A DNA stretch of 64,000 nucleotides from Klebsormidium nitens (lineage: Eukaryota > Plantae > Klebsormidiophyceae). A program made the position numbers and the translations under genes. Location of the stretch: NCBI GenBank assembly GCA_000708835.1, contig DF237135.1, positions 62,001-126,000 on the forward strand, read 5' to 3'. A model generated the notes under the pieces. The model saw nothing but the letters and a program-made list of their open reading frames with translations. It had not been told where the DNA came from and ran no database searches. This document shows positions 1 through 64,000 of this stretch, one piece after another; the stretch's first letter is position 1, and every line of letters starts with the position of its first letter.

Positions 1-17
1 GAGGGGCTCGAAGCAAG

Positions 18-3000
18 ATGTCTTTGCCAAAGAAAGATGGCGGCAGTGAGCTCAGCAAAGAACAGGTAGGGTGACCGCAGCCCCGTGGTATTTTTAATGA
101 AGGTCGTTGATGGCATGCGACTGCAAAGTAAGTTGCCCATGCGAAGGGTGGCTGTGGGTGCTGCCTGATAATGGTGGATCAACGATGATAATGGTTGTCA
201 ACTCACGAGTAAATGACGCAGCATTGTAATCGACAAAGGGTGACCACTTTACTGATTCAATGTCAATTAAGAGGTAAAGGTGCGACCACCTATGCCATCA
301 GCATGGCGCCAAATGTCTTGAGAGCGTGTGTGGTCATTGTAGTTCGAAATATGTGCCATTTCAATGTGTTCAACGGCCTGTATGGAGGTTTCTCCGAAAG
401 CCCTGAAATCTTGGATGTCGTCTGGTTTACAGAGGAATTCTTCCTTTAGCAGTCTTATTGCAATCATATGCGGCAGCAGGGTTCGGATCATTATTTCTGT
501 TTGCTGCTCAATTGCAGGTCACCAAGGCAGTCACCGCCCTTTTGAAGTGGGTGGACAGTCGAAAGAAGCAGCAGAAACCGCAGCTTCTGGATGACGATGA
601 CATGTTCCATCTCGTCATTTCGCTTAAGAAAACTCCGGATAGAGAAAAGACAAACCCCTACAGAATGTAAGTAGGTCGTAACCACGAGGCGACTTTTCGA
701 CTTTTTCGCTGTGTTTTGGCTATCTGAGCATTGCAATGGAGCTTGGTTGGGGTTTGTAGAGGTGGAGTTACCTCTCATAGTGGTACTGGCTGAACACAGC
801 ACGCTTTCTGGAAGTAGGAAGACTGTTGGGCCACGTCTTTGTGTGTCCTGGGAAGGGCCATCATAGAAAGGTGTGCGGTGGATGAATGTGGTGGTCATGA
901 CGCTCACCGTGCTGCAGACGATGATTGTGGTGGTCGTGATGCTCACCTTAAGCTGTCTCACTTGCAGATCAATTCCTCATTCCCTCTACCCGCTGGATGC
1001 AGCTCGCGAGGTTTGCTTGCTGGTGAAGGATGTCTCTGGTAAGGAAGCTAAAGCCGGCTACATTTACCGTACCAACACGCCGGTTGGGCAGATTCTTGCC
1101 CAAAAATCAATTACGTATGTTTTGAAATTTGGGCAACTCATTTTGGAATTCTTGAGAATTTGGAATTTGTGGAATATACGCTCAAGAATCCTTTTTTAAC
1201 CAGCCAAAATATATCAAAAGATCTCATATTAGAATTGTAATTCATTTGAAAATTTGGGCAGAATGAAAAAACGAATATCAATAGTATTGAAAATTTTGGG
1301 CAAAATCAAAACAATTAATTGATGCCCAACCGGCGTGTTGGTGCGGTATGTTTGTTTCTGTTCACACCGCGCAATACTTGCACTGTCTCATTTAATGTTG
1401 GGCTCCTTTCGCTTCATCTGCAAGGGGGCAAAAGTGTCTTTGTATCTTCTCAGCGGCCCGCTCTTGCTGCCCTGTTAGTGTATTGTGGCACCTGTCATTA
1501 TGCCGTTACATGTAGCAGTGGGCACCTTGTTGATTGTCTCCTGAATCCAGTCTTCTCGTTTGTAGGGGAGGGGCAGAAAGAAGCCAAACACCAGATAGCA
1601 GTAGAAGCTGGCACTGGAGTCAGTAAGGTGAGGGCACTTCAGCAGCTTCACATTGTTGGTGGTGCTCACTTGGTGCGATGAACTTAATTACTAGTTCGAG
1701 AGGTTATAATCTGCCTATTCCCCGTAGCATTATTGCTAGGGTGTGATTGAAGCACGAGGTCAAAAGAGCCCGGCAATCGAGGAAGGGATCCAATGTGCTC
1801 GACACGTATTCCAAACGTGTTCGCATTATGCAGGTGATAGGGGTGTCAAAGCTGAAAACCAAGTACAAGCCCTATGAAGCGAAGCGAAGGTTATGTGGCT
1901 CGTGAGTGACTTACGAGCCTTTCTCAACTCCGTCCGTTTGCCGTTCAGTATGTCACCTCGTGAAGTCGTACGGGCTTCATCTGCCATGTCAGCATCTCGT
2001 CAGATTCTTGGATATGATTCGTTTATGCACGTGGTTTCCCCGGGTTGGTTCGAGCTTTTACCCAAGGTGTGTAACATTACAAAGTCTTGGATTAAGGCCT
2101 AAACGATCAACTCGACATCCAAGTTAGAAAACGAACCAGAGCATCATACAAACTCAAGCTTTTTCTTGGGCTGAAACTTTCGTTCCCTCAAAGTTGAGGT
2201 AAGCAGGCAGAAGTTCTCAGCACCTCTGATTTTGTGCCTTGCATTTGCAGGTACGACCTCTTTGTTGCCGACGACAGAATACTTGGCGTTCTTCCAAAGC
2301 TCCTCGGAAAGACTTTCTTCAAAAAGAAGAAGTGAGGGCTCAGTTTACTGGGTTTGTTTCCTTTGATATGGTGCGAATGAAAGCACAATTTGTAGTAGCT
2401 CTTGGTGGTTTCGGCTTACGGCCTTCTGAACAGGCAGATCATAACAGGTCCTTTCAAAGTCGACCAACTGCTTTGCACGACCGTCGGATTATAACGCCTT
2501 CGGGCATGGGTGGAAATTGTATGATCAGCGTGATGCAGTTCAAGGTTTTCATGGCACCTTTCCGGCTGGACAATTCTGACGATTGATGTGTCGCCACATA
2601 AATGGAGCCCGTTCTTGTAAGTTCTTGAAAATAAAGGGACCCTCAGTTCGCTGCACGTCATCTGTTAGACCTTCGTCCCGAAAACGCAGCACTTCATCGG
2701 ATGGAGCCTGACGACCTACGAACTCGTCACTCCTTGGGTTTTCCTAGTTAGGCCTTACGAAACGAGGACTTACGAAACGAAAATGTTCGACCATTGGCAG
2801 TAATAAGCTTTTGGGTAAACTCGATGTTCCTGGGGCGTAGGCTGAGTCGCTCAATACGGACCGCCAATCTGATTTGCTAACAAGCGTAGTCGCCTTTCTT
2901 CAGGCATCCCATCCCGGTTACTCTCAAGGGCAAGAACTGGGCAGGGGCGATTCGAAAAGCATGCGATTCTACGTACCTCTACGTCAGCGGAGGATCTTGC

Positions 3001-3979
3001 AGGTGCGCCTCGTTATGTCCCTATATTCAGAATGTGTCTCGAAGCGCGCGTACCAAAAGTTCTGTTTCCACTTGGAAGGTCTCGAGCACGGTTCTGGAGT
3101 TTGGTTCTTTTCGGTGTTCTCCGGTGTATTGAAGGCATCGAAGCCGTTAATACGGGCCAGGTCGGGAGTTGGAGAGGAGTCGGATTGTAGTCGCCCCTTA
3201 TCGTATCTGTCTTGAATCAATGATTGCGAGAGTCGTCGACAGGTTCACGTACAGTGGCACTCGAATCCCGGGCTTCCTCGGAAGTAGGTCTCGTGCCTGC
3301 CTGGTTGTGATATGCTGTGAGGATGCTGATAGTCTTGCTCATAAGCTACGCTGTGAGTCTGACCCACGCTGTGAATCGTTTCTCAATGCAGCGACGTCCG
3401 AGTAGCCCGGATCTCCCAAGAGCCGCAAGAGGTTGTGGAAAACGTCGTGGCCGCAGCGGAGGGCATCAGCAAGATCCTCCCAAAGAAGTGGGCCAACATC
3501 CAGGCACTGTATCTCAAGACCTCGGTGAGTGGCGGGCTCTGCAAGACCTGGTTCAGAAGGCGCTGATTTTGAGCACTCCAGATGGAATCTGAGGAGATTG
3601 TAGCACTTACTTGCGTGTGGGAGGAAGTTGCAGAAACAAATAGAGAGGGTGGGTCAAAAACTTCTTGCGTTTAAGATCCGAATGTCCGTCTCAGGAGTGC
3701 GCTTTTATTGTGCTCGTCAAGAAGAGTTGCATCATCTTTAAAAAGGATGCACCAAAAGTTGAGCTTCGCGTCTTCAACCTGGCTGTGAGCCGAAAATGAT
3801 TCTTGAGCAGCTGGATACTTTCTGATGCCTCGATGGCACTTTGGAATTTGCTTATCTCTGTGATTGATTTTTTTCAGGAGTCCGCTGCTCTGCCTCTTTA
3901 CAACGCCCTGCCCGATACAACGGCGAAGATTGCAGGAGGCTCGGGGGTGGTCGTGGCGACTGGTATCGAAGCTGCTTAG
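18..3979 (+). CDS. RSL1D1: Ribosomal L1 domain-containing protein (RSL1D1/Cic1/Utp30 family), 9 exons
   Basis: Exons 18-65, 518-666, 968-1038, 1566-1627, 1834-1901, 2251-2331, 2904-3002, 3392-3524, 3878-3979. All introns are GT-AG and in phase. The translation includes KAVTALLKW, LLDDDDMFHLVISLKK, IPHSL..EVCLLVKD, VIGVSKLKTKYKPYEAKRRLCGSYDLFVADDRI..LPKLLGKTFFKKKKHPIPV, W.NIQALYLKTSES.ALPLY, recognised from memory as the plant ribosomal L1-domain family. Confidence 0.92.
1067..1346. mobile_element. MITE (Tc1/mariner, Stowaway-like) in intron 3 of RSL1D1
   Basis: 24-bp TIRs at 1067-1090 (ccgtaccaacacgccggttgggca) and 1323-1346 with 1 mismatch. TA on both sides (1065-1066, 1347-1348). AT-rich non-coding interior with repeated aatttgggca motifs. 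Confidence 0.8.
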
Positions 3980-5199
3980 CTCGGGGCTGAGCGCATATAT
4001 ATACGTCTAACGTCCCTTCAAGACTATGACAGACAGCGGTCTTTTAAGGGGTCGCAACATGCTCGTTGCTTCCGGTCTTAATACGACTTCATAGGCGGTT
4101 AGGATTTGGAGGTTGCTAGGAACTGCTGCTTCGAGGTCGCGACGAGCTGCAGACTGGAGTGTTTTCTTCCACTAATCCTTTCATTAGTCATAAGTGCGTC
4201 TGGCACAGCCTGATTTTCAATGGGTGCATCCACGGAACTCAGATTTTTTGAAACTGATATCGAAGCTTCACGTCCCAACTGATATTCGAGTCTCGAACTT
4301 TTGCGGTGGACTTCCTATTTGCATAGGCCCGGCAACCCTTTTTGTGAACCTTCACTGGAATTGTAAGCGCTTGACGGCCTAGTATCAAGTCCATGCACAT
4401 GGCATGTAAACTCCAAGCTGACCACGGTCCTGTGCGCTTGAAAGTGGGTCTGATCACTACGCTGTATATATATTGCGAGGATCCTTATTTTGGTTGCTTT
4501 CGCGCTAAGTTTGGATCAGTCAGAAACGGCAGCTTATGTACTCGTATCCAAAGTCCTGGGCATACGCGGCGATTGAATATAGGTAGAATATCCTAAATGA
4601 TACATTCGATCCGAGCATGCTCATGGGAAAATGCAATGCTGACTCCCTAGGTCGAGATCGTCTCTTTTAATTTGGTGAAATTAGCTCGAGTCTGCTTGCA
4701 TCGGTGGGATCCTTATAACGATGTTGCATGACCTGAGGCGTCTTAATGCTCTGATAGAAGTTGAATGCTGGTACAAGTTGCGTATGTTACGAAATCGCGT
4801 AGAAAGGATGCACGACAAATACCTTGCTAAATCATGAACACCCAGGAGCGATGCAAACTCGAAGTGGTTGATAATTACAGATCGACTTGCACATGGGACG
4901 CGGTCTTGTCAAGAGCTCGTCTTTTCAGAAACTGCCAGCCGAAACTACACTCCCTCCCCTAAGAATGACGGGGCGATTGCAATGTAGGGGTCCGAAGCCG
5001 TTGACTCTTATGGGGGGCCACGAACAAATTGACGTGTATCGTGCCTTGTACTATTAAGTTTGCAGCGCTTTTGACTGATCAAGCATGTAGCAACCCTTGA
5101 GCGCACTTAAGACCATGTGTTTGTTCAGGGAAGTGGCTAGAACTGATGTGTAGGCAGGCGTGGCCCGGCGTGATGATTGGAGGAGGATGTTGTATGGAT

Positions 5200-5401
5200 T
5201 GGAGTGAAGACGGCAGAGGAAGATTCCTAAGCCTCTGGGGCGTTGCCCCGGTCAGAGGGAGCTCCCGGAGGAGCCCCCCCTACCAGACGGAGGCCTGCAG
5301 CCTCGACGTCGGGGGATCACCCCCAGTGAGCAGACACCCCGGCAGAGCCGGGGCTCACGGCGCACGAGTCTGCTCCTCGGCGCGACTTCTCACTATCTGC
5401 T
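5200..5401 (-). ncRNA. Putative structured non-coding RNA, family unassigned
   Basis: Seven helices plus a closing stem cover most of 5203-5394. G.U pairs and a C(UCCG)G tetraloop favour the minus strand. TATAAAT lies at 5430-5424, about 30 nt upstream. No convincing coding exon follows. Confidence 0.55.
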
Positions 5402-5423
5402 GAGACGAGCCACACTTGGCCAC

Positions 5424-5490
5424 ATTTATAACGTTACAAACACCGGAGACCTTGTGGGTCGAGTGACCTGGTAACGTCACCAGCGGTTCG
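5424..5490 (-). promoter_or_regulatory. TATA box, USE-like motif and CCTGGTAACGTCACC element of a probable divergent promoter (ncRNA / QCR8)
   Basis: Minus strand: TATAAAT at 5430-5424 and GACCCACAAGG at 5460-5450, similar to the plant USE RTCCCACATCG, with a 19-nt spacer. A 15-mer at 5467-5481 is identical to 52170-52184. CACGTG lies at 5497-5502. Confidence 0.45.
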
Positions 5491-6263
5491 ATCTGTCACG
5501 TGGCACGGTCTGACGGCTACGATGCACTCTCACTGGAACGACGTGCGCTTCCGTTTAAAGAATGAACGACTTTCGTTATAGAAAAACGTTCGTTTCGCCG
5601 CCGTTCAATTCGCCCTTCCCTTCAAATGCGCGCGAGGCCCCGAAGATTACAAGGGCGCAGGGTGAAATTTGGGTGAGTCACGCAGCCCCGTGAATGGGTG
5701 GCGATATTGCTGTAACTTGTTAAGGCACGAACAAGCACACCTGTCTAGGTTGTCGATTGCACGGGACGGCCGCAACAGTCATCTCAAACCGATTCGCAAT
5801 TCTGGTGTGATCAGTGCAACTTTGAATAGGCCGCGCAACATTGAGTAAGACTTCTGACCTCTCATGCACCGACCAAGCTTGAGCTTTGCGAAACGAAACG
5901 GCGGCTCCAATGCACGAAGGCCTCGGATTAATGGTCTGCCGAATATCACTCGCTGACAGTTCGATGAAGCATGCTGCATGGTAGTCGAAGCGGCGTACGT
6001 CGCCCCAAGAAACGGCAAGAGTCTGATCGCTTGAAGCGTGAAGAGCTACTTCCCTAATGTTTGCTTCGCTGCCCCTCTAATACGATTGCTCTCCCCTGCA
6101 GGGCATGCGTGGCCGCAATCCATCTCACACAGAGCTACGTTGATTGCAGCTCTCGAGGAGCCAATAATTCGTTCTGCTTAGGGCCGCTTTGTGAGGTGCC
6201 CGGGCAGTTGAATTTGCTGCTTAGGAAGAGGCCTGATCCCTCGAATGGTAATCGGCAGGGGCG

Positions 6264-7277
6264 ATGGGCAAGAAATGGCCGCCCCCGGTGCATTTGAAAG
6301 AAGTGGTGTACATGCTGTCCCCTTTTGAGCTGGTGAGTATCAGAGACAATGCAGAGCTTGATGCGCAAGTGCTTTTGATTGGAAGAGTGGCTGCCTGCTC
6401 CATGCACCACGTTTTCCGCACGCAAGCGGTATCTGACATACTGACAGTACGATGGAACCTCATCTGAGCGCACGTTTTCATCGGTGCGCTCAGCGCATGT
6501 ATATGACGAGTTTTTCTTCAGCTAGAGCTTGTGCTGATCTCGGATTCAGGAACAGACCATCTGATTCTTGTTCCTGGGGAAGGTTTGCATGAATTGAGAG
6601 GAGGCTACTGGGCTCAGCTGCACGCTTGGATTCCCATTAAACGGAGGCTCGTCAACGACCCATTTGTCTTGTGAATGATTCTCTTGCGGCCCCGTTCAGA
6701 ACACTGGCTTGACTTACCTATCTGTTTGCCCGAGATTTGCGGGTCGTTCCGTGCCATCAAACAAAGCAAGTGCTTCGAGCCTGGACAGCTCACGGCGGGC
6801 AGCTGAACCCTGTGCTATTAAACTTCTTTTTGATTCTCCGAGTCTGCAGAAGGTGATGTCCGGCCTGTGGAAAAACTTCTGGCCCAGCTTGAAGTCGAGT
6901 CTGCGCGAGCATCGATCGGACCTCCTCGTTTTCATCACTCCCATCGTCGGGACGGTCGCTTACGCCAGGCGTTATGAGGTGAGACGTGCCAACGTGCGAT
7001 CGCTAAAGAAATTCATCACCTTCAGAAAAATCATGTCTCGCACAACGCGAATCTCAGAAAGACATCTACTTGGAAGCATCTCATGACTTCTGGTCAAGGA
7101 GCTGCACGCTAGCTGCACTGCCGTGTCTCTGCTAAGTAACTTGCCATCTACTATCAGCTCGCGTCTTTCCAGATGAATCGTCTCATCCCGAGGTTGCCAA
7201 TCCGACCGTCTGGTCCATCGTACTTGAAAGTGGGCGCCCGCTTGCAGGAAAGGGACAAGCTTGAGGACCGCTACTAG
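6264..7277 (+). CDS. QCR8: Cytochrome bc1 complex subunit 8 (QCR8/UQCRQ), 3 coding exons, 75 aa
   Basis: Exons 6264-6332, 6850-6978, 7248-7277 give MGKKWPPPVHLKEVVYMLSPFEL-KVMSGLWKNFWPSLKSSLREHRSDLLVFITPIVGTVAYARRYE-ERDKLEDRY*. This matches the plant QCR8 pattern (V.LK.VVY.LSPF.QK.M.GLWK ... TP.VGT..YA ... EKLEHRF). Confidence 0.92.
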
Positions 7278-8487
7278 CAACGTATACGTACTTCCTTTTC
7301 GCCGCCGTATGGTTGGCCTCCGCTAGAAGCACGTACGCGTTTATGCTGCTGCTGGTAGTGACGAAAATGCACGTACGTCCGTAGGTTAATCGTCAAAGTA
7401 TGAAAGTAGACTCTCTGCAGAACGCTCGATCATGCAAGTTTCATACACGCTTCCTTGTGCAACGTGCAAATTGGAATCGTTTGATCGACGTTGAGAAAGG
7501 GCATTCCTCACATCTTAACGGTACGGTCTCTTCTGTTGATAATCTTTCGCGGAGCCCTCGACTGACAAGCCGCGCGCAACCAGACATGGACCTTTTTTAT
7601 GTCACCTTGATCCGTGCAATGTGTGGTCTCCAAGAGCAAGCTACCTGCGGTTCAGTCATCAAATTGCGAGTGCATGCGGGATAGGCATGATGTCAAACCG
7701 CCAGCACAGTTGGACTTATGCATTGATGTACGTTCTGGCCTGCAACTTAGTTCTCGCCTTGAATGAGAGCCGCTCGCGGGCCCGGTGCATGCCTTCCGAC
7801 CTCCATCCAAACGTTCCATCCTTTTGGGCCTGGCCCACCGATAAGAATGGCGGCCTTCGAAGGTCAGGCTCAGAACGAATCCAAGCTAGTATAAGTACAA
7901 CATGGCAATGATGCATGGTGATTGAGACTGAAAGTTACATGTTAAAACTTGAAGCCGGGTGTCGCCGAAGGCTTCAATTCGAGGCCTTTAAACAGCACCT
8001 GCTTATGCTTGACGTTTCGGACATGCTATACGAGTTTTGCAGTAGGCGGCTTACGCCCGTCGGCTGCGGACTTCACATACTCCAGCTGGAGCCGCCAAGA
8101 TGCTAGCGGCTGCTTTCGGCCCTATATCTTCGCTCCAGCGGGTTGGCCCACAAAAGAGGCGGCTTTACTGGCTGGCCTTGCACCTGCTTATTGTAATACA
8201 TACTCGCTTACTCCTGGAACTTTCTATCCGGGCCCCCGTAAACGGGGCTCAGCCGTCGAGTACCCTCATTACGAGTTCTGCTCACCATCATATGTTCAGC
8301 ACATATCCCGTTTGTTTCAACACAGTCGCTCCATCGTCCAGCCGTGCCTTTCCGCTCCCCACCAGACTTTCGTCCACCCGCGTGTCCGTCCCCACTCCAC
8401 GCAACCTCCCCGCATGGGCGATGCGCGTCATTCCTTAAATCACCTCCGTCTCCACACGATTCAGCGTCTCCGTCTCTCACCCCGCCC

Positions 8488-11400
8488 TCACTCCAGCCGC
8501 TTCAGGGCCTTGCCCGCCGTCTCCTTGGCCCCGTCTGACCCCGCCTCCCGCAGCTCCCGCAGCAGCGACAGGGCCTGCGGTTGCCGCCGGATGAGCTTCC
8601 GGTTGTCCTCGTCCTCCGCTAAACTCCACAGTACCGCCGCGCCCGTCTCCTTGACTTCCGCGCTCTCTGACGTCAGCAGGCCTACGAGCAGCGGGACTGC
8701 CCCGTGCGCGGCAATCTCCTTGCGGTTGCCGTCGTCGAAAGAGAGGCTCAGGAGCGCCGCCGCGGCCATTTCTTGTACCTGGGAGAAGATTATTGTACCC
8801 GCTATGGTTAACTTGAAATGAAGGTCGTCGAAACATCTGCGACCTTTGAGTTGGCCAAGTGAGATTGAAAGCAGGAAAAACGAAGAGCGAAAGAACGGGA
8901 CTTACATTGCACCCATCAAGTGCTCGAAAAGGAGGGTACACAACACAAACATTATAGGGCAGGAAATCCAAGAAAGCTGAAGGCGGAGGGAAGGTGAGAG
9001 TAAGGAGCGGAGAATCAGCGAATGCAGAGCTCGTGTCAGCGGTTCTACCTGCGGAGGCCCCGCTCGCAGCAGGTCAACGAGGGGGGGGATCCCCCCGTAT
9101 GCAGCCAGCGTCCGCCGGTTCGACTCGTTCACCGCCAGGTCCGAGATCGCCTCCGCCGCGCGGATCTGCGCCTCGCACGTGCCCCACCGCAGCACGATCG
9201 CGAGCAGCGTGATGTCCCTCTGCTGGGCGATCGTTTTCTGCGCCTTCACGTCCTTCAGTGCGTTCCACGCAAGCTCCGACAACTCCCGCTCCCGCGCGCC
9301 CCGCTCGCTTTCCGCCTGCTGCAACTGGGCACGCAGCTGCGCGTCGATCTGTTCTCTGCTCCGCTCTGCCTCGGCCCGGGCCCTGTCCAGCTGCCCCTGG
9401 CTCTTTTCCCGCTCTTCGTCCAAGGCTTGCCGGTGCGCTGCTAGCTGGCCCAGCAGGGCCTCCACCTCGCCCTGCTTCTGAGACTGGACGTCCGACAGCT
9501 GTGCGTCCTTTTCTCTACGGACGTCCTCCACCTTCTGCCGCCAGTCGTCCAGCTCCTTGGCGTGTGAGCCCACCAGATTGGCGCGGCTCTCCTGTACGGA
9601 GAAACTTCTCGTTACGAGTTCCGCTTTTAGAGGCCTGAAAGGCTAAACGCTCTGTGCACGTGACAAAGCTCAAGGTTTGAGCTGGAAACAGTAGCTCGAA
9701 GACATCTACTTGAAAAGCATAAACTAAAAGCTGTCCAGTGGAGTCATCTGCAATTCTGACTCTTGGATGCAGACCCACAATGTTGAGAATACAAATGCCA
9801 AAACTCTGGAACTGAAACACACGTCCAAGACGATTGGTGTCCGAGTCGCATGGTGTAAGGGCTTTGTGTCTCTTCGATGGCCGACCCCATCGCCTTCGGA
9901 ATTGACAGGATGCGCAGCTGATGCTGAAAATAGGTCACGTACAGCAACCGCAAGACCATTCTTTGACAAGCTTCTTGCGCTGAAGTTATTTCTGACACAA
10001 ACCCTGTTTCGACAGATCGCTCGCGGTCTTCCTACTTGGCTCCCACATGCGCATCGTGCCTGCTTCTCAGTCCAAGACAGTAGATCCTCCCATGCTCAAC
10101 TTGAAGGGGTGGGGATCTTTCATGGCGCAGATAGTGTAACATACATAGGATGTAGCTTGAACTCCCAACTGCACCCTCGCAGGATATCTGATGCTCCAAA
10201 AGTCTCGCTGCCTGCAGCAGACCAGCGTGCTTACCACCAGATAGTGGGAACCTAGTCAGAAGATTGTGGTCTCTCAATTGCGGGTCCTCTTCAAGCAGTT
10301 CGTCAAAGTTTCAGATCACATTTGAACCAGCATTTCTTGTGAAAACAGTGGCAGCCACTCCTGATCTCAGCAGCTTCATACCATCCAGGAAACAAGCTCC
10401 CTGGCAGCAGAGTTGAGGGGCGTGAGCCGTCACATCCAACACGTCCTCAAATCCCAATCTGTCCCAACTCTCCAAAGTGCCCCTTTAGTGTACAAATACC
10501 TCACAGAGCTCATAAGACCAAGTGGAACAACTGGAGTTGCATCGTAACCCTCACCTGCAACACGAAGCTGTCTGGGTACAGCGCTTTAAGGAAGGCCACC
10601 AGCTCCAGCTGCTGCACCTCCTCGCCCACTGCCCCCCTCGCATCCTCGTCCCGCTGCACCAGCCCCGCCAGAACCTCCGCTGCCGCCCGCTGCGCGCGCG
10701 CGCTCCCAACCTGCAGCGTCCTCAGAAGGGCGCCCAGTGCGCCCTCGAATCCCGCCACCGCGTGGCCCCCCTGCGCGCTTCCCGCCGCGATGTTTCCCAA
10801 CGCGTTTATGGCGTGTTCTTGGAGCAGTGACACCGAGGGATCCCCCCAGGCCTCGAGCAAGTGCACGAGGGGCCGTAGGCCGCCCTCCAGCAAGACAACC
10901 CGCTGCGCATCGGGGTTGCTCGCAGTGACATTTGCCAGCGCTTCAGCTGACTCGAGCCGCTCCTCGAGGCGCCCTGCCTGGAGGCGGAACACGAGCCCCC
11001 TGATGTGCTCCTCGATCGATGTCGGGGCCACAGGTGTCACCCCCCCATTGACCGCCCGGTTGGCGCTGTTGGCGACCTTGAGCAGCATGCCGACCTGGTC
11101 AATCACCAAGCCGTCCATCTGCGAAAGACTCTCCTCGAGCTCCCCCCGCAGCCGCTTCTTCTTCTTTATATCTATCACAGCTTTCAGGGCGCCAGCCTGG
11201 ACGGCGAGTTCGCGCGAGGTGCGCGCCATCTCCAGGATGGACGCCCACGCTTTGAGGGTTTCGGGCTGGCGGGTTATGCTCGGGTTTGCGGCGTAACCGT
11301 CCAGCAGGGAGACGAGCTTGTCGGAGCGGTTGGCCAGCTGGCGGCAAGGGGCCCTAGGGGAAAAGGGAGGAGGGTTAGCTAGGGGTGTTGTGGTGGTACA

Positions 11401-11968
11401 AAGGAGTCATTGACCACATTGCATTTTGTAAGGTGGAAGATGTTGGGACATCTCTATATAACTCTGAACAAGGGAGAAGAGGTCAATCTGTATATGAGGC
11501 TGGACAAGGGGAGAAGAGGTCAATCCGTTTGTTCTATAAGTACAGGTGTTGTTCCTTAGACCATGAAAGCAATCAACGGGGTAGAGATTAGCGCTATATG
11601 AGAGCTTTGATCAGGCTGAAGACTGAGAGATCTTGGAGCAAGACAAATCCTGAGAGCTTGAACAAAGATCCAATCAGCTTTGTGAATCTGAAGTGGCTCA
11701 ACCACTTTGTCCGTCAGAAGAACGATGCACCGTTCAGATTACTTACAGATCTGTCCATCAGTGTGCACCCGAAGTCAAAGCACAATGCACCTACTTGGAG
11801 AAAGAAAGTAATCGATCAAAGGACAGCTTGACACTTTCAAAAAGTGTGGAGCGAAGAGGCACTAATGGAGATTGGTACTCACTTGCAATACCGTGTTGCT
11901 AAGGCTGCTTCTTTTAAAGAAGCAAGGGCTTCTCGAAGTTCATTCCATGACAGCGTCTGGCTAGCCAT
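8488..11968 (-). CDS. ARM-repeat protein with N-terminal four-helix-bundle-like region and central coiled coil
   Basis: Exons 11968-11884, 11353-10555, 9591-9049, 8778-8488, GT-AG and in phase. ARM repeats include GGLRPLVHLL, YGGIPPLVDLLRAG and HGAVPLLVGLL. A Q/E/R-rich heptad segment lies in exon 3. The start codon could be slightly further upstream, since the frame is open to an acceptor near 12001. Confidence 0.85.
11468..11525 (+). repeat. Short direct duplication in an ARM-gene intron
   Basis: acaagg(g)gagaagaggtcaatc occurs at 11468-11488 and 11504-11525. Confidence 0.8.
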
Positions 11969-12695
11969 CCTTCCGAGCAGGCTTTTGAACTGGCCCGCGC
12001 CCTGTTAATGCAACAGCTCCCGCAGGAGCAGCACTATCTTAATCAAATTGAAAATGGCACTCCAGCGAAGCTGTGGCCAGAAAGAACCTAGAGCGCTCTA
12101 CTTGCTTCTGCGCCACCATGCCACTGCCAGCCTGGCTGGCGCCAATTTTCAGTTCTCATGAACTCCAGTGGCGCCTGACCAGCGCCAAGATGCCCGGAGC
12201 GACGCTCCTCCGAGCACATTAACAGTGCACTTCAGGTTTTTTCATACTCCTGGTACGGGGCTAGCGGGGCACCGAGGGCTAAGAGAAGTGAACCCTAACT
12301 TCGGTGTCACTGTTAGGGTTCCGGCAATGTGCAGCTTGCAGCGAAGAAATGGAAGAGAAAGGGCACAAAAACCTGAACTTGAAGTTGAAAGTTGCTTGCA
12401 TAGCAGCGTGTGCAGAACTCTCCTCTTCAATGACTTCATTCAATGTTTCAGTCAAGCACGCGCTCTTTACTATATTCCCTCTTTGAGCTGTCCGTGAGTG
12501 GCATGACTCCCAGCCCCCAAAGCACAGTTCTCACTAATACCGGGGAAGTGGAAAGAGGGTGCAGGCGCTGAGAATCAGAATACAGGTTTTGGAGACACAC
12601 TTTTCCAATGGTCATGCTGCCCCATATTGTTGCAATAGCGATACTTCAAGTTACTAAGGAGGGAGGCCGCAGGAGGTGGTGGCAACCTGAAGGCG

Positions 12696-14852
12696 ATGGC
12701 CCTTGACGAGAAGGGCCAGCGGCTGAAGCATGCAAAACTTGAGGTAAGAGCGTGCCCAGTTTGCGCAGGCTGAGAAGTCAAGGTGCCGAAAACATACAGG
12801 TGTTCAGTTGCAGGTGGTCGCATGCACCACCATAATATGTAACTTGATGGTCCTCGCTGCTTTGGTAAGCACAGGTCTCTTCCAACATGACTTCTTGGCC
12901 TGCTCCTAGACGTGTAAGAAGCTGCTTTTCTGGATCCAAGCAGCCTCGGGAGCTCAAGCTGTTGACGTGCAAGGTAGTCTTCTCTATGAAATTGGCGTTT
13001 GAAAGCTTAGGCCAGGAACTCTGGTGGTCTACTTTTGGCGGGATGCTATGTAAGAGGATGAAATAGTACGTCAGCTCAACGGGTTCATATTGTAATGCTG
13101 CAGAGCTGATCTTCCGCACATTCTTTGAAGCTTTTTGAAGGCCCCTGTCTTTGCTCAATTGTCAGCTTTCTGTTGCCTCCCGGTAGTGATTCCTGACTCT
13201 TACGAAATCCAGCTGGAATTGCCCTTTTGTGCCCCATGGTGCACTCTTAGCCGGCGCACTGCCCCCCATTGAGCCCCTGTTGCCACCTTGTGCAGACAGA
13301 GCTCCGTTATCTGGAAGACCTCTACACCTTTGCTGTCAAGGAGCAATTGCTCCCAGCTCCGTCCACCGGTCTGAGAGCCAGCCGGAATTCAGTGCACCCA
13401 AAACCGGACCGCCAACCAGTCGGCAAAAGCGGTGCCGACACTTTCCCCTGTGCGCTGCATGCTGGTCTTCCATGGATACGGATAGAGGACCAGCGGGGAA
13501 TCTATTTCCGGGGTAAGCAAACCTAGCCCTGTGATTCGAGGGGTTTAATCAAGCTGATAAAGTTCCTACCTTTCCATTTCAGGAAAGGGTTGAATGTTCT
13601 GCCAGGCGATTTTGGCAACAAATGGAATGAAAGGGATCAACTGACACGAGCGAAGGGGAATTGAATCGGAAAAAGCTTGAAATCGACTCACGTCCTCGTC
13701 TTTATGCGTTTCTGTCTCGAAAAGAAACAAAGGGCTGGCACTGCATTTTGTGACGACGCCAGCAACTGGTCCGCATCAGCGAAGAGTAGGGGTCAGATCT
13801 GGAATCATGTTGACTCGGGACGTGTCCTCAGAGCTGTCTTGTGCAAGTGTCTGCACCATCACTGGCTATCAGGCGCTACCCACACAATGTGTCCTCTCTT
13901 CCAACCAAGAGCTGTAGACCGGCTCCTTTAAGTAAATCATTCAAGCGGAAAGTCTAAATTGAACAAGAACAAACGGCAAACCTTTTGAGCTGCCAGTCAA
14001 ACCCTTCCACAAGTGTACCGTCCCATTCATTTGACAGGGCTGGCAATTTGCCGGATGCTCACAGCCAGCGGCCGCCAAGCAATTGAGCTTCTTCAGCAGC
14101 GTTCTTGGAAATGGGCTTTGGACAGAATGGGCGAGATGCCTTGCCACAATGAAGAGATTACGTCGATGATTGTTTGTCCCTTTCAGTCGTCTTTGCCCTT
14201 GCCATCTTGACTGCCAGCCGCGTAACGCCAACGTGGATGGATTGCCGCTCTAGGAACTGTAATGCGGCTTCATAATTATCCTTCGGTCCGACAAAATTTC
14301 GGGGACATTAGTAAGGAAGAGGGAGCTCGACGGTGGGCTGACCACATATAAATTGGGTTCGAAGTACATGTCTCTCGTAATGCATCGTTGTTACTTTGCA
14401 GTCGTCCCAAGGGGCATCATTGATTCGATTCTTCTTGTAAGGGTCTTGGCTGGCGAAGAACTAGAGTCGTTTGTTGGGCTTCGTCCATCTGCTGGGAGGA
14501 CAAAAAGACGCATCTCAAAGTGAAACCTTGGTCACAGCCGATTCCAATCATAATCATACTCAAGAATGGGATTCTTACGCAGGCTGTGGTTTGCCTCCGT
14601 GCAGAATACGAAGTGGTCGACCAAGGACAAGGGTACTACCGGCTTCCGATGTCAAAATTCCGTGCTGATCCATTACCGGTGCGTTCCAAGCAGAGGTGGT
14701 TGTGAGCCTTTCGTATGAGGAGGAGTCCGATCGGGTTCCAGGAACTTGAGTTGGTAAAAAGCAGGCACCAGAGATTCATTTACAGCGCGCCAGGGCATGT
14801 GGTGCCTGCCGCCGGAGCAATCCTGAGGCTCCCAGACAGCATGATAGAGTAG
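12696..14852 (+). CDS. Hypothetical protein, probable 5-exon gene (about 183 aa), no family recognised
   Basis: Candidate exons 12696-12743, 13296-13512, 14038-14161, 14583-14678, 14786-14852 join in phase with GT-AG sites (MALDEKGQRLKHAKLE-TELRYLEDLY...IYFR-GLAICRML...-LWFASVQN...IHY-RAPGHVV...MIE*). One donor (14162 gtcgat) is weak and no homology was recognised. Confidence 0.45.
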
Positions 14853-15943
14853 AAGCTACTGAAATGCGTGCGATATGTGGCGTTTGCTTTAGTTGATTCC
14901 TCGACGCTGATGAATTCGAAACGACTCACCGATCACTTGAAAATCGGGCCCAGAATGCGGGCTTACTGCGCCGGGTGCTTGCCACCCTCCTGATTAGATT
15001 TCTTTATATTCCAATTTTGCGGTCCAAACGCCTTTCGGTAAGTCAAATTTGGCTGCAAGCGAGCTGATAACGGGCTGATAACGTACATATAGAAGTTGAT
15101 CGTGTGTTCCCCGAACAAGCTTTTCACAAGGATATATGCAGTTGATTGCATTGACCGGTGCAGCAATATTAGAATATTTTCGGCCGCACAGCCTGCAGGC
15201 TACGCCTTTCAAACATACGTTGATACGTGGTGTTGTTTTTTAAACACCTGCTGATTACGGCGTCGCGGAATAATCAGTGTGAATGGGCCTCGATCACTAA
15301 TTCAAAGCGCGCTGCCAGCCCGTTCATTGATCTGGAGCTGCCTACATATTTGCAATTCAGAGATCAAATGCTGAATTGTTGTCTCTGTATCTCTGCAACA
15401 CGTGGTTTGGCTCACCAACCAACCAACCGACCAGTCTGGCCTGGTATCGAAGTGAGCTGAGGAACTTGAGTTAGTACTAGGTACCTACGTCCCCTAAATG
15501 CTCGATCCCTGCTGCGCGGGCCCGCAGCTTCACTTCGCGCACCCGCTCAGCTGCAGTGCCACTTGATGGGCTGAGCGGCCGCGTGCCGGCCTACAAAACT
15601 CTTCCGACAGTGCGCGCGCACTGCCCGCGCTTGGGACTGACGTGCTTCGCGATCATGCACATGAGAAGTTGGCGCCAACTCGATCCATTGATGTTGAAGC
15701 TAGTAGTATAGGAGAAGCCAGACGTTGTGAAAGGAGAAGCCAGAGAAGCTGAAAAGCGCCAATCCGTCTGAGATCTGGTTCTGTCCGTGTCTGGAAGCTC
15801 AGTATTCAGCGTCGTAGTGCTTACTTCTTGGACCGTCTGGCCTGCCGGAACACGAATTTCAGTGGTCGAGCGGACTCGCAGGAATAGCATTGCATAGCAA
15901 TACGGTGCAAGCACTGTCTCAAGTTGCATTGCCCGCTCCATTG

Positions 15944-18900
15944 ATGGCCCTCTCCAAAGCAGGGCCCCTGCTATGGTCACCGGCAAATGTTTCTTGCCGA
16001 TGTCTGAAAGGGGAGTCTTCAGGAGGTCAGATCTTGCAAACCCAAGGATTCAGACTGCTGCATCGGCCATGGTTTCACAAAACTTCAATCAATCCTCAAC
16101 TGCCAAAACGTGGCTCCTTTCTTACGACCTCAGCACTGCACACTGGTGAAAACCTGGTTTTTTCACCACCTCAGCGACAGTGGACCCGTCAAACTTCCCT
16201 TGACGGCAAGGATGGTTATGCGCGCGGCCGGGCTGTTCAGACGAGGGCAGCTGCAGATGATAAAGTTGGGCTTGATGACGATGAGGTGAGGGTTTTATGT
16301 CGCTGCAAGTCTGACTTCTTGAAAAGGTATGCACTGCAAGCCTTACTTGCGGCATAGTGCCACAAAAGATCTGCCAAGTCCTCAGATACCACTTCCGAAT
16401 TAAATGGGAATTGTGCTCTGGGAATGCTGCACAATATGCAAACTTTGTCATCCTTGGACTTACTACTTCATTCAGATTAATTGGAGGAAGTTACCCTGTT
16501 TTGACCACCCATCTGTTTAGTAACAAAAGAGGCAAGGTGAAGTGCTTCTGATTGAGCTCTCAACAATTGATAAGAGTCCTTGACGTCAGTGAATAATTAA
16601 CGAGGCGGCAACAGAGAAATTCTCGACAAGGAGTTGTCATTATGGCATTCCTGTCTCGCTAGCCTTCGTTTGACGACGCACTTGCACTCAAAGCTGATTG
16701 CAAGCTTTACTACCAGGTGCCCATTCATAATCAAGTCAGTTGTAAAGGAGTGCAAGGAAGGGTCCCAGTGAAACCAGCAAAACTTGAAGCAGCTGCAGGT
16801 ATTGGGAAGATTGAGCAGCCCGACATTTCCTGCAGGATGAGGAATACTACAACAGTGGCACGCTCGGGGGCTCCTGCGATCCTCTTTGTTCCGTAGATGA
16901 GACCAGCTCTGAAGACTACCAGCTTGGGGCGAAGAACGCAAAGTCCGACATTGTCAAGGCTGTTGCTATCGGCGCAGCTGTGTGTGTTGGCGCTGGCGCA
17001 ATCCAGCATTCATGGGTGGCAGAACATCAGGTCAGTATGACAGAGACTGACCTTCGTGACCCATCTCTGGCGGTGACCGTTCCCTCTGATCCATATTGTG
17101 ACAAGTTTGCTTGACTGTCCAGATTTTTTGCAATCCCGTTTGATGCCTTTGTCCTGAAGTGAGTACCTGTCTGATTCCATCCGATGGAGAATCAATTCAA
17201 TTGTATTAAGAGCTGGGGGGCACTTCTTTTGAGTTTCATTGAACATCTGGAATGTCCATCTTAAGGTGCATGGTTGGCGTCTGGATTCAGTTGAACGAGG
17301 CAAACCGTACGAAACCATGCGGCCCGCTGGAGCATTTTGTGGCCTGCTCATCAAATTGCAACAAAGACTGATGTGTAGCAGTGTGTAGCTCGACAACATT
17401 TGAGCGGGACTTTGCCCAGTCATGTTAGTTGTTGTTTGATCCCAAGCATCTCTATTCCAAGCTGATGGTGTCATCTTGAGGGACCGTCATTGCAACTACC
17501 TCCTTTCCCCATGTTTGCACATATTGACGCGCTCCTACAATGCAAATTGTTCCCACCAAACCATCTGTCATCTAAGATTATTCAGCCCGGACCAAGAGAC
17601 AGGCCACAAGCTCGTACAGGAAGATCATTCACACCGATCTTTGTTTACAGGACCTGGCCATGGCCCTGGTGTTCATTGCTGGCTACGCGGGCATCATCTT
17701 TGAGGAGTTTTTCTCGTTCAACAAGAGCGGCGTTGGCCTCGTCATGGCCGTCAGTCTTTGGACGATCCGGAGCCTGGCCTCCTCGGATAATGCCGGGATA
17801 GAGCTCAGAGCACAGGTGAGCAACTGTGCACAATGCGCTCCCTGCTCAACAGAATCGGGACTCTGCGTTTTTTATTCTTGACCCGCTCTTTCAGAGGTCG
17901 GGCCCGTTGATGGTGTGTTGACCTCCTACTCGACAAAATAATCCAGAACGGCACTTTTGATCTTGTGGCCTGGCCCGCTAAAGCTTGGCACCTCTTCCCG
18001 TTTGGAACGCTTGGATTGTCCACTAGATCTGCTTAGTCCTTTGGCCTCCACCATTGGCCTTTTTAATTTCATGCGATGCTCGAGTGTCCGGCCCAGTTCC
18101 ACGGAGTCCGGACTGGATCATACGCCCCTGGTTCGACCGCCAAGCCTTCTTGGGGAATCTCTTTCTGCTCAGTGCTGGCGGTCCGAAACTGTGCCGCCGA
18201 ACCTCAGTAAGGAAGTCTTCACTGGGGCCCTCCACCTCCTCCCCACCTGCGGGTGAAGGTGAACTGCAAATCCGGGTTACTTCCACCATTCTTGGATGAA
18301 AGCCTCGACACCTCTCCGCGCAGGGCGAGCAGGTGAGCGAGATCGTGTTCTTCCTGCTGGGCGCGATGACGATCGTGGAGATTGTGGACGCGCATCAGGG
18401 GTTCAAGCTGGTGACGGACAGCATCAACACGTCGGACAGCAAGGTGCTGCTGTGGGTGCTGGCCACCATCACGTTCTTCCTCAGCTCCATCCTGGACAAC
18501 CTCACCACCACCATCGTCATGGTCTCGCTCCTGCGCAAGCTCGTGCCCGACCCCGAGCAGCGCAGGTCAGCACGCCGGGGTGTCCCGCCCTGGGTTCTTG
18601 CTTAACTTGGTCTTGATGTTCGGAAGTGTCGATAGCTGCGATTGGTTACGTCTTTCTTTGGTACCCGTCCTGAGTTGACGGAACGTCGTGAGTGCATGGG
18701 GTTCCCCAAAAGGGGTGAGGACCACGAGGAGTGTGTAGCGCTATGGCAGCGAGGTTTGATTTTCGAATTAAGGATATACCACGTGGACATGTACTTCTTG
18801 TGAAATCGAGGGCATGCTTAAAAATCAAAGTGTCGGAACTGACCTTCGAGAGCTGAGACGACCGTAAACATCCTGGTTGGAAGAATAGTCGAGCGGGTGT

Positions 18901-21900
18901 GCTGTGCGTTTTGTTGTAGATGCCATCGGGGGCGGAAAAGTTTCAAAGACCGTCTCACTTTGTTGCATCTCAAAACCCGACGACGCGACTAAGAGCGGCT
19001 ATTGTCACTCCCCTCGATTCGCGACATCAGTTCTGGGGTGGCAGACTGGATGTGGCGTCATTCCAGAGACGCGAGAGCACGCCTCATTATTTGACATTTG
19101 CTCTCGCAGGTTTTACGGAGCCGTTGTCGTGATTGCTGCCAATGCTGGCGGTGCATGGACTCCCATTGGTGACGTCACTACAACCATGCTGTGGATCAAC
19201 GGACAGATTACCACCTTTGCAACTATGAAGGTGAGCCGCTCCGAAGAGCTTGATCAGTATTTTCAGAGCTGTTGGTGGAACATGAAGCAAGCATCTCTGC
19301 ACACTTATCGCTGGCAGCACTGAAAATCCCTGAACGGCATGCAACCGTCAGACTGAGGATGTAGGTCGCCTCAAAGGTGTGCGTGCTTTGAATTCTCAGA
19401 TTGGAGCCTCTGATTGCGAATGTTGGTCTGCTCCCAAGTCTTGCGAGCCTTCGCGAAGGGAGTCTGCACGCCGTCCCCCATGCAGAATCATTCGCACGTA
19501 ATTCTCAGCTCTATGGTGACTGGATTCTTAGGTTCGAGTTGGCCAGAACGGGCATGCAGACGGCATCAGTTGTCAGGCAATCTCTGACTCCCAGTAGCGA
19601 CGCTGCTGCCTGACATCCAGTCGTAGGGTGGCGATATCCAGTGCTCTCATGCCCCTCTTTCCATCGTTTGCAGGATCTCTTCCTCCCGTCCTTCGTCTCC
19701 CTGGCCCTTCCTTTGGTGTTGATGACCTTCAGCAGGTGAGCCACACCGGCGCACCTCCTGGTGTTCACTTCAGCTTCGCGCACCAGAAGGAGACACGAAG
19801 AGAGGACTGAGCATCGCAACATGCTGCGCTTCCAAGCACTTGATTCAGGACTGTGCTTCAGTTTTCACAAAGCCATTGTCAAGCCTGTTCTTTGCTGACC
19901 GTCTTCCAGCCCACTATGAATACCGCAAACGGAGGGCAGAAGCACTGAGCACTCGTCCAAATCAGACGTTGACGGCTGACTAGACGGCAGACACACCGCA
20001 GAACAGCCGAAGAGCATCAAGAATCTTGCCACCCTCGTCTAGGTCGCTCCGTCCGCTAACCGCTCTTTCCGCTTTTCCGCTCGCAGCGACGCGCTGCAAG
20101 AGAAGGAGTCGCGCAAGTCGTTCATCATGAGCGAGGAGGCGATGGCCCCGCGCGGCAAGCTGGTGTTCTTCGTGGGCCTGGGCGCGCTCCTCTTCGTGCC
20201 CATCTTCAAGTCGCTCACCGGCCTCCCGCCCTACCTCGGCATGCTGCTCGGCCTCGGCGTGCTCTGGGTGCTCACCGGTACGGACTGCTGAGACGTTTTC
20301 TTCCGTTCTTTTCTGCCGTGAGGCGTAAAGGTGTCGATCTAGAAGTGACCTACGAGGACTTGGTTCATTCTCTTTCCTGGAGGAGAGTCGGGCCTGTTTG
20401 AAAGAGAGTAGGGCCTGTTGGAAAGAGAGTCGGGCCTTTTCGAGGGAGAGCCGGGCCTGTCTGAGGAGAGTGGTATAACGGCAGGGTCTTACGATGTCTG
20501 TCTGGTTGTGGACAGCATAGGTGCAGAGGTGCTCCTAGATGGATGGGAACTTCAAAACAGGATACGAATTGGATGCCGCTTGAAAAGCCAGTCTTCGTTC
20601 GACCCTTAATCTCTGTTTGACTGGTGCGACAGCATGGATGCAAGTTAGCGCAGTGAACTGTGCTGAGTCCTCGAGCTCCCATGTGATTTAATCGCAGCGC
20701 CTCAGCGCTGCTCGCAATCTGGGAAACTGGTTTGGTGCTGAACACTTCGCGCTGTGTGTCTCAGACGCTATCCATTTGGGAGAGGACGACCGGCAAAAGC
20801 TGAAAGTGCCGCAAGCGCTCAGCCGCATCGACACGCAGGGGGTACTCTTCTTCCTTGGCATCTTGCTGTCCATCTCCAGGTGAGCCGCATGCGTCCACCA
20901 GAATGATCTCTAGCGAGCGTTGCCGCCGTCTGTTTAACCTACGGCCCTTCTGCCTGACATGGTCAGCTCCTCCGTTTGAACATCTCGTGCTCCACGGAAC
21001 GCTTATGACGGTGCGCTTCGACCTACTGGAAACGCAACTCTTCTTAGAAATGATTCCCGACGCGTCCTCAGAGTCTGCAGCTTTGACGCAGCGGATCTGC
21101 TCAAGGAGTCGGCCACCTTCTCTCGTAACGGGTCCCGCCCAAAACGTAATCTTGAATGGTTCCGCCCATTCCGCTGTTCCGTGCAGCCTGGACGCAGCGG
21201 GCCTGCTGAAGGAGCTGGCGACCTTCCTGGACGAGCACCTGCCCAACGTCGACGTGGTGGCGACCGTGATCGGGTTAGCGTCCTCAGTTATTGATAACGT
21301 CCCGCTCGTGGCAGCGACACAGGGGATGTACTCCATGCAGCAGTACCCCGTCGACGATCGCCTATGGCAGCTCATAGCGTATTGCGCGGGCACCGGGGGC
21401 TCGATCTTGGTGATTGGGAGCGCGGCGGGGGTGGCGTACATGGGCATGGAGAAGGTCGACTTCTTTTGGTACCTGAAAAAGGTGGGCGAGCAAGACACGT
21501 GGCACACTCTTGATGTTTTAATGTATTCGAAAAGCTGGTGGGGAGGGTGGTGCTTTGCAAGGACTGTCTTTCAAGCCGAATTTGCCCGAAAATTCTCAGA
21601 ATGAAGACTCCCTGGAAAGGGAAGATGGACCTTTCGGCTCTTCAAGCCGGTTACGAGCCGAGATTGCCTCAGGGAGAGGTGCATTGGCGCCTCAATCAAG
21701 CACGACGCTTTCTGTATGTTCTCTAAGAATATGGCCTTTTCTTGACGCCCAGAAGCGTTCTGCCTCGCTTGACTTCTCCGTCGCTCCTTGTAGGCTTTTG
21801 TTTCGCTACGATAATCGGCTCCACTTTTATGCATCATACCAGTGTTGTCGGGTTGCCTTGCAGATTAGTCCCTTCGCCTTAGCCGGCTACATGGCTGGCA

Positions 21901-21986
21901 TCGGAGTCTACCTTCTTCAAAATCAACAGGGGGTCGACCTTCCAAGCATACCTGCAATGCTCCCCTTGATTCCGGGACTTGGCTAG
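15944..21986 (+). CDS. NHD1: Plastid Na+/H+ antiporter, NhaD family, 10 exons
   Basis: Exons 15944-16285, 16836-17030, 17651-17815, 18324 (or 18333)-18565, 19110-19230, 19674-19735, 20087-20277, 20765-20879, 21187-21481, 21864-21986. Transit-peptide-like N-terminus. Motifs GSCDPLCSVDE, FNKSGVGLVMAVSLW, DNLTTTIVMVSLLRKL, AANAGGAWTPIGDVTTTMLW, IDNVPLVAATQGMY, CAGTGGSILVIGSAAGVA. Confidence 0.95.
20383..20471 (+). repeat. Intronic minisatellite, ~21-bp unit x4
   Basis: Degenerate copies of gagagtcgggcctgtttgaaa start at about 20383, 20404, 20425 and 20446, inside an NHD1 intron. Confidence 0.85.
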
Positions 21987-24697
21987 AAGGTTCGCCGAAC
22001 CTCTGCAATCTCGGAAAATCTATGCTGGTGGATAACAAAACTCTACAGAGATCATACGAATTCTTACAAAAGTCGTTTTTCCCTTTATGATTGAGACCGC
22101 TGATAGTCCAAATGGTTGATACCAATTCTTAAGACAATACGGAGTCGGACATCGTGGGCAGGTCCCCAGTACTAAAGTCGGGGCCACGAGATCACCAGGC
22201 AGGTTTGAAGCTGAAGTACGAATGGCCCCCTGACGGACTACATTCTATGTCAGAACAACCTTTGTATTCACTGCCGCACGTTTGCGGAAGCTGTTGGTAA
22301 CTCACAACATTTGCTGGCACTTCAGCTTGGATCCCGGCCTGCAGGATCATTGATGCACCTGAAAATGGATGGTCGCTAGGCGGCCCTCCTTGCGTCCTTA
22401 CTGCAGTGATTTGGCGTCACGATCTGCCGCATACATGATCACTGCCTATACCGGAGCTTGAAGTGCAAAATTCAATTTGTCAGATTGTCATCAGGGGGTC
22501 CCGCCTGGATTTGCACATGAGATCCGCGTGTGTCTTAAACACGTCATGAATTTCGAGTGCATGATCCGATGTCGGAATGCCTAGCTTGTTGCCGCAAGGA
22601 TTCCATATTGAACTCAAGTGATGACTCGAATGGAATTGGTCTAGGCGTACGTTCTCGCGCGCGCAGCTTGCCTAATGTTTTCCATGGCGGCATGACTCAG
22701 CGTTCGGATCATTCTGTACGTCTTATGACTGATGAGGAATATTGCCTCCAGAAATGATGTACCTTGCAGTCCTATAATCTTTCTATACGGCCCGCGCTGG
22801 CTTGCTGGCCCGCCATGACGCTAGTCATGCATCTTCTGGCAGTGACAGCATGAATTTTGAAGCCCCTCCCTGATTCTGTTAAGATAAACTCATGCCAGGG
22901 GCGGCGGCTCTGACAGGATATAGCAAGAGTCAGCTCGGGCATATGTCACCATGCACATCACATTAGTGCGCCTGCATGCGACTGACGCGGACTTGCATGC
23001 ACAAAGACGACGATCGAGGTGCATGCAGAGTCGGGTTGGACTTCGACCTGCGGGCACCTGATCAAGCTGTACGGTATTGCACAGGCCTTGAGACGAACAC
23101 GGGGTACTCTGCGCGATCGCCTGGGGCCGTGCTCAGGCATGCAAACTGAGACGCGACGGTCCGTTCACGTCTAAGCTGTGCACCAGGTAGATCCAATCAT
23201 CATTATCTGACTTTCACGAGCACTTATGAAACTAGGGTAGCGAAAGCTACATGCGGGCGGAGCGGGGCTCCTTTAAGCTACAACAGTAGGGGCCGCCATC
23301 GGCTCCCCCGTATGATCATCAAAGGATACGGGCTAAGCCGTACTAGAACTGCTCCTTATTTGGGTGCAGTCATTCAGGACGCTGGTTCTGTTCACTGCAA
23401 ACTTTTACGTCCTTAGCCTTCTTGGAAAGAAGCAGGCCCCGTGCGGCTAGCTTGTTTTCTGACTCAGTCGCCAGTCGAGTGGCTATTGTAGTCGCGTCTC
23501 ATCGCGTGCAGCCCCGACGACGAATTTTGGGGCGCTGTCAGCCGCCAAGCAACCGTGCTCGAAGCTCAAACCAGCTTTTGTCTATTTTTTCGCTCTTTCA
23601 TGCACTTGTGTACGGGCCTTGCGTTGGTCCGGTCTTTTACGAGCAAAGTACCTTTAGCTCCAACACTGTCTGCGAGACCCAGATTTTGGCTGCCGGGCAG
23701 CTTTCTTGGAGTCGGAATTGGATGGATCGAAGCGCCGCATCCCACGTCATGATTTTGAACCTTCTGCCTCAGCCTCTTGGTATGCGGTATATTTCTGTGA
23801 CGAGCCCCTGCACAATAGTAACCTTCAATCAGCATCGAAATCTCTTTCAGCAGACTGGAATTATTTGCAGCCTTTTCCTTCCCGTCAATGACGAAAATAG
23901 AGATGTTTCGGCCTCTCAGCTATACTCAGTTTTCAAGCTGTGTTCATGGCTGTGTACGAAGAGCAAAGACTTTGTCAACTCGACGCCAGCGAACTCCAAA
24001 CCTGCAAAGAGGGTGGACAATTAGTAGAAGCGCCTGAAATCAGGCTTAGTGATTGTATACGAGCCGTGCCTCAAAAGCTCTGATTGAATCAGAGAGGGCT
24101 TCGAGATGCCATAAGAGTACCTGCGGAAAAAATGCACAGCCTTGAATGTCCCGGCAAACACTCAGGTTCACGCTGGCCCGGCGTCTTGCGGGCAACTGAA
24201 GGGACAATCGGACGAATGAGCGTACACAACGAAAGTGTCGGTCAAAACGTACGTCCTGTAAACGCCGAGTGCGCTGAATTCCCCAAGGTGGAGAGACCCA
24301 ACCCACAAGAATCATTTCTGAATTTTCACTCTCACTCTCGGAACGAAAGTCGCTAAACATCCAAAGGTCGACGACGTCAAAGCACACATCGAGGCCTCCT
24401 CATCAAAACATATTGAGAGGGCACATCTGTCATTAGAAGCCCGATCCGCTGGGCGGCAGAAGCACCTCGTCAGACAAAGCCGAAACCAAGGCGTTGTAAA
24501 AAGTATGCGGTTCTGCCGAATAAGGAGTTTAAGAATCGCACGAAGCACTTCGATCCTTTCACCTGCGGTTACGACACGATCCTGCAACGCTTGATTTCGA
24601 GCATGATTCTGCTCAACCCACATCCGGCCGCATCTCGCAAACGCATGTCCACACCCACCAACTCCTCAACGAAGACAAACACCATGCGCACACCCAC

Positions 24698-25939
24698 CTG
24701 CACGCATCCACGGGGTACTTTTGCGCGTTCTTCTCGAGCTTGCGCAGCGCAGCACGGCCGAGGTCGACCCCGCACACGTCAGCAAGGCGGACCAGATACA
24801 GCAGCACGTCCGCCAGCTCCTCCCCCAGGTGCTCGCGCTCGGGGGGGGTCCACCCGGGCAGGCCCCGGGGAACCTCGCCCCGCCACTGGAACAACTCCGA
24901 CAACTCGCCCACCTCGCCAACCTGAGGGGAGGAAGAATGCGTTATTTCTTACAGGGTTTAACCTGAAAGAAATGGACATATAGAGCGTCATAAACATCTT
25001 GCCCCGCCAAGATGATAGTGCTTTCGAGAAACCTCGGCCCGCATGGAACATATTCGATAACTTGCCCACTCGGGGGGAATGAATCCGTGTCCATATTCTG
25101 CTCGAAGATGACATTGCTTAAAAGAAAGCTAGCGAAAGTCCCCACGAACGGTCTGGAATTTCGTTTGGATTTGCAAAGTCAGATCGAAACCAGCGGCTGC
25201 AATGATAGAGCTGAGAGCACCAAAGAGGGCTCCCACGAATGGTCTGGAACTCTTTCTGTGTTGCGAAAGGCAGTCAGAAGAGGAGGGAACAAGCGCCTAG
25301 GAAGGAGAGGAATACTGTGGAAGTCCAAGCTAAGAAGTCGATGGTTGTGAGTTTCGAAGGTGGTCGAATACAAGCAAGCAATGAAGGCGTGAAGCCAGTG
25401 GCAGCACAGTCTCTGAGGGGCTTCGTGGTCGGGCTGCTTCACAAAATGGTCATACGAAAAGATGCTTGCCTCTTTGTCGAGGGTAAAACTGTTTAGGCAA
25501 CGAACCAGATCGTGCAACGCAAACGCAGAACGCGCAAAAAGATGACTCAGTAGAGGACACTAGCAAGAAGGTAAGGAGGGGCATCTGATGCAGGGGAATA
25601 CAACGGCTCAAGGCAGGCACCCGACGCCATGTACAAATTGGAAAAAAAAACCTCTGGATCTCAAACACCTCTTGTCGAAAGCCTTCCTAATTTGTTTTTC
25701 ATTCTGCCAGGGACCCAACAGATTAGACCAAAAAAGCGTCACAGACCAAGCAGGCTCAAAAAAATCGATTGAAATAGTCTCACCAATGCCAGCAGGAGAT
25801 TCCGTGGGCTATGGAACTGGTCCCAGTCGCGGTCTTTGGCGAAACTGGCCTGCAGCTCTTGTAACTCGCCGAGAGTCACCGGCAGCAAAGGGTCTCCAGC
25901 TGGTGGGGCAGCCGTTTGCGGAGAAGTGGCCTCCTGCAT
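24698..25939 (-). CDS. DCTPP1: dCTP pyrophosphatase 1-like (MazG-like all-alpha NTP pyrophosphatase); terminal exon not located
   Basis: Exons 25939-25784 (LGELQELQASFAKDRDWDQFHSPRNLLLAL) and 24921-24698 (VGEVGELSELFQWRGEVPRGLPGW...EHLGEELADVLLYLVRLADVCGVDL..A..RKLEKNAQKYP). A phase-2 donor follows 24698, but the last exon could not be assigned. Confidence 0.9.
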
Positions 25940-27245
25940 GGTCGATGCAAATGAGCGGGGCAAGCAGACCTCTGGACCCAATCTGAACCTTCTTCAAGGC
26001 TCCTGAAGGGGGGTTTGCATGAAAAAGAAGCAAAGCACAGCTCGTTTTCCAGGGCGTCAAGTTTCATACTGTTCTTATGCGGCCTGACTCGTCTCACACC
26101 TGGATTCGCATGCCTGATTCCTTTCTCTTGGAAGGCCAAGTCGGTTTTTTGGATGTTGAAGTGCACACACACAACATTATGGATCATTCCCTCTGGTTGC
26201 AGAACTTCACCAGCATGGTCAAGCTTGTGATGTCTACCTGCCCAAAACGTAAGAGAAACTCTCCTCCCTGGACAATCACTGTTGGCAACTTCTAGGACTC
26301 AATTCCGTTAGGTCATTGACAAAGCCATCGTCTCTCAAAAGTTGTTTGGAGCAAAAATCCTAAGGAAGTACTTTTTTTGGAGAGGGGATGACACCTTCCC
26401 TGTGACTTGCAACCTTCTGCAGCTCATCTGGAGAAAAGCAGGCCAAGAGCTCTGGGCAGCACCAATGGAGATGAAATTGCAAATTCAATACATCAGACTC
26501 ATACATCACACCTTATTCTATAGCTGTACACAGGAGTTGCCACTAAGCAAAGAGTGCTCAGGCCCCGGATCAAGGTCATTTCACACCACTAAGAATAGCA
26601 TCAGAGCACGGACCGCTTCGTCCAACGGTGAGACTGGGCTGGCTGACCAATAGAAGTCTGCAAACCACTGGTTGAATTGGTTTGACTTGAGCCTCCCCTT
26701 TTGGAGCTAACCCCAGCCTCCGCAGGAACCGTCATCAGGTGCATTGCTTGCCGTGATTGGAAAATCCAGAAGAGCAGCACGTTGTAAACTCACTGGTAAA
26801 ATCTCTCGCGCTGCGGCGCCTTGATCCATCTGTACAGCTGTCACCAGCTTCACATCAGCACCGAGCTAGCTGGCAAGATGTCATCTACGAGCAATTCGGT
26901 GCATGGCAGCATTCATAAAACACTCTCCATGTTTCTGCTTGAAGCCAATAAGGGTGTTGCAGCTTGTTACAGATTCAAACGTCCAACGCTGCAGTTGCGC
27001 TCATTGAGATGGCCTGGCTGAATCTTCAAGTTCAAGTTCCAGCACAATGCTGTAGCCATTCTGAGTTTTCCGCAGATGCATTGCAGGTGTCATGACTCAT
27101 GCAGTAGTGCCGCCATAGAATCTATTGGCACACGTGCTTTTGAATTCCAACTTTGAAATGTTCAAACTTCAGACACCGTCACACCAGAGCATGACGGATC
27201 GACTGATCGGCAATTGCGACGTGACCGTCCTTGTGACCGTCACCA

Positions 27246-27413
27246 TGAGTCATGACCCGCCTGCATCCAGCACGCAGTGCTGGACACACTACCGGCTTGA
27301 ATTTGACTGTTATCGCGGTAATGGATAGGTAACTGACGTCACACAATCTACCAATGCTTGCCCGATTGGCTTACCCCAGTGACCACGTGGTAAAGCTGAC
27401 GTTCCAGTATTGG
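27246..27413. promoter_or_regulatory. Cis-element cluster upstream of GLU1
   Basis: TGAGTCA 27246-27252, GGTAAC-TGACGTCA 27328-27341, CCAAT 27351-27355, ATTGG 27365-27369 and 27409-27413, CACGTG 27384-27389. The cluster is about 370-540 bp before the GLU1 ATG. Confidence 0.4.
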
Positions 27414-27782
27414 CGACGCGAGGCTTTCCAGCCACAGAAGCTGCATCTCAGGATTTCGTGATTCTGGGGGTCCAGCTTGGCAGCCCGTCTGGCTGGCTCT
27501 CACCCCCCTTGAAAGGCAAAGCTTCGCTTAGACATACGTAAACGGCACAGGAAGGAGACGTAACCCGCAAGAAGAAGGCGTGCATTGCTTGCTGTTTGCT
27601 GCAGATTGCCAGGCTGTTGTTCCTCGGTCTAGAAGGTTACCGGGCGGGCCCCTTTTTGCACATAGGAAATCTTTTGCGTGCAAGAAGGCGCTTTTGATAA
27701 AGGAGGCGGCCAAAAGCTGCGAGGAAGAGTGGAGGCTGGGGACGAGGGGAGCAACGGCTTCTGAGTTGATTCTGTAGAAGAT

Positions 27783-30700
27783 ATGGCTGCAACCCTGACC
27801 CGAGGCGCTACTCTTTCGATCTCCCACCTTTCTTTCAGCTCACAGATTCAGTGCAGGCAACAGGAGTCGGAGTGTCTGTCGACAGTATTCCGCAAGAAGC
27901 ACGTGTCCTCTCTGGGAAGCCTTCAGGCCATTGCAAAGAGGGCTGCTCTTCCAAGGTACCAAGGGCTAAGGACCGCTACACTCCTTACCAGATCAAAGTG
28001 CCCCAGTCAGGTCTCTTCTTCAGGATTGGAGAAAACGAGGTATGGCAGCAAAGAAGTCAGAGCAGCCGCTGTCTCAGCGGCAAGGCCAGACACAGTGGAG
28101 CCCATCCAGGTAAGGCGCAGTTGCATCTTTCAAGCCTGGTTGCCACTGGCGTATGCAGGGCTGCAGGAACCAATTGTTGCTGTTTAGTGGAAGCTGTTAC
28201 CAAAGAGATGTCTGTTCGACGGAAAGCCGTATTTTTGACGAAGAGGGATTAGGGGTCTAGGAAAATGCCTATGAGCAGGATTCCTCTTTGCAGCCATTCA
28301 CGCGCAAGTCCATCTCTGTCGCTTGTACCATTTCCAAATCGTCTATCGGTTGGCAAAATCGTCTATCGGTTGGCAGAAGATTATTGTTGCAATCGAGATT
28401 GTCCAATAGGAGGTCCTCCTCAGCATGTGCACAAATGCGATTTAGGGTGCACTCAGGCTGGGCCCTGGGGGAACTGGGTATCGTCTGGGCATTCGATGCT
28501 GCTAATCTGTCATGAAGGTCTTGCTTGGAGCACTTGATGGACGATCCATCAATATCTGCATATCTTCATGTCCGTACTGCGAAATCACAGGTTTCTGTTT
28601 ACGCCTGAGCTGAAGTGCTTGGAAGCCGTGCACTTTCATCTTTGCAATGCTGGCTTTGAGTGTTCGTTACTTTCTAAGGAGGAGGTGTGATTGGTTTATG
28701 ATCCCTGATGGTCGTGAGAAGGAACTACGTACGTTGCCTCAAGGTCCAGGCTTGTACCTGGGCTTGTTACTGATGGTTTGTGGTAATCTATAGATGTCCG
28801 TTGAAAAGGTCCACGGAGTTTACAAAGCCTAGTTAACTTTCTGGCTTCTGCAAGGATGATGGTTTGGAGAGGGTAAGCAGGCCTACAGGCAGAATGGTGG
28901 CACCTGTGGGGAATCCTTCGGCTCTTTTTAGTTTTCTCACAGGAGCCTCTTCTTGTGGTGATCTCTTGAAGTTCGTAAACCTATCCTGCTTAGCGCGAAA
29001 CACTTGGTTTTGAGAATACTCTCTTGAAAGTTCTGTGAGGTCTGTTTCTTCAGCTGTGTCTAGATTTGCAAGTTTTCTTCGGCAACTGAGTGTCTCAAAA
29101 TATGTGCACTGATCGGGATTGGTTGATACCGCCAGTAACGTCTGCAGGCTGCAAACAATTGGCTGCTCCTTTTTGCAGGTGGCTGATCTGGAGGATATCT
29201 TGAAGGAGAAGGGAGAATGTGGGGTTGGGTACATTGCCAACATCAAGAACAAGGCCAGCCACAAGATTGTGCAGCAGGCTTTGACTGCCCTTGGTTGTAT
29301 GGAGCATCGGGGGGGTTGCAGTGCAGACAATGATTCAGGGGATGGCGCGGGGATCATGACCAAGATTCCCTGGGCCCTGTTCCAGGAATACTTCAAGGAA
29401 AAGGGTCTGCCTCCTCTTGATGAGAAGCAGACCGGGGTTGGAATGCTGTTCCTTCCTAAGGATCCTGAGGACACAAAGGCGGCGAAAGCTTGTGAGTCAG
29501 TGGTCGATCGTGTTTGTATTTTTCGCCGGCCTTGTACGTGGGTATGCCGACTACGGAAGCAGCTCAGAGCAGTGTCATCAGTGGAGTTTCAGCACCTTGT
29601 CATCAGTGGAAGCAAGGTTTTGTTGCTTTGCGCCACAGCATTGTTCATGGTACTCCTGTCAAGCACTCAGTTTCTCAGCTAGGAAATCCTCTCAAAAGCT
29701 CCACTTTCTGCGGAAACTTGTGCAGCTAAACAACCTTAAGGGATCTCAATGTATCCGAGTGAAGGTTTTTTTCAAGAGTCCATGCCATGTTGTGATAAAT
29801 TGTGAGGATCTGGCCTGATGTGAGCATGTTATGTCATGGCGCAGTGATTGAGAAGGTGCTGTCAGAGGAGCATCTGGAGGTGTTGGGCTGGCGGGAGGTG
29901 CCGATTGATGAGTCCGTCGTGGGCCCGATTGCGCACAAGGAGATGCCGCACATCGAGCAGTTGTTTGTGAAGGTATCGCTCAAGGAGGGCGACACTCAGA
30001 AGGACGTGGACAGAGAGCTCTTTATCACGCACAAGCAGGTGAGCTTTGTGAATGTCGTGAATACAGCATCCGAAGGTCAATGAAGCCGGTATTTGCCAAG
30101 CCAGCTCTGCCGGGCTCGTTTGGGTCTCCGTGAAGATAGTGTCGATTGATGTTGCTTTTCAAGCTGGTCTTACTGTATTGAAAATGGTAACTTGAACTAG
30201 TTCAATATGTGATTTTGGGATCTGGTGCGAGGCAAGTAGAGGTTTAAGGTCTTAGTATAAGGCTGACGACTTTGTTGTTGCTTGCACACACACGCCCTTC
30301 TTTTGAGGTAACTCGTCCTTCTTTTATAGCTTAATAGCTTTCTCTTTTATGACATGATTCTTACCTCCCCTCTCCTGTTCTCCAGGTGGAGCGCCTGGCC
30401 GAAAAGGAAGCCTGGGGCGATGACCTGTACTTCTGCACGTTCAGCAATCAGGTGATTGTATACAAGGGCATGCTGCGCTCCGTGGTCCTGCGCAACTTCT
30501 ACCTGGACCTGCAGGACGAGCGCTATGCGAGCAGCTTTGCCATCTATCACCGCCGCTTCAGCACCAACACCACCCCCAAGTGGCCGCTCGCACAGCCCAT
30601 GCGCTTCCTGGGGCACAACGGCGAGATCAACACGCTGCAGGTGGGGGCGCCTCTAGGCAGGCATTCACACTTATCACGCCCCTTGTTGCTGAGCTGCAGT

Positions 30701-33700
30701 TTGCACAAGATCTTAAAAACCCTAAACACCAGAATCGCTGTGCCCGAGATGGCGCTGTAAGTGGGGTTGAAGGCGTAGAGCGTGACCACTTATTGTCGGA
30801 GCTTCCTTGTATGTGCTACATCAGCATTGCAGAAAGGGGTACCCTTTCTTCCTCCTTGCTTATCATCATCAGGTCTTTCTCCTCATGCCGCCTCGTGCGC
30901 CTACTTCTGCAGTTACCGAATGCACGCAAGTGACGCCAAATCGAACCTTCATCACGATACCTGTAATGCTTCATGCTTATCTTGCACCCATGGAGTTACT
31001 TGTTTGGGTGGGGATGTCTGCAGGGCAACTTGAACTGGATGAGGTCTCGGGAGGCGACGCTGAGCCACCCCATCTGGCGGGGGCGCGAGAAGGAATTTAA
31101 GCCGATTGGCAGCGGCAAGGCGAGTGACAGCGCCAACCTGGACATGGTGGCCGAGGTGCTGGTGCACAGCGGCAGGACCCCCGAGGAGACCATGATGATG
31201 CTCGTGCCTGAGGCGTACAAGAACCACCCTACGCTGCAGATCAAGTACCCAGAGGTAAGCATACGCGGAATAGATCTGGGGGAATAGATCATCTGGGGGG
31301 CTTCAGCCTGCTGGTGTTGCTGTAGAGGGTGTGGAGGTGCCGAAAGGAAAGGGTGTTGTGTGGCAGGGTCAGCTGTTCTCCACAGAAGAGTGTGGCAGAA
31401 ACAGACAAGGCATGGGGGTAAGGCAGAAGGAGTTGTTCTGCCTAGGGCTGTGCTCATGTAAAGGTTCCATCACTTGGCCTTCATCTTTGTTTCAGCTCCT
31501 CCCGCCTCCGTGTTGCCCAAGGGTTTGTCCTTTTCTGCACTTGATGCTGAAATGGATAGAACGGGAGACCGACATGGAAAGTTTTCTTGTGCAGATTGTT
31601 GACTTCTATGAGTACTACAAGGGCCAGATGGAGGCGTGGGACGGTCCTGCCCTGCTGGTGTTTAGCAATGGCAGCCAGGTTGGATGCTGCCTCGACCGCA
31701 ACGGCCTTAGGCCTGCACGGTACTGGAAGACCAACGATGACACGGTTTACGTGGCCAGTGAGGTGAGTGCCCCAGCCCCGCGTCTTGAATATTGGTCAGA
31801 AACTGAGGCTTACATTGCTGAGGACGAGGAAAAGTCGAGTTCGCCGATAAGAGGAACGTCTTCTTCTCTTTGGCAGTATCTTTGATTCTGAAGTTGGCAT
31901 ATTGGTCAAATGTCAGGGCACATGGCACACTGTCTTGCTTGCTGACATGTATTTCGTTTTTGTGCATCTCTCCAGGTCGGTGTGTTGGACATTGACCCTG
32001 CCAATGTGACGATGAAGGGGCGTTTGGGGCCTGGCATGATGATCCTGGCTGATCTGGAGACCGGAGAGGTATGCAAAGCCCCCTTTTCGCGGTTCGTGTT
32101 GATATATATTGCATCTCCTAACGGAGGAATGCTTACAAAGCAGGGTGATAAATAGATGAGTTCGAGAGGGCATGTTCCACACTCCAAAATAGATGGACTA
32201 TTCTAGAGCACCGGCAATCTTGCAACGGACTGTTAGCCTGTCCGTACTTTTTGTTTGTGTCTGTTGACGCGCGGGGCCATCCTGCTTGCCAGCTACTTCA
32301 CTCCTGTTCGTCTCACTTACCCTGGATGGCCTTCTCAGGTTCTGGAGAACACGGCTGTGAAGCGGCGCGTGGCCTCCAAGTACCCGTACCACGACTGGAT
32401 GGCTGCGGCCCGCTCCTTGAACGGGGGCGGCTTCCTGGGTGGCCCCACTAAGGACGCGGATGAGGTGCTGCGGATGCAGAACACGTTTGGGTACTCAGTG
32501 GAGGACACGCAGATGGTGATTGAGGCCATGGCCAGCCAGGGCAAGGAGCCCACGTTCTGCATGGGCGACGACATCCCGTTGGCGGTCCTCTCGGCCCGGC
32601 CGCACATGCTGTACGATTACTTCAAGCAGCGCTTTGCGCAGGTGAGCGCCGGCAGAGTTATAGGGCTAGAATGATGTATCAGGTGGACGCAGAGATGATA
32701 CCAAGCCAAATTGATTTATATTTCTGCTGAATAGGAGCTACAACAGTGTTTAAGACAAGGCTCCAAGGGTCCCATCTCTGCTTTTGATCATCAGCAACAC
32801 GGGGATGCAGTTTGGCAAAAGCTGCATCAAAACAGATCCCTTTGTGGCAGAATTGGCCGGAGCTTGTGCAAACCAGGAGTTCGTATTGCTCCCTGCTCAT
32901 ATGTGATTCTCCGTGATTGCAGGTGACCAACCCTGCTATCGACCCCCTCCGTGAGGGTCTCGTCATGGGCCTGGATGTAAACATTGGCAAGCGTGGCAAC
33001 CTGCTGGACGTAGGTCCTGACAACGTGGCCAGCCAGGTGAGGTTGCTTTCGAGCAAAGGATTTTCGGGCGTACACGTCTGTCTCCTCATGGACGAGCAAC
33101 GATTCGAGCTTACCTTTTTGACACTTCCTATCTCGAGACTCGACGTGGTGGTTCCCAGGATCGAAAGCAGTTCCCTTATCTCCCTGAACCTAAGTTTGCT
33201 CTTCTTTCCGGTTTAAAGCAGTGATTGTCGTTTGCTGCTTGTTCCACGCCGTGTGCCCAGTCGCTTGAATGAGCAGTCTGGGCCCCAGTGGGCGCTCTTT
33301 CAGACATCCATGTTGACATTCTCTCACTTCGGCTACATCTTGGTTCAGGTCCGTCTGTCCTCTCCCTTCCTGACCGAGACCGAGCTGGACGACCTGGCTG
33401 CGGACCCCGTTCTGAAGGGCGTTCGCTTGCCCGCCTTCTTCGACGCGTCCGGAGACGCCGCAGGCTCTCTGAAGAAGGGCCTTGACGCTCTCTGCGAGGC
33501 AGCGGACAAGGCAGTCAAGGATGGTGCAGAGCTGCTCATCCTTTCCGACAGGGACGACAACCTGGTGAGGAGCCCCTGCCGTTCCTATTACTTAGGACTT
33601 CTTTCACTCCTCGAGCATCCCTTATGCGCGCCTGGTTCTCTGCGATGTGTGCCTCTTGTATGAAGTGCATGAACCCGACGCTCGTCTGCCAGAACGCTTT

Positions 33701-36700
33701 CCACATGGATATTTAGACCCGCTGTCACAGACTGACTGACGTCAGGAATCGCTGTCTTCTTCCCTCTAGATATTGAGCAAGGGTTTGGCTGAATCACAGA
33801 CGTTTCCGGCCTCTATATCGATTTCCGACTTACGCTCAAGCTGCTGCTGTCACAGGACGTCTCGCGACCGGCCATCCCAATGATGCTGGCGGTGGGCGCT
33901 GTGCACCACCACCTGATCTCCAACGGGCTGCGCATGCAAGCCTCCATCGTGGCTGACACCGCCCAGTGCTTCAGCACCCACCACTTTGCGTGCCTCATCG
34001 GTTATGGTGCCAGGTGAGGCCCTTTTTGGCCAAACCTTGCTTTCACTTCTGTCCTAAGACCAAGGGCCGTCGTCTGGTGATTGCTCATGTCGTCTAGGAG
34101 CGTGCTTTTTTTTCAACAGTCTTGCTGGCATCCGTCCTTGTTGCACCAAGGGGCTTGAGGCAGTGCAATGTCAAGTTGTGCGTTCTCCGGGAAGCTAATG
34201 CATCCCAACTGTGCGTAGTCTGCTCTCACTGAAATTCGGCCACTTTCAGATCTGACTCCTTAACTTCGGTTATTGTCTGCCACTGATTCATCCCAAGACT
34301 TGCGAGCTCAATCCTGCTCTGACACAGCATGCTTTATTGTTTTCCATCTTTAACCATATCCTATGATCACTGGTGTATACCTTGGCTAACCGCTTATCAC
34401 CATTTCTCCTTGCAGCGCGGTGTGCCCGTACCTGGCCCTCGAGACTTGCCGGCAGTGGCGCGCGAACTCCAAGACGGAAGGGTTGATGAAGCGGGGCAAG
34501 ATTCCAATGACGACCAACGAGCAGGCGCAGGGCAACTACAAGAAGGCCATCAACGGCGGGCTCAAGAAGATTCTTTCCAAGATGGGCATCTCGCTTCTCT
34601 CTAGTTACAACGGCGCACAGATCTTCGAAGTCTACGGCCTCGGCAAGGACGTGATTGACTACGCGTTCCGCGGGTCTGTCAGCCGCATCGGGGGGCTGAC
34701 GCTGGACGAATTGGCCAAGGAGGCGGTGGCGTTCTGGGTGAAGGGCTTCTCGGCAGAGGCGATCAAGAAGCTGGACAACTTCGGGTTTATCCAATTCCGG
34801 CCGGGTGGCGAGTACCACGGAAACAACCCCGAGATGAGCAAGCTGCTGCACAAGGCGGTCCGCGAGAAGAACTCCGACGCGTACGCCGTCTATCAGGAGC
34901 ACCTCAGCAAGCGGCCCGTCAACGTGAGCCCTTTTTATAGCTCTTTGGCCTTGTACTACTGTTTCTGTTGGCTCTTTTTGCTCTTCTGTGTGTTTCTTTG
35001 CGAGGCTGCTGGTTGCATGGATGAGACTGTAGCAGCGACGACGTGGAATCGATTGGTCTGACGCAGAATGAGCTGTAAGACTTGGGGCAGCATGACGTTG
35101 ATTCTAAAACAATCGGCGATGAGAACCCGTCCGTTGAAAGATGCCCTTGCTAGGTCACTCTTATCCACCTCAGTGTCCTTGTAAGTTCCTCGCTATCGGT
35201 TGAGTTGGACTGATCTCTGGATTGCTAAAAGGGAATAAGACTTTTGACCCTTGTATGTCGCAATTGGTCACAATGAAGAAGCTTGCTGAGAAGGATGACG
35301 AAACGCACTGGGCACCGACTTCCTCTCAGGAGGAAAGTTGACGAAATGCCATGGGCCTAGAAAACCCGGATCCGACTTCTCCGCTCCGCAGTTCTCGCAC
35401 CTCAAACTTCGTCTGTTTCGGAAGCTCATATCCGCGCTTGCACAGCAGCATTCGCTGGCTATCGGACCCCAGCCGTTTGCCTTGACTGATTCTGGTCGCT
35501 GTCCGTTCGCTTTTGAAGTTTTGCACTGCTTACCTCTCTGCTTCGCTTTCCCATTCCCACTTAGCAACCATGTGATCCCCCAGGTGTTGCGCGACATGCT
35601 GGAGATCAAGAGCGACCGGGAGCCGATTCCTCTAGAGAAGGTGGAGTCTGCGACCTCGATTGTGGAGCGCTTCTGCACGGGCGGGATGTCCCTGGGCGCC
35701 ATTTCTCGGGAGACGCACGAAGCGATTGCGATTGCCATGAACCGTATCGGGGGCAAGTCCAACTCCGGGGAGGGTGGGGAGGACCCGGTTCGGTGGGAGA
35801 AGCTGAGCAACGTGGACGCTGAGGGGCAGTCTGCGACGTTGCCACACCTGCGGGGGCTACAGAACGGGGACACAGCGGGCAGCGCCATCAAGCAGGTGAG
35901 CGGGGAAGGCTTTTTGCTGCGTGAGATTGCTTCGATTGGGTTTTATCAGATTGGGCTTGCGTCCTGGCAGTGTCTTTAGTGCCAGTTGGAAGGGCGCTGT
36001 GTCAGGATTGGTTTTCCTTTGCCTCGAATTGTCACCCGAAGCTGAAGAGGCAACAAGGCACCCTTAAGCACTTGTTGTTGGCGTGCTTCGAGCGTTTCTT
36101 TCCCGTTTTTGCAGGTCGCTTCCGGCCGGTTCGGTGTGACCCCGAATTTCTTAGCGAATGCGGACCAGGTCGAAATCAAAATCGCCCAGGGGGCGAAGCC
36201 CGGGGAGGGCGGTCAGCTGCCCGGCAAGAAAGTCAGCCCGTACATTGCGTGGCTCAGGAACTCCAAGGCTGGGGTCACCCTAATTAGCCCGCCCCCGCAT
36301 CATGACATTTACTCCATTGAGGATCTTGCACAGCTCATCTACGATCTTCACCAGGTGAGAACGGCTGCCCCGTTTTGGGGTTGTCTTCGGTTTGCTTTGG
36401 ATGGATCAGGCAGGTTGAAGAGAGTGATTCTTGTCACAAGCTCTTTGCTCAAAAGGATGCGGTCGTTGATCCTGTCATAGAGCAAAAACACCGACTTCCA
36501 TCTTGACGTGATTTCTCCGTAGGCCTCTTCTTTGGAAGAGAGCGGAGCTCTTTCGGCATAACATCCATTTCCGGCATTATGGACCGAAGCCCTTATTGCT
36601 AAGCACTGGCATCCGTAAGATCAAGCACTCGTCGGCCATTTGACACTAGCCCGCAGATCTGCTGGTCAGGATTTCTGGAAGAAGGCATTCCAGCGACTCA

Positions 36701-39587
36701 ATCCGCAGTGGATGGGGTGCCGCAAGCCCGCCTGCCAAGCACCCTTTGACCTCTATCTCACGCCCATTTGCATTCTTCAGGTGAATCCCCGCGCCAAGGT
36801 GTCAGTGAAGCTCGTCGCAGAGGCCGGCATCGGCACAGTCGCGAGCGGCGTGGCCAAGGCCAATGCTGACATCATCCAGATTTCGGGGCACGACGGCGGC
36901 ACCGGCGCATCCCCCATCAGCTCTATTAAGCACGCAGGCGGGCCCTGGGAGATGGGCCTGACCGAGACGCACCAGCAGCTACTGGCCAACGGGCTGCGCG
37001 AGCGCGTGGTTCTGCGCGTGGACGGGGGCTTCAAGAGCGGGGCTGACGTCATGATGGGCGCGCTCATGGGGGCTGACGAGTATGGGTAAGTGGACGAGCT
37101 TCGGGTTTTACGCTCCTTTACTGTGTGCCATCCGTTGGCTGAGGCTTCTGTAGGCGGAGCAAGGGTTCGTACTCCAAATTCCGATTTGCGAGCGTGATGG
37201 CTGGTGGAGTTTTACTTCTGCGGAGGAGGTTGCTTCATTACTGGCGAGGTTGCTTCATTACTGGGGGTTTTGGTTCTACTTATCAGGACCCGTTAAATGT
37301 TTTCTCGCTTCTGCTCCGCACTCAAGAGTGCTTCTCTCTGTGGAGAAAGGGCATGGATCACACTTCTATGCTTTGCCAGAGCGCTCACCCCCGGTTTTGC
37401 CTTACTCCCCCAGGTTTGGGAGCGTTGCCATGATTGCCACGGGCTGCATCATGGCCCGTATCTGCCACACCAACAACTGCCCCGTTGGAGTGGCCAGCCA
37501 GCGGGAGGAGCTGCGCGCGCGCTTCCCAGGAGTGCCTGGGGACCTGGTCAACTTCTTCTTGTACGTGGCGGAGGAGGTGAGTTTTGCTCAGAAGGTCTTT
37601 CTGGTCGTTACCGGATGTTCAAGAGGTTACCATGCAACGATGGGTTCTTTGTTGAGCTTTGAAGCGACTGGGTTGATGTTGAGCCTCTCAAGACGAAGAG
37701 GCGCCTTGGGCTTTTTAGGTCGGTAGGCCCGCGTAGAACGTTGTGGTGAGGGGGAGAGCCTGCCCACCTGGTTTGTCACCGCATATGTCTGCATACGTGG
37801 CCTGGCGAATCGGGGTGGAAGTTTATCTGCGTCTGCATCTTTGCGTGTTTTCCCCATTGCTCTCCGAACTTGGAAGAAACCACTGAACAACTTGTCCTCG
37901 ATATGACAATTCCGAGGATCTTAACCACGTTCTGTAAAGCACGATTTCCAATAACGCATGGTTCCCGCCCGTCCAGGTGCGCAGCACCATGGCTAGCTTG
38001 GGCTACGAGAAGATGGACGACATCATCGGTCGCACGGACCTGCTGCAGCCGCGCGCGGACGCCGTCTTGGAGAAGACGGACAGCATCGACATGAGCTTCC
38101 TGATGCCCCCCCTCACAGAGTCCGGCAGCAGCACCGAGCGGCGGCGGCAGCCCGTGCACACCAATGGGCCCGTCCTCGACGACGAGCTCCTGGCCGACCC
38201 GGAGATCCGGGCCGCTATTGACGAGGTGATTGTGCGCTGCCAGTGTATGCTCAACGGGTCCTGGGAGATTCATTGGTTGGGTCGACTTTGTCTTCGGAGC
38301 TGCAAGTCAGTTTGTTGTTCTGCAATTTAGATTCTGGCAGTCCGAGGTGCTCGCAAGGTGCTCGCAAAGTGTTCGATTCTTGTTCAGTTCCCCCGTTGTT
38401 CGTGTCGTTGCGTCCACTTGAAAAGGGTTTGCCAGGTACCTTGAGTACTTGCTGCTGCGCCGTTGAAGCGCTGAGGACTGTTCTGATTGCAGCCGTCGCT
38501 CACTTTGCAGGAGAAGGTCGCGTCCAAGACCGTCAAGGTCGTCAATGTCGACCGCTCCACGGGAGGGCGGGTTGCGGGCGCGATCGCCAAAAAGTACGGC
38601 GACTCTGGGTTTGCGGGCGAACTCAACTTGACCTTTGAAGGCAGCGCCGGGCAGTCGTTCGGCTGCTTCCTAGTGTCTGGCTTAAACATTAAACTCATCG
38701 GGGAGGCCAACGACTACGTTGGCAAGGGCATGGCCGGGGGCGAGATTGCGATCGTTCTGCACCCGCGGTCGACCTTTGCGGCCAAGGATGCGATCATTGT
38801 CGGGAACACGTGTTTGTATGGCGCGACCGGGGGGCAGTTGTTTGTGAACGGGATGGCCGGGGAGCGGTTTGCGGTGCGGAACAGCATGGCAGAAACGGTG
38901 GTCGAGGGCACGGGGGACCACTGCTGCGAGTACATGACCGGCGGGTGTGTGGTCAGCTTGGGCAAGGTGGGCCGCAACGTAGCGGCGGGCATGACGGGCG
39001 GACTCGGCTACTTCCTGGACGAGGACGGCACGTTCGAGTCCAAGGTGAGTGCGGCTTTGTCTCTCGTGACTGTCGTTTTGTTGCGAAGGACTGCGCGGTG
39101 CTTGGCTTGATAGGGCAATGATACTACGACGTTGGTTTGGAGCTGAGCCACGTTATTTGACAGTGGAGTCAGGGCGGAGGCTTCTCGGGTTACTTTGTCT
39201 GTGTCACATATTTCGTCGTGGCTTGTTCCATGTAGATGTGTCAGTTCGGCGCACGATTAGCGTCCTGGTCGTATTGAAAACGTATTCCTATAATGTACAT
39301 GACACAATCTGTCGGGTTGTGACTTTTGAATCAACGCCTTGCAGGTAAACAAGGAGATCGTTGCTATGCAAAGAGTTGGCACTGCGGCTGGGGAAACACA
39401 ACTGCGGAGGCTGATCGAGGCGCATGTAGACAAAACGAACAGTGCAAAAGGCAAGCAGATTCTTGATAGCTGGGATGCTTACTTACCGAAGTTCTGGCAA
39501 TTAGTTCCGCCCAGTGAAGCTAACTCGCCCGAGGCTAATGCAGCACTCAAAGCAGCGGGAGGGCCATTGGTTGCCCAGTCGGCATAG
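27783..39587 (+). CDS. GLU1: Ferredoxin-dependent glutamate synthase (Fd-GOGAT), plastid, 19 exons
   Basis: Exons 27783-28109, 29179-29491, 29845-30038, 30386-30640, 31024-31254, 31595-31762, 31976-32068, 32339-32641, 32923-33036, 33349-33564, 33856-34013, 34416-34923, 35584-35895, 36115-36354, 36781-37085, 37414-37576, 37977-38225, 38511-39044, 39345-39587. Motifs [65 protein letters not shown] and the GXGXG domain. It ends without a beta-subunit module, hence the Fd type rather than the NADH type. Confidence 0.97.
28336..28375 (+). repeat. Perfect 20-bp tandem duplication in GLU1 intron 1
   Basis: aaatcgtctatcggttggca x2. Confidence 0.9.
37226..37264 (+). repeat. 20-bp-period tandem duplication in a GLU1 intron
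   Basis: gaggttgcttcattactgg at 37226 and 37246. Confidence 0.9.
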
Positions 39588-40342
39588 GAACAACTACCAT
39601 TCTTATTTGATTACAGACTTTGTAATCTTTGTTTATCGTCCACTTAAAACAGTAGTAAAAACTGGGAGTGGACCTATGCCTTGGGCATTTTACGAAAATG
39701 GAACTTATGTCTTGTACAAAAAGGAAGTTTGCTTTATTCAACATGTTCAATTGAAATTTTGAGATTCCTGACGAATCATGTGACGTACAATGAAAGCTGT
39801 TGGTTGCACGTGCGATAATTGTTGAACCTACATGGAAGGAGTTATAGTGGATCCTCCAAGATGAGCCAGCTTTGCGGCATGAATGCAAAGCCAAGCCGAA
39901 AGCCGGAAGATTTATGTCATTTCAATAGGAAGCGCGCATTTGTACGACTACACGTGCGAAAAGTCTTTCAGGTAAACATATCAATCATGGCATGGCAATG
40001 GGCATACCGGCGTTCATTATCAGGGGCCGACTAATGGCCTCTAGGTCTTGCTACACCCGCAAATTGAACCCACGACCCTTCGGCCAACCGTCGGCGTGAA
40101 TTGTTACTGCCGGCCAAAGCAGCCGCTCTAAGCAGAGCTCTATATTCCGAACTTCGAAGGATCCCTATTGCCGGTACCGTAGTTGCAAACGGTAGGTACC
40201 GACTCGGAGTACCCTTGCATGGGCCTGTTGGTCATGTACTGCGGGTACCGTACCAAGGTACCGTAGGTCCCTACGAAATCCCTGTGGGGGTCGCCGCTGA
40301 TCTCGTGGGATCCCTGAACTCGGTTGTCAGTTCGAGGGGCCG

Positions 40343-41964
40343 GCTCCCGGGAGGCGATGGGGTTAGTCTGTTGGTTAGGGTAGGTTCGGATGCGAGCACG
40401 TGGTTCTTGCAAGGGTTGGCGTTTTCAGTTTAATTTACCCGGGCAACTCAAAAGGTCACATGCATGAGATGTACCAGTATCTACCCTGGTTGTTTTCAAG
40501 TTTCGCGGCGCTAGTCCCTGACGTTAGCTAGCGTACCCTAGTCCGTTTATGTCACTACCGTCAGATGGAAGAAATCTTGAAAAGTAATAAGGTTTGATAG
40601 TATTAGGATGAACCGACGAGGACGAGTGGAGTTAGTATGGTAGTTAGGGTGGGTTCGGGTGCGGAGCGAGTAAATATAAGTATTCGAATGGTTAGAGTTG
40701 GTTAAACCAGAAGATTCCTCTTCGTTATCGCTTTTAGATCCTTGTTACCCATAAAGCTTACGGTTTTCCTGATTCAACATACCGTACGGTAGGTACGGCG
40801 AAAACGCGGTAGGTAGGTACCGGTATTGAACTCGAGCGCAGTGTGCACTTGGGAAGTCAGCACTAGGTACCTACCCATCTAGGACCTAGGTAACGTACCT
40901 CAGTAACGCATGTTGACAACACGCGGTGCAGAAATCTAGTGTCATCATGCGTATTAAAGCCCTCGATCAGCGGCAGGCTGCAGCAGGCTCCTCGGTCCTT
41001 GCGCCATTCTTTTGAGCAAAAAACGGTACCGCAGTACCTACAGGCTACTAATATCCCCCTTCCTTAACCTGCCTTAACCTTGCATGTGAATTCCATAGAC
41101 GCCTAACCATACCGGTTAAAACCCGGTGTAGGTAGGTAGTATGTGTAGGACGATAGGGTACCTAGGTGGGTACGGTAACTAAAAGCCGGGCAGTTCACAT
41201 CAACCGTCAGTGGTCAGTGGTCACCCGCATCTCAGACTCTAGCTACCTACCTAGGCCATTTTAAGCCTAGCCAGTCAAACCGTAGAGGTCGAGGAAGTGC
41301 GAACGTGGCAACACTGGGGCCGGCTGCTGGCAACGAAATCGGCAAACGACATCATCGGTACAGGTGTGGTTATAGGTACCTAGTTTAACAGTATGACCAG
41401 TCAAGGGATTGAATCGGACAGCTCTCAAACTGCATCGAGGCCGTCCATACCCATCGGACGGAGGGTGGGCTTGTCCGAAGCGTTTTAGAAATTGGATTGA
41501 CATCATTGCTGGCGTTTTAATCCCGAACCGGTTAAGACCGGGCCCAGGTTGGCCCGGTCCTAGGTACCTACCTATGTAACAAAATTCTTCAATTGAGTTT
41601 ATGAAATTTGGAAATTTGGGAGAGCCAATTTTTCCGATTTCGTAAGTGTGGTACGGTACCGTACCTCCCAAGCAACGCCCCGGCTGCTTCAACAGTGGCG
41701 GCCAATGCCCCCGGGCGGCGAAAGTTTGACACAACACCGCAACGTACAGCGGCGCGACGGGCGGTAATAGTACACGCCGTACAGATAGGTACATACCTAG
41801 GATACCTACCTATTTGTCAACTATCGGGTACAACTTAACAGGCGTGTGACCTAACATTCAAGCTACCCGGGCAGTCAAACTAAACACTTTAACCGAGATA
41901 ATCACCCGCTCCGCACCCCAACCCACCCTAACCATCTTACCTACCCTACCCGTCTCCCGGGAAC
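40343..41964. mobile_element. Decayed non-autonomous element with ~125-bp degenerate inverted repeats
   Basis: 40343-40466 aligns with the reverse complement of 41839-41964 (anchors cccgggag.cg, ggttagggt.ggtt.gg.tgcg, cccggg.a.ct, aggtcaca.gc.tg). An internal copy at 40644-40668 matches the reverse complement of 41907-41931 at 24/25. No TSD or transposase ORF was recognised. Confidence 0.55.
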
Positions 41965-42329
41965 CTATCTCAAGTCAAACGCCTGCTAAGTCCCGCAGAG
42001 TTGCCAGAATCTACATCAGTGTCAGGAATTCCGAATTTCCGCAAGCTACCGTACACCTTCAATTATTCGTCGGCAACTTCCTGCCATGGTGCTGAACAGT
42101 TGTGTGGTCTGATCGAAGGGGGCCCCTTCGATCCTGAGTCGTAGGCCAAAACTTCAAGTTGAACGTGCTGATTTAGGTAGCGCTGGGTAGACGTCGACAA
42201 GTACCTTCTTCCCGCTCACCCTGAAGGACCTTGCTAAGGTGGTCGAGGAGACCTATGTGTACTTGCTTCAATGCAGGTTTAACGAAGGAGGTCGATTTGT
42301 AGGCCTCTTCAATCAGCCAGAGAGAAAAG

Positions 42330-45300
42330 ATGGGCGGACACGGTTGCATTGAGGATGACACAAGTCCGTTCTTGTCTTTGCCGGAAGCTTTGCAGCTGCT
42401 GATTGTGGAAAAGGTTGACCCGTACTCGTTGGGAAGGCTTTCGTGCTCATGTCAGCAGCTGCGAGCGCTGACTTCACTGGAAAAGCATCTCGCGGTAGCA
42501 CAGCTCTGGGAAAGGTATGCATGACCTATGCATAAGCATTTTCTCCCAGCTTCCTATATTATTGGCCTCGGAAGCGGGAGCGTTATGCCTTTGACGAGCA
42601 TTAAAACTTGAAGCAAAGGAGTGGCCCTCATTTCCTCTTACATTTGAGCTGGTTGAGCTGGTTGGACAAGTTGTCGCATGCAAGGAACACAAGATTCATT
42701 GATGTACCTGATAACCATTGGCTTGCTGCTCTGATCATTCCCCTGCATTGACGAGTCGTTTGGCATTTTTGCAGGCACTGTAGGAGCTTGCTGGATCCAT
42801 CTATCATTGCAACGCATCTAGCATGGGGCCGGATCATAAGCAAGCCTGCTGGTTACGATGCTTCAAGGGTCACGTCCTTTTGGAGGTGTCTCTGGAAAGA
42901 CATGCTTGAACTGAAGACTGTTAGGTGGTGGCCAGGTGGTGGTATGGCTCTATTGGGGAGTCTGCACAAGCAAGAGGTCAAGGATGCTGCTCAAGAGCCG
43001 GGCTTGGAACCTGTCATGCTCAGCTTGTCAGACTCTCTGGCCCGAACGGGGCACACCGCAACTTCAGTGGGGACCTGGCAAGTGATAGTGGGTGGCTTGT
43101 CGCGAGAAGGGGGTCCTCTTATGGATGTCATCATTTTGGACCTGGTCAACTTCACCATAACCCGGCCGGTTGTTCGGAAGGGAGTTGCTGATCTTCCACT
43201 AGGCCGTTTTAGGCATTCAGCCGTGCCTCTCCCACCAGTCCAGGACAACCCCCGGCTCCTCTTGTTTGGGGGCTACGACATGGAGGTAATTGTCAAAAGT
43301 TTCTCTGTTTTTTCAGGATCTAGACGTTTGCTGAGGCATTTGTGGCTGGCAGTCACCCTTTGACAGTGACTGCTTCTTGTAGGCCTAGCCTCTGTACACT
43401 ACTCTGTTGTGATGAATCTGTTTTGCAATTTCTGGTTAACGTGTTTACCAGTAGAACTGTCTGACAAATTTCTGCCCATGCTATTCAGGGGCGAGAATTT
43501 GGGATGGATGAGTGCCACACAGCCACGATTTCTCGAGATGGTTCGGAGGTCTTGTGGAACGTGGTGAAAACCTCGGGACAGGTTCCCTCCCCCAGGTTTC
43601 ATCACACAGCAAACGTTTATGACAGGGGGCGGAAGTTGATAGTTTTCGGTGGCGAGGGTTCAGCCGTTGATGATCGATTGCACTGGACAGGGAACGAAGC
43701 AGTCAGTTTGGAAGGGGTGGAGGACGACCAGATAACAGTAGCAGCGTACGTTCTAGATTTGCAAACAATGGTGTGGGAAAAGAAGACAACGCGAGGGGAG
43801 ATTCCTGGTGTCCGGTCACTTCACTTGACGACAGTGCATGAGGACTTGATAACAGGGAGAGAAAGACTTATTCTGGTGGGAGGATTCAAGAATGCTGAGC
43901 AGAGGCTGGCAGATATGACGGTGAGTAGCATGAGAAGAGAGCAGTGCGTTCATTTGGCAACTCCTTTGTCTGGCTGCCAGTGTGTCCGGCAGGTGTATGC
44001 AATTTTGTCAAGTTACGGATCTTGTTCTGAGATACTCTTAGGATTTTGTGAGCATCTGCAAGTTGCGGGCCGTAGCGTTTGGATACCTGGGTAATTGGTG
44101 ACAGTATTAAGTAGCTCCTGCTTTTGTCTTCCGGACCCCTTTGAGTTAAGGAATGTTTTGCTGAGGTCGAGTGTGTGCTCTGTGCAGCCCTATGCTCTGG
44201 ACCTGAGGACTTTTGAATGGGAGCATCCCAAGCTGAGTCCAGAAGATCTGCCACCTCCTCGCCATCGGAGTGCAATTTCCAAGGTAACTCTACACATTCT
44301 GTTGTTACTAAGCCAGATTCAGTTCAGCAGTTGGGATGCAAATATTTTCTTTGCAATTGGACTCAGTTGAGAGCATTCTTAGTGTTCGCAGCTTGTGATG
44401 AGTGTGCCGTGCCCAGCTGGAGCCTAATCAGAGGTATGGCAGCAAGCAGGGGTCAGAGGTTTGGCAGCAAGCAGGGGTCAGAGGTTTGGCAGCAAGCAGG
44501 GGTTGAGGGACCTGACAAGTGTGCCCCAATCTGCCCGAGCATCCGGCAAGAGTTTTGCAACAGGCAGGGGTGAGAAACTTTGAGCCATTTTCTGCTGCAA
44601 GCCTGTAGCCTGTGCGCAGCTCTTACCTCTATTTGTGCACAATCCAGGTAGGGAATGACAAGGTGATGATAGTGGGGGGCGGCACTATCATCGATGGCAC
44701 GCCCCGGTTGCTGGACGACTGTCAGGCTCTGGACCTCCTGTCGCTTAGTTGGTGAGGTTTGCTCGATCTTACACCCGTTGGATGGTAGTGGCTTCTTAGG
44801 GCTGAAGGAAGTTGAGGCCTGTACCAAACCTGCTTGCTGGATTGCTCTGGCTTGCCTTCAGCAGAGACTCTTTTCAGGGCATTCTGATGCCTTCTTGATT
44901 GTTCTGCATTCCTTTAGTTGTCTGGCTCCCTCAATGTTAGGATACTGCCTGTAGTCTGTTGCCTCATTTGGAGCGCGTGGCTTGTGTCCAGTGGTCGGTA
45001 CCTAATTTAGTTTTTGCCATGCACCTCTAGGAACTGTTCGATTGCTGGGCCTATTGCTAGAGAGGGTGTGCCGGAAGAAAAGCTCAAGTAAGGGCCCTTG
45101 CTTTGCTTGCAATCCGTCTGGTAGGGTCGAAAAGTGTTCAGCACCAAAGCCTCCCTGTTGGCTGCCCTCATCTAGCTTGTATACAGGACGTATGCAGAGA
45201 GGTTTGTACCGATTTCCCTTTAGCTTACGTTTTCTCCAATCCAGAAGGTGGGGTTTGCCACAGAAGCCCCTCGTCACCACCTTCCAGCATCTAAGGGAGA

Positions 45301-47203
45301 TGTGTGTGTGCAGGAGCAATCCTGAGGTGTATGACCGGGCGACCCGGGCCGTGTCAAAGACCGCAGGGCACACTGTGGAGAGTCTCTTGGTCTTTGGCGG
45401 ATGTATTAAAGGTACAGTCCGGCAAGGTAACATGTTACTTGACAATCTGATTGCACATGTTTTGCACTGCTTACTGTGAAACTATATGCCATGTGCTCTG
45501 CTTGCTTCGTGGGCCTCAAACATGGTATGCAGGAGTTTGCTGATCGCCTTATCTGCTGCTCTCTTAGGAAAAGCTGGCTTGAGCTGAACTCATCATCTGT
45601 AACATCTGTTGGTTGCACTGGTGAAAACATAATGTGTAGAGGCCTAGAGGCCTAGTGTTATTCATTGGATGAAGATGTTTTGCTCCATCCCTAGCATTGC
45701 TACAGTTTTGACTTTTAGTAGGATTTAGCTCGTGTTCAAAGCGCTCAACGGGGACTGAATATGTCCTGTACATCCAGGATTGATTGATTATCTGCCAGTT
45801 TGTTGTTCCTTCTTTCTGCTGCAACGAGTTCTGAGAGCAAGTGCCCCTCTTAGAACATTTCAAATACGTGTTGCTTACTGGCAGAGTGTTAACCAACGAA
45901 CTCCGCTTGTATAAAACAGAAGAAAAAATGCTGTCTGCGTTTCCAGTTGATTCGACTGCACAGACCAGGCCTTTTGACATGTGTGCGCTAGCTGCAGCAC
46001 CTGGGTTGATTCCTAAGGCAAACAGAGATCAAGGGGTCCCTTTCTAATTTCTGACATATCATTGTAGAGATTGAAGACTCGGCCCCTGTACATCTCTGCA
46101 TTTATAGGCACCCGTTGCAGGTCTGCCTGGTTAAACCCTGATGCCAGCATTTGGTCCCAGTGTATCACGCAGGTGTCCTTGGCGTCATCCCTGTGGAGCA
46201 AGTCGAGATGCTGCTCATCAGCACCTGGCAGGGATCCCCCGAGCACCACCACCCCGCGCTTGAGGCGCCTGCCGCAGCAGGCGCCGCTTACGAGCAGGCC
46301 ACTTTAGCCTTGGGGGGAAGCACTTCAGGCTTTGGTCGAAGGGAGCCCGAGATCTCCGTCCCTGAAACGAAACAGGCCCTGTCCCTGCTCGAGTCAAAGG
46401 ACGTTTCGGCGGCGGCGGCGTTTGGCCCGAGCCATGGCGGGCTGGTGATCCCCATGTCGGGGGAGAGGGAGGAGCCAGCAAAGGCGCCCGTATCGTATGC
46501 GCCGGTTGCAGACCTCGCTAGGACCTGGGGCGCGACGAAGCTGCAGATGAATCTGCAAGTAGACAGAGTTCCGACGCAGAAGCGGGGGAGGGCATCGCGG
46601 CCGGTGCTGGACCTGAATCTGCCCCCCCCGTTGAGCGAGGAGGAGGAGCAGGACTTCCTGCGGGACGCTGCGCGGGTCGAGCAGCAGGCGCTGTTCTCTG
46701 CCAGCCAGGCAGGGGGGATGCAAGTGGAGGTAGGAGAGGACAAGGAGCAAGGGGGCCTGCCGGTGCCGCAGCCCAATCCGAAGCCGCGGTCGGCAGGGGG
46801 GCTGGCCAGGGAACCCCACCCTCAAGGGGTGCCGTTGGGAATAGCGCCCTCGCGGTCCACCCCTGGACTGGACTTGACGATGGAGGAACATGGGTTGCGC
46901 AGCCACGCCTGGGCGACAGAAGCGGTGCTCGTCCGGCATGGTCATGAGGCGGAGAAGCCTTCGCAGCCCCCCTCCGACTTCCCCCGGTTCGTCGAGCTGA
47001 GGTACTCTATGGAGCAAAAGGTTAGCAGCGACGGTGTGGGGCCGTCAAGAGAATCGGAGCCTACCCCGGGAATGCTCAAACGGGGATTGGTAGACCCACC
47101 TAAGGAAATGGAGGGCAGTGGGCACTCGTCAGGTAATGGCTTAACCTTCAGAGGAGAATATGGTCCAGGAAACATGCTAGCTAAGCGGACTAGATTAGGG
47201 TAG
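42330..47203 (+). CDS. F-box/Kelch-repeat protein with long low-complexity C-terminal tail, 7 exons
   Basis: Exons 42330-42514, 42775-43285, 43489-43920, 44188-44283, 44648-44751, 45314-45411, 46173-47203, in phase. F-box FLSLPEALQLLIVEKVDPYSLGRLSCSCQQL. Kelch motifs RTGHTATSVG..QVIVGG, RFRHSA..LLLFGGYD, PSPRFHHTA..LIVFGG, PPPRHRSA..VMIVGG. Confidence 0.88.
44429..44503 (+). repeat. Intronic tandem repeat, 25-bp unit x3
   Basis: cagaggt(a/t)tggcagcaagcaggggt at 44429, 44454 and 44479. Confidence 0.9.
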
Positions 47204-48178
47204 ACAGCGGGCTGGAGAGACTCGGTGTGTTGCAAGGGGCTGGTTTCTCGTAGGCGAGTCCTTAGGGATTCAGGTGACCATATGCACCGAGTTATTAGGA
47301 CATACTAAAGCGCGCATAGGTGAGGTCCTGTATCGATTATGACTGACACTGGATCCGCTTACGTCTAGTTAAACTGCTTTCCTATGAACCAACTTGCATT
47401 TGGATCGAGTTTGTGGGAGTGTGCTGCTTACTGCAGACTCGATTGTTCTCATCTTTGTACTTTGACGTACTCCCGTGCGCTTTGTGGTCACATACACAAT
47501 ACCCTGGTGCAAGCGAACTTAGTTGCAACTGGGGGCCACTGAGAAACCGGATTCTTTGAAATCAAGCCTTTCACACCAATAAGGTTGCAAAAAGTCCATA
47601 TGGAAGCATGCAGCTTTGCAAGATCGAAGCAGCAGCGCAGGATCGACAGAAACTTAAATATGGAGGCGGCGGGGCCCGTATACAGTGTTCACAGCCTAGC
47701 TCGTCGATGCATAATGTATGGCATGTGTGTCGGATTGTTTAAAGCCATGTATCAGTTGTTGACAGAATTAACCTTGTTCGCATGCATGTGTATGCATTGT
47801 CAAATTGCGTTGGATTCACATCACCGAGCTGCACATAATGCATGCACAGGCCGGGAACCCACAACTAGCCTTTTCATGTGAGTGAGCTGTGCTTTGAATA
47901 AGTTTGGTGGTGCTATACTGGACCAGCGACTGCTACGATGCACGTACTCATGTGATGACCAGCCATTCGGCCTTTGATCAGCAGAGCTACTAAAGGCCAC
48001 CTTGGCGAATGAGTCTGGCTAGGCCTGATTAGCCGCACTTACCATGCGAGGATCAGAATCTAGAAAGGGTTGCATGGGATGAAAACTGCAGGATGCGGAA
48101 TAGTGGACCAACAGATACATCACGTCTTGCAATTGCAGAAGACCAGAGAATATGCCCAGAGTGTTATGCAGAAATGAG

Positions 48179-51100
48179 TTATAGGACATACACTTCTTCT
48201 GTTTGGTAAACGCTTGTAACCGAACCGAAGAAATCCGTCACTAGCACAGAATTAAACGGTCGCCGGAGAAGGTCGGTTCGCTTGTCCACATGCGATCCCA
48301 GACTCTCAAACCTGCAAGGTGGGAAGTGTGGAATCGTGAGCAAGAGGAGACAACAACACCGGAGGTCCACCATAAGAAAGGGCTGGTTGCCCAATAGAGC
48401 TAACCCATGGAGAATACCCGACATGGCCGACCGTTGGCACGTCCATGATAGACAAGCCGATTGCTGCTGATGATGACCAGCGTGTGCGTCCTCTTCAAGG
48501 GTCGACCTAGTGCAGTCCGCAAAAAGGGCTGAAGGCCTTTGGACTGCAAAAGAATTCTGTGGCCTTGAAACATTGGAAAGGAAGCGAGCACGAGAAAAAC
48601 GATTCGACGCGCGCGCACCGGAACACGTCGAAAAGCGCGCGCAGGGTTGCGGTGCTGGCGGTGGCGAGGCCCTCCATGAAGGCGAGCAGCTCGTACGTGA
48701 AGCGGTCGATGACGGCCACGCCGACGCGTGTGTCGATGTGGTGTGAATACGAGCTCTCGTCCTTCAGACTGCTGCCGATCGCCACGACGTTGGGGCTGTA
48801 CAGCTGTGCAAGAAATGGAGAAGCACGTCAATCAGGGATTCTGCAAGAATACTCGTAATGTCATGCGTTGCTGACGTGAGAGGCGAACGGGGATGTCACG
48901 AATTGGGGACTCGCAGGCGCTGACCCCTTCGATTACGGGCTTCAAACGAAAGGGAAGGGGTCACCCGCCAGAAACTTAAATCTCGAGCCCAATCTTTTTA
49001 CGGACATTCTCAAGTCGACATGAGCCCAATCCGTGCTTTCAGGCTGTACTAGGCTTAAGCAGCGCTGGCCCAGATAAGCGTGTTTTGACCTGTTGGGTGC
49101 CATTCCAAGAGGCGACTGATGCAATGTATCTATTGCTCGATGTGCCGTAACAAATCCTGGCCGCAAATGTAGCTCTGACAACTCTCGACGAAGTGGGAGC
49201 TTTCTGCCCAACAGGGCTGCTGAGTCGCGCGAAGACGGCTCCCACCCACCTGGTTGAAGAGCGTGAACGCCTGACATGTGTCCGCGATGATCAGCATCTC
49301 ATTGTACCTGCACCGTTGTTCATGTGTCAGTCTCTTGATGGTTACTCTCCGTAGATGGCATCTCAGGCAGCCTTAAGAACATTCAAAAAGAGAAAAGCAC
49401 CCAGCAGATCAATTGAAGAAGTCAACGAAGGCAAGCTTTTCGAGGGCGGGCTCGGGGCGGATGCGGCGTGAAGGATGCTTGCCTTTGCTTCTGGTGCATT
49501 TGCTGCAGCGCATCTGCGAGGTCGTGCGCCTGCACATCAGCCCCAACTTCAGGTTCAATTGACCCAGGTTAAGATACAATAGGAGAACGGGGAGGACGCA
49601 CTAAACTTGAACCATGGATCCAATTTAAACTCGCTCCGCACCCAAACCCACCGTAAACCCCCATACTAAACGCAGCCGTCCACCGGGCCCTGCGCTGCGT
49701 GTGATCTCAATCTGGCAGTATTTTGGCAGACGTGCAAGCGATGCTCGCACTATTTCTCCCACATGTGAGTAAGACCAGAAGTGTATGCAGAACTGGCTTT
49801 TCTACCTTCAACGTGTGCTTCACGCATGCTCGCCTGTTGAAGATTTGGTTGCAATGTTGGCTGTTACCCCATCAACCCGAAGTCGACGCTACTCGCCTGC
49901 ACTTGTTCCTTATCCTGGAACTTGAGGAACTCGTCGCCGCCGTGCCCCGTGAGATACACCAGCACGTTGCTGCCGCCGTCCGTGAGGAGCCGCTTCGAGC
50001 GCGGGACGGCGGGGTCGTGCCGCCCCGTCAGCACGCGCAGGAAGTTCTCGACGGTCACCTCGTACCCACGGTAGTCGACCTGCGGGGAACAAGGGTGGAC
50101 GTTGTTTGCGGCAGAGCAGCAGAGACGGCCATGAGGATTCCGTCTGGTTTGGTCGATGGGTTAGCGGAACCCGGGGCGTAGATGTATAGAGGGGCCTTAC
50201 GGAAGGTCCTGATGCTAGAAGAACAAGTTGATTGGAGAGAAGAGGCTCAAAGATGTAAGGAAAGGGTCCGACGCTCAGCATGGTGTATAGTAGACCCTGA
50301 GAGAAGCACAGCGGACAGCCAAGCACTTGAAAGAAGGTCAAAGAGGAGATAAGACACGAGATTGAAGAAACAGCTTGACGAACATCACAGCAGGCTCCAA
50401 GAAGCGGAGGGGGGCAAAGGCAGATGCTCTCTTCAGTAAAGCACCTAGGATGTTGTTCTCTGTGTGATGTGGCATGTCCTATGAGTTGCCCAAGCCACAA
50501 TCATCGACTTAAAAAGTCCGAGGATTCAAGATGGGTGAGAGTAGAAGGCCGCCAGAAGGGAGGCCATAAGAGCAGTTAGAAACTTCTAAACATTGGGGTC
50601 GTTTCTGGAGCGGCTTGAGACCTGGCTGCCTGAATAAGATACATGAAAGGGAAAACGGATTAAGCAGATTCTGCCACCTTTGAAGCAAGTGCGAGCGAGC
50701 CCGACCTCAATGTGTTCCCCGTACAGGTTCAGGCGGTGGTCCTCATTGTTGAACACCTCGGCCGCATACGTATTGCGCGGGTTGCACGCCATATCGTCCG
50801 CGAGCATAAGGATGATGTGGTCGTCGGGGATGCCCAGCCGCTTCACCGTGCGATACAACGACAGCGTGTTGGCAATGTGCCGGTAGTTGAACCTGGATGA
50901 AGAGAGTGGCTCTCGTTGGTGTCTGAGATAGAAATGCACCGGTAAAATGGCGTGATCTTGCAGCCTAGCAATCAAGTAGAGTAGCCTGGTGTGTTGAAAG
51001 CTGGTGGAAGTAATCTGTTGCCTCAACTGTGTTCAGGTTGAGGGCTAAGTTTCTGATGATCGCTCGATCTGTTACTTTGCCTCGGTGGTACTTTTGTGTA

Positions 51101-51961
51101 GTGGTATTTCAAAGCGAGGTCCCACAATTTGATAGTTCTTCGACCTGCTCGCCAACCCAGCTCGTATACAGACTTCTCACTAGTAATCTCACTTTTGATG
51201 GAAAGTGACATTCCCATCAGAGTGCCGCCAGACCCACCCTGAAGCATTACTAGTGCGCAAGTGTGCTGGACATGATGACTCTGACATCAGCGAATATTGG
51301 GGGAATACACATGAATGCAGCAATTGCCGGGGGGGAGTGACACTTTCGGCGGCAGACACCAGAAACCCCAGCAAGCAAGCTGCAACCAACACCCAACATA
51401 AGAGCAAAAGGCCCTTGCGAGAAAGGGGCCAAGACTTTCTGATCGTTCAATTCTGAAGCATCATGCCAGAAGATAGCCCCAAGTGTTGGGCAGAGAACCT
51501 TTGCAAGCTGCTCAGGCTTCAGGCACCAGTCAAATCTTTGAGCTTCTCGTCAGGAGAAATTTCAGCATTGGCCACATTGAGGTTTTCAGCAACAAAATGA
51601 TTGTGGTAGACTTGAACCAGCCGAGCTGTCGTCCTCCGGATCATACTGCCAAGCAGTCGTTCTCCTTTGTCCACAAAAGTATCCAGACTGAACTGTGCAG
51701 AATACTTGTCATCACAAAAATCATTTCTTTTCAGACAATGCACCACCATCATAGGAGCAGCCACGCTAGCACACGCTCCCAGGCTCACCAGTACCGTGAC
51801 GTGTCCACGAGCACTGCCCAATTGTTGGTGTGGTTGCTGACCCCCAGCCATTCCGCCGCCTCAGACGGCCGTACCTGAGCTGCATCAATGCATGTCAAAA
51901 GGAGCAAAAACAAACCCAAAGAAGCGTAGGTTAGCTGATACGAGAAGCAGCTAATGTTCAT
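48179..51961 (-). CDS. GPI8: GPI-anchor transamidase catalytic subunit (peptidase C13, GPI8/PIG-K); 3' end uncertain
   Basis: Exons 51961-51789, 50892-50706, 50079-49897, 49529-49483, 49307-49250, 48803-48619, 48311-48179. Signal peptide, then [61 protein letters not shown]. Two introns need GC donors. The usual C-terminal TM exon was not found, so the stop at 48179 may be intronic. Confidence 0.93.
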
Positions 51962-52026
51962 GGGTTTCCTTACAATCGGGCCTCTTTGGTTTGCGAGAGG
52001 CCGTTCTGCACCTGCATCCTCAGGAA

Positions 52027-52190
52027 TTAGGGTTTGGAAGCCATTGAGCTGACTTCGCGTGCGGAATCAGGAGGCCCCTGCCAATGACATTGACATTGAT
52101 GATTGAGGCATTGAGAGGCCCTAGCTGATCGAGTCTCTCTGATTGCCGTCCAGCAAAGCGCCAGGCTAGCCTGGTAACGTCACCGCCGGT
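52027..52190. promoter_or_regulatory. Divergent GPI8/NdhS promoter region with telo-box and CCTGGTAACGTCACC
   Basis: AAACCCTAA on the minus strand at 52035-52027 and the 15-mer at 52170-52184. The ATGs at 51961 (-) and 52538 (+) are only about 580 bp apart. Confidence 0.5.
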
Positions 52191-52537
52191 GAGGCTTTAA
52201 AGTGCCCGGTTTCCGGCGACCTGGCAAAGGAACTTCAACCTAGAGAAAGGGCCGCGAAAGTCCAGCCGCCATGACGGCCCGGTCGTGAAGTTGCAAAAGT
52301 GCTTTGCTCGTTGGTCTTCTCGTCTTCCTTTTTGAATGGGAGAGAAAGTTGCCGTGCCTTTCCCTCCCATCACTGTTGATCAGACTTCACTGTCAGTGTC
52401 AAAAATATTAATAGAAGTTGAAGAGCGTTCAAACCTGTGTTGACGGGAGAAAGCAAGTGCGAGCTGACCTGTTAGTAGCGGCAATTTTTTTTGCGCAGGC
52501 ACTGTTGACATTAGCTGCTCAGCGCTGGTTGAATCAC

Positions 52538-55500
52538 ATGGCGCAAGCCATGTCTGCAGCATTATTGAAGCACTCGTCGCAATGTGCGGTGGGGGCCTTC
52601 AGTGGACAGTCTTCTCCTCCATCCAGCAGGTATGGAGTGGCTGCGGACCTGAGCAGAACGTCTTGCTGTTGTTATTCCAAGCACGTGACGATTTTCTGCT
52701 GCTGCGGCAGAGCGCATTGCCTAAATGCACCAGATCAGTCCCTGTTTTCCGCAACTTTGCGCGTCTGAGACCAGGCATTGGACTAAACCTATAGCTCGTG
52801 GATCTAGGAGAGCGTATCCAGTGCATTGGTGGCAAAGTGGATGCATTTGAGCAATTAGTTTAATTTGGAGAATAACCTACCTGTTCTTGCTCTCTACGGC
52901 AATGTTAAACTTACCCAACTGTTTGACACCTGCATACTCTCCTCAAAAATTGGTCAGCAAAGCCACCGGCGCTTCAACTTTCGGAGTGTCTCCCAGGCAG
53001 AGACTTGAACACTACTTCAGATGATTTGTGCAGAAGCTTTCAAGCAAGAACTTAGTCGAGGAAAGTGCTCTTATGGGCCCTATGCTTAGTGGGCTGGTTT
53101 CGAGTACTTTGCTCCGGAACCACATTGCGTGGGTCTTCGAGGAGAATCTGACACTTTGTTAGTGATGGACGATTTTACCATCGGAAAAGTCGCATTCTTG
53201 GGTCACAACGAGCACAGAACGGGAATAACATCTCTCACGTCAATGCACCACCTCAATTCTTTTACATTTATGACTAGCAGACTGATGTTGGACATTGTCC
53301 TTTGGTACAGCGCTTCGTCGTCCTTTAATGGCACCCCGTGCCTCATCCGGAAAGCTGGATCTAGGACGAGCGCACCTGTTCATCAGGGGACAGGACGCAG
53401 GCGGCAAGTTGCAAGAGCAGGAGGGTTTGACCTTTGGCAAGTGCTGGGGGGCCGGGGCCTGCAGACAGGCGAGGTATGGAAACACGCCTCGGGAGCTCGT
53501 GATCATTGGATAAAAATGCAGACTTGGAGAAGATTATTATTTGATTTTAGTACAGTCACTGAATGGCACGCAGACAGGCCTCTGTCTCGGCTCTCCTGTT
53601 GCTGTTTTCTTTTTACCGGAGGACGCGTTGGTATGCTTGTGGTAGGGAGCCAAAAGGTCTGAACTCTCGCCCCTTGTTGATTACATTTTTATGGCCTGGC
53701 GGTACGTCCATCTTGTTTTCTTTGTAGAGATGCACATTTGCACTTATTTACCTGAACTCTGCTCTTGAATGCATCGATTGTCTGATTTGGATTTAGCTGA
53801 ATTCTCCGCAAGCCTGAGTGCACTTAGGAAAACTTCCCCGCTTTGGATTATTTCCAGGTTGGCCTGAAAACAGAGAAGGGCCAGGCCCAGCTTTTCAAGG
53901 ACGGAGTGAAAGAGAAGCCAAAGGCGGCTCCCAAGGTAGGCAGTCATCATATATGGCTAACAGCTCTCTGTCACTGACAGGTTTCCGAGGTGGCAATTGT
54001 GCTCCTTGCTGTTGAAGTCCCAGGCATCAGGCCACATATCAGTAGTAGGAACAGAAGTCAAATGATTGTGTGCTTGACATTTTCTCTATTAAAATCTTGT
54101 GCTGTGTCCGCTGAGTGCTATGTGCTACATTAAGTAACATTTCGGTGGGCCCTGACACACAAGTCCACCTTATCAACCTGCGGTAGTATGGTCGATTATT
54201 CCACGCTGTACTCGAATCAAGTGTGGGTACTGCCGGCCATGCTTGCAGGAGAAAATGGACGATCTTGAAGACGAGGTCGATGGTTTCAACAAAGAGCTCG
54301 GTGGCTTGGTAGGAGGCTTCCCTGGCGGCGAGCAGGGATTGCGCACCTTCATTCAAAAATACCCCCCTCCGAAGAAAGTACGGGTGAGGAAGTTATGCTG
54401 GCAGGAAAAGCATTTGCGCCAAGCAGGGTGTTTGGCACCGACGGTTGATTAGCAGTTCGTTGCTTCCACTCTTGTTTCGGACACCTGGGTTTAAAATGAG
54501 TCTTGCCTGAATGCGCAGTAGCCTCTGGACAGTCGACCTCGTCAGCTCGTATGAGGTGGCACCACCTGACTTAGCTCCATCTGTCTTCGCTCAGGATTAT
54601 GGGGAGGCTTTCATTGGCAAGCCTGGCCTAGCAAAAGGTACGTTGCCTAACGCTCTGCTTGGTCATGCCGAGGTTAAGCATCGTCGCTCCTCCCGATTCA
54701 GACCCTTCATGCTGCTAACTGACGCTGCTCGACTGAAAGAAGCTCTGATGCACGGTTAAAGTTTTCTTGCACAAGGTTCTTGCATCCGCTATTGATGTAT
54801 GGACACGTCCCCCATGCAGCCCGGTCGTCACGACCACCACTTCTGATGCCAGGGATGACCGTCATCTGCAAGAACCCGGATAGCGTGTACCACATGGTCA
54901 GTCCTTTCTCTCAGCGACTTTTACGGAAAGGACAGCTGGTAGCCTTCAGACTTGATCGTTTCTGTCTCCATCGAAATCAATTCCTCATCGTGGCATCTTC
55001 AATTGTGTCTGAGCATCTTTAACCAGCGAAGCCGGTTGTCACGCCTGACGCTGCAGGCAGATGTGTGTTGATCTGTTGCGTTCGAAAGTGTGGCGTCGGA
55101 GCGTCCATGAAAGTGACCAAAAACGACCTTCTTGCAGTACTCCGGCATAGTGCAACGGGTTACGGATGGGCGTGTCGGGGTCATCTTTGAAGGGGGCAAC
55201 TGGGACAAGCTGGTGAGTCCTTACGTTTGCAAAGACCAGCGTGGAAACCTTGGGGTCCTTGAAAGACTGCTGCTGATCTTTTTCTCGTCAGATGCCTCAG
55301 TGGACAACCGCAGAGCTACCGATCGTCCTTGCTGTGGACATACGACGCTGCGTTGAAGATCTGGCAGCATAGACTGCCGGTGGTCTAAAGGTTCAGCCAC
55401 TCTAAACCCGAGTGGCGAAACTCGTTGAACGCAGTGTTGGCTGTACGACCATTCAGTGCAACTGTTGAACTCGTAGGGCCCCTCATGAGCAGCTTTGTAC

Positions 55501-55755
55501 GAGTTGCGTGTGCCATCGGTGCTCATCGTTTTCTCTTTTGACATCTCCGAACACTCCACCTTGCAGGTAACTTTTGAGTTGCGGGATTTGGAAAGGACAA
55601 CCAGTGGCCCTCCAGGAACGAATCCGAAGTCGAAGATTGTGGAAAAGAAAGAACCACCTGCACCAAAGGTGGCGGCTGTAAAGGAAGAGACACAAAAGGA
55701 GGCTACCACTTCTTCAGAGAAGGAGCCTGCGGCTGCTGCAGCTAGTAAGGAATGA
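52538..55755 (+). CDS. NdhS: Chloroplast NDH complex subunit S (CRR31), 8 exons
   Basis: Exons 52538-52629, 53311-53473, 53858-53935, 54249-54377, 54595-54637, 54820-54896, 55138-55212, 55567-55755. Motifs [82 protein letters not shown].DLER...GPPG.NPKS. Confidence 0.93.
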
Positions 55756-56538
55756 CATCAGTACTTTGTTTGTGACTCGCGGGCATTCAGGTGACTCTGT
55801 ATAAGGCAAACTGCTCACGCTTTCACTTGACAGGTTCATTCGTGACTGTCGTATGTCCTAGTCGTCACTCTTCATGTGTGTACACTTTATTCGTATCCTG
55901 AGGATAGGCCTTTTCAGGCAATCTAGATAGAGCGCCCCTGGTTCCTCTGCCTCCTTATGTGTGTGATTGAAGTTGAGAGGTCCATTGATAAGATCGCTTA
56001 TGGTTCATCACAACTGTTTCTTTTGAGCTATTCAACGCATCATAAGGTTCTACCATATGCAGATCGAGCCAATTGCCAAAAATATTATCGGCACATGTGA
56101 TCTTGGGACATCTAGGGGCGAACTATGACAAGAATAGGTACTCAGCTTTTGATCATGACTCATCATCAGGCTCAACCTTCACATTGGCGAATATATATGC
56201 ATGTATGTTGCCTCCCACCCGAGGCCGTGAACCAACCAATGCACCTGGGGTTTGCAAGTTGCTGCCGAGTTCGCCAGGCTGCAATGGCAAGCAGATCCGA
56301 CATGATCGTTCGTAGGCAGGAGAATGGATGCATGCAAGCGTTATATAATATGATGAAACTCGGGTTACCTAAGTTAGCTAGTATGCCCTGAAAGGGCATG
56401 CGCCAATAGCCCTGCTTTTTGGGTTACCTACATAACCGAGAAGCTTACCCATGTGAGGAAACCTAAAGTGTGAGGAGATCTGAGGAGGCGTCTCCATCTT
56501 TCTGTGGATTGGGCAATGTGCACGTACACTATTCAAAC

Positions 56539-59500
56539 ATGGGGCCCAAGAAGAAGAGCAACAAGCTGTCGACTTCGAGTGCGGGGAACAAAAGCCAGGT
56601 TGCAAAGAGCACAGGAAGTGCTGCAAAGGCTGCCACCAAAGTTGATATTAGCTCTGGCAATGAAGCAAGATTGCGACGGCTGCTCCTGAATGTCAGCAGC
56701 TCTGAAGGAGTCCTGAAAGATACAGACTCTGTTGAAGCATATGCCTCTGATAAGAAGGCTAGTAAGACCTTGAAAGATACTTACGATGCACTAACCCAGG
56801 AAGGTTTCACCAGAGAGCAAGTAGAGACCGTGCTGAGGTCCCTGCCACAGGTAGGAAGAGTTCAGCCCAAGTGATCAACGGATCTAATGCCGAGGTTTGG
56901 TGGTGGTGCGGCCAGCAAATGAGAGACTGGATGTGAACAAATAGAAGTGGGAATTGCATCGCGGCAGCATCTACTTCATGAGATTGCGCCAGCATTGTGC
57001 TGATGGAGGGTGGTGTAGCTGCATTCCTGCAGCAAGATGCTTGGACCGTCTTCTTGGCACATGTTCTACTTCAAATTCCACAAAAGGTGGATGTGTTTTG
57101 AAACCACTATTTTGTGCGATCTTTCTCCAATCTGATCTTCTGGTGGTAGACGGCGCATATGTTGCTGCTATGCAGGCTGCGGTGTCCTTAGAGTCCGCAC
57201 TGGACTGGCTATGTCTCAAGCTGCCAGCACACGAGCTGCCCCTAAAGTTCTCACGGGGCATACGAACAAGCGTTGAAGAAAGTGAGCTGACAAACTCTCT
57301 CCTGATCCTGTCCTCTGTGGATGAGAAGCACTGCGTTGTTGTGCTCTGAGGCACAATATGCACAGTATCAAGGAAGACCTTTTGGCTGTATGAGCTTCTC
57401 TGATTGTGCTGCCGCGTTCCCTCCAACTCTCAAAGGAACATAGGGGCCATCCACTGAAATACTCCAGTCTTTTATACCAGGTGGAGGCGTTCAGGTGCTT
57501 GCAACCGCTCGTCCTGGCGCTCCATCTCGCAAGGAGGTTGGAGCCTCGGCTCTCGAGGAAAAAGAGGCGCTTCAATCCCTCCAGAAGCCTCTGCTAGATG
57601 CCATTCCTGCCAGGAAAATTGAGGAGGATGGGAGGAAGGAACAAGCAGCATGGATTCGACAGTACTTGGATAAACAGGAAGAGACGTCAGAGGAGGAGGA
57701 GTCAGCAGGGGGGGATGAAGATGACTGGGAGGTAAGGGCCAGAGGGGTGGCTGATTAGTGTCACTCATCCACCAATCAACTGGTCAGCTTCCTTGGTGAG
57801 TCGACCAGCTGAGAGCAAAGGCAAGGGCAGAAGCTCAGGAGAGCCTTGCTCCAGCGGCCCTGTATTTCTACTGGCTCTTCTGCGGATTCAGCTCGCAAGC
57901 ACTAAAAGCTCCATCTGAGTATAAGGAAGCTTATGCACAGTTCACCTTGATGTGGATTTCTAGCTATCAATGAACGACGCTCAGTCTGATGTTGCTTGAA
58001 CAGGTCTGGGCCGACCCTCGAGAGCGAGAGCGGCGAAAAGCGAGCCGGGCAGCCGCCGCCCTTGATCCTGCGGTCAGAACGAGTCAGATCGCGGATGAGT
58101 ATGCTGCGGCCAAAATGGAGGCTGGAAAGGCCAAGGCAGCAGGAGACAAGGCCAGACAACAAGCTGCAGGGAAGATCATACGGGAGCTCAAAGAGGAGAT
58201 GGCAAGGCTAGGCAAGTGTTCCCCTTATGAGCTTGTTGCTCAAAAGGAAACACCTTGGAACAGATTTCCTGACTTCACATACAAGGACACTGTTTTTGAA
58301 GCCGAAAGACCAAGGACGCCCGCAACTTGCTATGAGTGAATGATGTGCGGAGCGATGGGAAATCGACTGGGACTTCAAGCTCGATTAGATCGAGGATCAC
58401 ATCTGCGTGCTTGATTTATTCTGAGAAGATTCGTTCTGACATTCTCAACAGCAGTTTCAGGTGCTGTACTGGCAGGCACGTCAGTGAATGACAAGGTCTG
58501 GTTCAGTATTTTTACAGGGGTGAAAGAAGATGATCTTCATTCGAAGCCGACAACGGGTTTCCAGGAGGAGGCAGGAGAGTCGATGCCAGGAGCGCCGGCC
58601 GGCGCAATTGCTGAAACAACCACAAGCGCTGAGGAAGGAGACTGGGAGTCGCTGGCTGTTTCGCCAGACACGGAACGTCCAGATGTTCCAGAAGCAGATC
58701 ATATCTCCAGGGTAGAGGAGATTGCGGGGCCAAGCGGAAGCAGCACTTCCGAAGTTCCAAAAATTGTCTCCACGACAAGTACGAGCACTGAGGCGACCAG
58801 GGCGGAGGAGGAAGAGGGTGGGATGTCGTCAATGTTCGACGAGGACACTTCGGACGTGGGGCTTCCGGACTCGGTCACTCTGATGCAGAAGCAGGCGCAG
58901 TTCGAGGAGCCGCTCGTGGCGTGGGGCACGGAGTCTGGGGGCAGCAAGGGTCGGCCTCCGGGGGGTAAGGGGAAGGGGCCTGCAAAGGGGGGCGGCGGGG
59001 GGGTGGACGTGCAACGGCTGCCGAAGGCGCTGTTGCAGCAGCACTGTCAGAAGGAGGGGTGGCCTGCCCCCCGTTTCGAGAAGCTGCCGGTTGGGGGCAC
59101 GAGAATCGAAGGAGGGGGGTATAGATACTCGGTGAGGGTCGAACGGCCGGGAAGGGGGAAGGGGAAGAGGGCGAATGCGGGCCCGCTCGACGTGCAACTC
59201 CCTGCAGACGAGGACGGGTACGATGCACGTTGACTTGTATCCTTTTTCTTGAGGTGTCGGTGCACGATCAAGCGCATCCTGGTGTTCTGCGCTTAGCGGG
59301 ATCCGTTCTTCCTTCCAGAATGCACCTCTCCCAGCATTTAGCGGCGAAAGCTGCGGTAGCTCTTGTCTGCTGCGACACTTTCAGATCCCGCCGAGAAAAA
59401 GTCGCCGCCATCGAGGCAGGAAATTTGGAGTCAATAATCCACGCTGTCGTTGGAAATCTTCATTGGGGGTTGAGAATTATACTTGTCACATACTGTAACG

Positions 59501-62500
59501 CGAAAAACCGTGGACATTGATCTTTCCGTCCTCCGCGCTTCTAGACCCGGTATCGGACCACGACAGTGCTATTTCCTTTGAGTACTCACGTTGCCTCTCC
59601 TTGTCTTTAAAAGGTGGCCGAGCATAGGCGACGCTCAAAATGCCGCTGCGACATTGGCCTTGTACGAATTGGTGCGAGATCAGCCGCTGTATCGGATACT
59701 GCCGCCGCCATACAGCGATATGTGGAAAGGATGGCAGCTGCAAGGTGAACTCCTTCAGAAGATGAATGCTAGCTGTGGTTTTTCGCGTTTAGCAACATGA
59801 AGGCGTTTGGGATTACAGCAGTAGAGATGATCAGACGTTGGAAACAGTATTCCCCGGGCTAAATCGAACTTAATCGGTTGAAGGAATTGATCTCCCTATC
59901 TCATGATCAAGAAGTCCGTAGTAACATACTGGCATCCAGAAAGATTTTGAAGTCGTTGCGGATATGTTTGACGATATGTGTCATCTCTTCTGCTGCACTT
60001 GTTTAGCAGAGTACATAGCGAAGCTTTCGAATCCAACCTGGCCGAAAAACTTCCGTTCAAAGAGCAATTCTGAGAGCTTTTTCTTTCTTGCGAAGTGCGT
60101 TCCCGTCAGCCTCCCCGTCCGCTCTTCCATCCAGGTTCTGAGGCCCGGACGGAAGCTACCCAAGCCGCGGAACAGCAGCGCGCCGACTTCATCAACGCGC
60201 TCGTCAGCGAGAAAGCGGCGACTGCCCCGACTCGAAGGGCAGAAAACGGTGGCCAAAGGCCCGAGGAAGAGAGCACCAGTGGCGACGAAGACATGGACTG
60301 GTCTCAGCTGGAGACTGGCGAGACGAGCGAGGTTCAGCAACGCAATGGGGATCGCTTGAAGAGGGAACTAGAGGCGAGGGGGAGAACGCCGGGGTATCAA
60401 AAGATGCTGAAAGGTCGGTTGGGCCTGCCGATCGCGAGGGTGCGGGACGAGATACTGGGCGCCTTGCGTCAGCATGACGTGGTCGTTGTGTCCGGAGAGA
60501 CGGGCTCGGGAAAGACTACACAGGTGGGATTTGCCAGCTTACGCGCCCCAGACTCCGTTACAATATTGTCGGTCGTCCCCGTTTGGACCTTTGGACCGCA
60601 AAAGGTTCTTCAAATTGCTACAGTAAGCCCTGCATTCCTGACTCCGATACTTAAATGGAAAGAGGACGCCGCGCTCTTCAGCGACTGCTCAACAGAAGCC
60701 CAGAGTGCGCAACAAAGAACGGGCAGAGTAGGCTCCCAGTCGTATTGAAAGCGCATTAACTCAACCGGCAAGACGAGCGTGTGGATCCCGGTCACAAAAG
60801 ACTATCAGACTTTCAGTCACTGCCTGTCATTAAGGATTCCATCCTCATCCTTAGGAGGGACCTTTCCTCTTTCCACGTTGTCTTCGATCCTGCCAACTTC
60901 AACTTTTCCCGTTGTGCAGGTCCCTCAGTACATTTTGGACGCGGAGATTGAGGCGGGCCGGGGCGGCGCCTGCAGCATTGTGTGCACGCAGCCCCGGCGA
61001 ATCGCCGCTGTGTCAGTGGCGGAGAGGGTCGCCAGCGAAAGGTGTGAAGCGGCTCCGGGGGAGAACGGCGCCCTGGTGGGCTACCACGTCCGACTTGATG
61101 CAGCCAGGTGAGGACACGCGGCGTCTGCACAAGCTGTCATTAGACCAAAATGGGCGTTCTACAGTAGGGGGGGCCTGACCTCTATGTAGGAAATTTAGGA
61201 TAAGAACTTGTGCCCACTTGTTTTATGCACGTTGCCACCATCCTGCCTTGGTTCGCTTCTTGCCCTACAGGCTTCAAGTTGAACTTGCAAGCAGTTGATT
61301 CTGCGATCCGTCACGACGTACCGAGTTGATTTGCATCCGGGCTCGGTTGTAACGTCCTCTTTCTAAGTTGCTGACACTGCAAAGCGCTTTTGCGCGACTA
61401 TTTGGTTCAAAGATTACAACTGGCAAGCTAACTCGATTGCTGTCGTTTTCGCGCAGGTCCTCCGAGACCCGGCTGCTCTTCTGCACGACGGGCATCCTGC
61501 TGCGGCGGCTGGCGGGCGACCGCGCTCTCGCTGACGTCAGCCACGTGGTGGTGGACGAGGTGCACGAGCGGACGCTGCAGGGCGACTTCCTGATGACCAT
61601 CCTGCGCGAGCTGCTCGCGCGCCGGAACGGGGGTCGCAGCAGGCTGCCCCCGCTCAAAGTCGTGCTCATGTCAGTCCCTTTCGCTACTGCGCTCCTTGCT
61701 TTATGGCTTTTTGATGACTTTGGACTTTCTCAGCTTCAGCAATCACGGTCTGACCAAGTTGCTTTGGAGAGTGCAAGGAGAAGGTGCGGAACGATCACCT
61801 GCGCTCTAGATTCAAAAAGCTGAACCAGTCGAAGTCTCTTCTTTTCACTCCGCTGACCGTCCCTGCTGCCCACTTCTGCCTCTTCGTCCTTCGCTTCAGG
61901 AATTTGTTCGATAATCCTTTGACTCGTTGCGAACTCGAAGTGGGCTCATAGGCTATGCCCCGGGTGCAGGTCCGCCACTTTGGACGCGGGCCTATTCTCC
62001 AGCTACTTCGGCGGCTGCCCGGTGGTCAGCGCCGAGGGGCGCACCTTCCCCGTGCAGATGCACTGCCTGGAGGACATCTACGAGCGGCTCGCCTACAAGC
62101 TGGCCGCCGACTCGCCCGCAGCACAGCGTGAGGGCGCGGGTATGAGATTTGCACATGTGAGCAGGGGACCCTTTGAGCCCATGTTTTTTGATCGCCTGCC
62201 TTGACAACCTTCCTTGATCCCCTCGGCGATCCGTCTGCCTTCCCGCAGATGCTCCTCAGATCCAACAACCAACAATCGAGGGTCGGCTTGGAACATACAT
62301 CAGCATATCGTTGTTCCGTCTTTTTGCTGTCCAAAGGACGCATTTCTACTACAGCTATCAGCGCGAGTTGGGCATCAATTTTCAACCAATCCATTGAGGC
62401 TGCCGCCGCTTCCCCTCTCGTTGAAACTCGTGAGCTGTGCCGATGAATCTTTCTGTAATCTTTGGAGCTGTGCCGATGTAATCATACCACGATATTTTGA

Positions 62501-63267
62501 TCCAGGCGTCTCGCAGCAAGATGGTGGGCGGGAACCAAGACAAGAACAAGCTGATCAAGGCCGGCTGGGGGGACGAGCTCAAGGCCGGGGGCGGGGACCA
62601 GGTTCTCAACCCGAACTACGACGAGGAATTGTACCAGGACTTCAGCAGCGCTACCAGGAAGAACCTGGTGAGGTCTCAGGGCCGGGAATCTTAGGGCTTT
62701 GTTTGCTAAAACGCTGCTTTTAGAAGAGAAATCGAAGCTATGAGCTGTAACTGATACAAGCCTGAGTAGCCTCCAAAGGATTTTTGACTTACCTGCGTAG
62801 CACATGCAAACTTAAGAAAAGAACTAATGAAAGCATGCGGGAAGTCTCTTGCTTTCACCGGGCAATACTTTTCGGACAGGACTGGATGCTTTCGCAACGA
62901 GTCTGTCTCGTCTTTAGTCTGCCCTTCTCTCTCAACACAGCTTGTCATCCCTGAGGAAGCGCTCCAAATCAACTCTTGGTCAGCGCGGACGTGGAGCATT
63001 TGCCAACGCAAACATGGTCCAGGTTTTATGTTAGATGATCGAAAGCCTGTGGCTCGCACCCACCCAGCACTTTCTCTGCAGGCGAGGCTTGACGAGGAGC
63101 AGATTGACTATGATCTGCTGGAGGACCTCATTACGCACATCGACGAGTCGGGGGACGACTTTGGCGAGGGCGCCGTGCTGGTGTTCCTCCCGGGCATCGC
63201 GGAAATTCAGAGCCTGCTGGACCGCCTCTCCGCATCCCGCCGCTTTGGCACGCCGGAGAAGTCGCAG
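56539..63267 (+). CDS. DExH-box RNA helicase, DExH7/DHX29-like; continues beyond the window
   Basis: At least 12 exons: 56539-56850, 57176-57281, 57481-57731, 58004-58211, 58518-59217, 59614-59744, 60135-60523, 60920-61107, 61457-61669, 61970-about 62156, 62506-62667, 63082-63267. N-terminus MGPKKK...[17 protein letters not shown]-like ALDWLCL..P..ELP.KF, dsRBD-like segment, [52 protein letters not shown]. Confidence 0.93.
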
Positions 63268-64000
63268 GTGGGCAATCCTCGCAGGCGAAACGAGCTTCGC
63301 GTGGTCGGGAACTGTACATTGCCTGCTGCTCCGTTTCGAAACCTTTTGATATCCAAAAGTCTGTCAAGAATGTACCGAAGTGATTGCAGAACGCGTACGT
63401 AGATCTGTTTTTCAGAATCGTCAAGTGTTACTTACAGCAAGTAACTGCCCGCTTTTCGTAGGAATTGTAGCTGTCGAGGCCTAACACCATGGAAAACTGG
63501 ACTGAAATTTTTGGACCCTCGGAGCTTTGCTCTTTCTGCCAGGATGGCGATCAATTTTCGGACTTCATCCTTGGAAGTCAGGGTCAATCTGAAGAAGAGC
63601 CCAAAACAGTAAATGGAGATTCAAGTGCTAGTCTTGCGTTTGTGCTTGTTTCTTGCGTATACTGATTGGTTGGCCCTTCTTTTGCAGTGGCTCCTTCCCC
63701 TCCATTCATCCGTCTCGCCGAGCGAGCAGAGACGCGCGTTCCAAACACCTCCTCCAGGCATCCGAAAGGTGAGCTGCGCCGCGAGAGATGTGCTAAGATT
63801 CGTTTTCTCTGCTGCTGTTCTTTCGCGTCCACATCCCTAGGGCATGCAGAATATTTGTTTGATGAAAAGCTTCTCAGAGAGAAACGGAGGTCACTTGAAA
63901 AGGGCTTCCAAAACGTAGTCCTTGAACCAGCCGCTGCTTATTGAGTCCGAGATAGTCAACGAGCCTCTTCGTGGACCTGAGCAACGAGTTTGAGCTGAGC

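What the first reader, a model, noticed from the sequence alone, without database searches (positions are those of the whole stretch)
5158..5460. Unassigned ~200-nt multibranched structured RNA gene on the minus strand, with its own TATA box, head-to-head with QCR8
Seen in sequence (plus coordinates): 8-bp helix 5328-5335/5368-5375 enclosing a 7-bp hairpin 5337-5343/5347-5353; 5-bp hairpin 5311-5324; bulged 9-bp hairpin 5286-5310; 15-bp bulged hairpin 5250-5284 capped by C(UCCG)G, a UNCG tetraloop on the minus strand; 5-bp hairpin 5237-5249; hairpin 5214-5237; closing stem 5203-5213/5381-5394; optional outer 10-bp stem 5158-5167/5406-5415. Four G.U pairs form only on the minus strand; they would be A.C mismatches on plus. 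TATAAAT (5430-5424) puts the start near 5401, and GACCCACAAGG (5460-5450) resembles the plant snRNA USE. Against a standard assignment: the USE-TATA spacer (19 nt) is shorter than the ~24 nt of angiosperm Pol III snRNA genes, and there is no oligo-T terminator, Sm site, ordered C/D or H/ACA boxes, or TTTAGGG-type template. The U1-U6, U3, SRP and MRP P4 signatures are absent by eye. No coding exon was found downstream. Inference: an independently transcribed structured ncRNA of a possibly undescribed class. This is the best candidate in the window for a new system.
Basis: partly seen in the sequence, partly recalled or inferred. Interest (0 to 1): 0.85.

Follow-up and report, generated by a model that had tools for sequence, protein, structure and literature searches.

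The report
Hairpin-rich non-coding transcript beside QCR8
A 180-base GC-rich run of back-to-back hairpins next to the QCR8 promoter of this alga (probably Klebsormidium nitens) is real and weakly transcribed, but it looks like the start of a longer unspliced non-coding transcript, not a self-contained 200-base RNA gene with an snRNA-type promoter.

Summary
The structure is real. 5201-5400 is the most stable 200-nt stretch of the 64-kb window on both strands after correcting for GC. Minus strand z is -4.6, and no shuffle out of 200 folds as well. It holds six perfect hairpins per 200 nt, against a window mean of 1.1. Seven abutting local hairpins are robust (pair probability 0.7-1.0).

It matches no Rfam family even at E<=10, no tRNA-like frame, no telomerase template and no second copy in the window.

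Spliced assemblies from four studies show low-depth, unspliced contigs covering 4662-5376. They run straight through the proposed 3' end. A QCR8 5' exon starts at 5451, about 26 nt downstream of the TATA, so the TATA fits QCR8 at least as well.

The USE-like motif lies at the QCR8 start. Its spacer to the TATA (19 nt) fits neither Arabidopsis class. The first T4 run on the minus strand is 770 nt downstream.

Best reading: the structured 5' part of a 0.5-0.75 kb unspliced ncRNA running away from QCR8. The strand and any RNA-level function are inferred only. No homologues could be fetched, so covariation is untested.

The parts
5208..5384 (-). Core of the finding: seven abutting GC-rich hairpins with 0-1 nt linkers, 71% GC. 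They lie at 5360-5383, 5326-5358 (inner 5337-5353), 5311-5324, 5286-5310, 5250-5284 (15 bp, UCCG loop), 5237-5249 and 5208-5236.
   Evidence: MFE -104.4 kcal/mol, z -4.19, 0 of 200 shuffles as good. Pair probabilities are 0.7-1.0 in three transcript contexts, except the outer 5326-5331/5353-5358 helix, which varies from 0.12 to 0.60 with context. Rank 1 of 1277 windows. Highest hairpin count in the window.
5388..5405 (-). Weak 5-bp hairpin with an 8-nt loop at the predicted 5' end.
   Evidence: In the MFE and in the helix list. The closing stem has p 0.01-0.31.
5168..5207 (-). Unstructured C/A/U-rich tail with two copies of CUCCAAUC 22 nt apart. On the plus strand these read GATTGGAG, which are inverted CCAAT motifs.
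   Evidence: Unpaired in the 258-nt MFE, and largely unpaired apart from a few weak long-range pairs in the two longer contexts. Direct repeat D6 at 5175-5182 and 5197-5204.
5424..5431 (.). TATA element readable on both strands (TTTATAA on plus, TATAAAT on minus). It lies in the 76-nt gap (5375-5450) that carries no contig, between the two divergent transcribed blocks.
   Evidence: Sequence. The QCR8 5' exon contig begins at 5451 and the minus-side contigs end at 5374 and 5376.
5450..5460 (-). USE-like motif GACCCACAAGG, matching the plant RTCCCACATCG at 8 of 11 positions. It overlaps the start of the QCR8 5' exon.
   Evidence: CCCACA-N15-35-TATAAA occurs once in the window against 0.06 expected. 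The spacer to the TATA is 19 nt.
4662..5376 (-). Low-abundance, unspliced transcribed block that contains the hairpin chain. The minus strand is inferred, not shown.
   Evidence: Contigs: X1 4867-5374, X2 4662-5329, X6 4832-5195 and 5170-5376, X13 4987-5147. Depth is 2-8 with no joints. On the minus strand, UGUAA at 4879-4875 and AUUAAA at 4671-4666 lie just before two of the contig ends.
5451..5671 (+). Non-coding 5' exon of QCR8, spliced GT..AG to 6101. The coding exons are 6264-6332 and 6850-6978, plus a third.
   Evidence: Joint 5671/6101 in X1. Pfam Cyt_b-c1_8 on both coding exons. Exon borders.

Best explanation
The hairpin chain at 5208-5384 is the 5' ~200 nt of a low-abundance, unspliced, non-coding RNA of about 0.5-0.75 kb. 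It is most likely made by RNA polymerase II. It starts some 25-50 nt from the TATA-containing core of the QCR8 promoter and runs away from QCR8 on the minus strand, ending heterogeneously near 4867 and 4662.

Shown:
- the structure potential;
- the transcription;
- the absence of splicing;
- the absence of a known RNA family;
- the QCR8 start at 5451.

Inferred:
- the strand;
- the polymerase;
- the start near 5380-5401;
- that the hairpins act at the RNA level. They could, for example, give the transcript a compact, exonuclease-resistant or protein-binding 5' domain that keeps it detectable at steady state.

It is not a self-contained snRNA-type small RNA gene.
For: - All four runs carry spliced GT..AG contigs, so they are RNA assemblies. 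All four studies place low-depth collinear contigs on 4662-5376, with empty flanks at 4389-4661 and 5375-5450. This rules out read-through from the neighbouring gene and random DNA background.
- Two independent runs end at 5374 and 5376, next to the TATA. The other ends are ragged. Two of them lie just after UGUAA (4879) and AUUAAA (4671) on the minus strand. The neighbouring gene also ends just after a TGTAA.
- The plus strand has no such signal before 5376.
- The G.U pairs favour the minus strand: -104.4 against -94 kcal/mol, z -4.19 against -3.30.
- No joint occurs at the GGUAGG near 5283, and there is no coding ORF downstream.
- The 85-aa plus-strand ORF has no Pfam or protein hit.
- There is no Rfam family.
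- There is no T4 run for 770 nt.
Against: - Contigs cannot show strand, ends or abundance.
- Depth 2-8 is in the range seen on introns of the highly expressed neighbour.
- The contig ends at 5374/5376 are 25-30 nt short of a TATA-directed start, and could reflect poor coverage of very GC-rich hairpins.
- Promoter-upstream transcripts are rare in Arabidopsis (bioRxiv 10.1101/809194).
- CCCACA-N22-TATAAA is unexpected by chance (0.06 per window), so an snRNA-type promoter cannot be excluded. A processed small RNA would be invisible in these libraries.
- No homologue was available, so nothing shows selection on the fold.
Confidence: 0.5

Rival explanations
1. DNA-level feature with no RNA function. 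A GC-rich cluster of short palindromes sits in the nucleosome-free region upstream of QCR8. It was either created by mutation (for example template-switch events that make perfect inverted repeats) or it acts as cis-regulatory or cruciform-prone DNA. The weak transcript across it is incidental.
For: - Both strands are outliers (rank 1 on both; plus strand z -3.30).
- Most stems are perfect Watson-Crick pairs with 3-4 nt loops, like DNA palindromes.
- The cluster lies 70-240 bp upstream of the QCR8 start.
- Several dyads contain palindromic cores of the kind that transcription factors bind (GACGTC, GAGCTC, CTGCAG).
- Transcript depth is low.
Against: - Seven abutting hairpins are far more than other GC-rich parts of the window show.
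- All stem imperfections are G.U on the minus strand and none on plus.
- The region is reproducibly transcribed in four studies.
Confidence: 0.25
2. An independent gene for a discrete ~200-240 nt structured small RNA, driven by a plant snRNA-type USE plus TATA promoter on the minus strand. The longer contigs would then be read-through or precursor.
For: - A USE-like core sits 22 nt upstream of TATAAA, once in the window against 0.06 expected.
- The fold is exceptional.
- Another first-stage note reports a GCCCACA-TATA geometry elsewhere in this genome (unchecked).
- Weak plant 3'-box-like matches occur at 5087 and 5062.
Against: - The spacer is 19 nt, against 23-24 or 32-34 in Arabidopsis.
- The motif lies on the QCR8 5' exon start, and the TATA fits QCR8.
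- There is no T-run for 770 nt and no Sm site.
- Contigs run through the proposed 3' end in three studies.
- The closing helices are not predicted.
Confidence: 0.13
3. Relic of a mobile element (MITE-like, about 260 bp, bounded by the 10-13 bp inverted repeat 5158-5172/5406-5423) or another inserted structured sequence.
For: Terminal inverted-repeat-like arms (I3; outer stem). There is a sharp GC jump relative to the flanks.
Against: - The arms match at only 8/10 to 10/13 positions.
- No target-site duplication is visible.
- There is no second copy in 64 kb.
- The scan's index of this genome gave no look-alike (a blank there proves little).
Confidence: 0.06
4. Plus-strand product: either the 85-aa ORF 5146-5403 is a small protein gene, or the contigs are a plus-strand upstream transcript of QCR8.
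For: An ATG-initiated ORF spans the whole element on plus. Contigs carry no strand information.
Against: - The ORF has no homologue and no Pfam domain.
- Its G/R/S/P-rich composition is typical of translated GC-rich DNA.
- The contigs stop at 5376, before the stop codon at 5401-5403.
- There is no plus-strand poly(A) signal near 5376, and no splice from there into QCR8.
Confidence: 0.06

Closest known systems
Promoter-upstream / divergent long non-coding transcripts (PROMPT-like, bidirectional-promoter lncRNAs)
   Same: It starts within 76 nt or less of the start of a protein-coding gene, and apparently runs the opposite way. It is unspliced, non-coding, of low abundance and 0.5-0.75 kb long, with heterogeneous far ends.
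   Different: It is detectable at steady state in wild-type libraries of four studies, whereas such transcripts are rare and exosome-sensitive in Arabidopsis (10.1101/809194). Its first 200 nt are the most structured stretch of the window, which is not a described property of PROMPTs. The strand is not shown.
Plant type-3 (USE + TATA) snRNA-class genes: U6, U3, 7SL, MRP, telomerase RNA
   Same: A CCCACA-core motif upstream of a TATA box, followed by a compact GC-rich structured RNA.
   Different: The spacer is 19 nt, not 23-24 or 32-34. There is no T-run terminator, no Sm site or boxes, no telomere template and no Rfam hit. The transcript is longer than the proposed RNA. The motif and the TATA sit at the QCR8 start.
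tRNA-framed RNAs with large GC-rich inserts, reported by other agents for this genome (unchecked notes)
   Same: A GC-rich structured segment of 105-205 nt enclosed by a terminal stem, followed by a small hairpin with an 8-nt loop.
   Different: There is no T-arm, no A or B box and no acceptable cloverleaf. ARAGORN with introns finds nothing at default thresholds and only poor hits at 80%.

Membership tests
Plant snRNA-type (type-3) gene | USE (RTCCCACATCG) about 70 nt upstream of the start | tested here: inconclusive
   GACCCACAAGG at 5460-5450 matches 8 of 11 positions with an intact CCCACA core. It coincides with the first bases of the QCR8 5' exon. The USE of K. nitens itself is unknown to me.
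Plant snRNA-type (type-3) gene | TATA box about 30 nt upstream of the start | tested here: inconclusive
   TATAAAT at 5430-5424 is present, but the same element reads TTTATAA on plus and lies 20-26 nt upstream of the QCR8 exon start at 5451.
Plant snRNA-type (type-3) gene | USE-TATA spacing of 23-24 bp (Pol III) or 32-34 bp (Pol II) | tested here: not met
   The spacer is 19 nt. Reference values are from Arabidopsis as quoted in PMC8287931. Spacing in this alga was not available.
Plant snRNA-type (type-3) gene | Oligo-T terminator (Pol III) or 3' box (Pol II) right after a short coding region | tested here: not met
   The first T4 on the minus strand is at 4631, 770 nt downstream. Only chance-level 3'-box-like matches occur, at 5087 and 5062.
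Plant snRNA-type (type-3) gene | Discrete small RNA product | tested here: inconclusive
   Contigs run through 5158-5203 in three studies, but contigs cannot show ends, and small RNAs are lost from such libraries.
Any Rfam 15 family (U1-U6, U3, SRP, MRP, RNase P, telomerase RNA, snoRNAs and others) | Covariance-model score at or near the gathering threshold | tested here: not met
   There are 0 hits at gathering on the whole window. At E<=10 on 1001 nt and 301 nt, the only hits score 8-16 bits against thresholds of 35-76.
Telomerase RNA (Klebsormidium telomere CCCTAAAA/CCTAAAA) | Template of more than one telomere repeat | tested here: not met
   No permuted 8-9 nt template occurs in 5470-4600 on the minus strand. 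The motif is from PMC8287931.
Divergent promoter-associated lncRNA | Unspliced, non-coding, low-level transcript that begins close to a coding gene's start | tested here: met
   Contigs cover 4662-5376 with no joints. A 76-nt gap separates them from the QCR8 exon at 5451. There is no credible ORF.
Divergent promoter-associated lncRNA | Opposite strand to the gene; exosome sensitivity | not testable with these tools
   Only unstranded contigs were available. The minus strand is inferred from poly(A)-signal-like motifs and G.U asymmetry.
MITE / DNA transposon relic | Terminal inverted repeats, target-site duplication, multiple copies | tested here: inconclusive
   The inverted ends are imperfect, at 10-13 bp. 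No duplication flanks them. There is no second copy in the window. The whole genome could not be searched.
tRNA-derived RNA with a giant insert | Cloverleaf halves (acceptor, D and T arms) closing the insert | tested here: not met
   ARAGORN with introns of 10-1200 nt finds 0 genes. At 80% threshold it gives only malformed models.

The most novel reading that the evidence does not exclude
The hairpin string is the functional body of an undescribed structured ncRNA of Klebsormidium. It is either cut out of the 0.5-0.75 kb precursor as a stable ~180-240 nt RNA, or it acts as a structured 5' domain. It would be expressed from a compact promoter shared with, or interleaved with, that of QCR8 and using an snRNA-like CCCACA-TATA pair.
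Probability: 0.15. Interest if true: 0.6.

Novelty: new member of a known kind. Interest (0 to 1): 0.3.

Why it matters
If the fold proved conserved, this would be a new structured non-coding RNA in a streptophyte alga close to the origin of land plants, a lineage with almost no catalogued ncRNAs beyond the universal ones. It would also be an unusual case of two divergent transcription units sharing one TATA-containing core of about 50-76 bp. As the evidence stands, it is one lineage-specific, weakly expressed non-coding transcript with a remarkable but unexplained hairpin-rich start. That is useful for annotation and as a test case, but it is not yet a new system.

Tried and rejected
- **Rfam.** Gathering thresholds on the whole window, and E<=10 on 1001 nt and 301 nt, gave nothing credible.
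- **RNase P/MRP P4-like motifs (GAAGUC ... GGCUUA), seen by eye.** Rejected. There is no model hit, and the 5' motif is too close to the 5' end to leave room for P1-P3.
- **Telomerase RNA.** No template.
- **tRNA or tRNA with a giant insert.** ARAGORN, with and without introns, was negative.
- **Tandem repeat.** None.
- **Bacterial-type promoter or terminator scan.** None.
- **Repeat or transposon.** No second copy in the window and no look-alike in the scan index (a blank there is uninformative).
- **Coding.** The 85-aa plus-strand ORF has no homologue and no domain.
- **Homologue hunt 1.** A 21-mer from the 15-bp hairpin, searched against JGI metagenomes, gave one contig (L001) that shares only 25 nt, which is a chance match.
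- **Homologue hunt 2.** The QCR8 exon 2 peptide gave no candidates, so the route to orthologous loci through encoding contigs was closed.
- **Full sliding z-score with shuffles.** It timed out and was replaced by GC-regressed MFE.
- **Literature.** Nothing was found on Klebsormidium lncRNAs, hairpin elements or its USE sequence. The supplement of PMC8287931 is not held.
- **Other hairpin-rich windows (58526-58875, 12051-12325).** They are not similar strings of abutting GC hairpins.

Full report
**Setting.** Notes by other agents on the same genome name the organism as the charophyte alga Klebsormidium nitens. I did not verify this independently. The local genes are as follows.
- A plus-strand, intron-rich, strongly expressed gene covers 600-4388. 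Its exons match Pfam Ribosomal_L1.
- A plus-strand QCR8 gene (Pfam Cyt_b-c1_8 on two exons) has coding exons at 6264-6332 and 6850-6978.
- The QCR8 gene has a non-coding 5' exon at 5451-5671, spliced GT..AG to 6101.
- The finding lies between these two genes, directly upstream of QCR8.

- The minus strand of 5158-5415 folds at -130.3 kcal/mol, against -106.8 +/- 5.1 for dinucleotide shuffles. That gives z -4.62, and no shuffle of 200 folds as well. MFE and centroid are nearly identical.
- The plus strand gives z -2.37.
- For the core 5208-5384 the values are z -4.19 on minus and -3.30 on plus.
5201-5400 ranks first of 1277 on both strands, at -3.6 and -3.3 residual SD.
- It also has the window's highest count of perfect hairpins, six per 200 nt against a mean of 1.1.
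- Pair probabilities in three transcript contexts show seven robust, directly abutting hairpins. They lie at 5360-5383, 5326-5358 (inner 5337-5353), 5311-5324, 5286-5310, 5250-5284 (UCCG loop), 5237-5249 and 5208-5236.

- The 8-bp helix 5328-5335/5368-5375 is a true inverted repeat but has probability about 0.05.
- The closing stem has probability 0.01-0.31.
- The anatomy is therefore a string of hairpins followed by a 40-nt unpaired C/A/U-rich tail. That tail carries a twice-repeated CUCCAAUC. It is not a closed multibranch.

The G.U pairs are all on the minus strand: two in the 15-bp hairpin, one at a triloop closure and two in the outer stem. The z-score difference between strands is modest, so this is only weak evidence for an RNA-level constraint.

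**What it is not.**
- No Rfam 15 family matches at gathering score in the whole window. With relaxed filters at E<=10 on 1001 or 301 nt there is only noise.
- There is no tRNA, with or without long introns. I checked this because other agents report tRNA-framed GC-rich RNAs in this genome.
- There is no tandem repeat and no second copy in the window.
- On the minus strand from 5470 to 4600 there is no Sm site, no C box and no permuted Klebsormidium telomere template (motif from PMC8287931).
- The plus-strand 85-aa ORF across the element has no protein homologue and no Pfam domain.

**Transcription.** One stretch, 600-6500 (under the 6,000-letter limit), was laid with contigs of four runs from four studies.
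- The runs are labelled 'RNA?'. All four carry the seven GT..AG joints of the neighbouring gene, so they are RNA assemblies.
- All four place low-depth (2-8), fully collinear contigs on the candidate region: X2 4662-5329, X1 4867-5374, X6 4832-5195 plus 5170-5376, and X13 4987-5147.
- No contig covers 4389-4661 or 5375-5450. The signal is therefore neither read-through from the neighbour nor diffuse DNA background.
- No joint is seen at the GGUAGG near 5283.
- The contigs of three studies (X1, X2, X6) also run straight through the proposed 3' end at 5158-5203 and on for 300-500 nt. The RNA seen here is at least 508-668 nt long.

**Promoter.**
- The QCR8 5' exon contig begins at 5451. The TATA element (TTTATAA on plus, 5425-5431) is 20-26 nt upstream of it. 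The simplest owner of the TATA is therefore QCR8.
- The USE-like GACCCACAAGG (5460-5450, minus) sits on the first bases of that exon.
- CCCACA followed after 15-35 nt by TATAAA occurs once in the window against 0.06 expected. I therefore do not dismiss it.
- Against it, the 19-nt spacer fits neither the 23-24 bp (Pol III) nor the 32-34 bp (Pol II) spacing quoted for Arabidopsis.
- The first run of four T on the minus strand is at 4631, 770 nt downstream.
- From my own knowledge, unverified here: GTGGGTCG on the plus strand also resembles a class I TCP / site II element, a type common in plant promoters of respiratory-chain genes.

**Strand.** Contigs cannot give it. I infer minus for four reasons.
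- Two independent runs end at 5374 and 5376, beside the promoter core, while the other ends are ragged.
- Two of those ragged ends (4867, 4662) lie just after UGUAA (4879-4875) and AUUAAA (4671-4666) on the minus strand. The neighbouring gene likewise ends just after a TGTAA at 4362.
- The plus strand has no such signal before 5376.
- The G.U pairs favour minus.

**Best explanation (confidence about 0.5).** The hairpin string is the 5' part of a weakly expressed, unspliced, non-coding, probably Pol II transcript of 0.5-0.75 kb. It diverges from the QCR8 promoter, with the two units separated by at most 76 nt around one TATA.
- Such transcripts are rare and unstable in Arabidopsis (10.1101/809194).
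- Steady-state detection in four studies therefore hints that the structured 5' end may stabilise the RNA or bind protein. This step is inference only.

**Rivals.**
- A DNA-level palindrome cluster with no RNA role (0.25).
- A mobile-element relic (0.06).
- A plus-strand product (0.06).

**Limits.**
- No homologue could be retrieved. The metagenome scan gave one chance hit and the QCR8 peptide search gave none.
- The collections at hand hold no other Klebsormidium genome, so covariation, the decisive test, is open.
- Spliced protein models of QCR8 and the L1-domain gene were searched exon by exon only. The joined sequences were not built or searched.

**Verdict.** This is a real and statistically exceptional structure in a real but weak non-coding transcript. 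The snRNA-gene framing and the closed fold are not supported. I file it as a new member of a known kind (a promoter-associated lncRNA), with a 15% chance of being a truly new structured RNA.

Noticed in passing
window 600-4388 (+): A strongly expressed, intron-rich gene (at least 7 GT..AG introns, depth 65-400) whose exons match Pfam Ribosomal_L1. Its stop codon is at 3977-3979. Its 3' ends at 4361-4388 lie just after a TGTAA at 4362, which suggests a UGUAA-type poly(A) signal like that of Chlamydomonas.
   Followed up: partly
window 5451-7300 (+): QCR8 gene model: a non-coding 5' exon at 5451-5671, a 429-nt 5'-UTR intron, the ATG at 6264, coding exons at 6264-6332 and 6850-6978, and a third exon near 7240 that ends ...ERDKLEDRY. 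The four runs laid barely cover it (only one contig, depth 3.3). That is odd for a respiratory-chain subunit. It may be a weakly expressed paralogue or an effect of the read filter.
   Followed up: partly
window 5468-5505 (+): The QCR8 5' exon begins with a 5-bp hairpin (5468-5483), a B-box-like GGTTCGATC (5485-5493) and a G-box palindrome CACGTG (5497-5502). No tRNA is detected there.
   Followed up: partly
window 5175-5204: Two copies of GATTGGAG 22 bp apart. They are inverted CCAAT boxes on plus and CUCCAAUC in the unpaired tail of the minus-strand RNA. They could be NF-Y-type promoter elements or a repeated single-stranded RNA motif.
   Followed up: no
window 58526-58875 and 12051-12325: The next most hairpin-dense stretches of the window (40-52% of bases in perfect hairpins). 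Their folds are long-range and mixed, not strings of abutting GC hairpins. I did not work out what they are.
   Followed up: partly
L001 3130-3154: The metagenome contig Ga0335070_10016821 (61% GC) shares only a 25-nt GC-rich palindromic stretch with the 15-bp hairpin. This is a chance match and not a relative.
   Followed up: yes
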